In this document: positions 1 through 62,181 of the stretch, piece by piece
How positions within the stretch are numbered: the first letter of the stretch is position 1
Layout: every line of letters begins with the position of its first letter
The notes under the pieces: generated by a model
The model's input: only the letters and a program-made list of their open reading frames with translations
The model's database searches: none
Told to the model about the DNA's origin: nothing
Position numbers and translations under genes: made by a program
Assembly (NCBI GenBank): GCA_964622835.1
Contig: CAZUSA010000003.1
Location: 1-62,181 of the forward strand
Reading direction: 5' to 3'
DNA length: 62,181 nt
DNA from: Candidatus Woesearchaeota archaeon
GTDB lineage: Archaea; Nanobdellota; Nanobdellia; SCGC-AAA011-G17; UBA489

Positions 1-11
1 CGGCCGCCGCA
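1..11 (+). tRNA. 3' end of a tRNA, probably tRNA-Gly, truncated by the window start (could instead be an att copy)
   Basis: CGG-CCGCCGC-A fits T-stem 3' strand + 7-nt acceptor strand + discriminator A of GCGGCGG-starting archaeal tRNA-Gly. Only 11 nt are visible. Confidence 0.45.
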
Positions 12-64
12 TCACTTCTACAATTAGATGCTACAGCCTTTCTATTTATCAAATTTTAACACCT

Positions 65-107
65 GTTTGAATCCCCTGCAGCGCATCCAACTAATAATTA
101 GATGCGC
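65..107 (+). repeat. Degenerate tRNA-3'-end/att-like copy with a palindromic core
   Basis: GTTTGAATCCCCTGCAGCGCA resembles T-loop, T-stem and acceptor strand. It is followed by GCGCATCCAA-N7-TTAGATGCGC (9/10 inverted repeat). Confidence 0.45.
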
Positions 108-122
108 GGTGATAAGTAATCT

Positions 123-590
123 CTAATTTTTTGTATTGTCTGGCATTTCCACAAATTCGGTTTTTATTTGTTTTAATGATGTTAGAGATATTGCTTTTGC
201 AAAACCATATTTTTTTACTGCTGATTTTATAAATGCATAATATTCATCAACATCCTTACATCTGAATTTCATAATAAATTCATAATCACCAGTACATATA
301 TCTATACTTTCCACATTTGGATGTTTTGCTAGTTCTTTTGTTACCTTTTCAGGATCTCCATATTTTTCTTGAACAAGATTTATTAATACATATGTACAGA
401 ATCCTTGATTTATTTTTTTATAATCAAATACGGCCTTATAGGTAAGTATGGCTTTTTCTTCTTCCAATTTTTTTATGTTGTAGTGTATTGTTGTAGAAGG
501 ATCTTTCAATAGCTTAGCTATTCTGGCTATTTGAGGAGTGCAATGCCCCTTTTTGAAGAGTTCAATTAGTTTTGGTGCTATGTTTTTCAT
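123..590 (-). CDS. Lrp/AsnC family transcriptional regulator
   Basis: N-terminal HTH (IARIAKLLKDPSTTIHYNIKKLEEEKAI) plus RAM domain (CTGDYEFIMKF). Start chosen at the second Met. Confidence 0.9.
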   Translation of the reverse strand: MKNIAPKLIELFKKGHCTPQIARIAKLLKDPSTTIHYNIKKLEEEKAILTYKAVFDYKKINQGFCTYVLINLVQEKYGDPEKVTKELAKHPNVESIDICTGDYEFIMKFRCKDVDEYYAFIKSAVKKYGFAKAISLTSLKQIKTEFVEMPDNTKN

Positions 591-692
591 AAAATTGAAT
601 AATATTCTATTATTTATATAATTTTTGGTATATATTTGAATAATCTTCAATTAAATATATATTGTTGGTTTTTTACTATTCTCCTGACTAAA

Positions 693-1469
693 ATGATCAA
701 AAAAACTGAAAAAAACAATGCAACAAGTATAGGTATAATCGGAGGTCTAGGCCCTGAAACCAGCTGTTTATTTTCACTAAAAATTATTTCTGAGATTAGA
801 AAACTTCTCAATGAGCAGCCAAACATTTTATTAGAAAATCTTGCAGTTTCAAATGAAGTAGAAAAATTAATAATTGAAGGAGGAAATTCGCTAAAAATAC
901 TTAATTTGTTAGCAAACTCAGTAAAACGTCTTAACAAAGCAAAAGTGGATTTTATCGTTATTCCTTGCAATACAGTCCACACATTTATTGATACCTTACG
1001 TGATTTATCAGCAGTTCCAATAGTAAGCATTATTGAAGAAACGGCTAAAGAATGTAAAAGGAAAAAAATAAAGAAAGTTGGAATTCTTGCTTCAACAAAA
1101 ACAATTAAAGAAGGATTACATGAAAAAGAACTTAGAAAATTTGATATCAGTATTATAAGCCCTTCAGACAAAGAGCAAAAAATACTTTGTAACATTATTA
1201 GGAACATAATCCATAAGAAAGAAACAATAGAAGACAAAAAGAGAGCATTAGAAATAATTAAGAATCTACACTTATCTGGTGCTGATGCAATTATTTTAGG
1301 TTGTACAGACCTCTTTCATTTATTGAAAGAAGATTCTGCTTCGTTCAATTTTGTGGATACTTTTTCTGTTTTTATTTCTTCAGTTGTGAAACTGTTTTTA
1401 GAAAATTCTCAAATTCGCAATATTCCAAAAAAGTGTGAGGAATTACAAATTAGGAGAAACAAAAAATGA
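693..1469 (+). CDS. Aspartate/glutamate racemase family protein
   Basis: IGIIGGLGP N-terminus and the two catalytic Cys motifs IPCNT and ILGCTD. Confidence 0.92.
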   Translation: MIKKTEKNNATSIGIIGGLGPETSCLFSLKIISEIRKLLNEQPNILLENLAVSNEVEKLIIEGGNSLKILNLLANSVKRLNKAKVDFIVIPCNTVHTFIDTLRDLSAVPIVSIIEETAKECKRKKIKKVGILASTKTIKEGLHEKELRKFDISIISPSDKEQKILCNIIRNIIHKKETIEDKKRALEIIKNLHLSGADAIILGCTDLFHLLKEDSASFNFVDTFSVFISSVVKLFLENSQIRNIPKKCEELQIRRNKK

Positions 1470-2119
1470 CACAAGAAACACAAAAACCAATCCCCAAGGT
1501 AATAGAATCCTCTCGTAATTTTGGGTTTAGCTCACCAGAATTGTTAAAACAATTTGTTGATGAAGCAAGAGATTGTGGCTTTTATGCTACAGGAGACATT
1601 ACAAGAGATGGAATATTGCTTCCTGTGCAAGGAAGAGATACAAGACCTAGGAAAGTTACCTTTTTTGATGGTCTTCCTGATGAAGAAGTTTTCGCTGGAT
1701 ATTTATGGTCATTTAGCCGAGATTGGGAAATAGGAAGTCAACTATCTCTTCAGGTTTACACTGTTGGTGGGAGAATGCTTAGTGAAACAGACTTTGGTTT
1801 GGATCAGAACTTTGAAGAGTGTCTTAAAAAACCAGAAGGTCATAAAGTATCTTCTCGTTTAATCTCCCTTGCCAAAGAAAGTGGAACTTTTAGAGGTAAC
1901 AGATATCTTGTGAGTGGAAGTGAAGATCAACAATTACTCATGGATCATATGAGGGGTATTGGAGATTGGCCAAGAGGAATAGTTCAACGATATGGTAAAG
2001 ATCCTAGAACAGATTTAGAACTGTCTGTTTTAACGATACAACCCAACAAAGAAGATGAAGTAGAATTGGAACTTAAGGCATTAATCACAGCATACCAACA
2101 ATTAAAGGATGGACAATAA
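1466..2119 (+). CDS. Hypothetical protein
   Basis: 217-aa ORF coupled to the racemase by an ATGA overlap. No motif recognised. Confidence 0.7.
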   Translation: MTQETQKPIPKVIESSRNFGFSSPELLKQFVDEARDCGFYATGDITRDGILLPVQGRDTRPRKVTFFDGLPDEEVFAGYLWSFSRDWEIGSQLSLQVYTVGGRMLSETDFGLDQNFEECLKKPEGHKVSSRLISLAKESGTFRGNRYLVSGSEDQQLLMDHMRGIGDWPRGIVQRYGKDPRTDLELSVLTIQPNKEDEVELELKALITAYQQLKDGQ

Positions 2120-2251
2120 CAATGCAAGACAACACAAATTATTTAAGTGCACTAAACTGTATAAATACTAGGCATTGTGGTGATTCGAAGTATTGTTGGC
2201 ATGCACGGCCGCCTTCTCTAACTTATAATATTGTGTGCACTTATATTATTT

Positions 2252-3193
2252 TTATTTCTTATTTTTGTGCCCGTAACTTTTTATTTGGTCTATGATTAGT
2301 TTTAACATTTCTGAGATATATTTTTTATACAATCCATTGTCTGCTTCTTCTAATGTTTGGTAGTATTGTTCTCTTTTTTCATAAGGTATAAAGAACATTG
2401 GATATTCATTTTTCATTAATAGCCAATTCATAATTGCTCTGGCTGTTCTGCCGTTACCATCTTCGAAAGGATGTATCCAAGTTATTTTTGCATGAATTAA
2501 TGTTGCTAATTCAAAGGGGTGGAGTTTATTTTTGTTAGCACTGTACCATTTTTGTAGGTTTAGTAAATATTTTTTAACTTCTTCGTGAGGTGGTGGAGTG
2601 TGTTGGGAACCTTCAATTTTAACATTAAAAAATCTTATTCTTCCACCATAAACCACGTCTGTATTTTTTGTTAGAATTCCATTAATTTTTTCTAAAAGTT
2701 TGTTGTTTAATTGGCCTTCATACTTTTTTAAATATTTTAAACATTCCTTGCCATTAATTGCTTCATGGTAATCTGAGGCACGTACGCCTGAAGGAATTAC
2801 TTTATCTTTGAGAATAAGAGCAGTTTGTCGTAACGTAAGTCTGTTTCCTTCAATAGCATTTGTATTATAGGTAAATCTAATAATAAAATCATCATAAATT
2901 TTTTTCTTTATATTATTTGGTGTTTGTTTCAACCAATCATTGTAACTTTCTTTTAAATCTTGAAGAATTTCAGAATCTTTACTTGATATGAAAGAATTTT
3001 CTGATTTGTTTAAACCTTCCTCAACTAATTTCCTCTCTATTTCTTGAGCATATTTTTCAATTTCTTTTTTTGTTGGCTTTTTATTTCCAATATAAACTCT
3101 AATTTTCTTCCATTTATTTATTGCAATTCTAATGTTCTTTGTAAGATAATGGTATTCTTTTCCACCTCTTTTGATAATCTCAACATAACTCAT
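2252..3193 (-). CDS. fic: Fic/DOC family protein (AMPylase)
   Basis: Canonical HPFEDGNGRTAR motif, plus YNTNAIEGNRL, the (S/T)xxxE(G/N) inhibitory-helix motif. Confidence 0.95.
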   Translation of the reverse strand: MSYVEIIKRGGKEYHYLTKNIRIAINKWKKIRVYIGNKKPTKKEIEKYAQEIERKLVEEGLNKSENSFISSKDSEILQDLKESYNDWLKQTPNNIKKKIYDDFIIRFTYNTNAIEGNRLTLRQTALILKDKVIPSGVRASDYHEAINGKECLKYLKKYEGQLNNKLLEKINGILTKNTDVVYGGRIRFFNVKIEGSQHTPPPHEEVKKYLLNLQKWYSANKNKLHPFELATLIHAKITWIHPFEDGNGRTARAIMNWLLMKNEYPMFFIPYEKREQYYQTLEEADNGLYKKYISEMLKLIIDQIKSYGHKNKK

Positions 3194-3415
3194 ACAATTT
3201 GTATGGGCACAATACTATTTAAATATTTCGTTAATATGTGCACACGAAGATAGTTATCAGCTACAAATATTTAAAGATATCAATTATCAGCTACACATTA
3301 TCTTGAATAAGGGTAATAAACTCTTTGGGAGTGTACTGTTGAGTAATGTTTTTAAACGCCTCTATCCTTTAATTTGGCTAGGTACACTGTTGCCGCATCA
3401 GAAAGGGAGGTTAGC

Positions 3416-3449
3416 TCCCGGCCGCCGCATCGATCTTACTTTCCAATGC
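3416..3449 (+). repeat. att-like direct repeat of the tRNA 3' end
   Basis: CGGCCGCCGCATC at 3419-3431 is identical to window bases 1-13 and lies 75 bp upstream of the integrase-like start. Confidence 0.7.
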
Positions 3450-3505
3450 ACAGTGCACTAAAGGACTTAAAGAAGTGGGCACTATGCTTCTTCTTGGAGA
3501 AAAAG

Positions 3506-4438
3506 ATGGCAGAAGACGATGTGTATGGAAATAAGAGAACTTATGAGCATTTTATTGATAACATTAATAATTTAGCTAAGCCTATAGAAGAAGCACCTAA
3601 AGAGAGGGGTAAACAGAGATATTACTCCAAAAATAAGGCTAATATCAAACATTTCATAAAATTACATAAGCTCTTTGAAAGTAGGGATACTAGTTATGTA
3701 AGGAGATTGAGACTTTTTGGAACCCTTAAACTCATAACATTTGTATCCAAGAAGAACTTAAAGGATTGCAATAGAGATGACATCAATGAAATTCTTGCAT
3801 TTAGTCATAAAGTAAATGTAAGTCCTAAAAAATTTTCAAAGCTACATCAAGGATTTAAAAAATTTATAGAATCTAAAAAAGGCAAGGGCATTGATGAAAG
3901 CCTGATTTTAGAAGAATATAAGAAATCTATAGAAGGCACTAAAGATTTTAAAGAAGTGTCTGAAAAATTACCTGAAATGTGTTTCAAAGGCAGTTTTGAA
4001 ATAAAAAAGAAGAATTTCGAAAATATATTTTTAGTAAATGTTACTAGTGATTCCTTTTCAGAAATATCAACTGATTTAAATTTACTCAAGCTGTTTAAAG
4101 AAAAAAGATTAGATGGCAATTCCTATCCTTATGTTGTTAGCATACACGATCTTTTAGTAATTTCTGATTTATTGGAAGAACCAGGAGATATAATAGATTA
4201 CATAAAACAGAGAGTGGAATTAAACAAGACCTATGAAATAAGATCAGAAGATGAATTAGATTTTTTAGGATATTTTTTAGAAAACGGCAACCTCCATATA
4301 ATGGAAAATACTAAAGGAATTAAACACCCACTTATTCACGGCTATAGTGAGATTATAGATAAATGGTATGCTTATCGCGCTGGCCAAATTAATAAAGTAG
4401 AAAAACCAAAAAGGAAAAATGAAAAGAAATTATCATAA
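3506..4438 (+). pseudogene. Chimeric ORF: tyrosine-integrase N-terminal fragment fused to an unrelated C-terminal domain
   Basis: The first ~108 aa (DVYGNK..YYSKNKAN..SYVRRLR..CNRDDIN..SPK) resemble the N-terminus of DPANN integrases (recalled, not searched). No R-H-R-Y catalytic motifs follow. The rest carries PYVVSIHDL..DYIKQR..DELDFLGYFL. Confidence 0.55.
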
Positions 4439-4718
4439 TGAAATGGAAAATAAGGTTGAACTTATTATTTCTCTTATAGTTTTAGTTGCAATTGTATCTT
4501 CGTTATATTTGAAAGGAAAATATATCAATCTGGCAACAGAATGGGGAACTTTAATTCTAATAAGTGTCATAACTACTGGTTTTTGTCAAATGATAATTCA
4601 AAGAATTTCTGGAAATCTTTTAGAAAAAATTCCACTCACTGTAACAATTGCAGGGAAAAAGTTCTCGTTTTCCTTGTTTTTTGTAATAACTATTTTATTA
4701 AAATTAATTATTTTTTAA
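4419..4718 (+). CDS. Small membrane protein
   Basis: 99 aa with three hydrophobic segments. Confidence 0.6.
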   Translation: MKRNYHNEMENKVELIISLIVLVAIVSSLYLKGKYINLATEWGTLILISVITTGFCQMIIQRISGNLLEKIPLTVTIAGKKFSFSLFFVITILLKLIIF

Positions 4719-4827
4719 TTATTTTTTATGTGTAACAAATCCTTCATAGATTTCACCGTCTAAAACTTCTTTTTTGTTATCTCGAATCCAGCAGTGAAAA
4801 AAAGAAAAGAATAGCAAATTATAGTGA

Positions 4828-5355
4828 TTAAAATTTCTTTCTAATAAAAACTTTGTTTGTTTTTCCAGAAGGTTTCTTTGTTATAATTCCTCTTTTTTCT
4901 AAAGATGCCAAAACAAGGGAAAGTTGTGTTTTTGATAATCCTGTCTTATACCTCAATGTAGCCTGAGTAATTCCTTCTTGTTCATAAACTGTTTTTAATA
5001 TTATTTTTTCATCTTCATTAAACCCTGATAAAAATGCTCCAAATTTATCTTTTTTATCAACCGATTGTAATGTTTTTGATATGTTTGAATGTTGTTCTAA
5101 TAATATTTGTTGTGTTTTATCAAAAAAGATTAAGTATGCTCCAAGGGTGAGTAAAGCAATTGCTATGAGGGTTCCAATAAATGTTGATGATTCCTTGCTT
5201 TGATGTAGACACGTACCATCATCTAAAAAACAAGACCCTGATGCCTGGACCACGCTATTGATGGCTTCTGTTTCTTGCTTGCTTATGAAAAACATTAGTG
5301 AAGCTAATATAACTCCCAAAATAAGAACGATTGTACCTATATTTTTTTGATTCAT
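4828..5355 (-). CDS. Membrane-anchored winged-HTH protein (2 TM + C-terminal HTH)
   Basis: Two TM helices flank a CFLDDGTCLH loop. C-terminus GITQATLRYKTGLSKTQLSLVLASLEKRGII. Confidence 0.8.
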   Translation of the reverse strand: MNQKNIGTIVLILGVILASLMFFISKQETEAINSVVQASGSCFLDDGTCLHQSKESSTFIGTLIAIALLTLGAYLIFFDKTQQILLEQHSNISKTLQSVDKKDKFGAFLSGFNEDEKIILKTVYEQEGITQATLRYKTGLSKTQLSLVLASLEKRGIITKKPSGKTNKVFIRKKF

Positions 5356-5378
5356 CCCAATAAAGATTAATGTCTATA

Positions 5379-7589
5379 CTAAAGCCTTTTCTTTTTCAAT
5401 AATAGAGAATTGCTAACCACGCTCACACTACTTAAGGCCATCGCAGCTCCAGCAATAATTGGAGAAAGTAACCATCCAGTCAGAGGATACAATACTCCCG
5501 CAGCAATTGGAATGCCTAAAACGTTGTAAAAAAGCCCCCAAAACATGTTTTGCCTTATTTTAGCCATAGTAAATTTACTTAACTTAACTGCCTTTGGAAC
5601 ATCTAAAATATCATTTTTCATTAAAACAACATTTCCTGTCTCCATAGCCACATCAGTTCCTGAACCCATTGCTATACCAATATCTGCTTGAGCCAAAGCT
5701 GGAGCATCATTTATACCGTCTCCAACCATTGCAACTTCACCATATTTCTGTAACTTTTTAACATAATTTGCTTTTTCTTCAGGGAGAACATCAGCAAAGA
5801 TATTTCTTATTCCTGCCTGAGAAGCAATTGCCTTAGCAGTTCTTTCATTATCCCCAGTAATCATAAAAACTTTTATTCCCATTCTATGCAATCTTCTTAC
5901 AGCATTACTTGCATTTTCCTTTATCGTATCAGCAACTGCAATCAGGCCTATTACTTTATTTTTCTCAGCCAAAATCATAACTGTTTTTCCAAGATTTTCC
6001 AATTCTTTTTTCTTTTCAATTATTTCCTTGGTATAGATTTTTTCTTTATTCATCAATTTTTCATTACCAAAAAAATATTTTTTACCATTCAATGCAGCAA
6101 CAACCCCCATCCCAGGTATAGCCATAAAATTTGTAGCTCTTTTGAGTGAAATTTTTTGATTTTCTGCTTCTTTAACAATTGCTTCAGCGAGAGAATGTTC
6201 AGAAGATTGTTCAATACTAGCAGCATATTCTAATAATTCATGTTCTGTTACATTTCTATTTAATGAAATTACATTTGTTACTTGTGGTATTCCTTTAGTG
6301 ATAGTTCCTGTTTTGTCAAATGCAACAACTTTTATTTTGTGTGCTGTTTCTAAAGCTTCTCCTCCTTTAATCAAAATACCTTTTTTAGCACCTTTGCCAG
6401 TTCCAACCATAATTGCGGTGGGTGTAGCTAATCCTAAGGCACAAGGGCAAGCAATAACTAACACTGCCACACTAGTGATCAAGGCAAAAGATATGTCTTT
6501 GTCAAAGAAAAAATACCATGAACTAAATGTCAATATGGCTACAAAAATAACTATTGGGACAAAATAAGATGAAACAGTGTCTGCAAACCTTTGAATTGGT
6601 GCCTTACTTCCTTGAGCTTCTTCAATAAGCTTAATTATCCTTGCAAGAGTGGTGTTTTCACCAATTTCTGTTGTTTTAAAGATTAAACTTCCTTGTTTGT
6701 TAATTGTTGCACCTATAACTTTGTCTCCAACATTTTTATCAACAGGAATGCTTTCACCACTAATCATACTTTCATCAACAGAAGAATGTCCTTCAACAAT
6801 AATGCCATCAACAGGAATTTTTTCTCCAGGTTTAACTATGATGAGGTCTCCTACAACAACATTTTCAATAGGGACTTTTGATTCTTTTCCGTCTTTGAGA
6901 ATGGTTGCAGTTTTTGGTGCTATATTCATAAGTTTTTTAATTGCACTTGAAGTTTTTTGTTTTGCTTTAGATTCCAAAAATTTCCCAAGAATAACTAATG
7001 TGATAATCATTGCTGATGCCTCAAAGTATTGTCCTTGTGATGGATTGAAAAGCATTGTATAAACACTAAAAATATAGGCTGCACTTGTGCCCATAACAAT
7101 CAATGTATCCATATTGGCTGATTTGTTTTTTAATGCACTCCAGGCGCCTTTGTAAAAATCCCACGCCACATATAATTGCACTGGTGTAGCTAAGATAAAT
7201 AGGAAATAATGTGCATAGAGAAGTTCTGTACCCATAAAGAAAATACTCTCTTTCATAAGAAACATTCCAATGATAAAAGCAGGAACAGCAAATAAAAGGC
7301 TGATATTTAGTTTTTTCTTAAGGTTAAATAATTCCAATTTCTGTTGGCGTGCAAGCTGGTCTTTGCCAGAGGAAGTATCATATTTTTGTGCAGTATAGCC
7401 TTTACTTTTCACTACATCTATTAATTTATTGGGCAAGACTACTTTTTCATCAAACACAACATTAGCACGTGCTGTAGAATAATTAACATTAGCTTCTCTC
7501 ACACCATTTATTTTTGTTAATGCCTTTGTGATAATAGTTGCGCAGCTAGCACAATGCATCCCTCCAACAGATATGTCTATTTTTTTCAT
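5379..7589 (-). CDS. copA: Cu(I)-translocating P1B-type ATPase
   Basis: GMHCASC HMA domain, TGES-like SGES, CPC, DKTGT, HSLA, GDGIND, and YN and MALSS motifs. Confidence 0.97.
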
Positions 7590-8005
7590 TATTCAACTAC
7601 AAATGAACCTCTTCCCATATTCATTGAACATCTTATTGGTATTGTTCCTTTTTTAGTTGGTGTAAATTCAATAATGTTATCATTAGCTGTAACATACTTT
7701 TTTACTCCAAATGAAGGAATGTTAACCTCTTGCATACAACCTCTAACTGTACTCATATCTACTTCCATACGCACTGGAACACCTTCTTTTAAGGTACTTG
7801 GAGTTATAATATAACCTTGCCCTCCCATGCTTAAAGTTACTTTTTGTACTTCCCCATTACCTGCAGTAACAGTTTTTACTACTTCTCCTGTTATTCCAGC
7901 ATTGTTTTTTAATCCACTGTTGAACAAAAACACAACTGCAATTATAAGTATCCCTATAAAAACAAGATGCTTTCCTCCCAACCTAATTGTATTATCTTCT
8001 TTCAT
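7589..8005 (-). CDS. Membrane-anchored cupredoxin-domain protein (CupA-like)
   Basis: N-terminal TM, GCMQEV motif, C-terminal CSMNM motif; lies directly upstream of copA. Confidence 0.85.
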
Positions 8006-8006
8006 T

Positions 8007-8933
8007 TTAACCTCCTATCACAAATGATGATTTTGGACCATAAACCGTAATAACACTTAAAACCAAAGTTACAACTATAGAAATTGAAGCAAAAGTAACA
8101 AACTCTACTGGTTTTTTCCTAACACTTTGATTATGTTCTACAACTTCCTCAAACAACATATAAGACAAACCTCCTAAAATTATTAGATTTATCAGCATAT
8201 ACAATGGCATAAACAATTCAAGATGGTCAAAGAACATCATAAGACTAATCATAGGCCCCATTGTCCCTCCCATTAATCCTGCCATCATTCCTTCCATAAT
8301 CCCCATAACTCCACAACAGGTTCCAGTCATAGTACCAACAATGACGCCAATTATCATACCAACAGTTGCACCAATAAAAAATCCATTAGTGGCTCCCATA
8401 ATTGCACCAATCATCATTCCAGATTGCATTCCAACAGTCATACCAATCATCATACCAACCATACAAGTAACTTTGGCGTGGTATGAATAAAAATGCCATA
8501 AAGCTCCTCCAATGAACGTAACACTAATTGTCAAATACAAAAACCAAATTGCATAATTTTGAAAAAAACCTTCTATTTTATTCAAAAAAGCCCAATAAGT
8601 TAAGATTTCTAAAATTCCTAAGAGAAGAAAAACATAAATTGTATATCTAATACCCTTACGTTCAAGGTCATATTTTTTTGGATTTTCTTTAAAATCTCTA
8701 AATCTCTCTCTAATTGTTTTTCTTTCAAAGGGTGTGGGTGCTGCACGAAAACCCCTGTCTTTTATTATTTTAACAAATTCTTTTTCAGTTATTCTAGTAC
8801 TATCATGATCAAAAATAACTTTATCATTCATTACTTCCCAAGAATTGACACCATTTAATGATTTAAAAGACTTATTAAGAATTTTAACACAACTATCGCA
8901 TTCTATGTCTGGAACATAAATTGTTGTTTTCAT
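8007..8933 (-). CDS. HMA domain + Met/Gly-rich polytopic membrane protein
   Basis: DIECDSC HMA motif and TM segments with CMVGMMIGMTVGM and CCGVMGIMEGMMAGLMGGTMGPM. Confidence 0.8.
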   Translation of the reverse strand: MKTTIYVPDIECDSCVKILNKSFKSLNGVNSWEVMNDKVIFDHDSTRITEKEFVKIIKDRGFRAAPTPFERKTIRERFRDFKENPKKYDLERKGIRYTIYVFLLLGILEILTYWAFLNKIEGFFQNYAIWFLYLTISVTFIGGALWHFYSYHAKVTCMVGMMIGMTVGMQSGMMIGAIMGATNGFFIGATVGMIIGVIVGTMTGTCCGVMGIMEGMMAGLMGGTMGPMISLMMFFDHLELFMPLYMLINLIILGGLSYMLFEEVVEHNQSVRKKPVEFVTFASISIVVTLVLSVITVYGPKSSFVIGG

Positions 8934-9148
8934 AATACTTCATAATCTCCAACAGACATAATTACTTTTTTGAGATCTTCTTCAGAATTTTTTGTTTCAT
9001 CATAAGAAATTTTAACAATGCCTTCATTAGAAGAAATATGTATTATGGTAACATCTTTTATTTCCTCAAGTTCATCAGTTATCAAAACTTCACAACTCTT
9101 ACAATGCATCCCTTTAACATTGAATGATATATCTTTCATATTTTGCAC
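8930..9148 (-). CDS. copZ: Copper chaperone (HMA)
   Basis: 72 aa with GMHCKSC motif; first gene of the cop cluster. Confidence 0.9.
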   Translation of the reverse strand: MQNMKDISFNVKGMHCKSCEVLITDELEEIKDVTIIHISSNEGIVKISYDETKNSEEDLKKVIMSVGDYEVL

Positions 9149-9343
9149 CTTCCTATTTTTTATTTATTTTCATAAAAATAGTATTTATTCCTTTGTACAA
9201 GAAAAAAACATCAAAATCGTTTATATCAGCTAAATAATCGTTCAGAATTGTTTAATTCGTTATTTTGATGCCATTATTTCAAACACTTCTTCTCTTTCTT
9301 TTTAATCACACATTGAAGTAAAAAAGATAAGATTTATATATAA

Positions 9344-9365
9344 CATATGATAATCTTATCATATG
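9344..9365 (+). promoter_or_regulatory. ArsR/SmtB-type operator
   Basis: Perfect 10-2-10 palindrome CATATGATAA-TC-TTATCATATG between a TATA-like TTTATATA (9333-9340) and the ArsR ATG. Confidence 0.8.
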
Positions 9366-9668
9366 AATAACTTACATAGATTGTTTTTCAAAGGATTTTC
9401 TAACCAAACAAGGCTTGAAATTATAAATTTACTAAAGAAAGGACCTCTCACGGTGAGTGCTATTGGCAAACATCTTGGGTTTGAACAAAGCAGAGTTTCT
9501 CATAATTTGAAGTGTTTAGAACATTGTGGGTTTGTTCATAGTGAACAAAATGGAAAATGGAAGAAATATTCATTAGATGAAGAAACTATTTTACCAATGG
9601 TGGTCTTGTTTGATAAGCATATTGCTAAATACAAGAAAAGATTACAACAGTGTGAGGTTTTATCATGA
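9363..9668 (+). CDS. ArsR/SmtB family transcriptional regulator
   Basis: FSNQTRLEIINLL..QSRVSHNLKCLEHCGFV. Confidence 0.92.
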   Translation: MNNLHRLFFKGFSNQTRLEIINLLKKGPLTVSAIGKHLGFEQSRVSHNLKCLEHCGFVHSEQNGKWKKYSLDEETILPMVVLFDKHIAKYKKRLQQCEVLS

Positions 9669-9994
9669 AACTTTCAGCAACGGGAACTGCTGTTTCAGCA
9701 GCTTGCTGTTTTGGAGTATTGAATGTTATCTTGGGATTATTTGGATTAACTGCTACAATAGCGTACGTTAATCAATATGGTGATTATATTTTCTTTCCAG
9801 CATTTGCAATCTTTGGCGTTATTTTTATTAAACAATTACTTAATTGGAAGAAAAGTTGGTTCACTTGGTTACTTTCATTAGTTATTGTTGGTGTTTTGAT
9901 TTGGTTTATGACCTTTGGCATAGTGTATACAAGTCTAATCATTGGAGGAGTAATCCTTGGATTATTATTCCTAAAATTGTGGGGAGGAAAATAA
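9665..9994 (+). CDS. MerF/MerC-like metal transport membrane protein
   Basis: TAVSAACCFG..DYIFFPAFAIF resembles MerF (ALCCF..DYVLLPALAIF). Confidence 0.7.
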   Translation: MKLSATGTAVSAACCFGVLNVILGLFGLTATIAYVNQYGDYIFFPAFAIFGVIFIKQLLNWKKSWFTWLLSLVIVGVLIWFMTFGIVYTSLIIGGVILGLLFLKLWGGK

Positions 9995-9995
9995 A

Positions 9996-10193
9996 ATGGA
10001 AGAAGAACTTTATGGAAATGTTACGTGTCCAGAATGCAAATATTTACAGAAAATGAAGATACCAACAAATATGTGTATGCAATCTTACAGTTGTGATAGT
10101 TGTAAAAAAGAAATTAAAGCTAAAAACAGTTGTTGTGTATTTTGTGATTATGGGGATAGAAAATGTCCAGTGGCAGAGGAACATCAAAAATGA
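9996..10193 (+). CDS. GDCCVxC-family small Cys-rich protein (mer-associated)
   Basis: CPEC..MKIPTNMC..YSCDSC..NSCCVFCDYGDRKCP pattern. Confidence 0.8.
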   Translation: MEEELYGNVTCPECKYLQKMKIPTNMCMQSYSCDSCKKEIKAKNSCCVFCDYGDRKCPVAEEHQK

Positions 10194-10528
10194 AAAAAGA
10201 AGATAAAACATTATTGTACGCTGGAGGCATTGGCGCATTTATAGCATCGCTTTGCTGTCTTGGACCAGTTATTATAGTTTTATTAGGTCTTGGAAGTATT
10301 TCAACAGCGTTAACAATTGGTACTTACTCTTGGTTGTTTACATCTTTAGCTATAATCTTTTTTGTATTAGCTATCACGTTATATCTCAAAAAAAAGAAAT
10401 GTTGTAATGTTAATGGAATGCAGCGACATTGGAAAATTATCATTGGGGGATTCATCATCTTAGTAATACTTTTGATAGTCCTAAAATATTGGTTCGCTCC
10501 GTTACTAGCGGAGGTTATTTACAAATGA
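10190..10528 (+). CDS. MerT-like metal transport protein
   Basis: ASLCCLGP in TM1, a cytoplasmic CC pair (KKKCC), three TMs. Confidence 0.8.
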   Translation: MKKEDKTLLYAGGIGAFIASLCCLGPVIIVLLGLGSISTALTIGTYSWLFTSLAIIFFVLAITLYLKKKKCCNVNGMQRHWKIIIGGFIILVILLIVLKYWFAPLLAEVIYK

Positions 10529-10845
10529 AAAAACAATTTTTGATGCTGTTATTATCTCTAATAATGGTAACGGGATGTACAACAATACAACAAACCCAAG
10601 ATACAACTAAAAATACTCCTCTAGCAGCTAACACTAAAGAAGCAACATTTGCTATTGAAGGGATGTCTTGTGCAGCTTGTTCATTAGGTGTGGAAGCTCA
10701 ATGGGGAGAAGTTGATGGTGTTCTGGATGCAAAGGTAAATCTTGCAGATGGTATGGGTGTTGTAAAATATAATCCTGATAAAACAGATGCAACTACCATA
10801 GCAAAAGCATCAACAGTATATCCAGCGAAAATTATTTCTGAATAA
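10525..10845 (+). CDS. MerP-like HMA lipoprotein
   Basis: Lipobox-like LIMVTGC followed by an HMA domain with EGMSCAAC. Confidence 0.8.
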   Translation: MKKQFLMLLLSLIMVTGCTTIQQTQDTTKNTPLAANTKEATFAIEGMSCAACSLGVEAQWGEVDGVLDAKVNLADGMGVVKYNPDKTDATTIAKASTVYPAKIISE

Positions 10846-10975
10846 TGGCAAAAAATTTGCTTGGATAACTTGTATAGGTCATTAAAGCATATCTAAGGGG
10901 GTTATTACAGGTAGTGTATTTATACACTATGTACCAAACCATCATTCTCTGAATTATTCTTTTATTTATTAGAAT

Positions 10976-11446
10976 TTAAGTTTTATTCTTATCAATTTCT
11001 CGTTGTTTACTCTCTGAAATTTTTCCAGTTTCTAAATAAGTTTTGTAATCATTAGCTACAATTCCTAAAGTTTTCCTTATTTTTGGCTTCATAAAAATTC
11101 CCATTATGGAACCAATGATAGGCATAGTTTCCAAACTAAGTTCGACAGTAAATTCAGTTTTATGAGGAGATATTTCTTTAAAGGACCATCCTCCCGTCGT
11201 TTTATGTACAAAAAAAGGCATACCTTCAGCTTTAATTTTAATTAAATGGTTTTTTTCATCCTTCAAAATAATATCTTCATCAAGTTGGCCAAAAGGGGTT
11301 TCACAAACTCTATCACAAGTAGCTCCTTTCTTAGAATGGAGGACACCTGTAGCCCAATTACCCATTGTATGAAAATTTAAAACAGATAAATTCCATAGTT
11401 CCTTAAGTGGTTTGTTTACAGTACCCGTTACTTTTACTTCAATCAT
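10976..11446 (-). CDS. SRPBCC/polyketide cyclase-like protein
   Basis: EVKVTGTVNKPLKELW..GATCDRVC..GGWSFKEISPHKTEFTVEL pattern. Confidence 0.7.
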   Translation of the reverse strand: MIEVKVTGTVNKPLKELWNLSVLNFHTMGNWATGVLHSKKGATCDRVCETPFGQLDEDIILKDEKNHLIKIKAEGMPFFVHKTTGGWSFKEISPHKTEFTVELSLETMPIIGSIMGIFMKPKIRKTLGIVANDYKTYLETGKISESKQREIDKNKT

Positions 11447-11447
11447 G

Positions 11448-12200
11448 TTATAATTGGGTCATTCCACCATCTACACGTATTTCTGCACCTAACATGTATG
11501 ATGAATCATCTGATGCTAAGAATAATGCAGCTGTCGCAATTTCTTCAGGCTTACCAAATCTTTTCATTGGATTTGTTTGACTAATTTGTTCTTTCATTCC
11601 TGCCATTTGCTCTTCACTCATTCCAATCTTACCAAATATTGGTGTTTCAATAGGTCCGGGACTAATTACATTAACTCTTACACCTTTTTCGACTAACTCT
11701 GCAGCCATGGTGCGTGCAAGTGAACGAACTGCAGCTTTAGAAGCGGCGTAAACACTAGCTCCGGCCATGCCCATTTCGTTAACTACTGAACTAGTGAATA
11801 TAATAGAAACTTTATCACTTAGAAACGGTAATGCTTTTTGCACTCCAAAATATAATCCTTTAACGTTAATGTTCATTATTGAATCAAAATGTTCTTCGCT
11901 TACATGTTCAAGAGGTGCAAATGGTGCAATTCCTGCGTTTAAGAATAATACATCAATCTTTCCCATTTTTTCTTTTACTTGTTCATATAGGTTGGATATG
12001 TCTTCTAGTTTTGAAGAGTCTGAGGTTATTCCTGTAACGCCAAGTTCACTTGATGCTTTATCCAGTTGTTCTTGATTTCTTCCAGTGATTATTACGTTTG
12101 CTCCTTCTTCTTTGAATAGTTTAGCTGTTGCATAACCTATACCACTACTCCCTCCTGTGATAATTGCAACTTTTCCGTCTAGTTTTTTTGTTTGATTCAT
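11448..12200 (-). CDS. Short-chain dehydrogenase/reductase
   Basis: TGGSSGIG, NAG and YAASK motifs. Confidence 0.95.
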   Translation of the reverse strand: MNQTKKLDGKVAIITGGSSGIGYATAKLFKEEGANVIITGRNQEQLDKASSELGVTGITSDSSKLEDISNLYEQVKEKMGKIDVLFLNAGIAPFAPLEHVSEEHFDSIMNINVKGLYFGVQKALPFLSDKVSIIFTSSVVNEMGMAGASVYAASKAAVRSLARTMAAELVEKGVRVNVISPGPIETPIFGKIGMSEEQMAGMKEQISQTNPMKRFGKPEEIATAALFLASDDSSYMLGAEIRVDGGMTQL

Positions 12201-12264
12201 TTGTACCTCGTCTTAAAATATGGTATATAAGGTTTTAGTTTATTATTTTCTAAAATAAAAAAAG

Positions 12265-12429
12265 TCAGTCCTTTTTCAAGGAACTGATCTTTTCTGTAAT
12301 GCCTTTTACTTCTTTTTCCAAAGTAGCTTTGTAGTCACGTAACATTTCTACTTTTTCTTCTTTAGTTAAGAAGTTTCTTTGGGATGTAGAACATGAATAT
12401 CCTACATCGCAGCAATTTTGTGATCTCAT
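12265..12429 (-). CDS. 54-aa coiled-coil protein (DUF5320-like), missing from the ORF track
   Basis: Hand translation: MRSQNCCDVGYSCSTSQRNFLTKEEKVEMLRDYKATLEKEVKGITEKISSLKKD. A GGAGGT Shine-Dalgarno lies upstream. Confidence 0.75.
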   Translation of the reverse strand: MRSQNCCDVGYSCSTSQRNFLTKEEKVEMLRDYKATLEKEVKGITEKISSLKKD

Positions 12430-12442
12430 TGTAAATACCTCC

Positions 12443-12518
12443 ATATATCGGTTATACGATACAATGTCGAAATCATATATAAATATATCGGTTATACGAT
12501 ATATCGGACATATGATAT
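12443..12518. promoter_or_regulatory. Three candidate PadR operator palindromes
   Basis: A 19-bp direct repeat ATATATCGGTTATACGATA at 12443 and 12483. Each is (A)TATCG-N6-CGATA(T). A third variant lies at 12501-12518. Confidence 0.75.
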
Positions 12519-12557
12519 TAGAAAAAGATTTATATAGAGATCAATCTTTTTGAATAT

Positions 12558-12857
12558 ATGAAAAAATGTTGCGATATGCGTGGGTTTCTGAGCTTTATGG
12601 TACTCAAGCTTATCAGTAAGAAGGAACTTTCAGGTGAAGATATAACAAAAGAAATAGAAAAAAGGAAAGGATCTCGACCAAGTCCTGGAACAATATATCC
12701 TGTATTAAAATTTTTAAGTGAAAACAAGTTTATTGCTGAAACAAAAACCGAAGGTAAAGAGAAAAAATACAAACTGACCGGTAAGGGAAAAAAAGAACTT
12801 GAAAGGGCAACAAAACAATTTGTTTCAATGTTCTGTGATATGAAAGAAGAATTTTGA
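12558..12857 (+). CDS. PadR family transcriptional regulator
   Basis: MRGFLSFMVL..SPGTIYPVLKFL..KKYKLTGKG. Confidence 0.92.
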   Translation: MKKCCDMRGFLSFMVLKLISKKELSGEDITKEIEKRKGSRPSPGTIYPVLKFLSENKFIAETKTEGKEKKYKLTGKGKKELERATKQFVSMFCDMKEEF

Positions 12858-12986
12858 TAATAGAAGGCGTTGTTGCAAGGGATGGAAAAGTTGGTTTAAG
12901 GCACAGTCGTAGCATATCATAACAAGGACCACTGGGCAAAAAGCACTCAAATAATTCAGAACCATGTACGCTTTTTCAAAGAAATT

Positions 12987-13673
12987 TTATCGAGATTCTT
13001 CATCAAAAGTAACCGTAACACGCATATACAATTGAATCAAATCATCTTCCACTTTTTGTTTTGTAGGAGGCTTCCATTGTTTCGTCCCATCGGGACCAAC
13101 ACGACAAATGGCATCGTTAGGATCATCACCATCATAATTTGTTGTAGAAACTTCCATAGCAAAGAGGGCATTATTAGAAACAGCAACCTTAAGATGTCCC
13201 GTAGTCCAAACATCACCTGGAGGAACAGTATAATTATATGTTTTCCTTTTTTGTGCGCCTGGATATGCATTAAGAAAATCAGCTAATGAACTTCCAATAT
13301 TAATTCCTGTATTTGTAGTGCCGTGATTCCAAGGGCCACGTACGGCAATGTGCCATAAGTTCTCTCCAATAAAGATTCCATACACACTGTCATTACAACC
13401 CATAAGTTCAAGCGTATCTCCCAAACCTCCAGCATGACCATCATAATGTTCAAAACCTGTGGGAGGGGTATCTAACCAACTCTTATTTTCTTTGTCGCCT
13501 ACTTGAATAGTTGAAAAACCAATATCCTCGACATCTCCGGTGGTAGTAAGTGTACTATTACAGGTCAATCCGTAAGGGGATCCACTAATACTTGAAGTAC
13601 TCGTACTCCAATCACAACCAACCAAGGCTGCCAAAGAAAGTGCTCCACCAAAAATACTGTTCCTTAAACGCAT
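12987..13673 (-). CDS. Hypothetical lipoprotein
   Basis: Signal peptide ending ALVGC; 228 aa. Confidence 0.7.
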   Translation of the reverse strand: MRLRNSIFGGALSLAALVGCDWSTSTSSISGSPYGLTCNSTLTTTGDVEDIGFSTIQVGDKENKSWLDTPPTGFEHYDGHAGGLGDTLELMGCNDSVYGIFIGENLWHIAVRGPWNHGTTNTGINIGSSLADFLNAYPGAQKRKTYNYTVPPGDVWTTGHLKVAVSNNALFAMEVSTTNYDGDDPNDAICRVGPDGTKQWKPPTKQKVEDDLIQLYMRVTVTFDEESR

Positions 13674-13780
13674 ACAAACGGGATGCGCAGGAACTTATTA
13701 AGTGTTTCTTTCCAAAAACAGAGATATTAGAAAAACGCCATAAAGAAATGTTTATATAAACAAAAAGAGCGATCCAACGT

Positions 13781-14929
13781 ATGAAATATACTATTATTTT
13801 TGTGGTTATTTTGATGCTTGCTATTGGTGGGTTTTCGTTTTATGTTGGTTCTAAGATGTATCAGCAAGAGACGTTACCTGCAGAAATTATTATTATTGAG
13901 AATACGAATGAATATTATCCTGAAGAGGGTTCTGGTGAACAACCACCTGTGTGGGGTGAAGAAGAGGAAGAAGAAAGTGATCTTGAACCATTTTTACAAG
14001 TAGAACCCAATCCTATTGAATCGAAGTCCTATGACTTAAGTGATTATCCGTTGCCGTTTATTAAGAATGGTAATACGAATGATTTGCTTATTTTACTTGG
14101 TAAAGATTCTCCGTCAACGGATGTGTTTGCAACGTTAACGGTTGTGAATGGATTAAAAACATTAACGAGTGATAGTGTTGAGTCTGATTTTTCGAGTGAT
14201 CATTCTGATTATGATGAGTATGATCTTATTTTGATTGGTCATCCGTGTGATAATCCGTTGTCGAATATTTTGGGAAGTGTATCGTGTGATGATTGGGATT
14301 TCGATCCAGGCTATTCTATTATTAATTTGATGAAAAACGGTGAGTATCATGTGTTGGTTGTTGCGGGAACAACAGCGAATGATTTAGCGTATGCAACGGA
14401 GTCCTTGGCTAATTTCCAACAACATAATTTTGGTGGGTCTATGGTTATTTTGAAGACGCCTGCAAACTATGGTGATGAAGATCCTCTTGAACCCCCAAAT
14501 ACGGTGAAGTTAGAAAACTTTCCTAATTTCTTTGAAGGGAAGGGTATTTTGTTTATATCGGTTGGAAGCAAGGCACAGTCTACAGATACTCTTGCAGCAC
14601 TGGGTATATCTTCAATGTTAAAGGCAAAGCTACCAAATGCTGTTGCTCAACTGCTTGATGATGAAGAGGGTATTGAAAAAATGCTTATTCGTTCTGGTGT
14701 ATTCGTAAGTTCTGTATATCCCTCTGGTGAGTGTGTGAACACGGCAGTTGAGGAAGTAACAAACTTTGATTGTAGTGCTATACAATTAGAACAGGGAGAA
14801 TGGTATGTAACGGTTTTCGAAGAAGGTGCAGAAACATATGTTGTTGTTATGGGGGATAGTAATGGTGTGTTGGGTGCATCGCAAGCGTTATCAGAAGAAC
14901 AAGTATCTGGTTCTGAAATGTATGGGTAA
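13781..14929 (+). CDS. S-layer-family cell surface protein (two repeated domains)
   Basis: N-terminal TM, acidic composition, repeated (L/S)GxxAxSTDxxA motif, LILIGHPCDN. Confidence 0.6.
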   Translation: MKYTIIFVVILMLAIGGFSFYVGSKMYQQETLPAEIIIIENTNEYYPEEGSGEQPPVWGEEEEEESDLEPFLQVEPNPIESKSYDLSDYPLPFIKNGNTNDLLILLGKDSPSTDVFATLTVVNGLKTLTSDSVESDFSSDHSDYDEYDLILIGHPCDNPLSNILGSVSCDDWDFDPGYSIINLMKNGEYHVLVVAGTTANDLAYATESLANFQQHNFGGSMVILKTPANYGDEDPLEPPNTVKLENFPNFFEGKGILFISVGSKAQSTDTLAALGISSMLKAKLPNAVAQLLDDEEGIEKMLIRSGVFVSSVYPSGECVNTAVEEVTNFDCSAIQLEQGEWYVTVFEEGAETYVVVMGDSNGVLGASQALSEEQVSGSEMYG

Positions 14930-14933
14930 GAAA

Positions 14934-15305
14934 TTAACGTGTAGCTAAATTGCGTTGTAATTCATTTTCTAGACGTGCGTTGTAAACATTAGTTAATTCT
15001 CGGCGTTCGCCCATGGGAAAATCCTTACTATCTTTGGTAACAACATATCCTGCTCTTTCAAGTGCATGTTTCATGTCTGTTGCGTAGAGTTCTAAGTCTG
15101 TTGTACTGCCCATTGATAAAACACCATCAACGGTGTCATTAAAGTCTGCAAAAACAACGCGATCGATTGAAGGTGTTATGCCATTATGGCGTTCTAATGC
15201 AGAGATGGCTAATTCACCACCCCAAAAAAGTGCACCTAATCCTATGATGGGGAGTATCATTTGTCGTATGATTGGTTGTTCTTCTGAAGTTTTATGATTG
15301 GTCAT
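14934..15305 (-). CDS. Hypothetical membrane-anchored protein
   Basis: 123-aa ORF with an N-terminal TM. Confidence 0.6.
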   Translation of the reverse strand: MTNHKTSEEQPIIRQMILPIIGLGALFWGGELAISALERHNGITPSIDRVVFADFNDTVDGVLSMGSTTDLELYATDMKHALERAGYVVTKDSKDFPMGERRELTNVYNARLENELQRNLATR

Positions 15306-15371
15306 AGTATTCTGGAAGGTAATAAGGCATTATAAACCTTTCTATTGTTACTACTTATAAAGAACAACTAC

Positions 15372-15785
15372 CTATGGTGTTGATTGTGAATGGAAGCTTG
15401 AAGCACCTGGGGCCATGGGAACGTTTCTGTATCGCCATCGGTCCACATTCTTGGACAAGCTAGGAGTCAATAAAATTCCCGCAAGACCAATACCTGCTAT
15501 AGCAAGACCGAATCCCATAAGACTTTCATGGTGGGATTTTTCACTAAGTTCTTCCCTAACTGTCTGGCCACGAAGAGTAAGGGTATCTCTTGTAACACGC
15601 TCATCTTGTTGAAGATAGCGTTGTACGCTAGGACTAGGAGTATACTGGTGTTTCTGTATGTTACCATGGATTGACATGCCAATGCCTGTGAGAAGAACTG
15701 CTGTACTAAGGGTATAGGTTACTTTATCAAAAATAGGCAACAGTGAAATATCTCGTTTTATTCGACGTAAGGACATGGTGGTCAT
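15372..15785 (-). CDS. Hypothetical 2-TM protein
   Basis: 137-aa ORF with two hydrophobic segments. Confidence 0.6.
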   Translation of the reverse strand: MTTMSLRRIKRDISLLPIFDKVTYTLSTAVLLTGIGMSIHGNIQKHQYTPSPSVQRYLQQDERVTRDTLTLRGQTVREELSEKSHHESLMGFGLAIAGIGLAGILLTPSLSKNVDRWRYRNVPMAPGASSFHSQSTP

Positions 15786-15822
15786 AATAAGAAGTGGTTG
15801 AATATTATAAAATGTTCTGTTG

Positions 15823-16272
15823 TTATTTAAACAGTCCCGTCTTTAATCCCCAGATTGTATGTACTATTCTTGTAAGAAGTAACGCACCAATGTATGCGAC
15901 AACAACACTTCCTGCTCGTGCCATTCCTTGTGTTAATAGCATTCCTTGAAACGTTACAGCTAACACATAGTATAATGGTGATAAAATAACACGTTGAAAT
16001 TGTATCGTTGCTACATCGGTAACAAAGTGTCGTTGTTTATGACGTTTTGTTGCACGTGTTGTACTGAGTCGATGGAACCAGCTAAAAATACCAACATCAA
16101 GGACAGCATCAATAACTGCAGTAAGAACAACAATATAACTGATAGTATTAGTCCATGATGTTAACATATCAATAAAACGTGCAACAACAAGTGTAGACAA
16201 CAAACCAGCAAAAACAATATTCCCATTAATATGTAATAACCGACTATTGTAATACTGTTGTAATAGTTTCAT
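15823..16272 (-). CDS. Hypothetical 4-TM membrane protein
   Basis: Hydrophobic ORF coupled to the cyclophilin stop codon. Confidence 0.65.
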   Translation of the reverse strand: MKLLQQYYNSRLLHINGNIVFAGLLSTLVVARFIDMLTSWTNTISYIVVLTAVIDAVLDVGIFSWFHRLSTTRATKRHKQRHFVTDVATIQFQRVILSPLYYVLAVTFQGMLLTQGMARAGSVVVAYIGALLLTRIVHTIWGLKTGLFK

Positions 16273-16832
16273 TACAATAACGTTACTTTGGTAACAACAA
16301 TTTCTTCAACAGGGCGATCACTTGCTTCTGTTTGTGTGCTACCGATAGCTTCTAACACGTCTTCACCTGATGTTATTACACCAAAGATTGCATGATGATC
16401 ATCTAAGTGCGGCGTTGGCACTAAGGTAATAAAGAATTGACTGCCACCAGTATTGGGTCCTGAATTGGCCATGGATAATAATCCTTTTTTATCGTGACGT
16501 AACTCTTGAACGAATTCATCATCAATAGCATGACCAGGTCCACCGGTACCCCACATTGCTTGATTAGCAACATCTTTTGTTAGTGGATCGCCACCTTGTA
16601 TCATAAATCCTGCGATAACTCTGTGGAATCGCGTACCATCATAAAAGCCGTCAGTAATAAGTTTCTTAAAATTTTCAGTTGTTGTTGGAACTAATTCATC
16701 AAAGAGTTCAAATTCCATGACTCCTGCAGTTGTTTCCATTCGTACGTGTGTGCGTTCCATTGGTGTTTCTCCTGGTGATGTACATCCTGTTATAAGAACA
16801 AGAAAAGTAATGAGCATCACCGCATATTTCAT
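16272..16832 (-). CDS. ppiB: Cyclophilin-type peptidyl-prolyl isomerase (lipoprotein)
   Basis: FHRVIAGFMIQGGDP, LSMANSGPNTGGSQFFIT, HAIFG; N-terminal LITGC lipobox. Confidence 0.95.
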   Translation of the reverse strand: MKYAVMLITFLVLITGCTSPGETPMERTHVRMETTAGVMEFELFDELVPTTTENFKKLITDGFYDGTRFHRVIAGFMIQGGDPLTKDVANQAMWGTGGPGHAIDDEFVQELRHDKKGLLSMANSGPNTGGSQFFITLVPTPHLDDHHAIFGVITSGEDVLEAIGSTQTEASDRPVEEIVVTKVTLL

Positions 16833-16865
16833 AAGGTAATAAGGTAAAAGAACTATTTATAAGAC

Positions 16866-17246
16866 TTATTCTTTTCGTAGTCGTTGTAAGGCTATTTCTG
16901 CGGATTCTGCAACATCGGTATCATCATCGGTAAGAAATTGCTCAATAAAAGGAATAAATGCAACATCGCCTAAGGTTCCTAATGCCATTAATGCTTCATG
17001 TCGTACGTAAGGACTTTCATCGGTTTCAATGGCTTTCATAAGTAAAGGACCTGCTTCTTTTGCTGCAGCTGTTTCTCCTAAGGCAAAGGCACATTCGTGA
17101 CGAACAATGGGGGAAGGATCGGTAAACAGAGCTTTTCCTAAAGTTCTTATAGCACGATCATCACCAATGTTTTCTAGTTGGAAGGCTGCTTGTATGCGAT
17201 CGTCTTTACTCACGCTTTGATCTAAGATAATTTGTGTGTAATCCAT
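16866..17246 (-). CDS. HEAT-repeat protein resembling one lobe of deoxyhypusine hydroxylase
   Basis: Two HE motifs (VRHECAFALG, VRHEALMALG) with His residues 33 aa apart; ends VAESAEIALQRL. Confidence 0.75.
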   Translation of the reverse strand: MDYTQIILDQSVSKDDRIQAAFQLENIGDDRAIRTLGKALFTDPSPIVRHECAFALGETAAAKEAGPLLMKAIETDESPYVRHEALMALGTLGDVAFIPFIEQFLTDDDTDVAESAEIALQRLRKE

Positions 17247-17340
17247 CTGCAAAGCAACAAAAGTCAATTTAAAATAGTTGGTATTGTTACATAAACCTTA
17301 TAAGTTACTAAAGGTCATAAGAATCAAGAAAGAGGGATGA

Positions 17341-18012
17341 ATGAAACAACAAACACGTTCTCACATATTATTTTATACAGTACTCATTACTATTTTCCTC
17401 GTTGCTATTAGTGGGTTTGTAACTTCTGATGGTGATGATTTTGGTCATGATGCAAGTTCTATTATGGTTGATGTTCCTAATGATGATGGGACATTTGAAA
17501 CGATGTATTTGGATGATGCAATAGCAGATCACCGTATTGGCTATGATGTGCCTGTAACAGATACAAAACTTCCTGATAAGTGGTATATGGTTGGTGACAA
17601 ATCTGAATCATCAAATTATTTATGTACAACAGTAACAGATATTGAAGAGTACTGTGCTGATGAAGACGGGTGTATTATTAGAGCGTTAATGCAACACGAA
17701 AAGAAAAGCCAAAATGATCAAGTACGTGTGCATGATTGGGAAATATTTATAGAACAAGAAGATATGTCTAACGAAAATGTTGATGATATTTATGCGTGGG
17801 CACATTACCCTGGTGCTGATAGGGCATATAGGATGGGGAAAGATAAGAAAACATTTTTGACGTTTTGGTCCTGGGCGTATGCATATAATTATATGCCAAG
17901 TCAGTGTATTGACGGTAATAAGGATGGGCCTATTTACATAGATGGAAATAAATATGATTTAACATTTAGATCACACCCTTATGTGTACACGCGAATAGTG
18001 TTAATTGATTAA
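17341..18012 (+). CDS. Secreted/surface protein, tandem paralog A
   Basis: Signal-anchor, GHDASSI motif, CADEDGCII. Confidence 0.75.
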   Translation: MKQQTRSHILFYTVLITIFLVAISGFVTSDGDDFGHDASSIMVDVPNDDGTFETMYLDDAIADHRIGYDVPVTDTKLPDKWYMVGDKSESSNYLCTTVTDIEEYCADEDGCIIRALMQHEKKSQNDQVRVHDWEIFIEQEDMSNENVDDIYAWAHYPGADRAYRMGKDKKTFLTFWSWAYAYNYMPSQCIDGNKDGPIYIDGNKYDLTFRSHPYVYTRIVLID

Positions 18013-18014
18013 CG

Positions 18015-18692
18015 ATGATCCAAGAAAAGAAACAATTCTCTCGTAAGATATATTATACGTTATTAGTAACATTGATGATGATTAGTGTGAGTGTCCTCGT
18101 ATCATCAGGTGCAGTAAAATCTGGTCATGATGCAAGTAATATTAGGGTTGATATTCCTAATAATGATGGGACTATTGAAGCAATGTCGTTATCGGATGCA
18201 GTAAAAAATCACCGCATTCGTCCTGCAGTGCCGGCAACTCCTTCTGATGTAAAACTTGATGATAAAGTTTTAACATTGGGTTCATCAAGTAATCAAGATT
18301 GGATCTGTGTAACAGAAAGTATTGAAGATCACTGTGCTGATGAAGATGGGTGCATTATTCGGGGTATGCTTCAACATGAAACGTCAAGCGTCGATGAAGT
18401 ACGTACTCTCAGTTGGCAAGTTTTTATGGAACAAGATGACATGTCTAATAATAATTTTGATGATACTTATTTGTGGGCACAGTATCCCGGTGATTCGAGG
18501 GCTTCAAGGTTAGGTAATGGTGGAGAATACACTGTTTTGAGATTTTGGAATTGGATGTATGCCTATAATTACAACCACAAATATTGCAAGGGTCAAGGCA
18601 GTACTGGTCCTGCGTTTGATGGTGATAACTTGTATGATCTCACGTTTATGGTGCACCCTGATGTGCAAGGACGTATTGTGATTGAGGATTAA
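18015..18692 (+). CDS. Secreted/surface protein, tandem paralog B
   Basis: Full-length similarity to paralog A (GHDASNI, CADEDGCII, YAYNY..C). Confidence 0.75.
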   Translation: MIQEKKQFSRKIYYTLLVTLMMISVSVLVSSGAVKSGHDASNIRVDIPNNDGTIEAMSLSDAVKNHRIRPAVPATPSDVKLDDKVLTLGSSSNQDWICVTESIEDHCADEDGCIIRGMLQHETSSVDEVRTLSWQVFMEQDDMSNNNFDDTYLWAQYPGDSRASRLGNGGEYTVLRFWNWMYAYNYNHKYCKGQGSTGPAFDGDNLYDLTFMVHPDVQGRIVIED

Positions 18693-18693
18693 C

Positions 18694-18894
18694 ATGAAAT
18701 ATATTTTTATTATCCTAATAGTCAGTTTATTGATGATAGGCTGTTCTTCTGGAACAGGAGTAGAAATTATTGATACAGAAGAACCGGTTAATCCACCGAT
18801 TAATGATATCTTGGGAGAAATAGATACGACAGTTAATGTAGATACAATTGGTGTTGATCCTCTCTCTGATATTGATACTGCTAGCCCTTCTTAA
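18694..18894 (+). CDS. Small acidic lipoprotein
   Basis: LLMIGC lipobox followed by an acidic tail. Confidence 0.6.
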   Translation: MKYIFIILIVSLLMIGCSSGTGVEIIDTEEPVNPPINDILGEIDTTVNVDTIGVDPLSDIDTASPS

Positions 18895-18898
18895 AATA

Positions 18899-19357
18899 TC
18901 AAAGAGTAAGCGCTTGAAGGACTTTTCTTACGTGATCTTTTACTTTGACCGGTGACCAAATTTTTGTGATAATACCTTTTTCATTAATTAAAAAGGTACT
19001 TCGTATGGTTCCTTTGAATGCACGCCCCATAAAACTTTTATCGCCCCACACACCATATGCTTTGTGAATAGTAAGGTCTTCGTCACTAATGAGATCAATG
19101 GTTAATGATTGTTTTTTACAAAAGCCTTCGTGTGATGCAACCGTATCTCTACTGACACCTAAAATAACAGTATTTTCTTTTGTAAAGTCTTTTTGTGCTG
19201 CTGTAAATTCAATAGCTTCAACAGTACATCCTGGTGTATTATCTCGTGGATAAAAATATAAGACAACGTTTTTTCCTTTGTAATCTTTTAAACTAACACT
19301 CCCTTTACGTGTTATGCCAGTAAATGCTGGTGCTTTCTTTCCTTCAATAAGTTTCAT
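18899..19357 (-). CDS. bcp: Peroxiredoxin (BCP/PrxQ)
   Basis: YFYPRDNTPGCT and IRSTFLI motifs. Start chosen at MKLIEG. Confidence 0.93.
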   Translation of the reverse strand: MKLIEGKKAPAFTGITRKGSVSLKDYKGKNVVLYFYPRDNTPGCTVEAIEFTAAQKDFTKENTVILGVSRDTVASHEGFCKKQSLTIDLISDEDLTIHKAYGVWGDKSFMGRAFKGTIRSTFLINEKGIITKIWSPVKVKDHVRKVLQALTL

Positions 19358-19358
19358 G

Positions 19359-19715
19359 TTAACATCCGCCTGCAAGCACTGCACAAACATTTTGTCCTTG
19401 TTCAATGCTTTTGTTAACAAGTTTAATGGCATCTATGTTTTTAAGGATATGGTATTGTGGTTTTTGTCGACTATTTAACACCCAGAGTTGTAAATGGTTA
19501 CGTACTATCTCGTCAACGTCTAATAATCCGCCAGCGCCCGTACCAATAATAAAAACATCTGGATTTTCTAATAATAAACTGTTAATGTGATCTGTTCGTA
19601 GTTTACGATCGGTAAGTTCTTGCCAGTAGTGTGGTTTGTTATTTTGTATTTTTAGGTCACCTAAGAATTGTTTTCCTTGAACAACAAAACATCCGTAGGT
19701 ATATTCATCTATCAT
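19359..19715 (-). CDS. Mth938/NDUFAF3-like domain protein
   Basis: IDEYTYG..IIGTGAGG..AIKLVN; C-terminal Cys. Confidence 0.75.
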   Translation of the reverse strand: MIDEYTYGCFVVQGKQFLGDLKIQNNKPHYWQELTDRKLRTDHINSLLLENPDVFIIGTGAGGLLDVDEIVRNHLQLWVLNSRQKPQYHILKNIDAIKLVNKSIEQGQNVCAVLAGGC

Positions 19716-19756
19716 ACAAAGAGAAATGAAGTGATCTATTTATAGATTATTGTAGA

Positions 19757-20329
19757 TCATCGCCACTGTTGATAGAGTCTAAAGAGTTCTTTATCGGTAA
19801 GGGGTTCTATGGACTGATGATTTACGTCATAGATGGAATAGGCTGGATCAACGAGTGTTCTCTGTCCGTATTGACCAGGAACATCAATAAGTGCACAGGC
19901 ATGGTTAACGTGTTCACCTTTGTCATCTTTGTAAACACGAGTATAGCTTCCACGTATACCCACAAGACGGGCCATGGTTAAGTAGAGGGCTGTTTGTTCG
20001 CCACAGACACCTTCCTGATCATTGAAGACTTGTATGCTGTTACGGTAGCCGTTGTGTTGTTTTTGTGTTCCATAGCCTATGGAACTTCGCATCCATCGAT
20101 ATATTTGTAGGGCTTTTTGTTTCTGTGATGGGATTTTACTACAGAGGTCCTGGACAAGATCTGTTATTTCAGGGGTGACAACAAAGGGTAAAGAAGATAA
20201 AAAACTGTCATCCATGAGAGAGAAACAGTATTCATCAGTGCGTACGCCCAACGTGGTTGTTTCAGGGTGTCCATTATGGTTGGTTGGGTCAAGTTGGTTG
20301 AGTTTTGTGAAATGGTCGAGAAGACTCAT
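19757..20329 (-). CDS. Transglutaminase-like cysteine protease domain protein
   Basis: GVCGEQ, HACAL and LVDPAY supply a Cys-His-Asp triad. Confidence 0.8.
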   Translation of the reverse strand: MSLLDHFTKLNQLDPTNHNGHPETTTLGVRTDEYCFSLMDDSFLSSLPFVVTPEITDLVQDLCSKIPSQKQKALQIYRWMRSSIGYGTQKQHNGYRNSIQVFNDQEGVCGEQTALYLTMARLVGIRGSYTRVYKDDKGEHVNHACALIDVPGQYGQRTLVDPAYSIYDVNHQSIEPLTDKELFRLYQQWR

Positions 20330-21267
20330 GAAAGAACACCAGAACGTAAGGGTTGTGAGTAAATGCCTTTATCAGCAACGAACATAGTAAGATCTTCTAA
20401 TCCTTTGTCTGCTGTTATTTGTGCTGTGTTCATAACATCAACAAGACCTTGCACGGTACTATGGGTATCACGTAAGCTGCGATGTAAACTGGCTGCTTGT
20501 AAATACGTTATAAGTGTGTGATGTAAGTGTGTACCATAATTGTCCATACGTTCTTTACCTAAAACAAGAATATTTTTCATGCCACTACACCAATCAAGAA
20601 GACCATCAACTTCTGTTAGTCCAGCACTGGTATCATCAAGTAATTTATCAAGAACAGTCATGCTTTGCATTAAAGAGTCATATTCTCGTGTTGCTCGCCG
20701 TTGTAATGTTTGTTGTGCAGCTATAGGTAATACGTCTGGAATGACTTTTGGTGTGATCCCTTCAAACGCCGTAGTAAGTGCACGTTTATGATCTTGGTAA
20801 AAGTGGTCACGTCGTACAAGATCATCGCTGTAGTCTGTTAATGTTTGTTCACGTTCAACAACGTGGTGAAATAAATGTCCGAAGTCATCGGCTTGTTGAT
20901 CAAAAAAGGTACAATACGCTTGGATAAGATCATTCGTTGTTTTTCCTTCTAATCCTTTGAAGAAGAAGGAACGAACAAGAGGTAGGTGTGCCAATTTATT
21001 ATCCCCATACCGAAGTGTTCGAACAATGGCTGTGTTGAAGGGTTGTAAGTGTGTGCCACGTTCACGGACACGAGAAACAACATCACTAAACCCTGCTATG
21101 GCACGTGTTTGTTCTTGGTGATGGTGTCGTGTTATCATACGTTCATGCTGTTGTTCAACAAGTCCCTGTCGGAAGGCTGGTAAGTCAAGAGGTTCGCGAT
21201 AAGATGTGAGTTCTGGTGGTTCTGTTGTTGATTGTTTATATCCTGGTAGTGTAAAGAGCGAAGTCAT
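20326..21267 (-). CDS. Hypothetical helical/coiled-coil protein
   Basis: 313-aa ORF coupled on both sides by ATGA overlaps. Confidence 0.7.
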   Translation of the reverse strand: MTSLFTLPGYKQSTTEPPELTSYREPLDLPAFRQGLVEQQHERMITRHHHQEQTRAIAGFSDVVSRVRERGTHLQPFNTAIVRTLRYGDNKLAHLPLVRSFFFKGLEGKTTNDLIQAYCTFFDQQADDFGHLFHHVVEREQTLTDYSDDLVRRDHFYQDHKRALTTAFEGITPKVIPDVLPIAAQQTLQRRATREYDSLMQSMTVLDKLLDDTSAGLTEVDGLLDWCSGMKNILVLGKERMDNYGTHLHHTLITYLQAASLHRSLRDTHSTVQGLVDVMNTAQITADKGLEDLTMFVADKGIYSQPLRSGVLS

Positions 21268-21557
21268 TTAACATCACCTCGTTGACGTTCAAGAGTATCA
21301 AGGTGATACAATAATTGGGGATGGTCTAACAACGTACGCAAACGATAGTCTAAAGTTCCCGTTTGTAAGGTGCCATTATCATGGAGAATGGGTAACTTTT
21401 CTTTTAATCCTGTATCAACTAAAAAGGGTTCATCACGGTAGCGTCGTATGGTGTAGCGTTCATCTTCAGAAATGCATCCATGCAGGTTATATCCTGCTAT
21501 TATTAATCCCATATATAAGAAACTTTTACCAAGTCGATCAGTAAAGGTCATTACCAT
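21264..21557 (-). CDS. Hypothetical membrane-anchored protein
   Basis: N-terminal TM; operonic overlap. Confidence 0.6.
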   Translation of the reverse strand: MVMTFTDRLGKSFLYMGLIIAGYNLHGCISEDERYTIRRYRDEPFLVDTGLKEKLPILHDNGTLQTGTLDYRLRTLLDHPQLLYHLDTLERQRGDVK

Positions 21558-21919
21558 TGGCCTCCTAAGAAGTTCACGGTTAGATCGCCAAGATGATCTT
21601 CAAGGGTGTCACGTGTTTGGTCAAGGGTATCCTGTGTTGATTCTTCAAGAAATGTTTTCAAGAGACTGTATCTATCTGCTTTTGGAAGGCCACGCCATGT
21701 TTCAAGAAGTGTTTCTTGGTTTGCATACTCTGAAACAGGATGTAAAGGGTGTGTTGCAAGGGTTCGCATTGATTGTATGGCTGTTGTGTTAAGGTGTTGT
21801 TCAGGTATTTCTGTTGGTGAAAAACCATACCATCCTACGAGTCCAGTAACAACGGCAAGACTAAGTGCAGGGAGAACGGTACGTTTTCTTGGAGAACTGT
21901 AGGTCTCGAGGAAAGTCAT
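21551..21919 (-). CDS. Hypothetical membrane-anchored protein
   Basis: N-terminal TM; first gene of a four-gene run. Confidence 0.6.
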   Translation of the reverse strand: MTFLETYSSPRKRTVLPALSLAVVTGLVGWYGFSPTEIPEQHLNTTAIQSMRTLATHPLHPVSEYANQETLLETWRGLPKADRYSLLKTFLEESTQDTLDQTRDTLEDHLGDLTVNFLGGQW

Positions 21920-22018
21920 ACCATTGAGTAAGGTAGTTGTTTTAATGGAACTATTGCTCTATTTTCCGGAAAGTTTTTTGAAACAAGAACTATTATATAT
22001 TCTTTGTAGCTTCAAAAC

Positions 22019-23263
22019 ATGATGGGGAAGGAACAAGAGGTTATTAGTGTACTACGAAAGCAGGTAACACCATCATCTGAAGAAAGGAAAAAAGTAGTAC
22101 GTATTCAACAAGATATTCTCAAAAAAATTAAAGTGCCCCATGCTGTCGCAATGGTGGGTGGTTCTGGTGCGAAAGGTACGTGGTTGGAAGGTACGCATGA
22201 TATTGATGTGTATGTAAAGTTTGCATATAGCACGTACAAACATCGTTCTGATGAATTGTCTGAAGTGTTATACAAAGCGATTAAGAAGAAGTTTCCTCGC
22301 GTATTACGTGTCCATGGTTCTCGCGATTATTTCCAAGTATCACATAAGGGGTGTACGATTGAGATTGTTCCTATTTTGGCTATTACAAAAGCGTCACAAG
22401 CAGAAAACATTACTGATTTTTCTTTTTTTCATGTGAAATATGTTAAAGATAAAATTAAGAAAAAGAAGTCATTGGCTGATGATATTCGTGTTGCTAAAGT
22501 TTTTTTGAAAGCAAATAGATTGTACGGTGCTGAGTCATATCTTAAGGGATTGTCAGGGTATGGTGCTGAATTATTGCTGTGTCATTATGGTTCGTTTAAA
22601 CGATTTGTTCATGCTGTTGCATCATGGAAACAAACAACGCTTATTGGTTCGAAGAAACGTGCAGATGCATTGAATTGGGCAAAGAAACAATCACCATTAA
22701 TTATTGTTGATCCTGTGCAACCTGATCGTAATGCCACAGCTGCGTTTGGTTCTGCATCATATGGTTCATTAAAAAAAGCGTGTCAACGGTTTGTGAAGAA
22801 TCCTTCTGTTACTTTATTTGAACGTGAACCGATTGATGTTATGAAGTTGCAAAAGAAGGGGCATCTTATGATTATTTCAGGTAAGGCCGTTTCAAAGAAG
22901 CGTGATATTGCTGGTGCAAAAGCCTTGAAGGCTTTTGAACATATAATTCGTCATCTTGATGTGTTTTCTGTTGTTCATAAGGTGTTTGAGTATGAAGACA
23001 GTGAAACAACATGGTATATTGTGACACAAAAAGAAACACTTCCTAAGGAGTTTAAGCATTATGGTCCGCCAACAACGAATCATAAGGCGTATGTTGCGTT
23101 TAAGAAGGCAAATAAACGGTATCCTATTAAGATTGATCGTAAGAAAAAGAAGTATTATGTGGTAAAGAAACGAAAATACTTTGTGCTTCGTGATGTTGTT
23201 AAGCAGATATTGCAACAAGAAGAAGTCCAATCGCGAGTGAAAAACATCTGTTTATTGGAATAG
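22019..23263 (+). CDS. cca: Class I (archaeal) CCA-adding enzyme
   Basis: GGSGAKGTWL..DIDVY, YGAESYLKGLSGY, and DPVQPDRN motifs. Confidence 0.93.
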   Translation: MMGKEQEVISVLRKQVTPSSEERKKVVRIQQDILKKIKVPHAVAMVGGSGAKGTWLEGTHDIDVYVKFAYSTYKHRSDELSEVLYKAIKKKFPRVLRVHGSRDYFQVSHKGCTIEIVPILAITKASQAENITDFSFFHVKYVKDKIKKKKSLADDIRVAKVFLKANRLYGAESYLKGLSGYGAELLLCHYGSFKRFVHAVASWKQTTLIGSKKRADALNWAKKQSPLIIVDPVQPDRNATAAFGSASYGSLKKACQRFVKNPSVTLFEREPIDVMKLQKKGHLMIISGKAVSKKRDIAGAKALKAFEHIIRHLDVFSVVHKVFEYEDSETTWYIVTQKETLPKEFKHYGPPTTNHKAYVAFKKANKRYPIKIDRKKKKYYVVKKRKYFVLRDVVKQILQQEEVQSRVKNICLLE

Positions 23264-23314
23264 TTTTCATAAGACAAAACCTATAAATACTCTTTACTGT
23301 CATAAATAGGTAAA

Positions 23315-23818
23315 ATGGGTGCTGAAGAACGTAAATATTTGTTTGAGAATACGAAGTTAAAGATCGGTACAATATTAGATTTTGGTTTGTTATACAAGCG
23401 GTTATTTTCATGGTTTGAGGTTATGGGATATGATTTTCATGAAACAAATTATGAACAGCATGATGCAGGTGGTGGTGATCTTCTGAAGATTTTTTGGGTG
23501 TCGACAAAGACCGTTGATGATTATACAAAGTTTGTTATTAAAACGAATTTTTTTATTACTGGTTTTAAGAAGGTAGAGGTTGAAAAGGATGGGTTAAAGA
23601 TGAAATTACACAAGTGCACGATTGAAATGCGTATGACGGCGTATATGGTGTATGATGTTGGTGATAAAATGAAGAAGTCTATTGGTGTTGTTGGCCGGCG
23701 TATGTATGAAAAGTTTATTGTTAAGAATAGGATGGATGATCATGAGATTCAGTTGTACATGGAAACGGGTCAGTTGTGGGATGAAATTAAGGGTTTTGTG
23801 AGTATGCATAAGTTTTGA
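23315..23818 (+). CDS. Conserved hypothetical protein
   Basis: 167-aa ORF with host-like codon usage and a TATA-like CCTATAAATA upstream. Confidence 0.75.
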   Translation: MGAEERKYLFENTKLKIGTILDFGLLYKRLFSWFEVMGYDFHETNYEQHDAGGGDLLKIFWVSTKTVDDYTKFVIKTNFFITGFKKVEVEKDGLKMKLHKCTIEMRMTAYMVYDVGDKMKKSIGVVGRRMYEKFIVKNRMDDHEIQLYMETGQLWDEIKGFVSMHKF

Positions 23819-24237
23819 CGATGAACAATAAGCGTGTGTGGTTTGTTATTGTTTTATTAGTTGTCTTAGATCAAGCTTCAAAGGTTCTAGCAATACAGCA
23901 TCTTCCTGTTATTCTTAATAAGGGTGCAGCCTGGGGGGTGTTTCAAAATGGGAAATTCTTTTTTATTATTCTTAGTGTTATTGTTTTGTATTATTGTTGG
24001 CGTTACTTGAAAGAAGAACCGTTATCGTTAGTGCTTATTACAGCTGGTATTGTTGGTAATCTTATTGATCGGTTATTCCGTGAGGGTGTTGTTGATTTTA
24101 TTAATATTCATCTCTTTAATTATCCCTGGTTTAATGTGGCTGATAGTTGTCTTGTTATTGGTGTTATTCTTATCATTGCTAAAGAAATGAAGTTACCACA
24201 TGGTAGCAGGTTTTCGTCCTATTTCCAGGGAGTCTAA
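23815..24237 (+). CDS. lspA: Lipoprotein signal peptidase (signal peptidase II)
   Basis: LDQASK, NKGAAWG, GNLIDRL, VVDFI and FNVAD; both catalytic Asp are present. Confidence 0.9.
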   Translation: MTMNNKRVWFVIVLLVVLDQASKVLAIQHLPVILNKGAAWGVFQNGKFFFIILSVIVLYYCWRYLKEEPLSLVLITAGIVGNLIDRLFREGVVDFINIHLFNYPWFNVADSCLVIGVILIIAKEMKLPHGSRFSSYFQGV

Positions 24238-24540
24238 TCGTTGGTTTAATGTATCTAAACGACTATTGACAAGGTCTAATTTGCTTAAGATTAATTCGAC
24301 GTCTTTGGGACTTATTTGTCCTTGTGATTGGTAGCGTTCTCCACTAACAGGACCAGTCTGTTGTGTACTTGGTGGTATAGAATAATTGTTCATTTCTTGT
24401 TGTCGGGGACTTAGTTGTTGATCTGCCGTTGGAAGTGTTGGTTTTTCCCAAGGCCCTGTAGTATCTCCTAAGGGTGGAAGATTGGATGGTAGGTCTACAG
24501 CTGGTTGTTTTTTATGTAATAGCTTTGCAAAAAATCCCAT
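24193..24540 (-). CDS. Hypothetical low-complexity protein with C-terminal coiled coil
   Basis: Pro/Gln-rich region followed by DVELILSKLDLVNSRLDTLNQRL. Confidence 0.7.
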   Translation of the reverse strand: MGFFAKLLHKKQPAVDLPSNLPPLGDTTGPWEKPTLPTADQQLSPRQQEMNNYSIPPSTQQTGPVSGERYQSQGQISPKDVELILSKLDLVNSRLDTLNQRLDSLEIGRKPATMW

Positions 24541-24608
24541 GATACACCTCTTTACGAGAAGATTTATAAGTGTCAATATATAAAAGATTTGTGGAAGCAC
24601 CGGAAACG

Positions 24609-26039
24609 ATGGCTAAAGAAAAAGAAGAGGGCGATGTATTATTCAAGAAATTAGTAGGTGGTAAGTTTGGTGGTAAGGCACGATATCACTTGGTGATGGA
24701 TTCTCCTCAAGCGGGTGTTGAACAGAATTATTTTAAGGTATTACGTGGGTTAACTGATTTACAACCGTTTGGTAGGGGTATTACTGGTGATCAGGGGTAT
24801 ATTGTTAAGACAAAGGATATTTATGATGCAGGTGAAACCTCATCGTATTGGGGTAATGTTGAACAACGGAAGGGTATTCAGATTGATAAGTTCCAGCAGA
24901 TTATGCAGAATGTTGGTGGTATGATTAAGGCAATGTTTCAGTTGTTGCGTGAGTTGCGTATTCTTGAAGAACGATTAGAATTTTATGAAAAAGCAAACAA
25001 GGGTGACAGTCCGTCTGAAGTGCATTTGAAATCTGTTTGGATTGATACAGTTGAAGGTGGTATTCAAAATGCAACGTCTGTATTAGGATTAACAACAAAA
25101 GTTGGTTTTGCTGCATTGGCAGATTTGTTCTTTACTATTCACCCAAAAACAAGTGATGATGTTGCACGTCGTGTAGAAGATTTAAAGAGATCGCATGGTA
25201 TTAATAAAAAAGTACGTGAAGTATTAGGGAGAAAGTTAAAACAATATTTAATTTGGCGTCAAAAAACGTATGATGAACTTTCTACGGGTCGGAGATTTAA
25301 ATTGGGATATTTACGACAACATTATTCTGTTATTAAGTTGTATTTGGATTGGTTGCGTCCATATTTAAGAAATATTAAGAAGTTGCAAATGGATATGAAG
25401 GGTAAGGCAACGGATGCGGATTTAGTTACGGCGTTTGAAACATCTAAGATTGAATTAGAATTTTTAGCTATTCGTACGAAGTATGGTAGGCAAACAGAGC
25501 GTGGAACCGTAGAAACAGAGTTTAAAGATTATTTTCCTGTTATTCGTGTGCAAATTAATTTTGTTGCTATCCCACACTTGGCCTATCAAGAAGAGGGTAA
25601 TCGTGGTGCTGTCCATCGTGGTCGTGCGGAGATCATTATTGAAGGTGCTGTGCTTACAAAAAAGGATCTTGATACATACAAAAAGAGGTTAGATGAGGAA
25701 GATATGGAGTTATTATCCTATGTTGATGAGTCTATTAATGCATTAAAGGATGAGTTACAGCATTATTTGGATCGTGCTGAAGAGGAAGGTGTCTTAAAAC
25801 CGCGACAGAAAGAGGAAAAGAAAGATAAAAAGAATGATATTCGTACAGGTGTGTTAGAACCGTTTATTGCATTGGGTGACTTCTTTAAAGAATTGGCTGG
25901 TGTAGGTGATGGTGGGAAGAAGGGAAAGAAACATGAACCTGTGCGTGGTGAAGAAGGTGCTGCAAAGGGTTCTGCAAAGACTGATGCATATTTAGGTTAT
26001 TATATTTTCAAGAAACAATCTGGGTTGTTTACTGAATAA
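24609..26039 (+). CDS. Conserved hypothetical protein (coiled-coil)
   Basis: Long ORF with host-like codon usage. No motif recognised. Confidence 0.8.
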   Translation: MAKEKEEGDVLFKKLVGGKFGGKARYHLVMDSPQAGVEQNYFKVLRGLTDLQPFGRGITGDQGYIVKTKDIYDAGETSSYWGNVEQRKGIQIDKFQQIMQNVGGMIKAMFQLLRELRILEERLEFYEKANKGDSPSEVHLKSVWIDTVEGGIQNATSVLGLTTKVGFAALADLFFTIHPKTSDDVARRVEDLKRSHGINKKVREVLGRKLKQYLIWRQKTYDELSTGRRFKLGYLRQHYSVIKLYLDWLRPYLRNIKKLQMDMKGKATDADLVTAFETSKIELEFLAIRTKYGRQTERGTVETEFKDYFPVIRVQINFVAIPHLAYQEEGNRGAVHRGRAEIIIEGAVLTKKDLDTYKKRLDEEDMELLSYVDESINALKDELQHYLDRAEEEGVLKPRQKEEKKDKKNDIRTGVLEPFIALGDFFKELAGVGDGGKKGKKHEPVRGEEGAAKGSAKTDAYLGYYIFKKQSGLFTE

Positions 26040-26081
26040 GAAAACAAAAGCATTATTAATTCATACTGGTGTGTATATAGT

Positions 26082-27962
26082 ATGATTTTTGATACGGATT
26101 ATTGGAATGCCTTGAATAAAAAAGAAAAAGAGAAGGTTACCTTAAATCCTAAACAATTAGGATATTCACTGGGTGGTGATCCTTTACAAAATTTAAAGAG
26201 TGGTATCTTTATGGGTACGGATAACATGGAGTTAACGTTCTTTAATTCTCCAGGTAAGGGTCAAGAAAAGAATACGCCGGAGTCATGGGGTAAAACTGAA
26301 CGTCGTGAGATGAAAGAACTTGCACGTGTTAACGAAGTAAATGTTTCTGTTCATGCAACACCAAATATGGGTGGTGGTCAAGCGTCATTTTCTGGTTTTA
26401 CTGGTAGGGAGTTTTCTGATCAAGCACGTCAAAAGGCTGTTGATGAGATGAAGCGTACAATTGATTTTGCTGGTGATGTTGCTGAAGGCGGTCCTGTTGT
26501 GTTACATTTGGATGGTTTTCCTCGTCCTATATTTAATCTCGATACTGTTGAAAATGAGAAGGGTGAAAAGGAACCTATGTTTTTACAGTTTGAAGAAGAA
26601 CAAAAGAAAGCACCATTACAATATGTTAATACAAAAACAGGTGATATTCAATCAATTCCACGTGACTTTCGTGTACCGATGCCTATTCCTTTGAAAAAGA
26701 ATGGTGGATACAAGACAGATAGTCAGGGTAATTTGGAGTATCAACATGATAATAAGGATGGATTACCTCAAGTAAAAATGCAGACTTTTGATGAAATAAG
26801 TAAGACATTTAAGAAATTACCTTCATCTATTCGTGATGAACATAATAATAATGAATTAAATTACTTTTTCTCTCAGACGCGAGAAGCGAGTATTCAGGAT
26901 GCAGATTCCCGACGGCATGATTATGGTGATAAGTCCAGGCAGATTGATAAGGGTATTAAAGAATTGAAAGAGAATCTTAAAAATTATGAAAAAAATATTA
27001 AAACATCAACAAATCCAGGTGTTCTTGATGATTGGGTTGCACGACATATTCTCCCTCCTAAGGAGCAAGCTAAGTTGTCTGAAGAAGAGTTTAAGCTTAT
27101 TAGAAAGGATCCTGCAAAATTTTTGAAAAAAGAAATAAATGATCTTACAGTTAATAAGGAGTATTATGAAAAAACTGCTCTTGAGTATAAGCGTCAAGTA
27201 CAACAGCAACGTGAAGAAGTTAAGTCGTACAAAAGTATTACTGATTATGGTGTGAAGAAAGAAGCTGATACGATTGCATTATCTGCGATGGAAGCGTATC
27301 TTGCAACGAAGAAGAAACATTTGAAAAAACCCTTGTTTGTTGCTCCTGAAAATTGGCAAGTTGAACAGTATGGTTCTCATCCAAAGGAGTATCGTCATAT
27401 TATTGATCAGTCTCGTAAAAACATGGCGAAACGGTTATTAAAAAATAAGTATGCGTCAACAAAAAAAGAAGCGAAAAAACTTTCTGAAAAACATATTCGT
27501 GGTACGTTTGATATTGGTCATGCAAATATGTGGAAAAAATATTACCAAGGTGATCCTAAGAAGTTTGATAAATGGTTAAACAATCACGTTAGAGAATTAA
27601 CGCGTGATAAGACGATTGGTCATGTGCATTTGTCTGATAATTTTGGATATCATGATGAGCATATTGAATTGGGTGAAGGGAATGCACCGTTACAAGATTT
27701 TTTTAAGACAATGAAGGAAGAAGGTTTCAAGGGTACGATGGTTGCCGAACCTGGTGGTCAACGGAAGGGTGAAATGCATCGTGTGTGGACATCTGCATTA
27801 GAAATGGGTGCGTCTCCTATTTATCGTGTTGATTCACGTTCAAAAACATGGACTGATGTTGACGGATCCTATTTTGGTCAAACACAATCACCGTCGTTTA
27901 TGGTTGGTGATTATTTGCCGTCTAAAGACTGGGCGTTATGGTCAGAAACACCGTTTGAATAA
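26082..27962 (+). CDS. Xylose-isomerase/EndoIV-like TIM-barrel metalloenzyme with a large insertion
   Basis: VHATP, VVLH, PEN, TFDIGHANMW and HVHLSDNFGYHDEH metal-ligand motifs. Confidence 0.8.
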   Translation: MIFDTDYWNALNKKEKEKVTLNPKQLGYSLGGDPLQNLKSGIFMGTDNMELTFFNSPGKGQEKNTPESWGKTERREMKELARVNEVNVSVHATPNMGGGQASFSGFTGREFSDQARQKAVDEMKRTIDFAGDVAEGGPVVLHLDGFPRPIFNLDTVENEKGEKEPMFLQFEEEQKKAPLQYVNTKTGDIQSIPRDFRVPMPIPLKKNGGYKTDSQGNLEYQHDNKDGLPQVKMQTFDEISKTFKKLPSSIRDEHNNNELNYFFSQTREASIQDADSRRHDYGDKSRQIDKGIKELKENLKNYEKNIKTSTNPGVLDDWVARHILPPKEQAKLSEEEFKLIRKDPAKFLKKEINDLTVNKEYYEKTALEYKRQVQQQREEVKSYKSITDYGVKKEADTIALSAMEAYLATKKKHLKKPLFVAPENWQVEQYGSHPKEYRHIIDQSRKNMAKRLLKNKYASTKKEAKKLSEKHIRGTFDIGHANMWKKYYQGDPKKFDKWLNNHVRELTRDKTIGHVHLSDNFGYHDEHIELGEGNAPLQDFFKTMKEEGFKGTMVAEPGGQRKGEMHRVWTSALEMGASPIYRVDSRSKTWTDVDGSYFGQTQSPSFMVGDYLPSKDWALWSETPFE

Positions 27963-27963
27963 G

Positions 27964-28716
27964 TTATTCGTATTTTTTACACGTGTGTTTTTTATTGGTA
28001 AAGTGGTACCATTTTTCTCGTATCCATATGTATTCTTTTTTGATGTAATCTATGTTGCGTTGGACACGATTTTTATGGATAATAATATCATGTTTTACGT
28101 CTTGTATTTTTTCTTGTCGTTTTACTTTTTCTTTGACGAGGTATCGTTCAGCTTGTTCTGATGGTGGGATTAACATTCTGAATACTTTGAAGAACGTAAA
28201 GAGTCCTAGGAAAATAAAAATAGATGTTGCAAACGTGTCTGAGTCTAGGGGTATATCGCTATAGACTAAGACTACGGATATGAATGCTAATGTGGTAATA
28301 AATGTACTACTGCTTAATAAGAAGGTTAACCGTTTGTCTAAGGCATGAAAAAAATCAATGAACATTAATCCTATGGCAGTAAATCCAAGGATGATAACAA
28401 TGAGTGTTTTGTAATAGGCTAATGTTCCTGGTCCGGCTAATGCTTCAAATCGGTAGGTGTCAAAGACGTATGTTCCTAGGTGTGTGGTAACGAATAACAG
28501 TACAATACAATTACCGTAGGCTGTATTCCAACCGAGGGTTTCGTTTTTGTGTCGTCCAAAGTAGAGTTGCACTAAAAATAGTGTAATAACAAGGGGAATA
28601 AGAACTTCGAGGGTGTCTCGTTGTTTGATGGTGAAAATAATCATTTCCCAGAAGCGTGGGATGATGGCGTCAGTAAAATATGAGAAACTCTGTGCTACAA
28701 ATTCTTGAAACTGCAT
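27964..28716 (-). CDS. Hypothetical polytopic membrane protein
   Basis: Five or more hydrophobic segments. Confidence 0.75.
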   Translation of the reverse strand: MQFQEFVAQSFSYFTDAIIPRFWEMIIFTIKQRDTLEVLIPLVITLFLVQLYFGRHKNETLGWNTAYGNCIVLLFVTTHLGTYVFDTYRFEALAGPGTLAYYKTLIVIILGFTAIGLMFIDFFHALDKRLTFLLSSSTFITTLAFISVVLVYSDIPLDSDTFATSIFIFLGLFTFFKVFRMLIPPSEQAERYLVKEKVKRQEKIQDVKHDIIIHKNRVQRNIDYIKKEYIWIREKWYHFTNKKHTCKKYE

Positions 28717-28809
28717 TTGATCACCTCTCTATTTGTCAATGGGAGGGTCCTTATAAAGATGCTGTTAAAGAGAAAGCTTAATAATAGTTGTGTGATCCTC
28801 AGTGGTATA

Positions 28810-29313
28810 ATGGATCAAAAAAAAGTTGGGATTGTATTACTTGTTTTATCGGTACTTGCTACTATTGTTATGATTGATATTATTCAAACAACAAAGTCTG
28901 TTGGTGCTCGTGAAGGGTGTTTTCAAAGTGAAGAATGTCTTGGTGCGGCAACGGCATTAGGTTTGTCTCATGTTGGTGTTGGTTTGTTGTTTGCATTATT
29001 TTCGTTAGGGGTATACATGGTTGTGTTTAGTAAGAGTGATGCATTTTGGCTTAAGAAGTTAGAACAACAAAAGCAAGGGTTAACGAATGAAGAAAAGTGG
29101 AAGATTGTTCAGTTAATGTTGGATGAACAAGAGTGGAAAGTTGTTGAGGCTGTTCGTGATCAACCGGGTATTACACAATTTACGTTACGCTTACGTACGG
29201 ATTTATCGAAGGCAAAGTTAAGTGATATTTTATCACGGTTTGAAAAGCGTGGGTTTATTGAGCGTCATCCACAAGGAAAATCATTAGCAATCTATCTAAA
29301 AACGTCTTTTTAA
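28810..29313 (+). CDS. Membrane-anchored winged-HTH protein (paralog of 4828-5355)
   Basis: 2 TM flanking a CFQSEECL loop; GITQFTLRLRTDLSKAKLSDILSRFEKRGFI. Confidence 0.8.
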   Translation: MDQKKVGIVLLVLSVLATIVMIDIIQTTKSVGAREGCFQSEECLGAATALGLSHVGVGLLFALFSLGVYMVVFSKSDAFWLKKLEQQKQGLTNEEKWKIVQLMLDEQEWKVVEAVRDQPGITQFTLRLRTDLSKAKLSDILSRFEKRGFIERHPQGKSLAIYLKTSF

Positions 29314-29452
29314 TCTCTGTGAACGGAAAGAACGTTGTTTTATCTTTTGTTTGGCTATTCTCGGTTGTTTTGTGGTATCGTTGGGGGCATAGGTTTAAGA
29401 AAAGAAATAATGCTATATTTCTATAAAACTTTTTAGTAAAGGAGATATTACT

Positions 29453-30166
29453 ATGGTAAAGAATAGAGGAAAAAAAGTAAAGATTGAGTTTGATGAGCTC
29501 ACCTTGTGGAAAGCAGGGACGATCATCTTTGGTATCTTATTTCTTTTATGCATCCTTAAGGGAAGCGATGGCGGAAATGCTATACCGGTTCAACCACCGA
29601 CGGTGGGAGCACCTTCAGGAGCGCCTCCAACGGCAGCACCTGTTGATGTAGATGTTGGCGATGCATACGTCAAAGGTAAAAAAAATGCTAAAGTAGAAAT
29701 CATTGAGTTTTCTGATTTAGAATGTCCGTTCTGTGGAAGATTCTATCGTGACACATATGGTCAAATTGTAGAAAATTACATTGATACAGGTAAGGCAAAG
29801 TTAGCATTCAAGCATTTACCATTACCGTTCCATAACAATGCACAAAAAGCTGCAGAAGCATTGGAATGTGCAGGTGAAGTTGGTGGCGATGATGCGTTCT
29901 GGGATATGCATGATGTAATCTTTGAGAATCAGCAAGCAATTACTGTGCCTGATTTGAAAGGATATGCTGGACAAGTTGGTGTTGATCAAAGTAAGTTCGA
30001 CAGTTGTTTAGACAATGGTGACACTGCTGGTAAAATTGCAGGACATCTTGCTGAAGCAAAAAAACTTGGTGCAAGTGGTACGCCTACATTCTTTGTGAAT
30101 GGTGTTAAACTTGTTGGTGCACAACCATACAGTGCATTCGAAGCTGCTATTAATGCGGCTTTGTAA
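29453..30166 (+). CDS. dsbA: DsbA-family thiol-disulfide oxidoreductase, membrane-anchored
   Basis: EFSDLECPFC and GTPTFFVNG motifs; N-terminal TM; GGAG SD. Confidence 0.92.
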   Translation: MVKNRGKKVKIEFDELTLWKAGTIIFGILFLLCILKGSDGGNAIPVQPPTVGAPSGAPPTAAPVDVDVGDAYVKGKKNAKVEIIEFSDLECPFCGRFYRDTYGQIVENYIDTGKAKLAFKHLPLPFHNNAQKAAEALECAGEVGGDDAFWDMHDVIFENQQAITVPDLKGYAGQVGVDQSKFDSCLDNGDTAGKIAGHLAEAKKLGASGTPTFFVNGVKLVGAQPYSAFEAAINAAL

Positions 30167-30179
30167 GCAAAACTTATAA

Positions 30180-30203
30180 GGGACTTCGGTCCCTTTCTTT
30201 TTT
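30180..30203 (+). terminator. Hairpin + U-tract terminator-like element
   Basis: GGGAC-TTCG-GTCCC followed by TTTCTTTTTT, 14 bp after the dsbA stop. Confidence 0.65.
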
Positions 30204-30206
30204 ATT

Positions 30207-30752
30207 ATGACATCTACAAATGCCCTCCATGCAATTAAAGAAGTATTGTCTAGATGGCGTTATAGTGTATTATTTGTGTGTGTTACTGTTGGATTTTTTT
30301 TAGTGAGTATTTTATCAAGTAATATTGATGCATTGGTTGCTCTTGCAGGTAAGGTTTCTTTCTCAGAATATGCAAAATTAGTGGGTGGATTAATTGTTGG
30401 TGGGATGAATAATACTCATAATTTTTCTACAACGTTATTAATTGTATTAAGTTTGTTAATTGGTGTTGTTATTATGTTGATGGTGTTTAAGATCAAGGCG
30501 CAACGATCACTGAAAGGGGCTGTTTCAAAGTCTGGGACGGCGGGAACATTATTAGGTATTGCTTTACCTGTGTGCGCTCCCTGTGGTATTGGGTTGTTTT
30601 CATTAATTGGATTATCTGGTGTTGTTGCATGGTTGCCGTATCAAGGCACAGAATTAGGTATTCTTAGCATAGTATTATTGGTGTATGCCATTAATGGTTT
30701 AGGTAAGGGCATTCATACGTGTAAAAAGTGTCAAGTGGTATTGAAAGCGTAA
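30207..30752 (+). CDS. Membrane protein with a CxxC motif (probable DsbA redox partner)
   Basis: Multiple TMs with LPVCAPCG, plus a C-terminal CKKC. Confidence 0.7.
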   Translation: MTSTNALHAIKEVLSRWRYSVLFVCVTVGFFLVSILSSNIDALVALAGKVSFSEYAKLVGGLIVGGMNNTHNFSTTLLIVLSLLIGVVIMLMVFKIKAQRSLKGAVSKSGTAGTLLGIALPVCAPCGIGLFSLIGLSGVVAWLPYQGTELGILSIVLLVYAINGLGKGIHTCKKCQVVLKA

Positions 30753-30814
30753 ATTATACTAATCACAATCTTTATATAAATAAGTTGTTCCAAATTGGAT
30801 AGAGGTGGCTACGA

Positions 30815-32275
30815 GTGCATATTGCAGTAAAAAGAGGATCTATTAATGCGTTAAAGACTGGTGTTCTTTGTGTTTTATTTTCTGAAGAACAAGCGAAGCA
30901 ATTAAGAAAGTCTCCTAAGAGTCATTTTGGTAAGGAAATTACGTATCGTATTCCCAAGGGTGAGTTTTCTGGTTTGGAAGGACAACATGCGGTGTTACAT
31001 TTGAGTTCTATGCAGTTACATGTCTTTGGTTTGGGTCCTGAAAAGGATATCACGCATGAGACAATTCGCAAAGCTGGTGGTTCTATGGCCAATCAAGCGT
31101 TATGTTTGAAGCGTTCGAAGTTTATGGTATCTCTTGATGTGCCTAAAGTGGGTGCAAAAGAATCTGCTCGTGCATTAACGGAAGGATTGGTATTGGGCGC
31201 ATATCGGTTTGATAAGTACAAGAAAAAAGAAAAGGATGGTATTCATGTACAACATGTTACGTTGTACACGGCATCAAAAGAGAAAGGATTGCGTGCTGCA
31301 GTAAAGGATGCAGAAATTACCTGTACGGCAACAAATTACGTTCGTGATTTGCAAATGGAAAATGCTGATGTTGCTACACCGTTATATTTGGAAAAACAAG
31401 CACGTGCATTAGCAAAGAAACATAACCTAAAGATTACTGTGTGTGATGAACCGATGTTACGTCGGTTGGGTGCGGGATTATTGTTGGCTGTTGCAAAAGG
31501 GAGTGCATATCCTGCGAGATTAATTATTTTAGAACATCGTGGAGCTCCTACTAAAAAAGAAAAGACGGCTATTGTTGGTAAAGGTATTACGTTTGATACG
31601 GGTGGTTTGAATTTGAAGCCAACGAAGTTTATTGAAACGATGCGAGAGGATATGTCTGGTGCTGCTGTCGTCTTAGGGACAATGCAGGCTGTTGCGTCAT
31701 TAAAATTAAAGAAAAATGTTGTTGGTGTCTTAGCAGTTGCAGAAAATGCTATTGGTTCTCGTGCGTACAAACCAGGTGATGTGTATACGTCTATGTCGGG
31801 CATTACTGTTGAAATTGGTAATACTGATGCTGAAGGGAGATTGGCATTAGCAGATGCATTAACCTACGTAGAAACAAAGATTAAACCAACGCAGATTGTT
31901 GATGTTGCAACCTTAACAGGGGCTGTGATTGTTGCGTTAGGAGATCATGTTGCTGGTATTACTGGTATGGATCATGCGATGATTCATGCGTTACAAGATG
32001 CTGGAGAAAAAACATTTGAACGAGTATGGCCATTACCATTGTATAAGGAATATGTTCGTGAAGTAAAAAGTTCTGTTGCTGATATTAATAATATTAATTA
32101 TGGACGTAAGGCTGGTTGTATAATGGGTGCTGCATTTTTATCGAAGTTTGTTACAAAAACACCGTGGTCTCATATTGATATTGCTGGTACGTCATGGTTG
32201 GAAACGTCAAGAAACTATTATAAGGAAGGAGCGACTGGTTTTGGTGTACGTTTATTGGTGGAGTGGTTACGGTGA
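30815..32275 (+). CDS. pepA: Leucyl aminopeptidase (M17)
   Basis: GKGITFDTGG, DMSGAA, NTDAEGRL and DVATLTGA motifs. Confidence 0.97.
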   Translation: MHIAVKRGSINALKTGVLCVLFSEEQAKQLRKSPKSHFGKEITYRIPKGEFSGLEGQHAVLHLSSMQLHVFGLGPEKDITHETIRKAGGSMANQALCLKRSKFMVSLDVPKVGAKESARALTEGLVLGAYRFDKYKKKEKDGIHVQHVTLYTASKEKGLRAAVKDAEITCTATNYVRDLQMENADVATPLYLEKQARALAKKHNLKITVCDEPMLRRLGAGLLLAVAKGSAYPARLIILEHRGAPTKKEKTAIVGKGITFDTGGLNLKPTKFIETMREDMSGAAVVLGTMQAVASLKLKKNVVGVLAVAENAIGSRAYKPGDVYTSMSGITVEIGNTDAEGRLALADALTYVETKIKPTQIVDVATLTGAVIVALGDHVAGITGMDHAMIHALQDAGEKTFERVWPLPLYKEYVREVKSSVADINNINYGRKAGCIMGAAFLSKFVTKTPWSHIDIAGTSWLETSRNYYKEGATGFGVRLLVEWLR

Positions 32276-33093
32276 AGTTTCCCATAAAAAAGAGAATAAA
32301 AAAGAATGTTGGTAATTTCTTGTATGAAGATGTGCAAGTAGCAAGAAAGTTTGCTAAGGTGATGCATCAAGAGTTTGGTTCGTTTATTTCTGCGATGGTA
32401 TTGTTTGGTTCTGCAACAAAGAATGTAAAAAACCCTAAGCGTGATATTGATATTCTTGTTGTGTTGGATGATACGCGTGTTCAGTTTACGCAAGAGTTGG
32501 TACAAACGTATCGTATTATTTCAGAAAAAGCTATTGCAAAAGTTGATCCTCGTCGGTTACATGTTCAGTCGATGAAGTTAACATCATTTTGGGAGTATGT
32601 GCGTGCTGGCGATCCTGTTGCTGTTAATATTTTACGTTCGGGTATTGCGTTGATTGATACAAACTTGTTTGATCCATTACAGGTGTTATTGGATGAGGGT
32701 CGTATTCGTCCGACGCATGAATCTATTTGGACATATTATACGTTAGCTCCTGCTTCATTAAATAGATCGAAACAACATTTGCTTACGGCGACGGTTGATT
32801 TGTATTGGGCTGCGGTTGATGCGGCACATGCGGCGTTAATGGCTGCTGGTGAGATTCCTCCTTCGCCTGATCATGTTGCAGAGTTATTGGAACAGAAGTT
32901 GCGTGTGCCTCATGAGTTGTCTCGTAAAGCGTTGGGGACGATGCGTGAGTTATATAAATTATTTAAGGGTATTGTGCATCGTGATATTAAATCTATCTCT
33001 GGTAAAGATTATGATGCGTTAGAGATTCGTGCTCAAGCGTTTGTTAAAGAAATGAAAGAGTTTATTGAAGATCAACATAAGAAGCATAGCTAA
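32263..33093 (+). CDS. Minimal nucleotidyltransferase + HEPN-like fusion
   Basis: LFGS..DIDILVVLDD; helical C-terminus YWAAVDAAHAALM. Confidence 0.8.
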   Translation: MVTVKFPIKKRIKKNVGNFLYEDVQVARKFAKVMHQEFGSFISAMVLFGSATKNVKNPKRDIDILVVLDDTRVQFTQELVQTYRIISEKAIAKVDPRRLHVQSMKLTSFWEYVRAGDPVAVNILRSGIALIDTNLFDPLQVLLDEGRIRPTHESIWTYYTLAPASLNRSKQHLLTATVDLYWAAVDAAHAALMAAGEIPPSPDHVAELLEQKLRVPHELSRKALGTMRELYKLFKGIVHRDIKSISGKDYDALEIRAQAFVKEMKEFIEDQHKKHS

Positions 33094-33635
33094 GCTGCTA
33101 CACGGTCTTCGAGGTCGATTCCTTCTGCAAGGAGGTCTTGTATTTCTTGGTGGTCTGGTGGTCTGATTTCGTCCTGTCTTTCTGGTAGGCGTACGCCGTA
33201 GTGTTCCATGAGTGCATTTGCAAATGGTTTTGTATATGCGTGTTTTTTTATTGCATCTTCGTCAGGTTGTAATCCTTCTTCTGTTTTGATATTTTCTTCA
33301 ACAGATGGGTAGTAATGTTTTTGAAGAACCCCTGCTAGTGTATTATGAATTTTTCCTCGTAATTCTTCGGCTGGATGTTCTAGGCTTGGGACACCGTCAA
33401 ATTGTTCTGTAAGGCGTCTATATTGGCGTGCTAGGAGGATGACTTCTTGTATGGTTTGATTCATGATGGGTCCCCATGTTGCACCATCATCAAAGGTATT
33501 TCCTGTGAATCGTATGTTTGCTCTTCGAATATATTGGGCAATGGATGCATCAGTTGCAGTGCCATCAAGAATGCCGTCTTTGACGAGACTATAGTCACGT
33601 GTAAGATTTCCATAGAGCTGAAGACTGGTTGGCAT
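33090..33635 (-). CDS. Hypothetical protein
   Basis: 181-aa ORF, convergent with the MNT-HEPN gene. Confidence 0.65.
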   Translation of the reverse strand: MPTSLQLYGNLTRDYSLVKDGILDGTATDASIAQYIRRANIRFTGNTFDDGATWGPIMNQTIQEVILLARQYRRLTEQFDGVPSLEHPAEELRGKIHNTLAGVLQKHYYPSVEENIKTEEGLQPDEDAIKKHAYTKPFANALMEHYGVRLPERQDEIRPPDHQEIQDLLAEGIDLEDRVAA

Positions 33636-33733
33636 GGTTTTTTGAGGTGTAGAACCTATTTAAACCTTCCCATTTGTAATTACTTAAAAGTAACAAACAA
33701 TATGGTTAAGAAGGCAGAGACTATCCAAAAAAC

Positions 33734-34231
33734 ATGCATCCAACCCATTGTATCATTCATTTAACGGAAGAAGCCACGAAAGGAACGTATAGGCCAGCGG
33801 CAGAAAGTAAGGCAAAACAGGCTATTCAAAGTGCTATTTCTGGTATTGAATACAAGAGTATTCGGAGGAAATATCAACGTATTTTCATCATGGTAACACC
33901 AGAAACAGATATTTCAAAACTCAAAGAAATATTACTCACCATTCCTTCTATAGCTTCCTTTGGTATGGCAACAAAAGCACCTGCAGAAAAAGGAAGAGAT
34001 ACAGCTCAAGCAGTATTGGAAGCATCAGATGCATCATCATTCCGTGTTAAAGTGAAAATAAGTGATAGGCAACATAAGCGATCATTGGATGAAACAACAC
34101 AAGATCTCTCCAAAGAATTAGCGCAACGGACGAACAAAACGATTGATTTCATTAATCCAAAAATAACGTTGTACGTTGAAATTCTCGAAAATGGTTGGTA
34201 TTGTTATACTGAACAAATAGTTTCTAACTAG
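33734..34231 (+). CDS. Stand-alone THUMP/NFLD domain (ThiI N-terminal-like)
   Basis: SFRVKVK..TIDFINPKITLYVEI; no PP-loop domain follows. Confidence 0.7.
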   Translation: MHPTHCIIHLTEEATKGTYRPAAESKAKQAIQSAISGIEYKSIRRKYQRIFIMVTPETDISKLKEILLTIPSIASFGMATKAPAEKGRDTAQAVLEASDASSFRVKVKISDRQHKRSLDETTQDLSKELAQRTNKTIDFINPKITLYVEILENGWYCYTEQIVSN

Positions 34232-34266
34232 ATAATATTTTTAAAGAGCAATACCATCAAGAGGGT

Positions 34267-34563
34267 ATGCCTGGAATAACAATGACTGGATTACGATCAT
34301 CAAAAACAGATGGTTGGTTAGAAATTGCCCTTGCAGAATTAGATATTGTGGTAACAGATGAACCACAAAATCTCCGTCGTATTATTGATAGAACAATGGG
34401 ACGCATAGAGCGACTTCGAAGAACTCATAGGGGTGTTCCAGAGATTAGTGCGGGTTCATTGCGGAGTATTTTAGAAGATTCAACGGTTGGTAAAGGGTAT
34501 TTCTCTCATGATCCAAAAACAGATACGTACGTAACAAATACAACAAGATATGTAACCGATTAA
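34267..34563 (+). CDS. Hypothetical protein
   Basis: 98-aa ORF. Confidence 0.55.
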   Translation: MPGITMTGLRSSKTDGWLEIALAELDIVVTDEPQNLRRIIDRTMGRIERLRRTHRGVPEISAGSLRSILEDSTVGKGYFSHDPKTDTYVTNTTRYVTD

Positions 34564-34611
34564 GCACTCTTTGTACGAACCTTTATAAATTATTTCTCAT
34601 ATATTTCAACT

Positions 34612-35328
34612 ATGAAAAAGGGGTCTGTCATTTCTCTAAAAAATGTATGGAAGACGTATAACATGGGTGATACTGAATTACATGCAGTGCGTGATATTTC
34701 GTTAGATATTCAACAAGGTGAATTTGTTATTATTGTTGGTCCAAGTGGTTCGGGTAAATCAACGATGTTAGATATGGTTGGTTGTTTAGCTGTTCCTTCG
34801 AAAGGTAAAATATTCTTAGAAGGAAAAGATGTATCATCAATGGGTGAAAGTGAACTTGCACGTATTCGTGGTAAGAAGATTGGGTTTATTTTTCAACAAT
34901 TTAATTTAATTAATACATTAACAGCTGAAGAAAATGTATACTTACCGATGTCATTCCAAGATATGCCTCGTCAAGAGGGAATGGATCGGTCAAAGAAATT
35001 ATTATCTCAAGTGGGATTAAAACAACGGACAACACATCGGCCAACAGAATTATCTGGTGGCGAACGGCAACGTGTTGCTATTGCACGATCATTAGCGAAT
35101 CAACCGAATGTTATTTTAGCTGATGAACCGACAGGAAATTTAGATAGTAAAACAGGTCATGAAGTCATGGATATGTTAGAAGATATTCATCAAAAGGGTG
35201 CTACGGTTGTTTTAATTACGCATGACTTGAATCTTATTGATCATGCAGAAAGAACAATCTTTTTAAAAGATGGTATGATAGAAAAGATACAGAAAAGGAA
35301 GGTGAAAGCACGTGGTAAAAAAAGGTAG
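34612..35328 (+). CDS. ABC transporter ATP-binding protein (LolD/MacB type)
   Basis: GPSGSGKST, LSGGERQRV and ADEPTGNLD motifs. Confidence 0.96.
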   Translation: MKKGSVISLKNVWKTYNMGDTELHAVRDISLDIQQGEFVIIVGPSGSGKSTMLDMVGCLAVPSKGKIFLEGKDVSSMGESELARIRGKKIGFIFQQFNLINTLTAEENVYLPMSFQDMPRQEGMDRSKKLLSQVGLKQRTTHRPTELSGGERQRVAIARSLANQPNVILADEPTGNLDSKTGHEVMDMLEDIHQKGATVVLITHDLNLIDHAERTIFLKDGMIEKIQKRKVKARGKKR

Positions 35329-36163
35329 GGTAAGTATAGTATTTTTAGTGTTATTGCTCATTCCTCTTGTGTCTGCTCAAACGTTACAAATTGGCATGAT
35401 TAATCAAGATCCTGATCCTGTAAGTGCAGGTGACATTGTTGAAGTAAAGTTTAAGATCGAAAATTTCTGGGAAACAACCAAGCACGAAGTGATTGTTGAA
35501 ATACAACCAGAATATCCCTTTACGTTGTACTCTGGAAATGCTCAGCAAAATGTTGGTGTTATTAGAGGGAACCAAAAAGATGGTGATGCGCAAGTTGTTG
35601 AATTTAAATTGAAGGCTGATGCAAATGCTGTTGAAGGCGATCATGAAATTCCTATTCTCATTAGGGTGGGTGATACTATTTGGGAGTATGATGATAGTTT
35701 CTTTATTGATATTGAATCTGAAGAGATTCGTTTCCGTTCATATATTCGTAATAGTGATTTAGTGACTGCAGGTTCGAAAGGAAAGTTTACGATTGAATTT
35801 GCTAACGCTGGCGGATATGATATTGAATTTTTAGAAATGGAATTATTACCGTCTGATGATTATAAGTTATTATCGACAAGCACATATACCTATATTGGTG
35901 AGTTAGATTCTGATGATACAGAAAGTGAAGAGTTTCATATTTATGTTCCTGAAGATATTGAAAAAGTTATGATTCCTATTTCAGTAACCTACGAAGTAAA
36001 TGATTACGTCTATACGAGTGAAGAAACATTGCAATTGGAATTATTAAATGTTGAAGAAGCTACAACGATTGGGTTAGTTAAAAAAAGTAGTGCTCCTGCC
36101 ATTCTTATGGGTGTTATCATCGGTCTTATTATCCTCTTCTTCATAAAAAAACGTAAGAAATGA
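35312..36163 (+). CDS. COG1361 S-layer-like secreted protein with C-terminal TM
   Basis: Signal peptide, QDPDPV.AGD.VEV, YIGELDSDD, C-terminal TM followed by KKRKK. Confidence 0.75.
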   Translation: MVKKGRVSIVFLVLLLIPLVSAQTLQIGMINQDPDPVSAGDIVEVKFKIENFWETTKHEVIVEIQPEYPFTLYSGNAQQNVGVIRGNQKDGDAQVVEFKLKADANAVEGDHEIPILIRVGDTIWEYDDSFFIDIESEEIRFRSYIRNSDLVTAGSKGKFTIEFANAGGYDIEFLEMELLPSDDYKLLSTSTYTYIGELDSDDTESEEFHIYVPEDIEKVMIPISVTYEVNDYVYTSEETLQLELLNVEEATTIGLVKKSSAPAILMGVIIGLIILFFIKKRKK

Positions 36164-37380
36164 TTGAACATTATCTCCGTGTTGTATATGCGTCACTGAG
36201 AAGGAAAAAGTTACGCAGTTGGTTAACGCTAATTGGTATTTTGATTGGTATTGCTGCAGTTATTTCGTTAATGATGCTCGGAGACGGCATTCGTGGTGCC
36301 GTTCTGGGGCAGTTTGATTTGTTAAATACTAACGTGTTAGCAGTTCGTGCTGAGGGTATTGATCAAGGACCACCAGGTACAGGTGTACAAAATCCATTAT
36401 TAGAGTATTATGCAGATGATGTTGAAAGTATTAATGGTGTTGATACGGTTGTTGCACGTATTATTGAAGATGCACAGATTAGGTTTAACGATCGAAGTCA
36501 TTTCTCCTGGGTGGGGAGTTTCCCTGAAGAAGGTGATATTGAAGATATACAAAAGATTCTGAGTTTAGAAATTGCCAAAGGAAGTATGATTGAACCGGGT
36601 GATACCACACATGTTGTTATTGGTGATGATTATGCAAATGGTGATGTCTTTGGTGAACCGATTCGGTTACGTGATACGGTTACAATTGAAGGGAAGAAAT
36701 TCAAAGTAAAAGGTATTTTTACACGAAAAGGAAGTTTTATTGTAGATAGAACAATGACGATTAATGAAAACGCCCTTCGTGAATTATTTGACACACCTGA
36801 TACGTATGATGCCCTTGCTGTTAAAGTAGCATCTGGCGCTAATATGGGCTTGGTAGCTGAGCGTATTGAAGATTATTTACGTGATGAACGTGATGTTGAT
36901 GAGGGTGAAGAAGATTTTGTTGTGGAAACACCTGAAGAAGCATTAAAATCATTAGATAGTTTATTGTTTGGTATTCAAATATTTGTTTTCTTAATTGCTG
37001 CTATTTCTATTTTAGTGGGTGGTATTGGTATTGCTAACACCATGTATACGTCCGTTGTAGAACGAACGAAAGAAATTGGTATTATGAAGGCTATTGGTGC
37101 GAGACGTTCACAAATTGTTGCCTTGTTTTTAACAGAAGCAGGTATGTTAGGATTGTTAGGTGGTTTCTTGGGAATGGTTGTTGGTGTTGGTGGTGCATTA
37201 GGATTAGCTGCTGTGGGTAATTCTATAGTTGGTGAAGGAACGATTATGTTAACTGTATCACCAACAGTGATTATGGCAACATTACTCTTTTCGTTTATTG
37301 TAGGTATTGTTTCGGGTATTTTACCAGCGATTAAAGCATCCAAGTTACAACCAGTGGAGGCATTACGATTTAGCAAATGA
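36160..37380 (+). CDS. ABC permease (MacB/FtsX family)
   Basis: RSWLTLIGILIGIAAV and VERTKEIGIMKAIGA motifs. Confidence 0.93.
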   Translation: MIEHYLRVVYASLRRKKLRSWLTLIGILIGIAAVISLMMLGDGIRGAVLGQFDLLNTNVLAVRAEGIDQGPPGTGVQNPLLEYYADDVESINGVDTVVARIIEDAQIRFNDRSHFSWVGSFPEEGDIEDIQKILSLEIAKGSMIEPGDTTHVVIGDDYANGDVFGEPIRLRDTVTIEGKKFKVKGIFTRKGSFIVDRTMTINENALRELFDTPDTYDALAVKVASGANMGLVAERIEDYLRDERDVDEGEEDFVVETPEEALKSLDSLLFGIQIFVFLIAAISILVGGIGIANTMYTSVVERTKEIGIMKAIGARRSQIVALFLTEAGMLGLLGGFLGMVVGVGGALGLAAVGNSIVGEGTIMLTVSPTVIMATLLFSFIVGIVSGILPAIKASKLQPVEALRFSK

Positions 37381-38594
37381 TCAATAAAGAATTAATTAAG
37401 ACGTCATTGAAGAATATGGCTGAACGTAAGTCTCGTAGTTTATTAACGATCATTTCTGTCTTTATTGGTGTGACTGCTATTTTTGTTTTGATTTCGTTTG
37501 GTCAAGGTCTTGTAGGATATGTTGACGAATTGGCTTCTGAAATGGGGAGTGATAAACTTATTGTGCAAGCAAAAGGTGCTGGCTTTGGTCCGCCAACAAC
37601 GGAATCCAATATTGTGTTTGTTGATCGTGATGTAGAAACAATTGAAGATGTGCAAGGTGTCAAAGAGGCGATGGGTGTGTATTTTGTAACGGCACCACTA
37701 GAATTTAAAGATGTTACAAAGTATGTGTATGTTGTTGGATCTGATATTAAGGACCATCGTGAGTTAGTTGAAGAAATATATAATGTTGATTTGATGAAAG
37801 GCCTACCGTTAAGCGGACGAGAAAAACGTGATAGTGTGTTGGGATATGGGTATACGGTTGATGATCAAACATTTCCTAAACCTGTGGAATTACGCAATAA
37901 GGTATTAATTAATGATGTTGCTCTTAAGGTGAAAGGATTTTATGAGGAAATTGGTAATCCTTCTGATGATTATAATGTCTATCTAACAAAAGATGCATTT
38001 GAAAATATTTTCCAACCAACATCCTATACAACAATTTTTATTCGTTCTGCTCCTGGCTTTGAACCGACAATATTAGCAGAGACGATTGAAGAAGAGTTAC
38101 GTGATGATCGTGGTCAGTCTCGTGGTAATGAAGATTTCTTTGTGCAAACCTTTGAACAGGTTATTGCTTCGTTTACATCAATTTTAGTAACATTAAATGT
38201 TATTTTGATATTGATTGCTTTAATTTCATTAGTCGTAGCAGGAGTAAACATAGCAAATACCATGTATGCATCGGTCTTAGAACGAACACGTGATATTGGT
38301 GTGATGAAAGCTATTGGTGCAAAGAACTCTGTTATTTTAACGATGTTTGCGTTTGAATCAGGAATGTTGGCATTAATTGGTGGTTTATGTGCTGTAGTAG
38401 TTGGTACAGGTGTTGCATTGCTTGCGGGTAAGATGGTCGCTGATGCTGGCTTTGGTTTTTTAACACCAGGATTATCACCAGAATTATACATTGGCTGTTT
38501 ATTATTTTCTGTATTTATTGGTATTGCTTCAGGAATTCTTCCCGCATATAGAGCTTCAAAGTTAAATCCTGTTGATGCATTACGATACGATTAG
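37377..38594 (+). CDS. ABC permease (MacB/FtsX family), paralog
   Basis: RSLLTIISVFIG and LERTRDIGVMKAIGA motifs. Confidence 0.93.
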   Translation: MINKELIKTSLKNMAERKSRSLLTIISVFIGVTAIFVLISFGQGLVGYVDELASEMGSDKLIVQAKGAGFGPPTTESNIVFVDRDVETIEDVQGVKEAMGVYFVTAPLEFKDVTKYVYVVGSDIKDHRELVEEIYNVDLMKGLPLSGREKRDSVLGYGYTVDDQTFPKPVELRNKVLINDVALKVKGFYEEIGNPSDDYNVYLTKDAFENIFQPTSYTTIFIRSAPGFEPTILAETIEEELRDDRGQSRGNEDFFVQTFEQVIASFTSILVTLNVILILIALISLVVAGVNIANTMYASVLERTRDIGVMKAIGAKNSVILTMFAFESGMLALIGGLCAVVVGTGVALLAGKMVADAGFGFLTPGLSPELYIGCLLFSVFIGIASGILPAYRASKLNPVDALRYD

Positions 38595-38625
38595 ACAGGT
38601 TTATATACTTCTTAAGACTTTCAAA

Positions 38626-39072
38626 ATGACAATGGAATTAGCTACAGCAAGTGCAGCAGTAAATGTTTTTTCAGCGATGAAAAAACCTATCGCTTGGTTT
38701 TTGAGTGGTGTTGGTGCAAAAACTATAGCTGATAGTTTACGTGCTAAAAAGGTTGAACCAGTACAAAATGTGTTTAACTTTCATTTTGATGGTGTTCCTG
38801 ATAATCTTGGTGATGTAGTTAAGGGACTTCAAGGTTCTGGTGAAACTGATAATGGTCCATTAAATTCTGGAGAAACAAATAGTGGTTCGTTACGATACAC
38901 CGGTCCAATGGCATCAAATGGATCAAATAGTGGTTTGTTACGATATGTTCATCCAATGGCAGGGGATTGTTCAAATGCTCCTATTGCAAGTGATATTACA
39001 ACAACACCAATGTCTCACGCTCTTGTTCCGTATGTACGACCACAACAAAATACGTATGCACGTGCAGCGTAA
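38626..39072 (+). CDS. Hypothetical protein with an internal 16-aa repeat
   Basis: NSGxLRYxxPMA occurs twice. Confidence 0.6.
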   Translation: MTMELATASAAVNVFSAMKKPIAWFLSGVGAKTIADSLRAKKVEPVQNVFNFHFDGVPDNLGDVVKGLQGSGETDNGPLNSGETNSGSLRYTGPMASNGSNSGLLRYVHPMAGDCSNAPIASDITTTPMSHALVPYVRPQQNTYARAA

Positions 39073-39107
39073 TTTTTATTTTTTCTTTTGCATTGCAGAG
39101 ATTTTAT

Positions 39108-39437
39108 TCAACTTAAGGTAACATATTCATCATAGTCTGGTTTGGAAGGAATCTCAACACCTTTAGGTGCAAGTGCATAATTAGCGAGTTGAGGAATACA
39201 AACATAAAAAACTCTGTCTTTTTCTTGTATGCTTTTAATAGCTTGCAGATCATATAATTCTAAAAAAACAGGACCATCTGTTTTCACACAAAATTCTATG
39301 TCATCAATAATAACCTCTTGGATGGTTGCTCTTCCGAACTCAACATGTATGATTGAACCACGTAAATATTCTACTAAAGTTCCATCTATAAAATTGGTAT
39401 GAATTAACGTTCTCAAATGAGGGTTGGATGTTTCCAT
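39108..39437 (-). CDS. Hypothetical protein
   Basis: 109-aa ORF. Confidence 0.55.
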   Translation of the reverse strand: METSNPHLRTLIHTNFIDGTLVEYLRGSIIHVEFGRATIQEVIIDDIEFCVKTDGPVFLELYDLQAIKSIQEKDRVFYVCIPQLANYALAPKGVEIPSKPDYDEYVTLS

Positions 39438-39672
39438 ATTTTTTCAAAAATCAATCATTTGTTTTTAAGAATTTCTCTAAACAGTATCTTGGACAACAAC
39501 AACAAACTTTATAAACCGTTATTTGGGTTTTTCTCTATCAACGTTTAGTATGTGGAGTACTGTTGATACTTGAGTTACAGAAGTCATGTATCGTATATTC
39601 TACAGCTATCTTTGATGGATCATCCTTGATTCGTGATGGGTTGATTTATTATGAGTGCTTACAAAAGTATGA

Positions 39673-41283
39673 TGAAGGCAAGTATTGTGGAATCGAAGTA
39701 GAGCAAATATAACCTGTTAAAATAGAATATTAAGAAAGAAAGTTAGTAAGATCGTACAATTCCCGTTGATCCTGCGGGAGGTCGCTGCTTTCGGGATTCG
39801 ACTTAGACATGCAAGTCAAGATCCCTTCGGGGGTCGGCGAAAGGCTCAGTAACACGTCGATAATCTGCCCTATGGTCTGGAATAACTTCGGGAAACTGAA
39901 GGTAATACCGGATAGAAGATGAATACTGGAAGGTTTCTTCTTTGAAAGATTACGCCATAGGATGAGTCGGCGGCTGATTAGGCTGTTGGTGAGGTAACGG
40001 CTCACCAAACCAACGATCAGTAGGGGGTATGAGAGTACTGTCCTCGAGAAGGGCACTGAGACAAGGGCCCTAGCCCTAAGGGGTGCAGCAGTCACGAGAA
40101 CTTTACAATGCACGAAAGTGTGATAGGGGAATCCCGAGTGCTTACGTTAAGTAGGCTTTTGTTAAGTGTAAGGAGCTTAACGAATAAGTGGTGGGTAATA
40201 CTGGTGCCAGCCGCCGCGGTAACACCAGAGCCACTAGTGGGGACCATTTTTATTGGGTCTAAAGCGTCCGTAGCCGGTTTGACAAGTCTTTCGTGAAATT
40301 GTTTCGCTTAACGGAGCAACGTGCGAGAGAAACTGTTAGACTTGGGACCGGGAGACGATAAGAGTATGCCTTGGGGAGCGGTAAAATGTTTTAATCCTTG
40401 GTAGACTTCCGATAGCGAAGGCACTTATCGAGAACGGGTCCGACGGTCAGGGACGAAGGCTGGGGGAGCAAAACGGATTAGATACCCGTGTAGTCTCAGC
40501 AGTAAACGCTGCCTATTATGTGTTGCGTATCCCACGAGGGTATGCAGTGCCGTAGAGAAGTCGTTAAATAGGCCACCTGGGTAGTACGATCGCAAGATTG
40601 AAACTTTAAGGAATTGGCGGGGGAGCACTACAATCGGTGACGCGTGCGGTTTAATTTAACTCCACACAGAAAATCTCACCATGGGCGACGGCAGGATGAA
40701 GGTCAGATTAAAGGTCTTACCTGACGAGCCGAGAGATGTTGCATGGCCGCCGTCAGCTCGTGCCGCAAGGTGTCCGGTTAAGTCCGGCAACGAGCAAGAC
40801 CTGTACCATTAGTTGCTAGCGAGTCCTTCGGGATGATCGTGCACACTAGTGGGACTGCCTTGGTAACGAGGAGGAAGGTGCAGGCAACGGTAGGTCTGTA
40901 TGACTCGAATCTCATGGGCTACACGCGCGCGGCAATGGTTTGGACAATGGGATGCAACACCGAAAGGTGAAGCTAATCCTCGAAACCAAATCTCAGTCCA
41001 GATTGAGGGTTGTAACTCACCCTCATGACGCTGGAATCGATAGTAATCGTTTATCATTAGTGAACGGTGAATACGTCCCTGTTCCTTGCACACACTGCCC
41101 GTCAAATCAACCGAGCAGGGTCTGAGTGAGGATTGCATTCCGGTGCGATTCGAACTTAGATTCAGTGAGGTGGGTTAAGTCGTCACAAGGTATCCGTAGG
41201 GGAACCTGCGGATGGATCACCTCCTATTTTATTATTATGAACATGGTTTATGTTCTACTTCACCATTGAAATGCTTGCCTTCA
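39673..41283 (+). other. Pre-16S processing stem with a bulge-helix-bulge-like motif
   Basis: 39673-39720 pairs with 41231-41283 (TGAAGGCAAGTATT/AATGCTTGCCTTCA; GAAGTAG/CTACTTC). The central GTGG/CCAT helix has a TGA bulge on one side. Confidence 0.75.
39759..41225 (+). rRNA. rrs: 16S rRNA (archaeal)
   Basis: ATTCCCGTTGATCCTG start, GTGCCAGCCGCCGCGGTAA, GGAATTGGCGGGGGAGCAC, GGATCACCTCCT end; about 1,467 nt. Confidence 0.98.
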
Positions 41284-41337
41284 CTCTGCTTTTTTTAAAA
41301 CACTATTATTTTAAAGAGGTATTTTATTTTTCCTTGG

Positions 41338-41907
41338 ATGCATCTTACAGTCGTTTGTCAAAATGGTACAAGAAGAAGTGCAGCACTTGCTGCATATATT
41401 GAATATCATAGAAAGGAGAATCTTATTGATGGATTAACTGTTAAAAAAGCAGCAATAACAGATAAAAATCAATTGCGGGAACAAAGTAAACAATCAGGTC
41501 GTTTGAGAGCCTGTGAAACAGCATGTTTTGCAAATTATTCATTGGAGGTAAGACAATTACGCCAAGCTCGGGCTGATGTGCATCCACGCATTGGTATTAT
41601 TTTATTACAAGAGGGCATTACTCCCGTTCTTGAACAACGCGTACAAATACTTACACCTGAAATTATTGATGATTCGGATTTAGTGTTAACAGCAACGGGA
41701 GATATGAAAATTACTGCTCAGGGATTGACACCTCACCAAGAAAGAGTGCAAACAATTAGAGAGTATTGTGGTAGGGCTCAAGGTGGTTTAGATGTTCCGG
41801 ACGTTCGAAGGTATATGACACTATTCACAAAAGGGCGTGTTAAACGTGATCGTAAACTCTGCATTGAATTAAGAGAATATGCATTGGATATAATAAACAA
41901 GCTTTAA
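41338..41907 (+). CDS. LMW phosphatase/arsenate-reductase-like protein (divergent)
   Basis: VVCQNGTRRS (CX5R[S]), DSDLVLTA and DVPD motifs. Confidence 0.7.
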   Translation: MHLTVVCQNGTRRSAALAAYIEYHRKENLIDGLTVKKAAITDKNQLREQSKQSGRLRACETACFANYSLEVRQLRQARADVHPRIGIILLQEGITPVLEQRVQILTPEIIDDSDLVLTATGDMKITAQGLTPHQERVQTIREYCGRAQGGLDVPDVRRYMTLFTKGRVKRDRKLCIELREYALDIINKL

Positions 41908-41934
41908 AAACAGCAGGTGTGCTCAAAAATGAAT

Positions 41935-42008
41935 GGGCCTGTAGTTCAGCCTGGTAGAACGCCTGCTTTGCAAGCAGGAGGCCGTGGGTTCGAATCCCGC
42001 CGGGTCCA
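41935..42008 (+). tRNA. tRNA-Ala(TGC)
   Basis: Full cloverleaf; anticodon arm CCTGC-TT-TGC-AA-GCAGG; GGTTCGAATCC T arm; CCA not encoded. Confidence 0.97.
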
Positions 42009-42080
42009 TACAACATTCTTATTAAAGAAATATTTCTTCTAACAATAAAGTTATATAACCTCTACTAATTATGTCTCATC

Positions 42081-42773
42081 ATGAAATCTTTTGAAGAGCT
42101 TGGTAAATGGGCAGGCACTGATAAAATTACTGCACATGGGTATCATAGGTTCTATCCTATTTTTTTAGAAAAGTATCGTGATAAGAAAATTACTATGTTT
42201 GAAATTGGAACAGAGAAACATAGGTCTCTTAGGTTGTGGGAAGAATATTTTCCTTTAGCTAAAATTTATGGGATTGATATTTCTATTGGTTACCCTTTCC
42301 GAAGGGGAGAGGTTTTTAAGGGAGACCAATCAGATATTGGTTTTCTAAAACAAGTTATTAAGAAAATGGGATCAAAAGTTGAATTTATCCTTGATGATGG
42401 TTCGCACAAACCAGAACATCAATTAAAAACCTTTATTTTTTTGTTTGATGAATTGTTAAAAGATGGGGGAGTTTATATTATTGAAGATATAGAGACTAAC
42501 TATTGGAAGAAAGGAACTCTGTATGGAAACGTAATCGAAAAAGGGTATAAGCATAAGGATTCTGTTGTTGAGATCTTCAAAGATATGATTGATAAGGTAA
42601 ATGAAAAATTTGTGAAAGATAAATCTGTCTTTGATACATCTGTGATTCCTAAGCATGTCCAAGATAAAATAGGTTTAATCTCTTTCCAGTGTAATTCAAT
42701 AATAATAAAGAAAAAAGATGAAAAAGATGAGCCCTATGATGGTGGGAAATACTACTTTAAGGATGCATTATAA
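42081..42773 (+). CDS. Class I SAM-dependent methyltransferase (MycE-like)
   Basis: TDKITAHGY, FEIG, YGIDI, GDQSD, ILDDGSH and YIIED motifs. Confidence 0.85.
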   Translation: MKSFEELGKWAGTDKITAHGYHRFYPIFLEKYRDKKITMFEIGTEKHRSLRLWEEYFPLAKIYGIDISIGYPFRRGEVFKGDQSDIGFLKQVIKKMGSKVEFILDDGSHKPEHQLKTFIFLFDELLKDGGVYIIEDIETNYWKKGTLYGNVIEKGYKHKDSVVEIFKDMIDKVNEKFVKDKSVFDTSVIPKHVQDKIGLISFQCNSIIIKKKDEKDEPYDGGKYYFKDAL

Positions 42774-42792
42774 TACGTCAAACATTTTTATG

Positions 42793-43581
42793 TTATAGTG
42801 TTATTTTCTTTTTTGTAACAGTGAGTAATCCTTCTGTTGCCATTTCTTTAACTAATCCAATAATCCATTCTTCATCTTTTTCAAACTGTTCACACAAATC
42901 ACTAATCAATACTTCCTTTTCTTGAACGAGTTGTTTCATTATTTGTCCACGATACCATCGTCGTGATCCTTTGAATATTGATTGTGTTGATTTTGGTTTG
43001 ATCCCTGTTTTTTTACTTGTTAATACTGTTGATCCATAGTCCATTAAGGCATTATGCCAGTCACATGATTTATTGTTGGGTATGACTGATTGTGCTACGT
43101 CTTGTAATTGTTTATCACTAATGGTTTCTTCTAACTGTAATTCATGGATTAAGATTCTTCTAATATTGGTATCAACACACGCACAGGGCATATTAAAAGC
43201 AAAACTTAAGATGGCATTGGCAGTATATGGGCCTACCCCTGGTAACGATAAGAGGAGTTCATGGTCTTTTGGCAGTTTACCGTTATATTTCTCAGTTACA
43301 GTTTTTGCAAGTTCATGTAATCGTACTGCCCGACTATTAAATCCAAGGCCGGACCACAGTGCTAAAACATCCCCGCGCGAAGCTGTTGCTAATTGTTGTA
43401 TCGTCGGAAACTGTTTCAAGAATGCTTCATACTTTGGAATGACTCGATCAACTTGTGTTTGTTGTAACATCGTTTCAGAAACTAATATCTTATACGCATC
43501 TGTTGTTTTTCTCCAAGGAAGATCACGTTTATTTTCTTGATACCATATTAATATTTTCTCTTGAAACGACGGAATGTCCAT
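42793..43581 (-). CDS. mutY: A/G-specific adenine glycosylase (short form without Fe-S cluster)
   Basis: RDLPWR, VSETMLQQTQV, LPGVGPYTA and VDTNIRR motifs; the four cluster Cys are absent. Confidence 0.88.
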   Translation of the reverse strand: MDIPSFQEKILIWYQENKRDLPWRKTTDAYKILVSETMLQQTQVDRVIPKYEAFLKQFPTIQQLATASRGDVLALWSGLGFNSRAVRLHELAKTVTEKYNGKLPKDHELLLSLPGVGPYTANAILSFAFNMPCACVDTNIRRILIHELQLEETISDKQLQDVAQSVIPNNKSCDWHNALMDYGSTVLTSKKTGIKPKSTQSIFKGSRRWYRGQIMKQLVQEKEVLISDLCEQFEKDEEWIIGLVKEMATEGLLTVTKKKITL

Positions 43582-43646
43582 GGGTGTTACAAAAGTTGTT
43601 GTTCTTTAAAAAGCTTTGAGGAAATTGTTTTAAAGAGTCTAAAAAT

Positions 43647-44006
43647 ATGTTGCTGATGAAAAATAGATTTTTTTTTGAACAAGGAACAGATATTTCATTA
43701 ACAACACAAAGAAAATTAAGAGACATTCTCAATAGTGTAACGTTGAGTGTGGAAGTATGTCAAAGAAATAAGAGACCGGGTCAACGTCATTTTCCTCATC
43801 TGAGAGTTTCTCGTAGTCCTCAAGCAGCGAGGGCAACGTATACCCTTGCAACAGACCAATCATTAAGGAGTAATTTATGTGCTATGGATAGTACTGAGCC
43901 GTGTAATGATCTTGTACAACGTGGTGATACGTTGGAACTTCGGATGAATGGGTATACATTTTATTTTCCTGATGTTCCAAGGATTGATCGGTATACGCCT
44001 GTCTAA
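43647..44006 (+). CDS. Hypothetical protein
   Basis: 119-aa ORF. Confidence 0.5.
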   Translation: MLLMKNRFFFEQGTDISLTTQRKLRDILNSVTLSVEVCQRNKRPGQRHFPHLRVSRSPQAARATYTLATDQSLRSNLCAMDSTEPCNDLVQRGDTLELRMNGYTFYFPDVPRIDRYTPV

Positions 44007-44234
44007 ATTCATCAAGCACAACCTTTAAATACCCTTTTTTGATAAATTCCTCTTATGATATCGTACCAATGATGTAGCTTCTATTCTTCTTAGGTTATGT
44101 CTGGCGATTGTCAGGAATATTCTAAGTTCGGAAGTATTGGTCGTTATTTTTGTGCAGCTTTCCCCGTAACAAAATCTGAATGGGGTCGGTGAAGTGTAAA
44201 CATATTGTAGTACGTAAAGTATTTCATATTTACA

Positions 44235-47256
<3,022 letters not shown>

Positions 47257-47287
47257 TTTTTTTATTTTATTAAAGATAGTGTGAACG

Positions 47288-48109
47288 CTAAAAAAAATCA
47301 CCTAGTTTTTGTTGTCGTCCTAAAGATATTTTCTTTGTTGGTTTTGTTGTAGGTACATTAGTCCATGCAGGACATTGTTGTTTGTATTCGCAGTAGTCGC
47401 ATAATTTGCTGATGGTTGTTGGATAGTCTGTACAGGATTCGATAGTATCGATGTTTGTTTCTATGGTTTGTTTCAAGATGTGTAGTTGTTCGTCTGTTCT
47501 CACAGAGGTTACTTCTGTGTTGGGTGTTAGAAAGCGCCATAATAAGGTGACTGTTTTTGCGTCAGGATGATTATTTTTTACCCATAGTGCATACATGGCA
47601 AGTTGTGTGTCTTTGTCTACGTCTGATTGTGATTTTGCGAGTCTACTTGTTTTGTAATCTATAACGTAATAATTATTGTCTGTATCTTTTGCTAATCGAT
47701 CGATGCGAATGTGATAGGACTTTCCATCAGCTAATGGCAAAATATCTCTCGTTTCTAGTCCTAATGTAATAAGTTTTGTAAAGGGAACGTACTGATCATA
47801 GTAGGTCATTAATGTTGTTAGACCGTGGTGTTTGTAATCATCAGGAGTCATATGTTCTTTGGCTATAGTAATGGATGGTTTCCATCGTTTGGTCCATCGT
47901 TCTAAGTAGGCTTTCAAGAGATTTTCTTTCGTTAATGTTGTTCCATGTTGGATGGCTGTATACAATACTTCTAAAGCCTCATGCACACGGGATCCCATGA
48001 AGGCTTCTATGCTTTCAAAGGGTGTTCGTATTTTGTCGATGTAGTTGAGTTTGTATTTGTATTTACATTGAAAGAACGTGTTGATGCGTGAGTGTGAATA
48101 GGTGACCAT
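47288..48109 (-). CDS. PD-(D/E)XK nuclease (RecB/Cas4-like) with Cys cluster
   Basis: YSHSRINTFFQC, RIDRL, VIDYKT, QLAMY and CDYCEYKQQC motifs. Confidence 0.88.
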   Translation of the reverse strand: MVTYSHSRINTFFQCKYKYKLNYIDKIRTPFESIEAFMGSRVHEALEVLYTAIQHGTTLTKENLLKAYLERWTKRWKPSITIAKEHMTPDDYKHHGLTTLMTYYDQYVPFTKLITLGLETRDILPLADGKSYHIRIDRLAKDTDNNYYVIDYKTSRLAKSQSDVDKDTQLAMYALWVKNNHPDAKTVTLLWRFLTPNTEVTSVRTDEQLHILKQTIETNIDTIESCTDYPTTISKLCDYCEYKQQCPAWTNVPTTKPTKKISLGRQQKLGDFF

Positions 48110-48225
48110 TTCTTGAAAGAAAGAATAAAGATTATTTAAGCATTTACTCATTGGTTAAAGAGTGAATAAAAACCTTTAAAAAGGGCTCGTGGTTAAAATC
48201 GTCGCAGTAAAGGTACGAAAGTAAC

Positions 48226-48666
48226 ATGACACATAACCATCAAGAATTAGTTTTAGTACAATCTTCTGGCATCCATAATAAGGGTGTTTTTGCACGTCGT
48301 GACATTCCTAAAGGGACGTATATTATGGAGTATATTGGCAAGAAGATTACGAATGAAGAAGCTGATCGTATTTCTGAAAAGGAAGTTGAAAATGGTGTTG
48401 TATACTTATTTGGTTTAGATGAAAAGTGGACGATTGATGGTGATATTCCTGAGAATGATATGAAATATGTTAATCATTCGTGTGAACCTAATGCTGAATC
48501 TATTAACGAAGACGACCATATTTGGGTTGTTGCTTTACGTGATATTAAGCAAGGCGAAGAAATAGTCTATGATTATTGTTTAGAAACGGAAGATCATGAA
48601 GATCACCCCTGTAAATGCGGTTCTATAAAATGTACAGGTTTTATTCCTAAAATTAAAAAGAAATAG
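48226..48666 (+). CDS. SET-domain lysine methyltransferase
   Basis: SGIHNKGVFA, YVNHSCEPN, GEEIVYDY and post-SET CKCGSIKC motifs. Confidence 0.93.
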   Translation: MTHNHQELVLVQSSGIHNKGVFARRDIPKGTYIMEYIGKKITNEEADRISEKEVENGVVYLFGLDEKWTIDGDIPENDMKYVNHSCEPNAESINEDDHIWVVALRDIKQGEEIVYDYCLETEDHEDHPCKCGSIKCTGFIPKIKKK

Positions 48667-48695
48667 AAGATGGAATTTTCCACCATTCTAAAAAT

Positions 48696-49571
48696 TTATC
48701 CTCCAAAGAATCTGGAGAGCCATCCAAACATTTTCTTTAAAATATTTGTTTGTTCTTGAATATCTTCACATGTCCCATATCGTGCGGAGTTACTGATACA
48801 TTCGTAATCATTTTGTGCAGATTCACCATCTTGGAGTTGTGCTTTAATTAAACCATCAATGTCACAATAACCATCAACACTTTCTTGTTCAATACGCATT
48901 CCAGTTGGAAGACAATGTTCTTCTTCACGAAGATAACATCCATCTACACAAGAAGGTTGCACTGTTTCACCAGGTGAAGGTGTATTTGTCCTATAAACAA
49001 CATCAGTTTCTGTAGGGTGTGGTGGTATATATTTATCACCATTGTCTCGTTGACAAATGTCATAAATATTTTCTTTACAGTAGTTTCTAATATACTCGTC
49101 AATATCTATAATATTATCAGTAAGCAGGATGTCTGTTGTTAAACAATCTCTGTAGAGGGCAATACAGATAGCACTGCCTTCTAATTCATCATCATCAAAA
49201 ATACTTTCAATATAATCTTCATCATCAAAAATACTTTCAATATAATAATCATCATCAATTTCTCTGATTTCAACTTCACAACCTTCATCGTCTTCAACGT
49301 CTTTAATGCGAAGTTCTGTAGTGCTGGTTACGGCTTTGGTTACGCCTTCGTTAATCCATCCAAAGTCTTGACCATCCCATGTAATGCGGCAACGTTTTGT
49401 TGTTTCATCAATATCAGTTACTTCAAAAGCAACTGTTGTTGTGTCTTCAAGAGTAACTGTTGTGGATACTCCTTCAATAATATCTCCTTTGAAAAAGACA
49501 TCATCAGATGCATTTGCAAGTGGTAATGTTAATACTAACAATGCTATCACCAGCAATATGTTTTGTTTCAT
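48696..49571 (-). CDS. Secreted protein with shared C-terminal Cys-rich module (paralog 1)
   Basis: Signal peptide ending PLANA; AQNDYECISNSARYG; GGAGG SD before MKQN. Confidence 0.8.
   Translation of the reverse strand: MKQNILLVIALLVLTLPLANASDDVFFKGDIIEGVSTTVTLEDTTTVAFEVTDIDETTKRCRITWDGQDFGWINEGVTKAVTSTTELRIKDVEDDEGCEVEIREIDDDYYIESIFDDEDYIESIFDDDELEGSAICIALYRDCLTTDILLTDNIIDIDEYIRNYCKENIYDICQRDNGDKYIPPHPTETDVVYRTNTPSPGETVQPSCVDGCYLREEEHCLPTGMRIEQESVDGYCDIDGLIKAQLQDGESAQNDYECISNSARYGTCEDIQEQTNILKKMFGWLSRFFGG
49189..49258. repeat. In-frame 30-bp tandem repeat
   Basis: 28-bp identical units at 49189 and 49219 plus a partial third, encoding YIESIFDDE/D. Confidence 0.85.
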
Positions 49572-49616
49572 AATGTTTTCCTCCATTCTGTCTTATTATG
49601 AGTAATATGTGTCATT

Positions 49617-50828
49617 TTATCCATCAAAGATGTTCGAAAACCAACTAAACATTTTTTTGATGATATTTGTTTGTTCTGCCACAGGTTCACAGACATTGTA
49701 TCGTGCTGAGTTACTTTGACATTCATAGTTGTTTTGTGCTGGTTCATTATCTCTTTTTTGGAGTTGAAGTTCACCGGTAAGTGCACAGTAGCTTGCAACA
49801 TCATTGTAGACTAATCTTGTTCCATAGGTAAAACACCGATTCGCATTAGCCACATAACAACCAGTATCACAGGTTACTTCATCGTCTCGGGAGCGTTCGT
49901 ATTGTTCTTGTTCTCTTTGTTCAGGAGATGTAGGTGGTGGTGGTGTATATACGGAAGTTTCAAAGTTTTCTTTTTTATAAGCAGGTGTTGGTGAATCATA
50001 AATAACACCTGTTGTACTAGGGTGTGGTGCTGTTGGTTCATCAGGGCTAGCACAATCTTGCGGACACGTTGCTGCTGTTTCAGGATAGGAACAATAGGTA
50101 TCACCGCAGGTGGTTACATATTCTTCTACGAGTTTTTTTGCATATACTGTTTGCCCAATGTATGCTTTTTGGGCAAGGACTGTTGCTTGAGGGTCAAGAA
50201 TAAATACTGTTAGAAAAGATCCTGTGTTGTAGAGGGTATCGTCTTCAAAGGTAAAGGGCATGGATTCTGTAATAGTTGTTGTGCCTGCATTGAGATTAAT
50301 GCTTCCTTTGTTAGCATCTGTTGCTCCTTCTCCTGTTGGATATCCATTATTGTAAAAAATGTAAGGTACATTCTTTATTGCAGTTTTTGATTGAACAGTT
50401 ATTTCAAAAGTTACTTTACCAAAGTTTTCAGCATAGTGGTAACCATATTTATCAGGAGTTATAGAGGGTAATGTAATAGATGTTATACTCACGCTTGGTT
50501 TTATTGTTGTATCATCATCACGTATTTTTACACGACAACCTTCTGTTGTATCAATATCTTTAACTTCTACAACAACACCATTTATTGTTTGTTCTTCACC
50601 AATATTCATCCATCCAAGATCATCATCATCAATGGCAATACGACAACGTAATTGTGTGAGATCAAAGGTGGTAACAGCAACGTTTCTTGTTTGTTGTGCT
50701 GTAGTAAATGTAGCTGTACTGCCTTGATATATTGCTGTATCAAAGAGTGTTGCTCCTGTGGCACTAGCTAAGGGTAATGCAGTAAGTAAGAGGAGTATTC
50801 CTATGATTGTTGTGGTTGATAGTTTCAT
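49617..50828 (-). CDS. Secreted protein with shared C-terminal Cys-rich module (paralog 2)
   Basis: Signal peptide ending PLASA; CGDTYC..CPQDC; AQNNYECQSNSARY. Confidence 0.8.
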   Translation of the reverse strand: MKLSTTTIIGILLLLTALPLASATGATLFDTAIYQGSTATFTTAQQTRNVAVTTFDLTQLRCRIAIDDDDLGWMNIGEEQTINGVVVEVKDIDTTEGCRVKIRDDDTTIKPSVSITSITLPSITPDKYGYHYAENFGKVTFEITVQSKTAIKNVPYIFYNNGYPTGEGATDANKGSINLNAGTTTITESMPFTFEDDTLYNTGSFLTVFILDPQATVLAQKAYIGQTVYAKKLVEEYVTTCGDTYCSYPETAATCPQDCASPDEPTAPHPSTTGVIYDSPTPAYKKENFETSVYTPPPPTSPEQREQEQYERSRDDEVTCDTGCYVANANRCFTYGTRLVYNDVASYCALTGELQLQKRDNEPAQNNYECQSNSARYNVCEPVAEQTNIIKKMFSWFSNIFDG

Positions 50829-51012
50829 TGTGTTTCTCCGAAGTGGGTGTGGGGTGTCGAGGGAACACCCGCACACGGTTTTTTGTCAAGGTTATGAGAT
50901 ATTGACTGTGATGCAGATATAAATAAGTTCAGAGGATCTGCTTGCCGGGGGAGTAAGGTATGTGATCCGTTGAGTAAACAACGAGTAATTTGAGGTCCGT
51001 TTGGTAAAAAAG

Positions 51013-51927
51013 TCATTTTTTGAGCCACTCCGCTAGTTGTAATCGTTTAAGTTTTCCTTCTCGTGTTATTTCTAAAACACGCTTTGCTTCGAGTTTGTCT
51101 AAGATTCTTGTAAGTGTTGTTTTGGGTATACCCAATGCATGACGTACTTTTGATGATGTTGTTACATTGTTTTGTTCGATAACGTAGTCTACGATGGCTC
51201 GTTCTTTGTCACCAAGTGTTTTGAGTATGGTTTTTAATTCTCTACTTTCTTTTGGTTTTTGTACGACTGTTCGTTTACGTTTTTTTGTTCGTGTTCCCAT
51301 GAAATATAAGATGAGTCCTACAAGAATAAGTAATCCAAATATGTACAGTGATCGTTCTTGTGCACTCAATGGTTGATTTAAGACGATCATTGTTTCTTGT
51401 GGTTCACCTCGAACACTGGTTACTGTTACCGTTCCTAAAACATCTCCATTAGTTGCTGCAATAACACATCGTCCTGTAGGAACATACGCTGTAAAAGATC
51501 CATACTTGTCTGTTTTTTCTGGGAAGGCTAATGTTGTTGGTTTGTCACAGTCAAATTCTAATTGTGCTCCACGTACAAGATTTGCTAAATCATCTTGGAC
51601 ACTTCCACGTATGGGTGCAATAGCAATGAACGGTAATGCTGCTGTTTGTGTGTTGTCAAGTTTTCCTGAGTAGAAATAATCCATACCTTCGGTGTTGGGA
51701 TCTTCTAGGTGTATAGTAAAGGGTGATTGGACGAGTGTTCCATCAAGGATGATGTTTCCATCTAAGGCAAGAACGACACGTTGTTCTCCTCCCGTTGTGA
51801 TATGGGCAATAACATCCGTTAAGGGTTGACCTGATTGGTCGAGAAGTGTTACAGTGGTAAGTTCTGCTGCTGAGACGCTCGTAAGAGCGAGTAACGTACA
51901 GATAGCCATGACAAATGGTAGTTTCAT
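51013..51927 (-). CDS. Secreted beta-domains + TM + cytoplasmic winged HTH
   Basis: Signal peptide, internal TM, TTSSKVRHALGIPKTTLTRILDKLEAKRVL. Confidence 0.8.
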   Translation of the reverse strand: MKLPFVMAICTLLALTSVSAAELTTVTLLDQSGQPLTDVIAHITTGGEQRVVLALDGNIILDGTLVQSPFTIHLEDPNTEGMDYFYSGKLDNTQTAALPFIAIAPIRGSVQDDLANLVRGAQLEFDCDKPTTLAFPEKTDKYGSFTAYVPTGRCVIAATNGDVLGTVTVTSVRGEPQETMIVLNQPLSAQERSLYIFGLLILVGLILYFMGTRTKKRKRTVVQKPKESRELKTILKTLGDKERAIVDYVIEQNNVTTSSKVRHALGIPKTTLTRILDKLEAKRVLEITREGKLKRLQLAEWLKK

Positions 51928-52009
51928 TGTTTCCCTAGGTGTTTTCTTTTATTATGTTGTTTTTTATACCTTTTCTTTTATAAAAAAAGAAAAAAGGTGG
52001 ATAGAAACC

Positions 52010-53605
52010 TTATCCACCGAAGATGGTAGCGAACCAGGTAAAGAGTTGTTTTACGAACCCTACCTGTTCCGCTACTGGTTCACAAATGCCATAGCGGGCT
52101 GAATTGCTTTGACATTCGTAATCATTTTGTGCAGCTTCGTTGTCTGCTTTTTGTGTGTGGAGTTCTTTATCTAGTCCACAGTAAACTGCTTCATCCTTAA
52201 CGATGAGGCGTGTTGTTGTTGGTAAACAACTGTCTTCTTCATTGACGTAACAACCGTTATCACACGTTGGTTCTATAATCTCAACAGGTGTTGCACATCT
52301 TTCGTATTGGAGTTTACATCGTTGATAGTTTGTGTCACCATGCATACATTCTGAGAGTTCTTGTGTGCAGTGATTAATATTGTTGTTTGGACGCTTTCGT
52401 ACAGGTTGTTTATCTAATCTATCTATAGGTCGTGAACAATCTGCTGGACATATTCGTGCATTTTCGAAGTCTGCGTTACAGATATTGTCACCGCAGATGA
52501 TGTAGTCATCACCATAATCATGGTTTTCAGCGATGATATCAACATCGTGGAGAACATCTGGCATTGGTTGTGGTGTAAGTGGTGTTGTATCTAAAAATGT
52601 TACAGGATACTCAATAGTGAGTGTTTCTGGGTCGTTTCCTGGTTCATCGTAGAATGATAATCCTGTTCCATAAGGCATTTCACCGTAGTGGTAGTTACCA
52701 ACCTGTCTGGTAAAGATATCATCAAATAATGCAAGGAACCATGGTGTGTTACTAATGGTTTTGTCTTTGTCAAAACCAATTTCATCAGTGCCCCGTTGTT
52801 CTATAGTAAAATAGATACCGTGATCGCCGCCACCAGGAGATTTTACTCCTTGTTCGGAAAGCTGTTTGATCATTGTTGTTAAATGAAACGTTGATGTTGT
52901 ACCAGGTATTGTTTGTCCGTTGACACTGTATTGTGCATCATAATAATCACTTAAGAACACAACACTACCACCTTTTCCAAGGATGTTAATGCGTGCACCG
53001 TTCATTTTATTGTCACCGTTTTGGTCAATAGCTAAATCGGGGTTTGCATTGTTGTCACGAGCAAGATATACGCGACGTTCAATACCACCGGTAACAAGTG
53101 TTGCATGGCCAATAACATGATCGTAGTCTAATGGTGTGACGGTTACTTCATGGGTGTCTCCTGTTGCCATATCTTTAAACTTCAGTGTATTATCATTTGC
53201 ATCATAGTTGTCGTATCGCCAAACACGACTAATACCTTCCGTGTCAAAACCGATGTTTTTTCCAAGTTGTGTGGTTAAATCGGTAAGAACGAAGTAGTCT
53301 AAGTGTCCAATGGTTGGTGTTACTTCAATGGTTTGTGTAAGTAAGCCTGCTGGGCCTTCTTTTGTAGCTTCTTGAAAGACAAAGTCTCTATTATCATTAC
53401 CGTATTTGAAGACACCCTTTTCGTTGGTGATATATGGGACGTTATAGACGAGTCCTTGGCTGTTTTCGAAGATGAGGTTATAGTCATCGTCGCCTTTCGG
53501 ATCCAGTTTTATGATGCTGGTTTCTCCGACGGTTACTGCTTGAGCGAGAGGTATCATCATGAAGATGAAGAGTATTCCTATTACCCAAGGTAGTTGTTTA
53601 TTCAT
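52010..53605 (-). CDS. Secreted protein with shared C-terminal Cys-rich module (paralog 3)
   Basis: Signal peptide ending PLAQA; CGDNIC..CPADC; AQNDYECQSNSARYG. Confidence 0.8.
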   Translation of the reverse strand: MNKQLPWVIGILFIFMMIPLAQAVTVGETSIIKLDPKGDDDYNLIFENSQGLVYNVPYITNEKGVFKYGNDNRDFVFQEATKEGPAGLLTQTIEVTPTIGHLDYFVLTDLTTQLGKNIGFDTEGISRVWRYDNYDANDNTLKFKDMATGDTHEVTVTPLDYDHVIGHATLVTGGIERRVYLARDNNANPDLAIDQNGDNKMNGARINILGKGGSVVFLSDYYDAQYSVNGQTIPGTTSTFHLTTMIKQLSEQGVKSPGGGDHGIYFTIEQRGTDEIGFDKDKTISNTPWFLALFDDIFTRQVGNYHYGEMPYGTGLSFYDEPGNDPETLTIEYPVTFLDTTPLTPQPMPDVLHDVDIIAENHDYGDDYIICGDNICNADFENARICPADCSRPIDRLDKQPVRKRPNNNINHCTQELSECMHGDTNYQRCKLQYERCATPVEIIEPTCDNGCYVNEEDSCLPTTTRLIVKDEAVYCGLDKELHTQKADNEAAQNDYECQSNSARYGICEPVAEQVGFVKQLFTWFATIFGG

Positions 53606-53759
53606 TTAGTCCTCCAGTTTCGCATTGGTTGCGAATAGTTTGTTTTCATGAAATGGTAATGGTGGGGCTCATATATAGAAATTCAGCGGAACTATGAGTA
53701 TAAGGAGAACATATTATCGATCCATTTACTAAATAAAGGATAAAATGAGGTCCTTTGAC

Positions 53760-54290
53760 CTATTTTCTGAAGAATATGAAGCGTTGGTCATTGCACATGA
53801 CCGTTAACAGGGTGTTTGCGTCTTCTGGATTGAAACTATTGCGATCTTGTGCTGAAAAGGTACAATGTTGTTGTGGGTGACTATGTAAATCTAACAAGGT
53901 TTCATTGGGACATCCTGCACTGACAACATGGTCATAGTCTTGTTCGTATATTTTTGGTAGAAAGAGTTCATTGATGATATAACCTTCTTCGTCAACATGG
54001 CCGAGGAGACAGGCTTTGAATTCTTTCTCATTGGCATGATATAATCCAATTAATGATGCAAGAATGTCTTCATCAAAGGTAATGATACCATAGTCTGTTT
54101 GTATTTGATTTGCTTCAAGTGTTTCACTGGCTAAGAGTCCAGGTATCATGGATAAGACTCGTGGTGTTGTAACGAAGTACGTAACAAAGATACTGAGGAA
54201 AATGAAGGCAAGTATTTTCCATATAATTTTGGGGAGTTTACGTTCACGTAGTTCGTGGTCTTCTATTGGATGAAGAAGATCATGGTCCAT
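53760..54290 (-). CDS. Membrane-anchored JAB/MPN+ (JAMM) metalloprotease
   Basis: Exact E..HxHx7SxxD motif (EFKAC..HSHPQQHCTFSAQD) after an N-terminal TM. Confidence 0.75.
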   Translation of the reverse strand: MDHDLLHPIEDHELRERKLPKIIWKILAFIFLSIFVTYFVTTPRVLSMIPGLLASETLEANQIQTDYGIITFDEDILASLIGLYHANEKEFKACLLGHVDEEGYIINELFLPKIYEQDYDHVVSAGCPNETLLDLHSHPQQHCTFSAQDRNSFNPEDANTLLTVMCNDQRFIFFRK

Positions 54291-56053
54291 TATGCACCGA
54301 GTTCTTTTTTTAATTGGTCGACTAATGTTTGTATGTAGTCAAAGCCGCCTTGCCAGAAGTATGTTTGTGTAATGTCAATGTCTACTTCTTTAAGAATGTC
54401 AACGGGTGATTGACTGCCACCGTAGGCGAGGATCTTTTTGTATTTTGGTATAAAGTCGTTTCCTTCTTGTTTATATTTGTTATACAAACTTAAGACAAGT
54501 AAGTTACCAAAGGCATAGGAGTAACAGTAGAATGGCGAGTGAAAAATATGAGGAATATATTTCCATTCGTGTTGGAAGAGGTCAGGAACATCGACAGAGT
54601 CACCAAATTGTTCTTTCAAATTAGCAAGCCATGCGTTGTTTAATTCTGGTGTTGTTGCTCCATTTTGTATCATGTCATGGGCTTGTTGTTCGAATAATGT
54701 AAAGTAGGTTTGTCGTATGATACTTGCGTAGACGCCGTCTATTTGTGTTGCTAAATGGTGTATTTTTTCATCCTTACTTTTTGTATTGGCAAGAAGATGT
54801 TCTTCTAAGAGCATTTCACAGAAGATTGATGCGGTTTCACAGATGGGTAAGGGTGCATGATAGTCAAAGATATGGTGGTGGCTTGAAAGCATTGCATGGA
54901 TGGCATGGCCTAGTTCGTGTGCCATTGTTGATACGTCTCGTTCTTTACCAACAAAATTAAGTAAGACATACGGTGTCATGTTGGGTATGCTACTGGAACA
55001 GAAGGCACCACTTTGTTTTCCTTTTTGAAGTTCTGAGTGAATATGTTGTTCGTCCATCATACGTTTGGCCATTGTATGGAATTCTTCGTCGAATCCTTTG
55101 AAGACATTTAAGACGGTATTACAGGATTCATCGTACGTAATGGTTTTTTCTGTTCCCGTTAAAGGAGCATAGACATCATATCGTTGCAATTTTTTCATTT
55201 TCAATATTGTTGCTTTTAATGTGAAGTATTCATGGAAGATACCTATGTTTTTTTGACACGTTTCTAATAAGGCTGTAATAGCTTTGTCAGGTAGATCATT
55301 CCCTAAGTTTCTCATGCCTATAGGACTGTCATAGTGTCGTAATTTCAATCCTTCGTTCGTCCAGTCTAAGACGATGTTTTTGTATAATTCGCCAAGAACA
55401 TTTTCATCTTTTTTGTATTGTGCATACACAGTTTCATACGCTGTTTTTCTCAGTGTAGGATCTTTGTTTTTGACGTATTCCATGACTTGTGCTTGTGTTA
55501 AATTTGTTTTACCGTTAAAGTCGAATTGATAGGCATTGGTCATGATGTCATAAATGGTATTCATGCTTCCTGCACCAGTAATGTCTTTGATGTTGATGAT
55601 TTTTTCTTCAGGTTCTGTTAGGGTGTGTTTAGCAAATTTCCGTGAGTCTTTCATCATATGCGTATATTTACCTAGTCCTTTGAGGATTCGTTCTGCATTT
55701 TTCTCGTCAAGTTGTTTCCACCAGAGGCTAAAGAAGAGCATACGGTTACTAATGTCTGCGGCAAATTGATCAATTGTAGTATTTAATGCGTTAATGTCAT
55801 GGGCTGCTGTATCTTCGGTTAGTTTAAGATGTAAATAATAGGCGGGCGTATGTAAGAGTAAACTAATAGCTTCGCTTTCTTTGATGATAGCTATAACTTG
55901 TTCAGACGTGATATCTTCTGTTAGATTTTTACGATGTTGTTCAAAGGTTGTTACATCTTTATCGATGGTAGCAAAGATTGTTGAAAGTGCTTGTCGATCT
56001 ACGGGAGAACAGATGTCACCTAAATTCCATGTGGGCATAGGCGTTCTATTCAT
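54290..56053 (-). CDS. pepF: M3 family oligoendopeptidase F
   Basis: KQSGAFC, HELGH, ETASIF, and HIFHSPFYCYSYAFG motifs. Confidence 0.95.
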   Translation of the reverse strand: MNRTPMPTWNLGDICSPVDRQALSTIFATIDKDVTTFEQHRKNLTEDITSEQVIAIIKESEAISLLLHTPAYYLHLKLTEDTAAHDINALNTTIDQFAADISNRMLFFSLWWKQLDEKNAERILKGLGKYTHMMKDSRKFAKHTLTEPEEKIINIKDITGAGSMNTIYDIMTNAYQFDFNGKTNLTQAQVMEYVKNKDPTLRKTAYETVYAQYKKDENVLGELYKNIVLDWTNEGLKLRHYDSPIGMRNLGNDLPDKAITALLETCQKNIGIFHEYFTLKATILKMKKLQRYDVYAPLTGTEKTITYDESCNTVLNVFKGFDEEFHTMAKRMMDEQHIHSELQKGKQSGAFCSSSIPNMTPYVLLNFVGKERDVSTMAHELGHAIHAMLSSHHHIFDYHAPLPICETASIFCEMLLEEHLLANTKSKDEKIHHLATQIDGVYASIIRQTYFTLFEQQAHDMIQNGATTPELNNAWLANLKEQFGDSVDVPDLFQHEWKYIPHIFHSPFYCYSYAFGNLLVLSLYNKYKQEGNDFIPKYKKILAYGGSQSPVDILKEVDIDITQTYFWQGGFDYIQTLVDQLKKELGA

Positions 56054-56120
56054 GATGAACTTATAAGAATTTCTCTTTACTCCAAACCAATATATTTTTA
56101 TACCTCTGAAGATACGAAAT

Positions 56121-56471
56121 TTGATGAAAAAGAGGGTACAGAGTCATAGACTTAATAGATTAGTATTTGTTTTTGTTGCTTTATTTCTTGCTGCTGGTTA
56201 TGTTATAACAAATGGTATGTCTGCTGATGTTACTGGTTATGTGTCGTCTGATGAGCCTTGTGAGTTAGTTTCCAATCGTTTTTCTCATGTTTCCTATTGT
56301 CAAGGGAAGATGTTAGATGAAGGCGAACAATGTGCGTGGATTGCTAGTACTGGAAGTTGTCAGTACGTGCATGAAAAGCAGATGTGTGCTGGTACGCATA
56401 GAGGTTTTTGTGCTAAGCCTACGGATGTGTGTAGATATATTGGCCAATCACACACGTGTATTCGTGGTTAA
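56121..56471 (+). CDS. Small secreted Cys-rich protein
   Basis: N-terminal TM followed by a domain with 8 Cys. Confidence 0.6.
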   Translation: MMKKRVQSHRLNRLVFVFVALFLAAGYVITNGMSADVTGYVSSDEPCELVSNRFSHVSYCQGKMLDEGEQCAWIASTGSCQYVHEKQMCAGTHRGFCAKPTDVCRYIGQSHTCIRG

Positions 56472-57526
56472 GGTTTAAGTAACGCTTTATCTAGTTGTGC
56501 TCGTGTTATTTTTGATAGTTTCTTTTGAAAGGTTCCACAAAAATCAACAAGGACGTTGTAGAAGTTTTTTTTCATTTCTCCGCTGAGCAGTGTACCTTTT
56601 TTGTAATCTCTAATAAGTGCTTTACTATCGTTATCATCTAAGAATAAATTCGTAAGATAGAAACATGCCATGTCTTTATTGGGGTCACCACCTTTTTTTC
56701 TGTGTTCTTCTACGGTTTTTCGTCCACCACTTAATGCTTTGTTAACTTTTTTCTTTAATATCTCTGCAGTATCTCGAAAGTAAATGCCGTTATTACGTGA
56801 TTTTGACATTTTTTTACCGTCTAATCCGGGTAAGAATCGTAGGTGTAACACACTTGGTTTAACATATCCTGCTCTACCAGCAATATCTCGTGCGATGCGT
56901 AAGTGTGCATCTTCATCGGGTCCAATAGGTACTAAGACGTGTTTGATACCATGTAATGCTTGGGGAAATAATACATGAGCTGCTTGGACTGCTGGATAAA
57001 AGTATAATCCTGGATTATCATCTTTCTTATAGCCATAGGTAGAAATAATTTCTGACATGGTGATGCGTCGTGATAGCTTAATAGCTAAGTTGTAAATAGG
57101 AGTATATATTTGGTCTATGATAATAAATGTTTTTTTAGGATCAAAGCCGTAAGCAATAAGTTCTTTTGCAAGTTCTATTGAATATTTTAGTGCTTCTTCT
57201 TGGCTTTCTACTTTTCCTGAGACATAACTTTCATCGTCTGATATAGGGATAAAAACTGGTATACCAAATTCTTTTTGAAAAAATAAATTCGTATCAAAGA
57301 CAACTTTGTGTCCTATATGTAATGTTCCTGATGCGTTAACGCCTGAGACGATAGCACATTTTTCTCCTCGTTTCAATGCTGCATAGAATGTATCAAAGTC
57401 TCTGTGGGAATAAATGAGTCCTTTTTGAAAGGTGTAACAGTCCGGTAGCTGTTTCAATGTGCTCATTCGTTTAGCACCAAACTTCGTTACAAGTTTTTCA
57501 TTATCCACTAACAATGCTTTGTCCAT
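56468..57526 (-). CDS. trpS: Tryptophanyl-tRNA synthetase (archaeal type)
   Basis: LHIGH, PIGPDED and KMSKS motifs. Confidence 0.95.
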   Translation of the reverse strand: MDKALLVDNEKLVTKFGAKRMSTLKQLPDCYTFQKGLIYSHRDFDTFYAALKRGEKCAIVSGVNASGTLHIGHKVVFDTNLFFQKEFGIPVFIPISDDESYVSGKVESQEEALKYSIELAKELIAYGFDPKKTFIIIDQIYTPIYNLAIKLSRRITMSEIISTYGYKKDDNPGLYFYPAVQAAHVLFPQALHGIKHVLVPIGPDEDAHLRIARDIAGRAGYVKPSVLHLRFLPGLDGKKMSKSRNNGIYFRDTAEILKKKVNKALSGGRKTVEEHRKKGGDPNKDMACFYLTNLFLDDNDSKALIRDYKKGTLLSGEMKKNFYNVLVDFCGTFQKKLSKITRAQLDKALLKP

Positions 57527-57565
57527 AGAAAACTGGAAGAAAAAGACTATTTAAATAAGTGTCTG

Positions 57566-58231
57566 TTATGCGTGAACAATATCCATAAGGCTATCAACAT
57601 ATCCACGCATGGTTTTTTGCATACCACTGATATCATCACCAACATAAGGTACTATTTTTATTCGATCACTTAGTCTACTCTCTGCTTGAGCAATTTCACG
57701 AAATCCCTCATAGACTCTTCCATGAAATTCTTGACCAAGTCCTTCAATGGCATCGGTTATTTCATCTGAACGTATGTGGAATCCTACTGGTGGATCAATA
57801 AGTAATGTGAGATTTGGTCTAATGCCCTGTGTTGCATTTGCAGTGACCACACGGATAAGGTCTTCATCAATACCAAAACCATGGCCTTGGTAGGCGATAG
57901 TTGTATCAATGGAACGATCAGCAAGTACATGAACACCTTCTCGTAAACGCGGGATGACTACATTTTCAAAAACTTCAGCACGTGCTGCTGCAAGCATATA
58001 AAATATAGCTAAATCTCCTCGTTCAAAATTTAAAGGAGGTTCTCCTTCTACAGGTTCCTCTCCCTTAATGATTTTTCTTAGATGTTCACCAAGAGGGGTG
58101 CTTCCAGGTTCTCGAAGTAATTCTACACTACCATCACCAAGCTGGTCAGTTAGATAACCATAAAGTAAATCACAATGGGTACTTTTACCAACATGTTCTC
58201 CACCTTCTAGACTGATAAATTTTCCGCGCAT
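57566..58231 (-). CDS. tmk: Thymidylate kinase
   Basis: FISLEGGEHVGKST, LREPG, ADRS..TIAYQG and RPNLTLLID motifs. Confidence 0.93.
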   Translation of the reverse strand: MRGKFISLEGGEHVGKSTHCDLLYGYLTDQLGDGSVELLREPGSTPLGEHLRKIIKGEEPVEGEPPLNFERGDLAIFYMLAAARAEVFENVVIPRLREGVHVLADRSIDTTIAYQGHGFGIDEDLIRVVTANATQGIRPNLTLLIDPPVGFHIRSDEITDAIEGLGQEFHGRVYEGFREIAQAESRLSDRIKIVPYVGDDISGMQKTMRGYVDSLMDIVHA

Positions 58232-58434
58232 AGAAATACTTTTTTTGACAGTTACTTAAAGATGGTTATACTATGGTTGTAATATTCTAATGAAGAGTTC
58301 AGAACAGCTAGAAGTATTTAAAGTTTGAATTATTTATAAAGATCTGTCATGTTAGTGTATCAACGATTAATGATGGGTGTTCTTATGAATGATGATTTTA
58401 CTGTAAATAATTACAACCATTTTGGAGTTGCAGT

Positions 58435-59058
58435 ATGACACAACAAAAAGTAGTTCTGTTGGGGAGAGTTTCAAAGTCAGGGACGTTAAGAGACCTTACG
58501 GAAGGACATGAGGGTGATCTTACTAAAGGACCACTGAATCATAGACTCCCATATCAAAGAGTTATGGATAATCAAGAGACATTTACTCCATGGACTGCTC
58601 AGGATCAACTCATTATTGATGCAAGAACATATGAACAATTACAAAAAAATGATAGCGATTTTTTAGTAGACAAAGATTGTGTGGTGGTCATTGGAAGATT
58701 GCAAAGTGCTTGGAAAACTGTAAGGGAATTTGGTAAGAGAACTTCAGGGGGTGTGCGTCATGCAGGAACAATGGCAAGGGCACTTACTCAGGCAGTAAGA
58801 AATGATGGATCTTCTGTTTACGTCTGGGGTTCAACAGACTTATTAAAAAGAAGACGGACAAGAAATGATTTATTAAAGAGAACAGATTTGTGTGCTCTTG
58901 TCGTTGAACATGAAAGTAAAAGTAATGGGCCAATTCATTTGCCCATAAGAGGAAATCAAAGTTGTTGGACTGAAGTGCTTAAAAGGAATTATGGTGCTGA
59001 AGGTTGCTCTGTAATGGTTTACAATAGAATTAGTCCGTCGGATACGCCATCTTCGTAG
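58435..59058 (+). CDS. Highly diverged dihydrofolate-reductase-fold protein
   Basis: Colinear DHFR-like segments: [45 protein letters not shown]. Confidence 0.5.
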
Positions 59059-60064
59059 TAAACTGTATATTTTTGTCTGTATCAAAGGCTTTGCGTATGG
59101 GTGTTGTTAAGATGTTTATTTCTCGTGCGACTGCTTGTTTCAAGTCTGCAGGATGTATTGCTTTATCTTTGTAGGATCCTTCTAATGCTTCGTAGTGTGC
59201 AAAGCTTAGGTCACCACCAAATTTTTTATCTCGTGTAATAACAAAGGATTTATCATTTAAGATAGGAAAGATAACATTTCGTACAAACGCTAAGATACCA
59301 TTACCTTCGACGATACCTTCTGGACAGAATGCTTTGTTCATTTTTTTTGTAATGAATGCTTCACTGTCTAAGATGTCTATTTTTGATGCACTGTCTGATG
59401 CACTCATTTTATCTCCCGTTAATCCAGGAATCATGGGGTTCATTAAATGTATTCTTTTTTTGTAATCTATTTTTGGGAGGTATTCTCTGTCGTACATGAA
59501 GATTTTTCGTTGGTCAACGCCACCAAATTGTGCATCGACATCTAAGTATTGTTCGTCAAGTGCTTGCAACGTTGGATATAACAAGGAACTCATTTTTGGA
59601 TTGTCTGATTGTTTTACTACTTCTGCTCCTGCTTTTTTTGCATCTTTGTATGATGTTACTGATGCCAGTCTATACATGTCTAATGTGTATTCTTCACCAA
59701 GTTGAAAGTCTGTTCCTTTGACGAATTTTAATTTCTTTAAGGGTACACCTATAGAGGTTAACATTTGTTTGATGATGAATTGATAGTATTCTGTTCTATG
59801 TTCAAGTTGATCCCATAAACTTTTTTGATTGTCTAAGTAGCCGTGTAAGTCTGCAAATAAGATAGTAACGCTACAGCCTGCTTTCAAAAAATCAGCTATT
59901 TTAATCATAGGAACAAAGTAAGCAATATGTGGTCGTCCACTAATGGCTGTTCCCCAATAGATTTTAAGATCTCTTTTCTTAAGAATTTCTTTAAGTTCTT
60001 CTTCACCTACGACTTCTTGTAAGTTTCTCGTAATAAGCTCACATTTTTCCTCGGGTTTCATCAT
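59030..60064 (-). CDS. tyrS: Tyrosyl-tRNA synthetase (archaeal type)
   Basis: [27 protein letters not shown] and KMSAS motifs. Confidence 0.96.
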
Positions 60065-60102
60065 TTCATTGGATTAAGAGAAGCATATAAATGTTTCCAA
60101 GA

Positions 60103-60975
60103 TTAAGAAGTGTAAGTTTCAATGAGTTCTTCTGCTATTTTACGAAGGTGAGGGTTAACAATAGAATCTACATCAATTGGTATGATGTTTCCCGATAATT
60201 GCGTTTCTAGTGGTGGAAGGTCAAGGTGTATTGCTCTTGAAGTAACTTTCTCAATGAGTGATGGAACACGATTGGGTGCAGAGAGTTCTTCCATTATCTT
60301 TAAGGTACCACCTTCATGATTTGCATCAGCATCCCTATCTACAACAAATGCCAGAGCAGCATAATGTATTCCTGCTTGAAGGGCTAGTGACGCTTCAGGA
60401 CAAAGAGTCATACCAACAATGTCTGCATATTGACTACGTTTTGCTCCTTCTGCACTAGTACCAAATCTATCACCAGGTATACAAACATATGTACCCATTG
60501 CATATTTTTTTCCACGTTCAAAACCAAAATGACCACTTTTATCTTGAATAGTACTCCAAAGAAGGTCAGTAAGTGATGGTGAAAATGCTGGTCGAGGATT
60601 AGTATGAACAATAAGACCACCTTCAAATAAGGTATCATCTCTTCCTGTTTCATCGACGTAATCAGAAGGTACTATAACACTACCAACCGGAATACTTTTC
60701 TTAAAACTACCAACAGCACTAGTTGCTATGATAACATCTGCACCAAGCATGTGTGCAGCAACAATGTTTGCTTGGTAAGATGTGTGTGCAGGACCACTAG
60801 CTTCATCACCGTTGCCATGACGGGGAATAAAAATGACATCCCTTTCACGATTTATTTGATAATTAATACCTTGTGCGTCAAGACCTCTACCAACATCACA
60901 ATATCTCCATTCTGCTTTGTCAAAAAGGGGAGTATCTTTGATACCTGATCCACCAATAACAGCAATTGTATTCAT
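60103..60975 (-). CDS. mtnP: MTAP/purine nucleoside phosphorylase family protein
   Basis: IAVIGGSG, FIPRHG, SAVGS and IVGMT motifs. Confidence 0.85.
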   Translation of the reverse strand: MNTIAVIGGSGIKDTPLFDKAEWRYCDVGRGLDAQGINYQINRERDVIFIPRHGNGDEASGPAHTSYQANIVAAHMLGADVIIATSAVGSFKKSIPVGSVIVPSDYVDETGRDDTLFEGGLIVHTNPRPAFSPSLTDLLWSTIQDKSGHFGFERGKKYAMGTYVCIPGDRFGTSAEGAKRSQYADIVGMTLCPEASLALQAGIHYAALAFVVDRDADANHEGGTLKIMEELSAPNRVPSLIEKVTSRAIHLDLPPLETQLSGNIIPIDVDSIVNPHLRKIAEELIETYTS

Positions 60976-61061
60976 ACGATTACTTTTTCTAAAAATAAGT
61001 ATTTAAGATTACATATACTCAAAAAGACAGACTTATAAATGGCTTTTAAACAATAAAGATT

Positions 61062-61823
61062 ATGTTTGAAGAAAGTGGTGTGTGGTCATATACACTCTTG
61101 AGTGTATTGATTGTTAGTTTATTATCGTTTATTGGTGTCTTTGCTATTTCGTTAAAGAAGAAGTTATTAGATAAGGTTCTTATTTTACTTGTCAGCTTAT
61201 CAGCTGGAGTCATGTTGGGTGATGCGTTTATTCATTTGATTCCTGAAGCTGCTTCGTCTGGGTTTACGTTACAAGTATCGTTAGCTATTCTTGCGGGTAT
61301 TACGTTATTTTTTATTATGGAAAAGTTTGTGCATTGGCGCCATTGCCATTTGCATCCTTCAGAAAAACATCCTCAATCGTATGCTATTATGAATTTATTG
61401 GGTGATGGATTGCACAATTTTATTGATGGTATGTTAATTGCGGGAAGTTTTTTAGTGGATATTCGTTTGGGTATTGCAACAACGATTGCTGTTGTTTTAC
61501 ATGAGATTCCTCAAGAAGTAGGTGACTTCGGTGTATTGTTGCATGGTGGGTTTAAGAAACGTGAAGCAATGTGGTTTAATTTCTTAACAGCATTATTTTC
61601 TGTGTTAGGTGCGGTTATTGTGTTAGCTATTGGTAAGGCAAGTGCGTTAGTTCCTCAATTCTTAATTCCGTTTACGGCTGGTGGATTTATTTATATTGCT
61701 GCATCTGATTTGATTCCTCAGATTCATCATCATGTTGAAAAACATTGGCGTCAGTCGGTATTAGAATTAGTTGTCTTTGTCTTTGGTATTGTTGCTATGT
61801 ATGGGTTATTGTTCTTAGAATAG
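61062..61823 (+). CDS. zupT: ZIP family metal transporter
   Basis: AFIHLIPE, GDGLHNFIDG and LHEIPQEVGDF motifs; His-rich loop. Confidence 0.95.
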   Translation: MFEESGVWSYTLLSVLIVSLLSFIGVFAISLKKKLLDKVLILLVSLSAGVMLGDAFIHLIPEAASSGFTLQVSLAILAGITLFFIMEKFVHWRHCHLHPSEKHPQSYAIMNLLGDGLHNFIDGMLIAGSFLVDIRLGIATTIAVVLHEIPQEVGDFGVLLHGGFKKREAMWFNFLTALFSVLGAVIVLAIGKASALVPQFLIPFTAGGFIYIAASDLIPQIHHHVEKHWRQSVLELVVFVFGIVAMYGLLFLE

Positions 61824-61856
61824 CTTTTTAAACCACCAAAGTAGTAGAATAACTGT

Positions 61857-62181
61857 TAGGAGTGGCAGTTACCTTCCGGTTGAAAAACTGGGGAAAGTCC
61901 GCCCACCACTATAGGCCACTGTTTGAAAGAACAGATTCCGAAAGGGATGGCAACCGTCCAGAAATAACACGGCCGGTGCAGGTTAAGCAAGGAGACGGTC
62001 AGGCTGCAAATGCCTGAGAGAGCACAATACTCTTTGACGTTGTTCGTGAGAATGACAAGATAACCCGTCGAGCGTCTGCACAGGATGCGATGAAACAACG
62101 AGCCCTGGTTGGTGCAAGTCGATGATCGACGCTAAGTTAAATGGTAACATCGTCTCCTCTTTACCCTGCGTAAAGAAGACG
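61857..62181 (+). ncRNA. rnpB: RNase P RNA (archaeal), truncated at the window end
   Basis: GGGAAAGTCC (CR-I), CAGAAA, TGAAAC and GCAAG elements in order; the 3' CR-V element is not in the window. Confidence 0.85.

Follow-up and report, generated by a model that had tools for sequence, protein, structure and literature searches.

Eukaryotic deoxyhypusine hydroxylase (DOHH/Lia1/Mmd1, EC 1.14.99.29; PDB 4d4z and 4d50) is a chain of about 300 aa, in which two lobes joined by a linker are built of eight HEAT repeats and carry four HE motifs. The roles of the site residues of the human enzyme were established by mutagenesis and crystallography: iron is coordinated by H56, H89 and E90 together with H207, H240 and E241 (PMC9117371; PMC3306375), and the side chain of deoxyhypusine is bound by E57/E208 and G63/G214 (PMC9117371). 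The glycine of the N-lobe is printed as G65 in PMC9117371, and in the 4d4z sequence it is found at position His+7. Another set of described proteins with which a small HEAT protein should be compared comprises the PBS-lyase-type HEAT proteins, such as CpcE/CpcF, NblB, E. coli YibA and MTH187, and the alphaReps derived from them. We know of no metal centre in any of these PBS-lyase-type proteins.

According to papers published from 2012 to 2021, archaea possess deoxyhypusine synthase (DHS) but have no ortholog of DOHH (PMC5178350, PMC6105217, PMC8153317, PMC3306375), which bears out the remark of an earlier, sequence-only reading of the DNA studied here that no archaeal DOHH is recognised. In the literature searched we found no paper describing an archaeal DOHH, none combining DOHH with DPANN archaea and nothing relevant on hypusination in Asgard or Heimdall archaea, while the word “hypusine” is absent from the supplements of the large Asgard gene-content study of Eme et al. 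2023. The similarity to DOHH that is considered below has been picked up by annotation pipelines (IMG), but apparently has not been discussed in the literature. What is new here is a single-lobe, presumably homodimeric form of DOHH, accompanied by two-lobe homologs in Heimdallarchaeota.

The half-size gene and its product

The gene was found in a 62,181-nucleotide stretch of DNA, the whole of which is called the window hereafter. The window has a G+C content of 37% and contains genes for archaeal 16S and 23S rRNAs and for RNase P RNA; the closest protein relatives come from metagenome-assembled genomes (MAGs) of Woesearchaeota, Pacearchaeota and Nanoarchaeota, and the host is therefore a DPANN archaeon. 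The following features are used in the analysis.

16866..17246, minus strand: DOHH-like HEAT gene, 126 aa, single lobe (ORF and translation; stop codon at 16866-16868)
17267..17276, minus strand: TATA-box-like element TATTTTAAAT, 21-30 nt upstream of the ATG, read from the sequence
17094..17099, minus strand: codons CAC GAA of His50-Glu51, the first HE, equivalent to H56 (iron ligand) and E57 (substrate binding) of human DOHH
[quoted passage not shown]
16995..17000, minus strand: codons CAT GAA of His83-Glu84, the second HE, equivalent to H89 and E90 of human DOHH (both iron ligands)
16272..16832, minus strand: cyclophilin-type peptidyl-prolyl isomerase, downstream, beginning 33 nt after the stop of the half-size gene (Pfam Pro_isomerase, E 8.1e-51)
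29453-30166, within the window: DsbA-like thioredoxin

The translated product of 126 aa begins with MDYTQIILDQSVSKDDRIQAAFQLENIG and ends with VAESAEIALQRLRKE. The sequence-only reading had described it as a HEAT protein having two HE motifs with histidines 33 residues apart and had quoted two peptides framing it; both peptides are present in the translation, the dipeptide HE occurs in it only twice, and the spacing between the two histidines is exactly 33. A mechanical list of open reading frames also offers a longer, TTG-initiated version of 133 aa, which is unlikely to be real. Since homologs begin at the same position as the ATG at 17246 and the TATA-like TATTTTAAAT is located upstream of it, this ATG, and not the upstream TTG at 17267, is the start codon. 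Such a position of TATTTTAAAT follows the usual layout of archaeal promoters and suggests a separate, nearly leaderless transcript of the half-size gene.

Pfam assigns to the product only the generic families HEAT_2 (E 3.9e-26), HEAT_PBS (E 1.4e-15; 56.4 bits for PF03130 at a cut-off of 20.9) and HEAT. The name HEAT_PBS denotes a class of repeats that is common to DOHH, not a function. In the AF2 model built on the family alignment (pLDDT 97.4, pTM 0.90) the chain is folded into eight helices (residues 3-8, 14-27, 30-42, 46-57, 62-75, 79-91, 95-102 and 110-125), which make up four helical hairpins.

Comparison with DOHH and with other HEAT families

The search of PDB with the single sequence retrieved human DOHH (4d4z) with E 1.9e-28, and with the profile of 48 homologs it was the best natural protein (E 8.6e-29, 103 bits). 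Other natural HEAT proteins gave scores 4-5 times below that of DOHH with the same profile: 25 bits for CpcE (phycocyanobilin lyase), 23 for MTH187 (1te4) and 22 for YibA. Designed alphaRep consensus proteins outscore DOHH only because their score is summed over many repeats. The curated NCBIfam models were not reached by the 126-aa protein, which obtained 32.6 bits with NblB (cut-off 300), 19.1 with CpcE (cut-off 330) and 18 with CpcF (cut-off 220). Identity to the lobes of the human enzyme amounts to 39/112 for lobe 1 and 40/124 for lobe 2 (32-35%), while these two lobes have 47/112 identical residues between themselves. The sequence of human lobe 1 cited in the sequence-only reading, running from PLQARFRALFTL to VAETCQLAVRRL, agrees with that of 4d4z beyond its first six residues, “LVDPKQ”, which fall outside the alignment.

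The fold points in the same direction. The top PDB match registered by Foldseek for the AF2 model was human DOHH (4d4z_A; TM 0.92, rmsd 1.2 Å over 124 columns, 34% identity), though 4d4z may have been in the AF2 training set; alphaReps appeared in the same search with TM of about 0.83 and rmsd of about 1.8 Å. The comparison of profile and structure between DOHH and the PBS-lyase HEAT families, by which the sequence-only reading proposed to check its idea of a half-size DOHH, is therefore in favour of DOHH, which is the best natural match on both counts. We consider the 126-aa protein to be almost certainly a homolog of one DOHH lobe, rather than a generic PBS-lyase HEAT protein.

With eukaryotic DOHH it shares the same four-hairpin HEAT lobe and the identical spacing of 33 within the HE..HE pair. 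Unlike DOHH it has one lobe and two HE motifs per chain, so that a di-iron site would need two chains; it belongs to an archaeon and not to a eukaryote, and it has Q19 and E58 where eukaryotes have R and Q, respectively. The ORF is bounded by stop codons and by an element resembling a promoter, so its product, one lobe with two HE motifs, falls short of a canonical DOHH and is at most a single-lobe variant. With PBS-lyase-type HEAT proteins and alphaReps the protein has in common the repeat type (HEAT_PBS/HEAT_2) and a similar curvature of the solenoid (TM of about 0.7-0.84 to the model), but they are devoid of HE at the positions of the concave face.

The homolog search among 5.8 billion clustered proteins gave 227 matches, nearly all of them 124-145 aa long, and in the best 120 of these 227 homologs H50 is retained in 119/120, E51 in 120/120, H83 in 120/120 and E84 in 119/120 cases. 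Gly57 was found in 120/120 of the same best homologs, with S45, R17, F22, E114 and S115 conserved equally. A comparison extended to lobes and half-size proteins of eukaryotes, Heimdall archaea and DPANN gave the same result, all five residues of the putative site (H50, E51, G57, H83 and E84) being kept in 90/90 of them. Both HE motifs, whose loss in homologs would, according to the sequence-only reading, have refuted its idea, are essentially invariant. The same profile matches large HEAT proteins of a generic kind, and in 102 such proteins the corresponding two positions of the HEAT helix are occupied by HE in only 5/983 repeats (0.5%), against 358/366 repeats of the small DOHH-like matches. 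Based on this difference, the HE pair is a signature of the family and not a by-product of repeat composition, and its presence in the 126-aa protein is not a matter of chance. To judge from sequence, the complete set of DOHH-type residues, i.e. the iron-liganding His, His and Glu and the substrate-binding Glu and Gly, is present in this single short chain.

Half-size and two-lobe members of the family

With the threshold at E ≤ 1e-30, an exhaustive profile search among 1.84 billion representatives registered 169 proteins. One or two HE..HE pairs with spacing of 32-35 are present in each of those among the best 150 whose length is below 420 aa, and three types can be seen.

Half-size proteins: 125-147 aa, one HE..HE pair
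Eukaryotic DOHH: 283-350 aa, spacings 33 / ~120 / 33 (named: Galdieria, Trichuris, Geosiphon)
Compact two-lobe proteins: 244-292 aa, spacings 32 / ~100 / 32 (named: Heimdallarchaeota, Kariarchaeaceae, “Asgard group”)

NCBI names members of the family only as “HEAT repeat domain-containing protein”, and in the automatic annotation of IMG a minority of them is labelled “deoxyhypusine monooxygenase”. The pattern-based scan of one genome per GTDB species yielded 51 loci, one per matching genome, and no second copy of the half-size gene was found in the 62-kb window. The loci are distributed as follows.

Half-size genes: Woesearchaeota, Pacearchaeota and Nanoarchaeota
Half-size and two-lobe genes: different MAGs of Heimdallarchaeota
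Two-lobe genes, 279 aa: a few DPANN MAGs
Single-lobe genes, 149-171 aa: Marsarchaeota and one Thermoprotei MAG
168-aa form: Aenigmatarchaeota

The archaea in which hypusine has been measured are Sulfolobus, Thermoproteus, Pyrodictium and Acidianus (PMC5178350). When the member from Thermoprotei/Marsarchaeota was used as a query, 27 relatives were retrieved, and none of these 27 is named as any of the four genera, or as any of Sulfolobales, Thermoproteales or Desulfurococcales. The half-size family, not found in the crenarchaea with measured hypusine, therefore cannot be a general archaeal solution, and a different enzyme must act there. It provides a concrete and clonable candidate for DOHH of DPANN, Heimdallarchaeota and Marsarchaeota, and leaves unsolved the puzzle of hypusination of the Sulfolobus type.

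The two-lobe proteins of Heimdallarchaeota and Kariarchaeaceae (244-265 aa; P0122, P0123 and P0126), which are described in no paper found in the literature searched, belong to the same family as the 126-aa protein, with about 39-41% identity per lobe, and have all four HE motifs. They differ from it in that the lobes are fused in one chain, with HE spacing of 32 and a shorter linker, and in that they come from another phylum. The template-free AF2 model of one of them, P0122 (pLDDT 97.4, pTM 0.93), matches the whole of human DOHH with TM of 0.86/0.77 and rmsd of 3.0 Å over 277 columns, while with all other HEAT proteins of PDB, which are continuous solenoids, TM did not exceed 0.44. On this ground the archaeal lobes of the DOHH-like family are predicted to pack face to face, like those of DOHH, instead of forming a continuous solenoid.

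To follow the relationship between lobes, a neighbour-joining tree with 100 bootstraps was computed from 126 columns of 90 sequences, both lobes and half-size proteins. Here the eukaryotic N and C lobes make up one clade (86% bootstrap), in the DPANN-type two-lobe proteins the N lobes likewise cluster with the C lobes (63%), and half-size proteins of Heimdall archaea adjoin the C lobes of Heimdall two-lobe proteins. Mean identities were as follows.

Eukaryotic N lobe and eukaryotic C lobe: 38%
Eukaryotic lobes and any archaeal group: 24-32%
Heimdall N lobe and Heimdall half-size proteins: 42%
Heimdall C lobe and Heimdall half-size proteins: 47%
Heimdall N lobe and Heimdall C lobe: 35%

Each Heimdall lobe is, consequently, closer to the half-size proteins of Heimdall archaea than to the other lobe of its own type. 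These data are read most simply as at least two rounds of duplication and fusion, one in eukaryotes and another in Heimdall archaea, although the method of tree building is simple and lobes that co-evolve in the same chain might give a false appearance of independent fusions. More than one event of duplication and fusion fits an unfused form that works as a homodimer. Since two-lobe forms are encountered in Heimdallarchaeota and in some DPANN as well, the “ancestral” status of a half-size DOHH is one possible polarity, and the transition could have been either fusion or fission.

Possible reaction, its alternatives and the genomic context

One can assume the following scheme. The 126-aa chain would represent one four-hairpin HEAT lobe, the concave face of which bears a putative 2-His-1-Glu iron site (H50, H83, E84) along with E51 and G57. 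Two chains would bring their concave faces together, reproducing between chains the contact that exists between the N and C lobes inside a DOHH chain, and this pairing would build a symmetric non-haem di-iron centre of four His and two Glu, which may activate O2 and hydroxylate deoxyhypusine on aIF5A. The half-size protein is probably a dimeric di-iron protein as regards the first part of this scheme, that is the predicted dimer and iron. As regards the whole of it, including the O2 chemistry and the substrate assumed, we incline, if only slightly, to the view that it serves as a homodimeric di-iron DOHH acting on deoxyhypusine-aIF5A.

Deoxyhypusine hydroxylation needs O2 and many DPANN archaea are regarded as anaerobes, which counts against the proposal. 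At the same time, the gene for a Bcp peroxiredoxin is located 1.7 kb from the half-size gene, and together with the DsbA-like thioredoxin of the window it may testify to exposure of the host to oxygen, being counted in support of the O2-dependent reading. Counted in the same sense are the peroxiredoxin genes met again in the vicinity of the half-size gene at 9 of 50 loci.

Motif searches supplemented with a partial Pfam scan revealed neither DHS nor aIF5A in the 62-kb window. The contig that carries the closest homolog (locus L007) also encodes DHS (PF01916, E 2e-100), as does the contig of L018, while aIF5A with the eukaryote-like loop SK(T/P)GKHG(H/S) is encoded on the contigs of L009, L020 and L027; the substrate pathway therefore exists in these gene-carrying relatives. 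Co-occurrence of this kind has no discriminating power, because every archaeal genome is reported to have DHS (PMC5178350). Clustering of the ORFs from 50 loci by all-against-all BLAST showed neighbourhoods that differ between lineages, and no operon joining the half-size gene to DHS or aIF5A is conserved among these loci. At 5 of some 45 DPANN loci one of the two genes lies within 10 kb, whereas chance alone would give roughly two such cases, and this proximity, non-operonic in nature, is at best marginally above chance.

The same type of homodimeric di-iron oxygenase might act not on deoxyhypusine-aIF5A, but on some other substrate, for instance a small molecule or a different side chain that derives from a polyamine or from lysine. 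Such a possibility gains from the missing operon link, from the identity to eukaryotic lobes of only about 30-35% and from the occurrence of half-size genes in some Heimdall genomes and two-lobe genes in others, so that the family may not be uniform in function; pathways of hypusine formation also vary in archaea, as exemplified by the agmatine route in Haloferax (PMC6105217). We nevertheless find another substrate unlikely, since invariance is not limited to the metal ligands and extends to E51 and G57, the equivalents of the deoxyhypusine-binding E57/E208 and G63/G214, only one substrate is known for the eukaryotic enzyme (PMC9117371), and aIF5A of gene-carrying organisms has the eukaryote-like loop. 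A different view would be that the protein acts as a single chain, in which H50, H83 and E84 form a mononuclear metal site used for catalysis, metal sensing or storage, or that its lobe pairs with an unrelated partner. A single lobe does supply the 2-His-1-Glu set on its own, and 2-His-1-carboxylate is the classical mononuclear non-haem iron motif. However, the only relatives that have been characterised combine two such triads into a di-iron site, two-lobe fusions apparently arose in the DOHH-like family repeatedly, and the fused archaeal form is predicted to take the face-to-face arrangement of DOHH, which makes a monomeric metal site quite doubtful.

Least of all do the data agree with a non-catalytic scaffold or adaptor of the PBS-lyase/MTH187/YibA type, in which HE motifs would have a structural or binding role only. 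Generic assignments of Pfam, the neutral name given by NCBI and the existence of small archaeal HEAT proteins such as MTH187 (1te4) are compatible with it, but HE, being nearly universal in the DOHH-like family, is so rare in generic HEAT repeats, the scores of natural non-DOHH HEAT proteins are so much lower and the curated lyase and NblB models stay so far under their cut-offs, that it seems highly improbable. Moreover, the invariant positions are the very ones that experiments on DOHH assign to its active site.

If the preferred reading of the half-size protein as a homodimeric DOHH is true, an O2-dependent step in maturation of a translation factor would be placed in the Asgard group, which is discussed as the closest relative of eukaryotes. 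The family would illustrate how an unusual enzyme architecture, a di-iron centre between two HEAT lobes, evolves from a homodimer via repeated gene fusion, and the 126-aa subunit would offer a minimal scaffold for study and engineering of the exceptionally stable peroxo-diiron intermediate. Only tentatively can it be suggested that a homodimeric ancestor of DOHH lives on in the single-lobe proteins and that, together with their fused Heimdall relatives, these proteins may be the first archaeal deoxyhypusine hydroxylases. In that event archaea, among them the Asgard lineage that stands nearest to eukaryotes, would have possessed complete, O2-dependent hypusination already before eukaryogenesis or in the course of it, and eukaryotes would owe their two-lobe enzyme to a separate duplication and fusion that started from such a half-size gene.

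The recurrent neighbours of the half-size gene are Bcp peroxiredoxin (9 of 50 loci), TYW1 (6 loci), NFACT-R (5 loci, immediately downstream) and a ribosomal-protein cluster (3-4 independent loci); they are not taken as evidence of function, because recurrence is observed mostly among closely related genomes. A neighbour resembling SufC, the most recurrent of all, was rejected, since its cluster turned out to be a mixture of generic ABC ATPases. In the window itself two tandem paralogs, divergently oriented, are located upstream of the half-size gene. The cyclophilin downstream has a hydrophobic N-terminus resembling a lipoprotein signal, and its gene may be co-transcribed with the half-size gene.

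Two-lobe and single-lobe forms in Heimdallarchaeota

Compact two-lobe DOHH-like proteins of 244-265 aa with four HE motifs are encoded by Heimdallarchaeota/Kariarchaeaceae (homologs P0122, P0123, P0126 and P0339, together with their relatives; loci L043, L047 and L061). When the AF2 model of one of them, P0122, was compared with whole human DOHH, a TM of 0.86 was registered, which was matched by no other HEAT protein. It appears that these proteins have so far been left without a report in the literature, and they are relevant to the timing of full hypusination and of O2-dependent enzymes relative to eukaryogenesis. Other Heimdallarchaeota MAGs carry single-lobe versions of 118-147 aa, with an HE spacing of 32 and stop codons on both flanks (loci L035, L037, L038, L040, L041 and L042; gene at about 10001-10375 in most of them). 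Since some MAGs have the two-lobe form and others the single-lobe one, both architectures exist within one class.

Variants in other archaea

Two-lobe versions of 279 aa were found in MAGs of Nanoarchaeota and Woesearchaeota, as well as in one labelled Methanosarcinales, a label that may be due to a binning error:
L049, 9530-10369
L051, 9533-10372
L053, 6080-6919

In the lobe tree their N lobes cluster with their C lobes, and this grouping suggests one more independent fusion. Marsarchaeota/Thermoprotei possess a single-lobe variant of 149-171 aa:
L050, 9929-10378
L052, 8948-9397

Its conserved C-terminus, ...RKTGG, has a Gly-Gly end.

Genes surrounding the half-size gene and its homologs

In five DPANN loci (L010, L011, L015, L019 and L024) a gene for NFACT-R (RqcH/NEMF-like, ribosome quality control) lies immediately downstream of the half-size gene on the same strand, at a distance of 64-450 nt. 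The L18e-L13-S9 ribosomal-protein cluster was registered near the DOHH-like gene in L005/L023, L014 and the Heimdall locus L061, the last of which also has eIF-1A nearby. Such neighbours hint at a translation-related context, while being too sparse to serve as evidence for it. In the window itself, two tandem paralogous genes are divergent from the HEAT gene:
17341-18012 (+), 223-aa protein
18015-18692 (+), 225-aa protein

Both products have a hydrophobic segment at the N-terminus and conserved Cys motifs (CADEDGCIIR), and neither has a Pfam match.

Other genes of the window

The remaining features include rRNA genes (region 39759-47214):
5379-8933 (-), heavy-metal P-type ATPase of 736 aa containing an HMA domain, and near it a 308-aa protein also starting with an HMA domain
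39759-41225, 16S rRNA
41934-42009, tRNA-Ala
42793-43581, HhH-GPD DNA glycosylase, opposite strand
44309-47214, 23S rRNA
56468-57526 (-), class-I aminoacyl-tRNA synthetase of the Trp/Tyr type
59030-60064 (-), second synthetase of this class and type
61858-62181 (+), archaeal RNase P RNA, interrupted by the window end

The 16S-23S spacer of about 3 kb contains, besides the tRNA and glycosylase genes, two further ORFs without a Pfam match; bearing genes over such a length, it makes one simple rRNA operon improbable. Between the two closely spaced synthetase genes lie a gene for thymidylate kinase and one ORF without a Pfam match.
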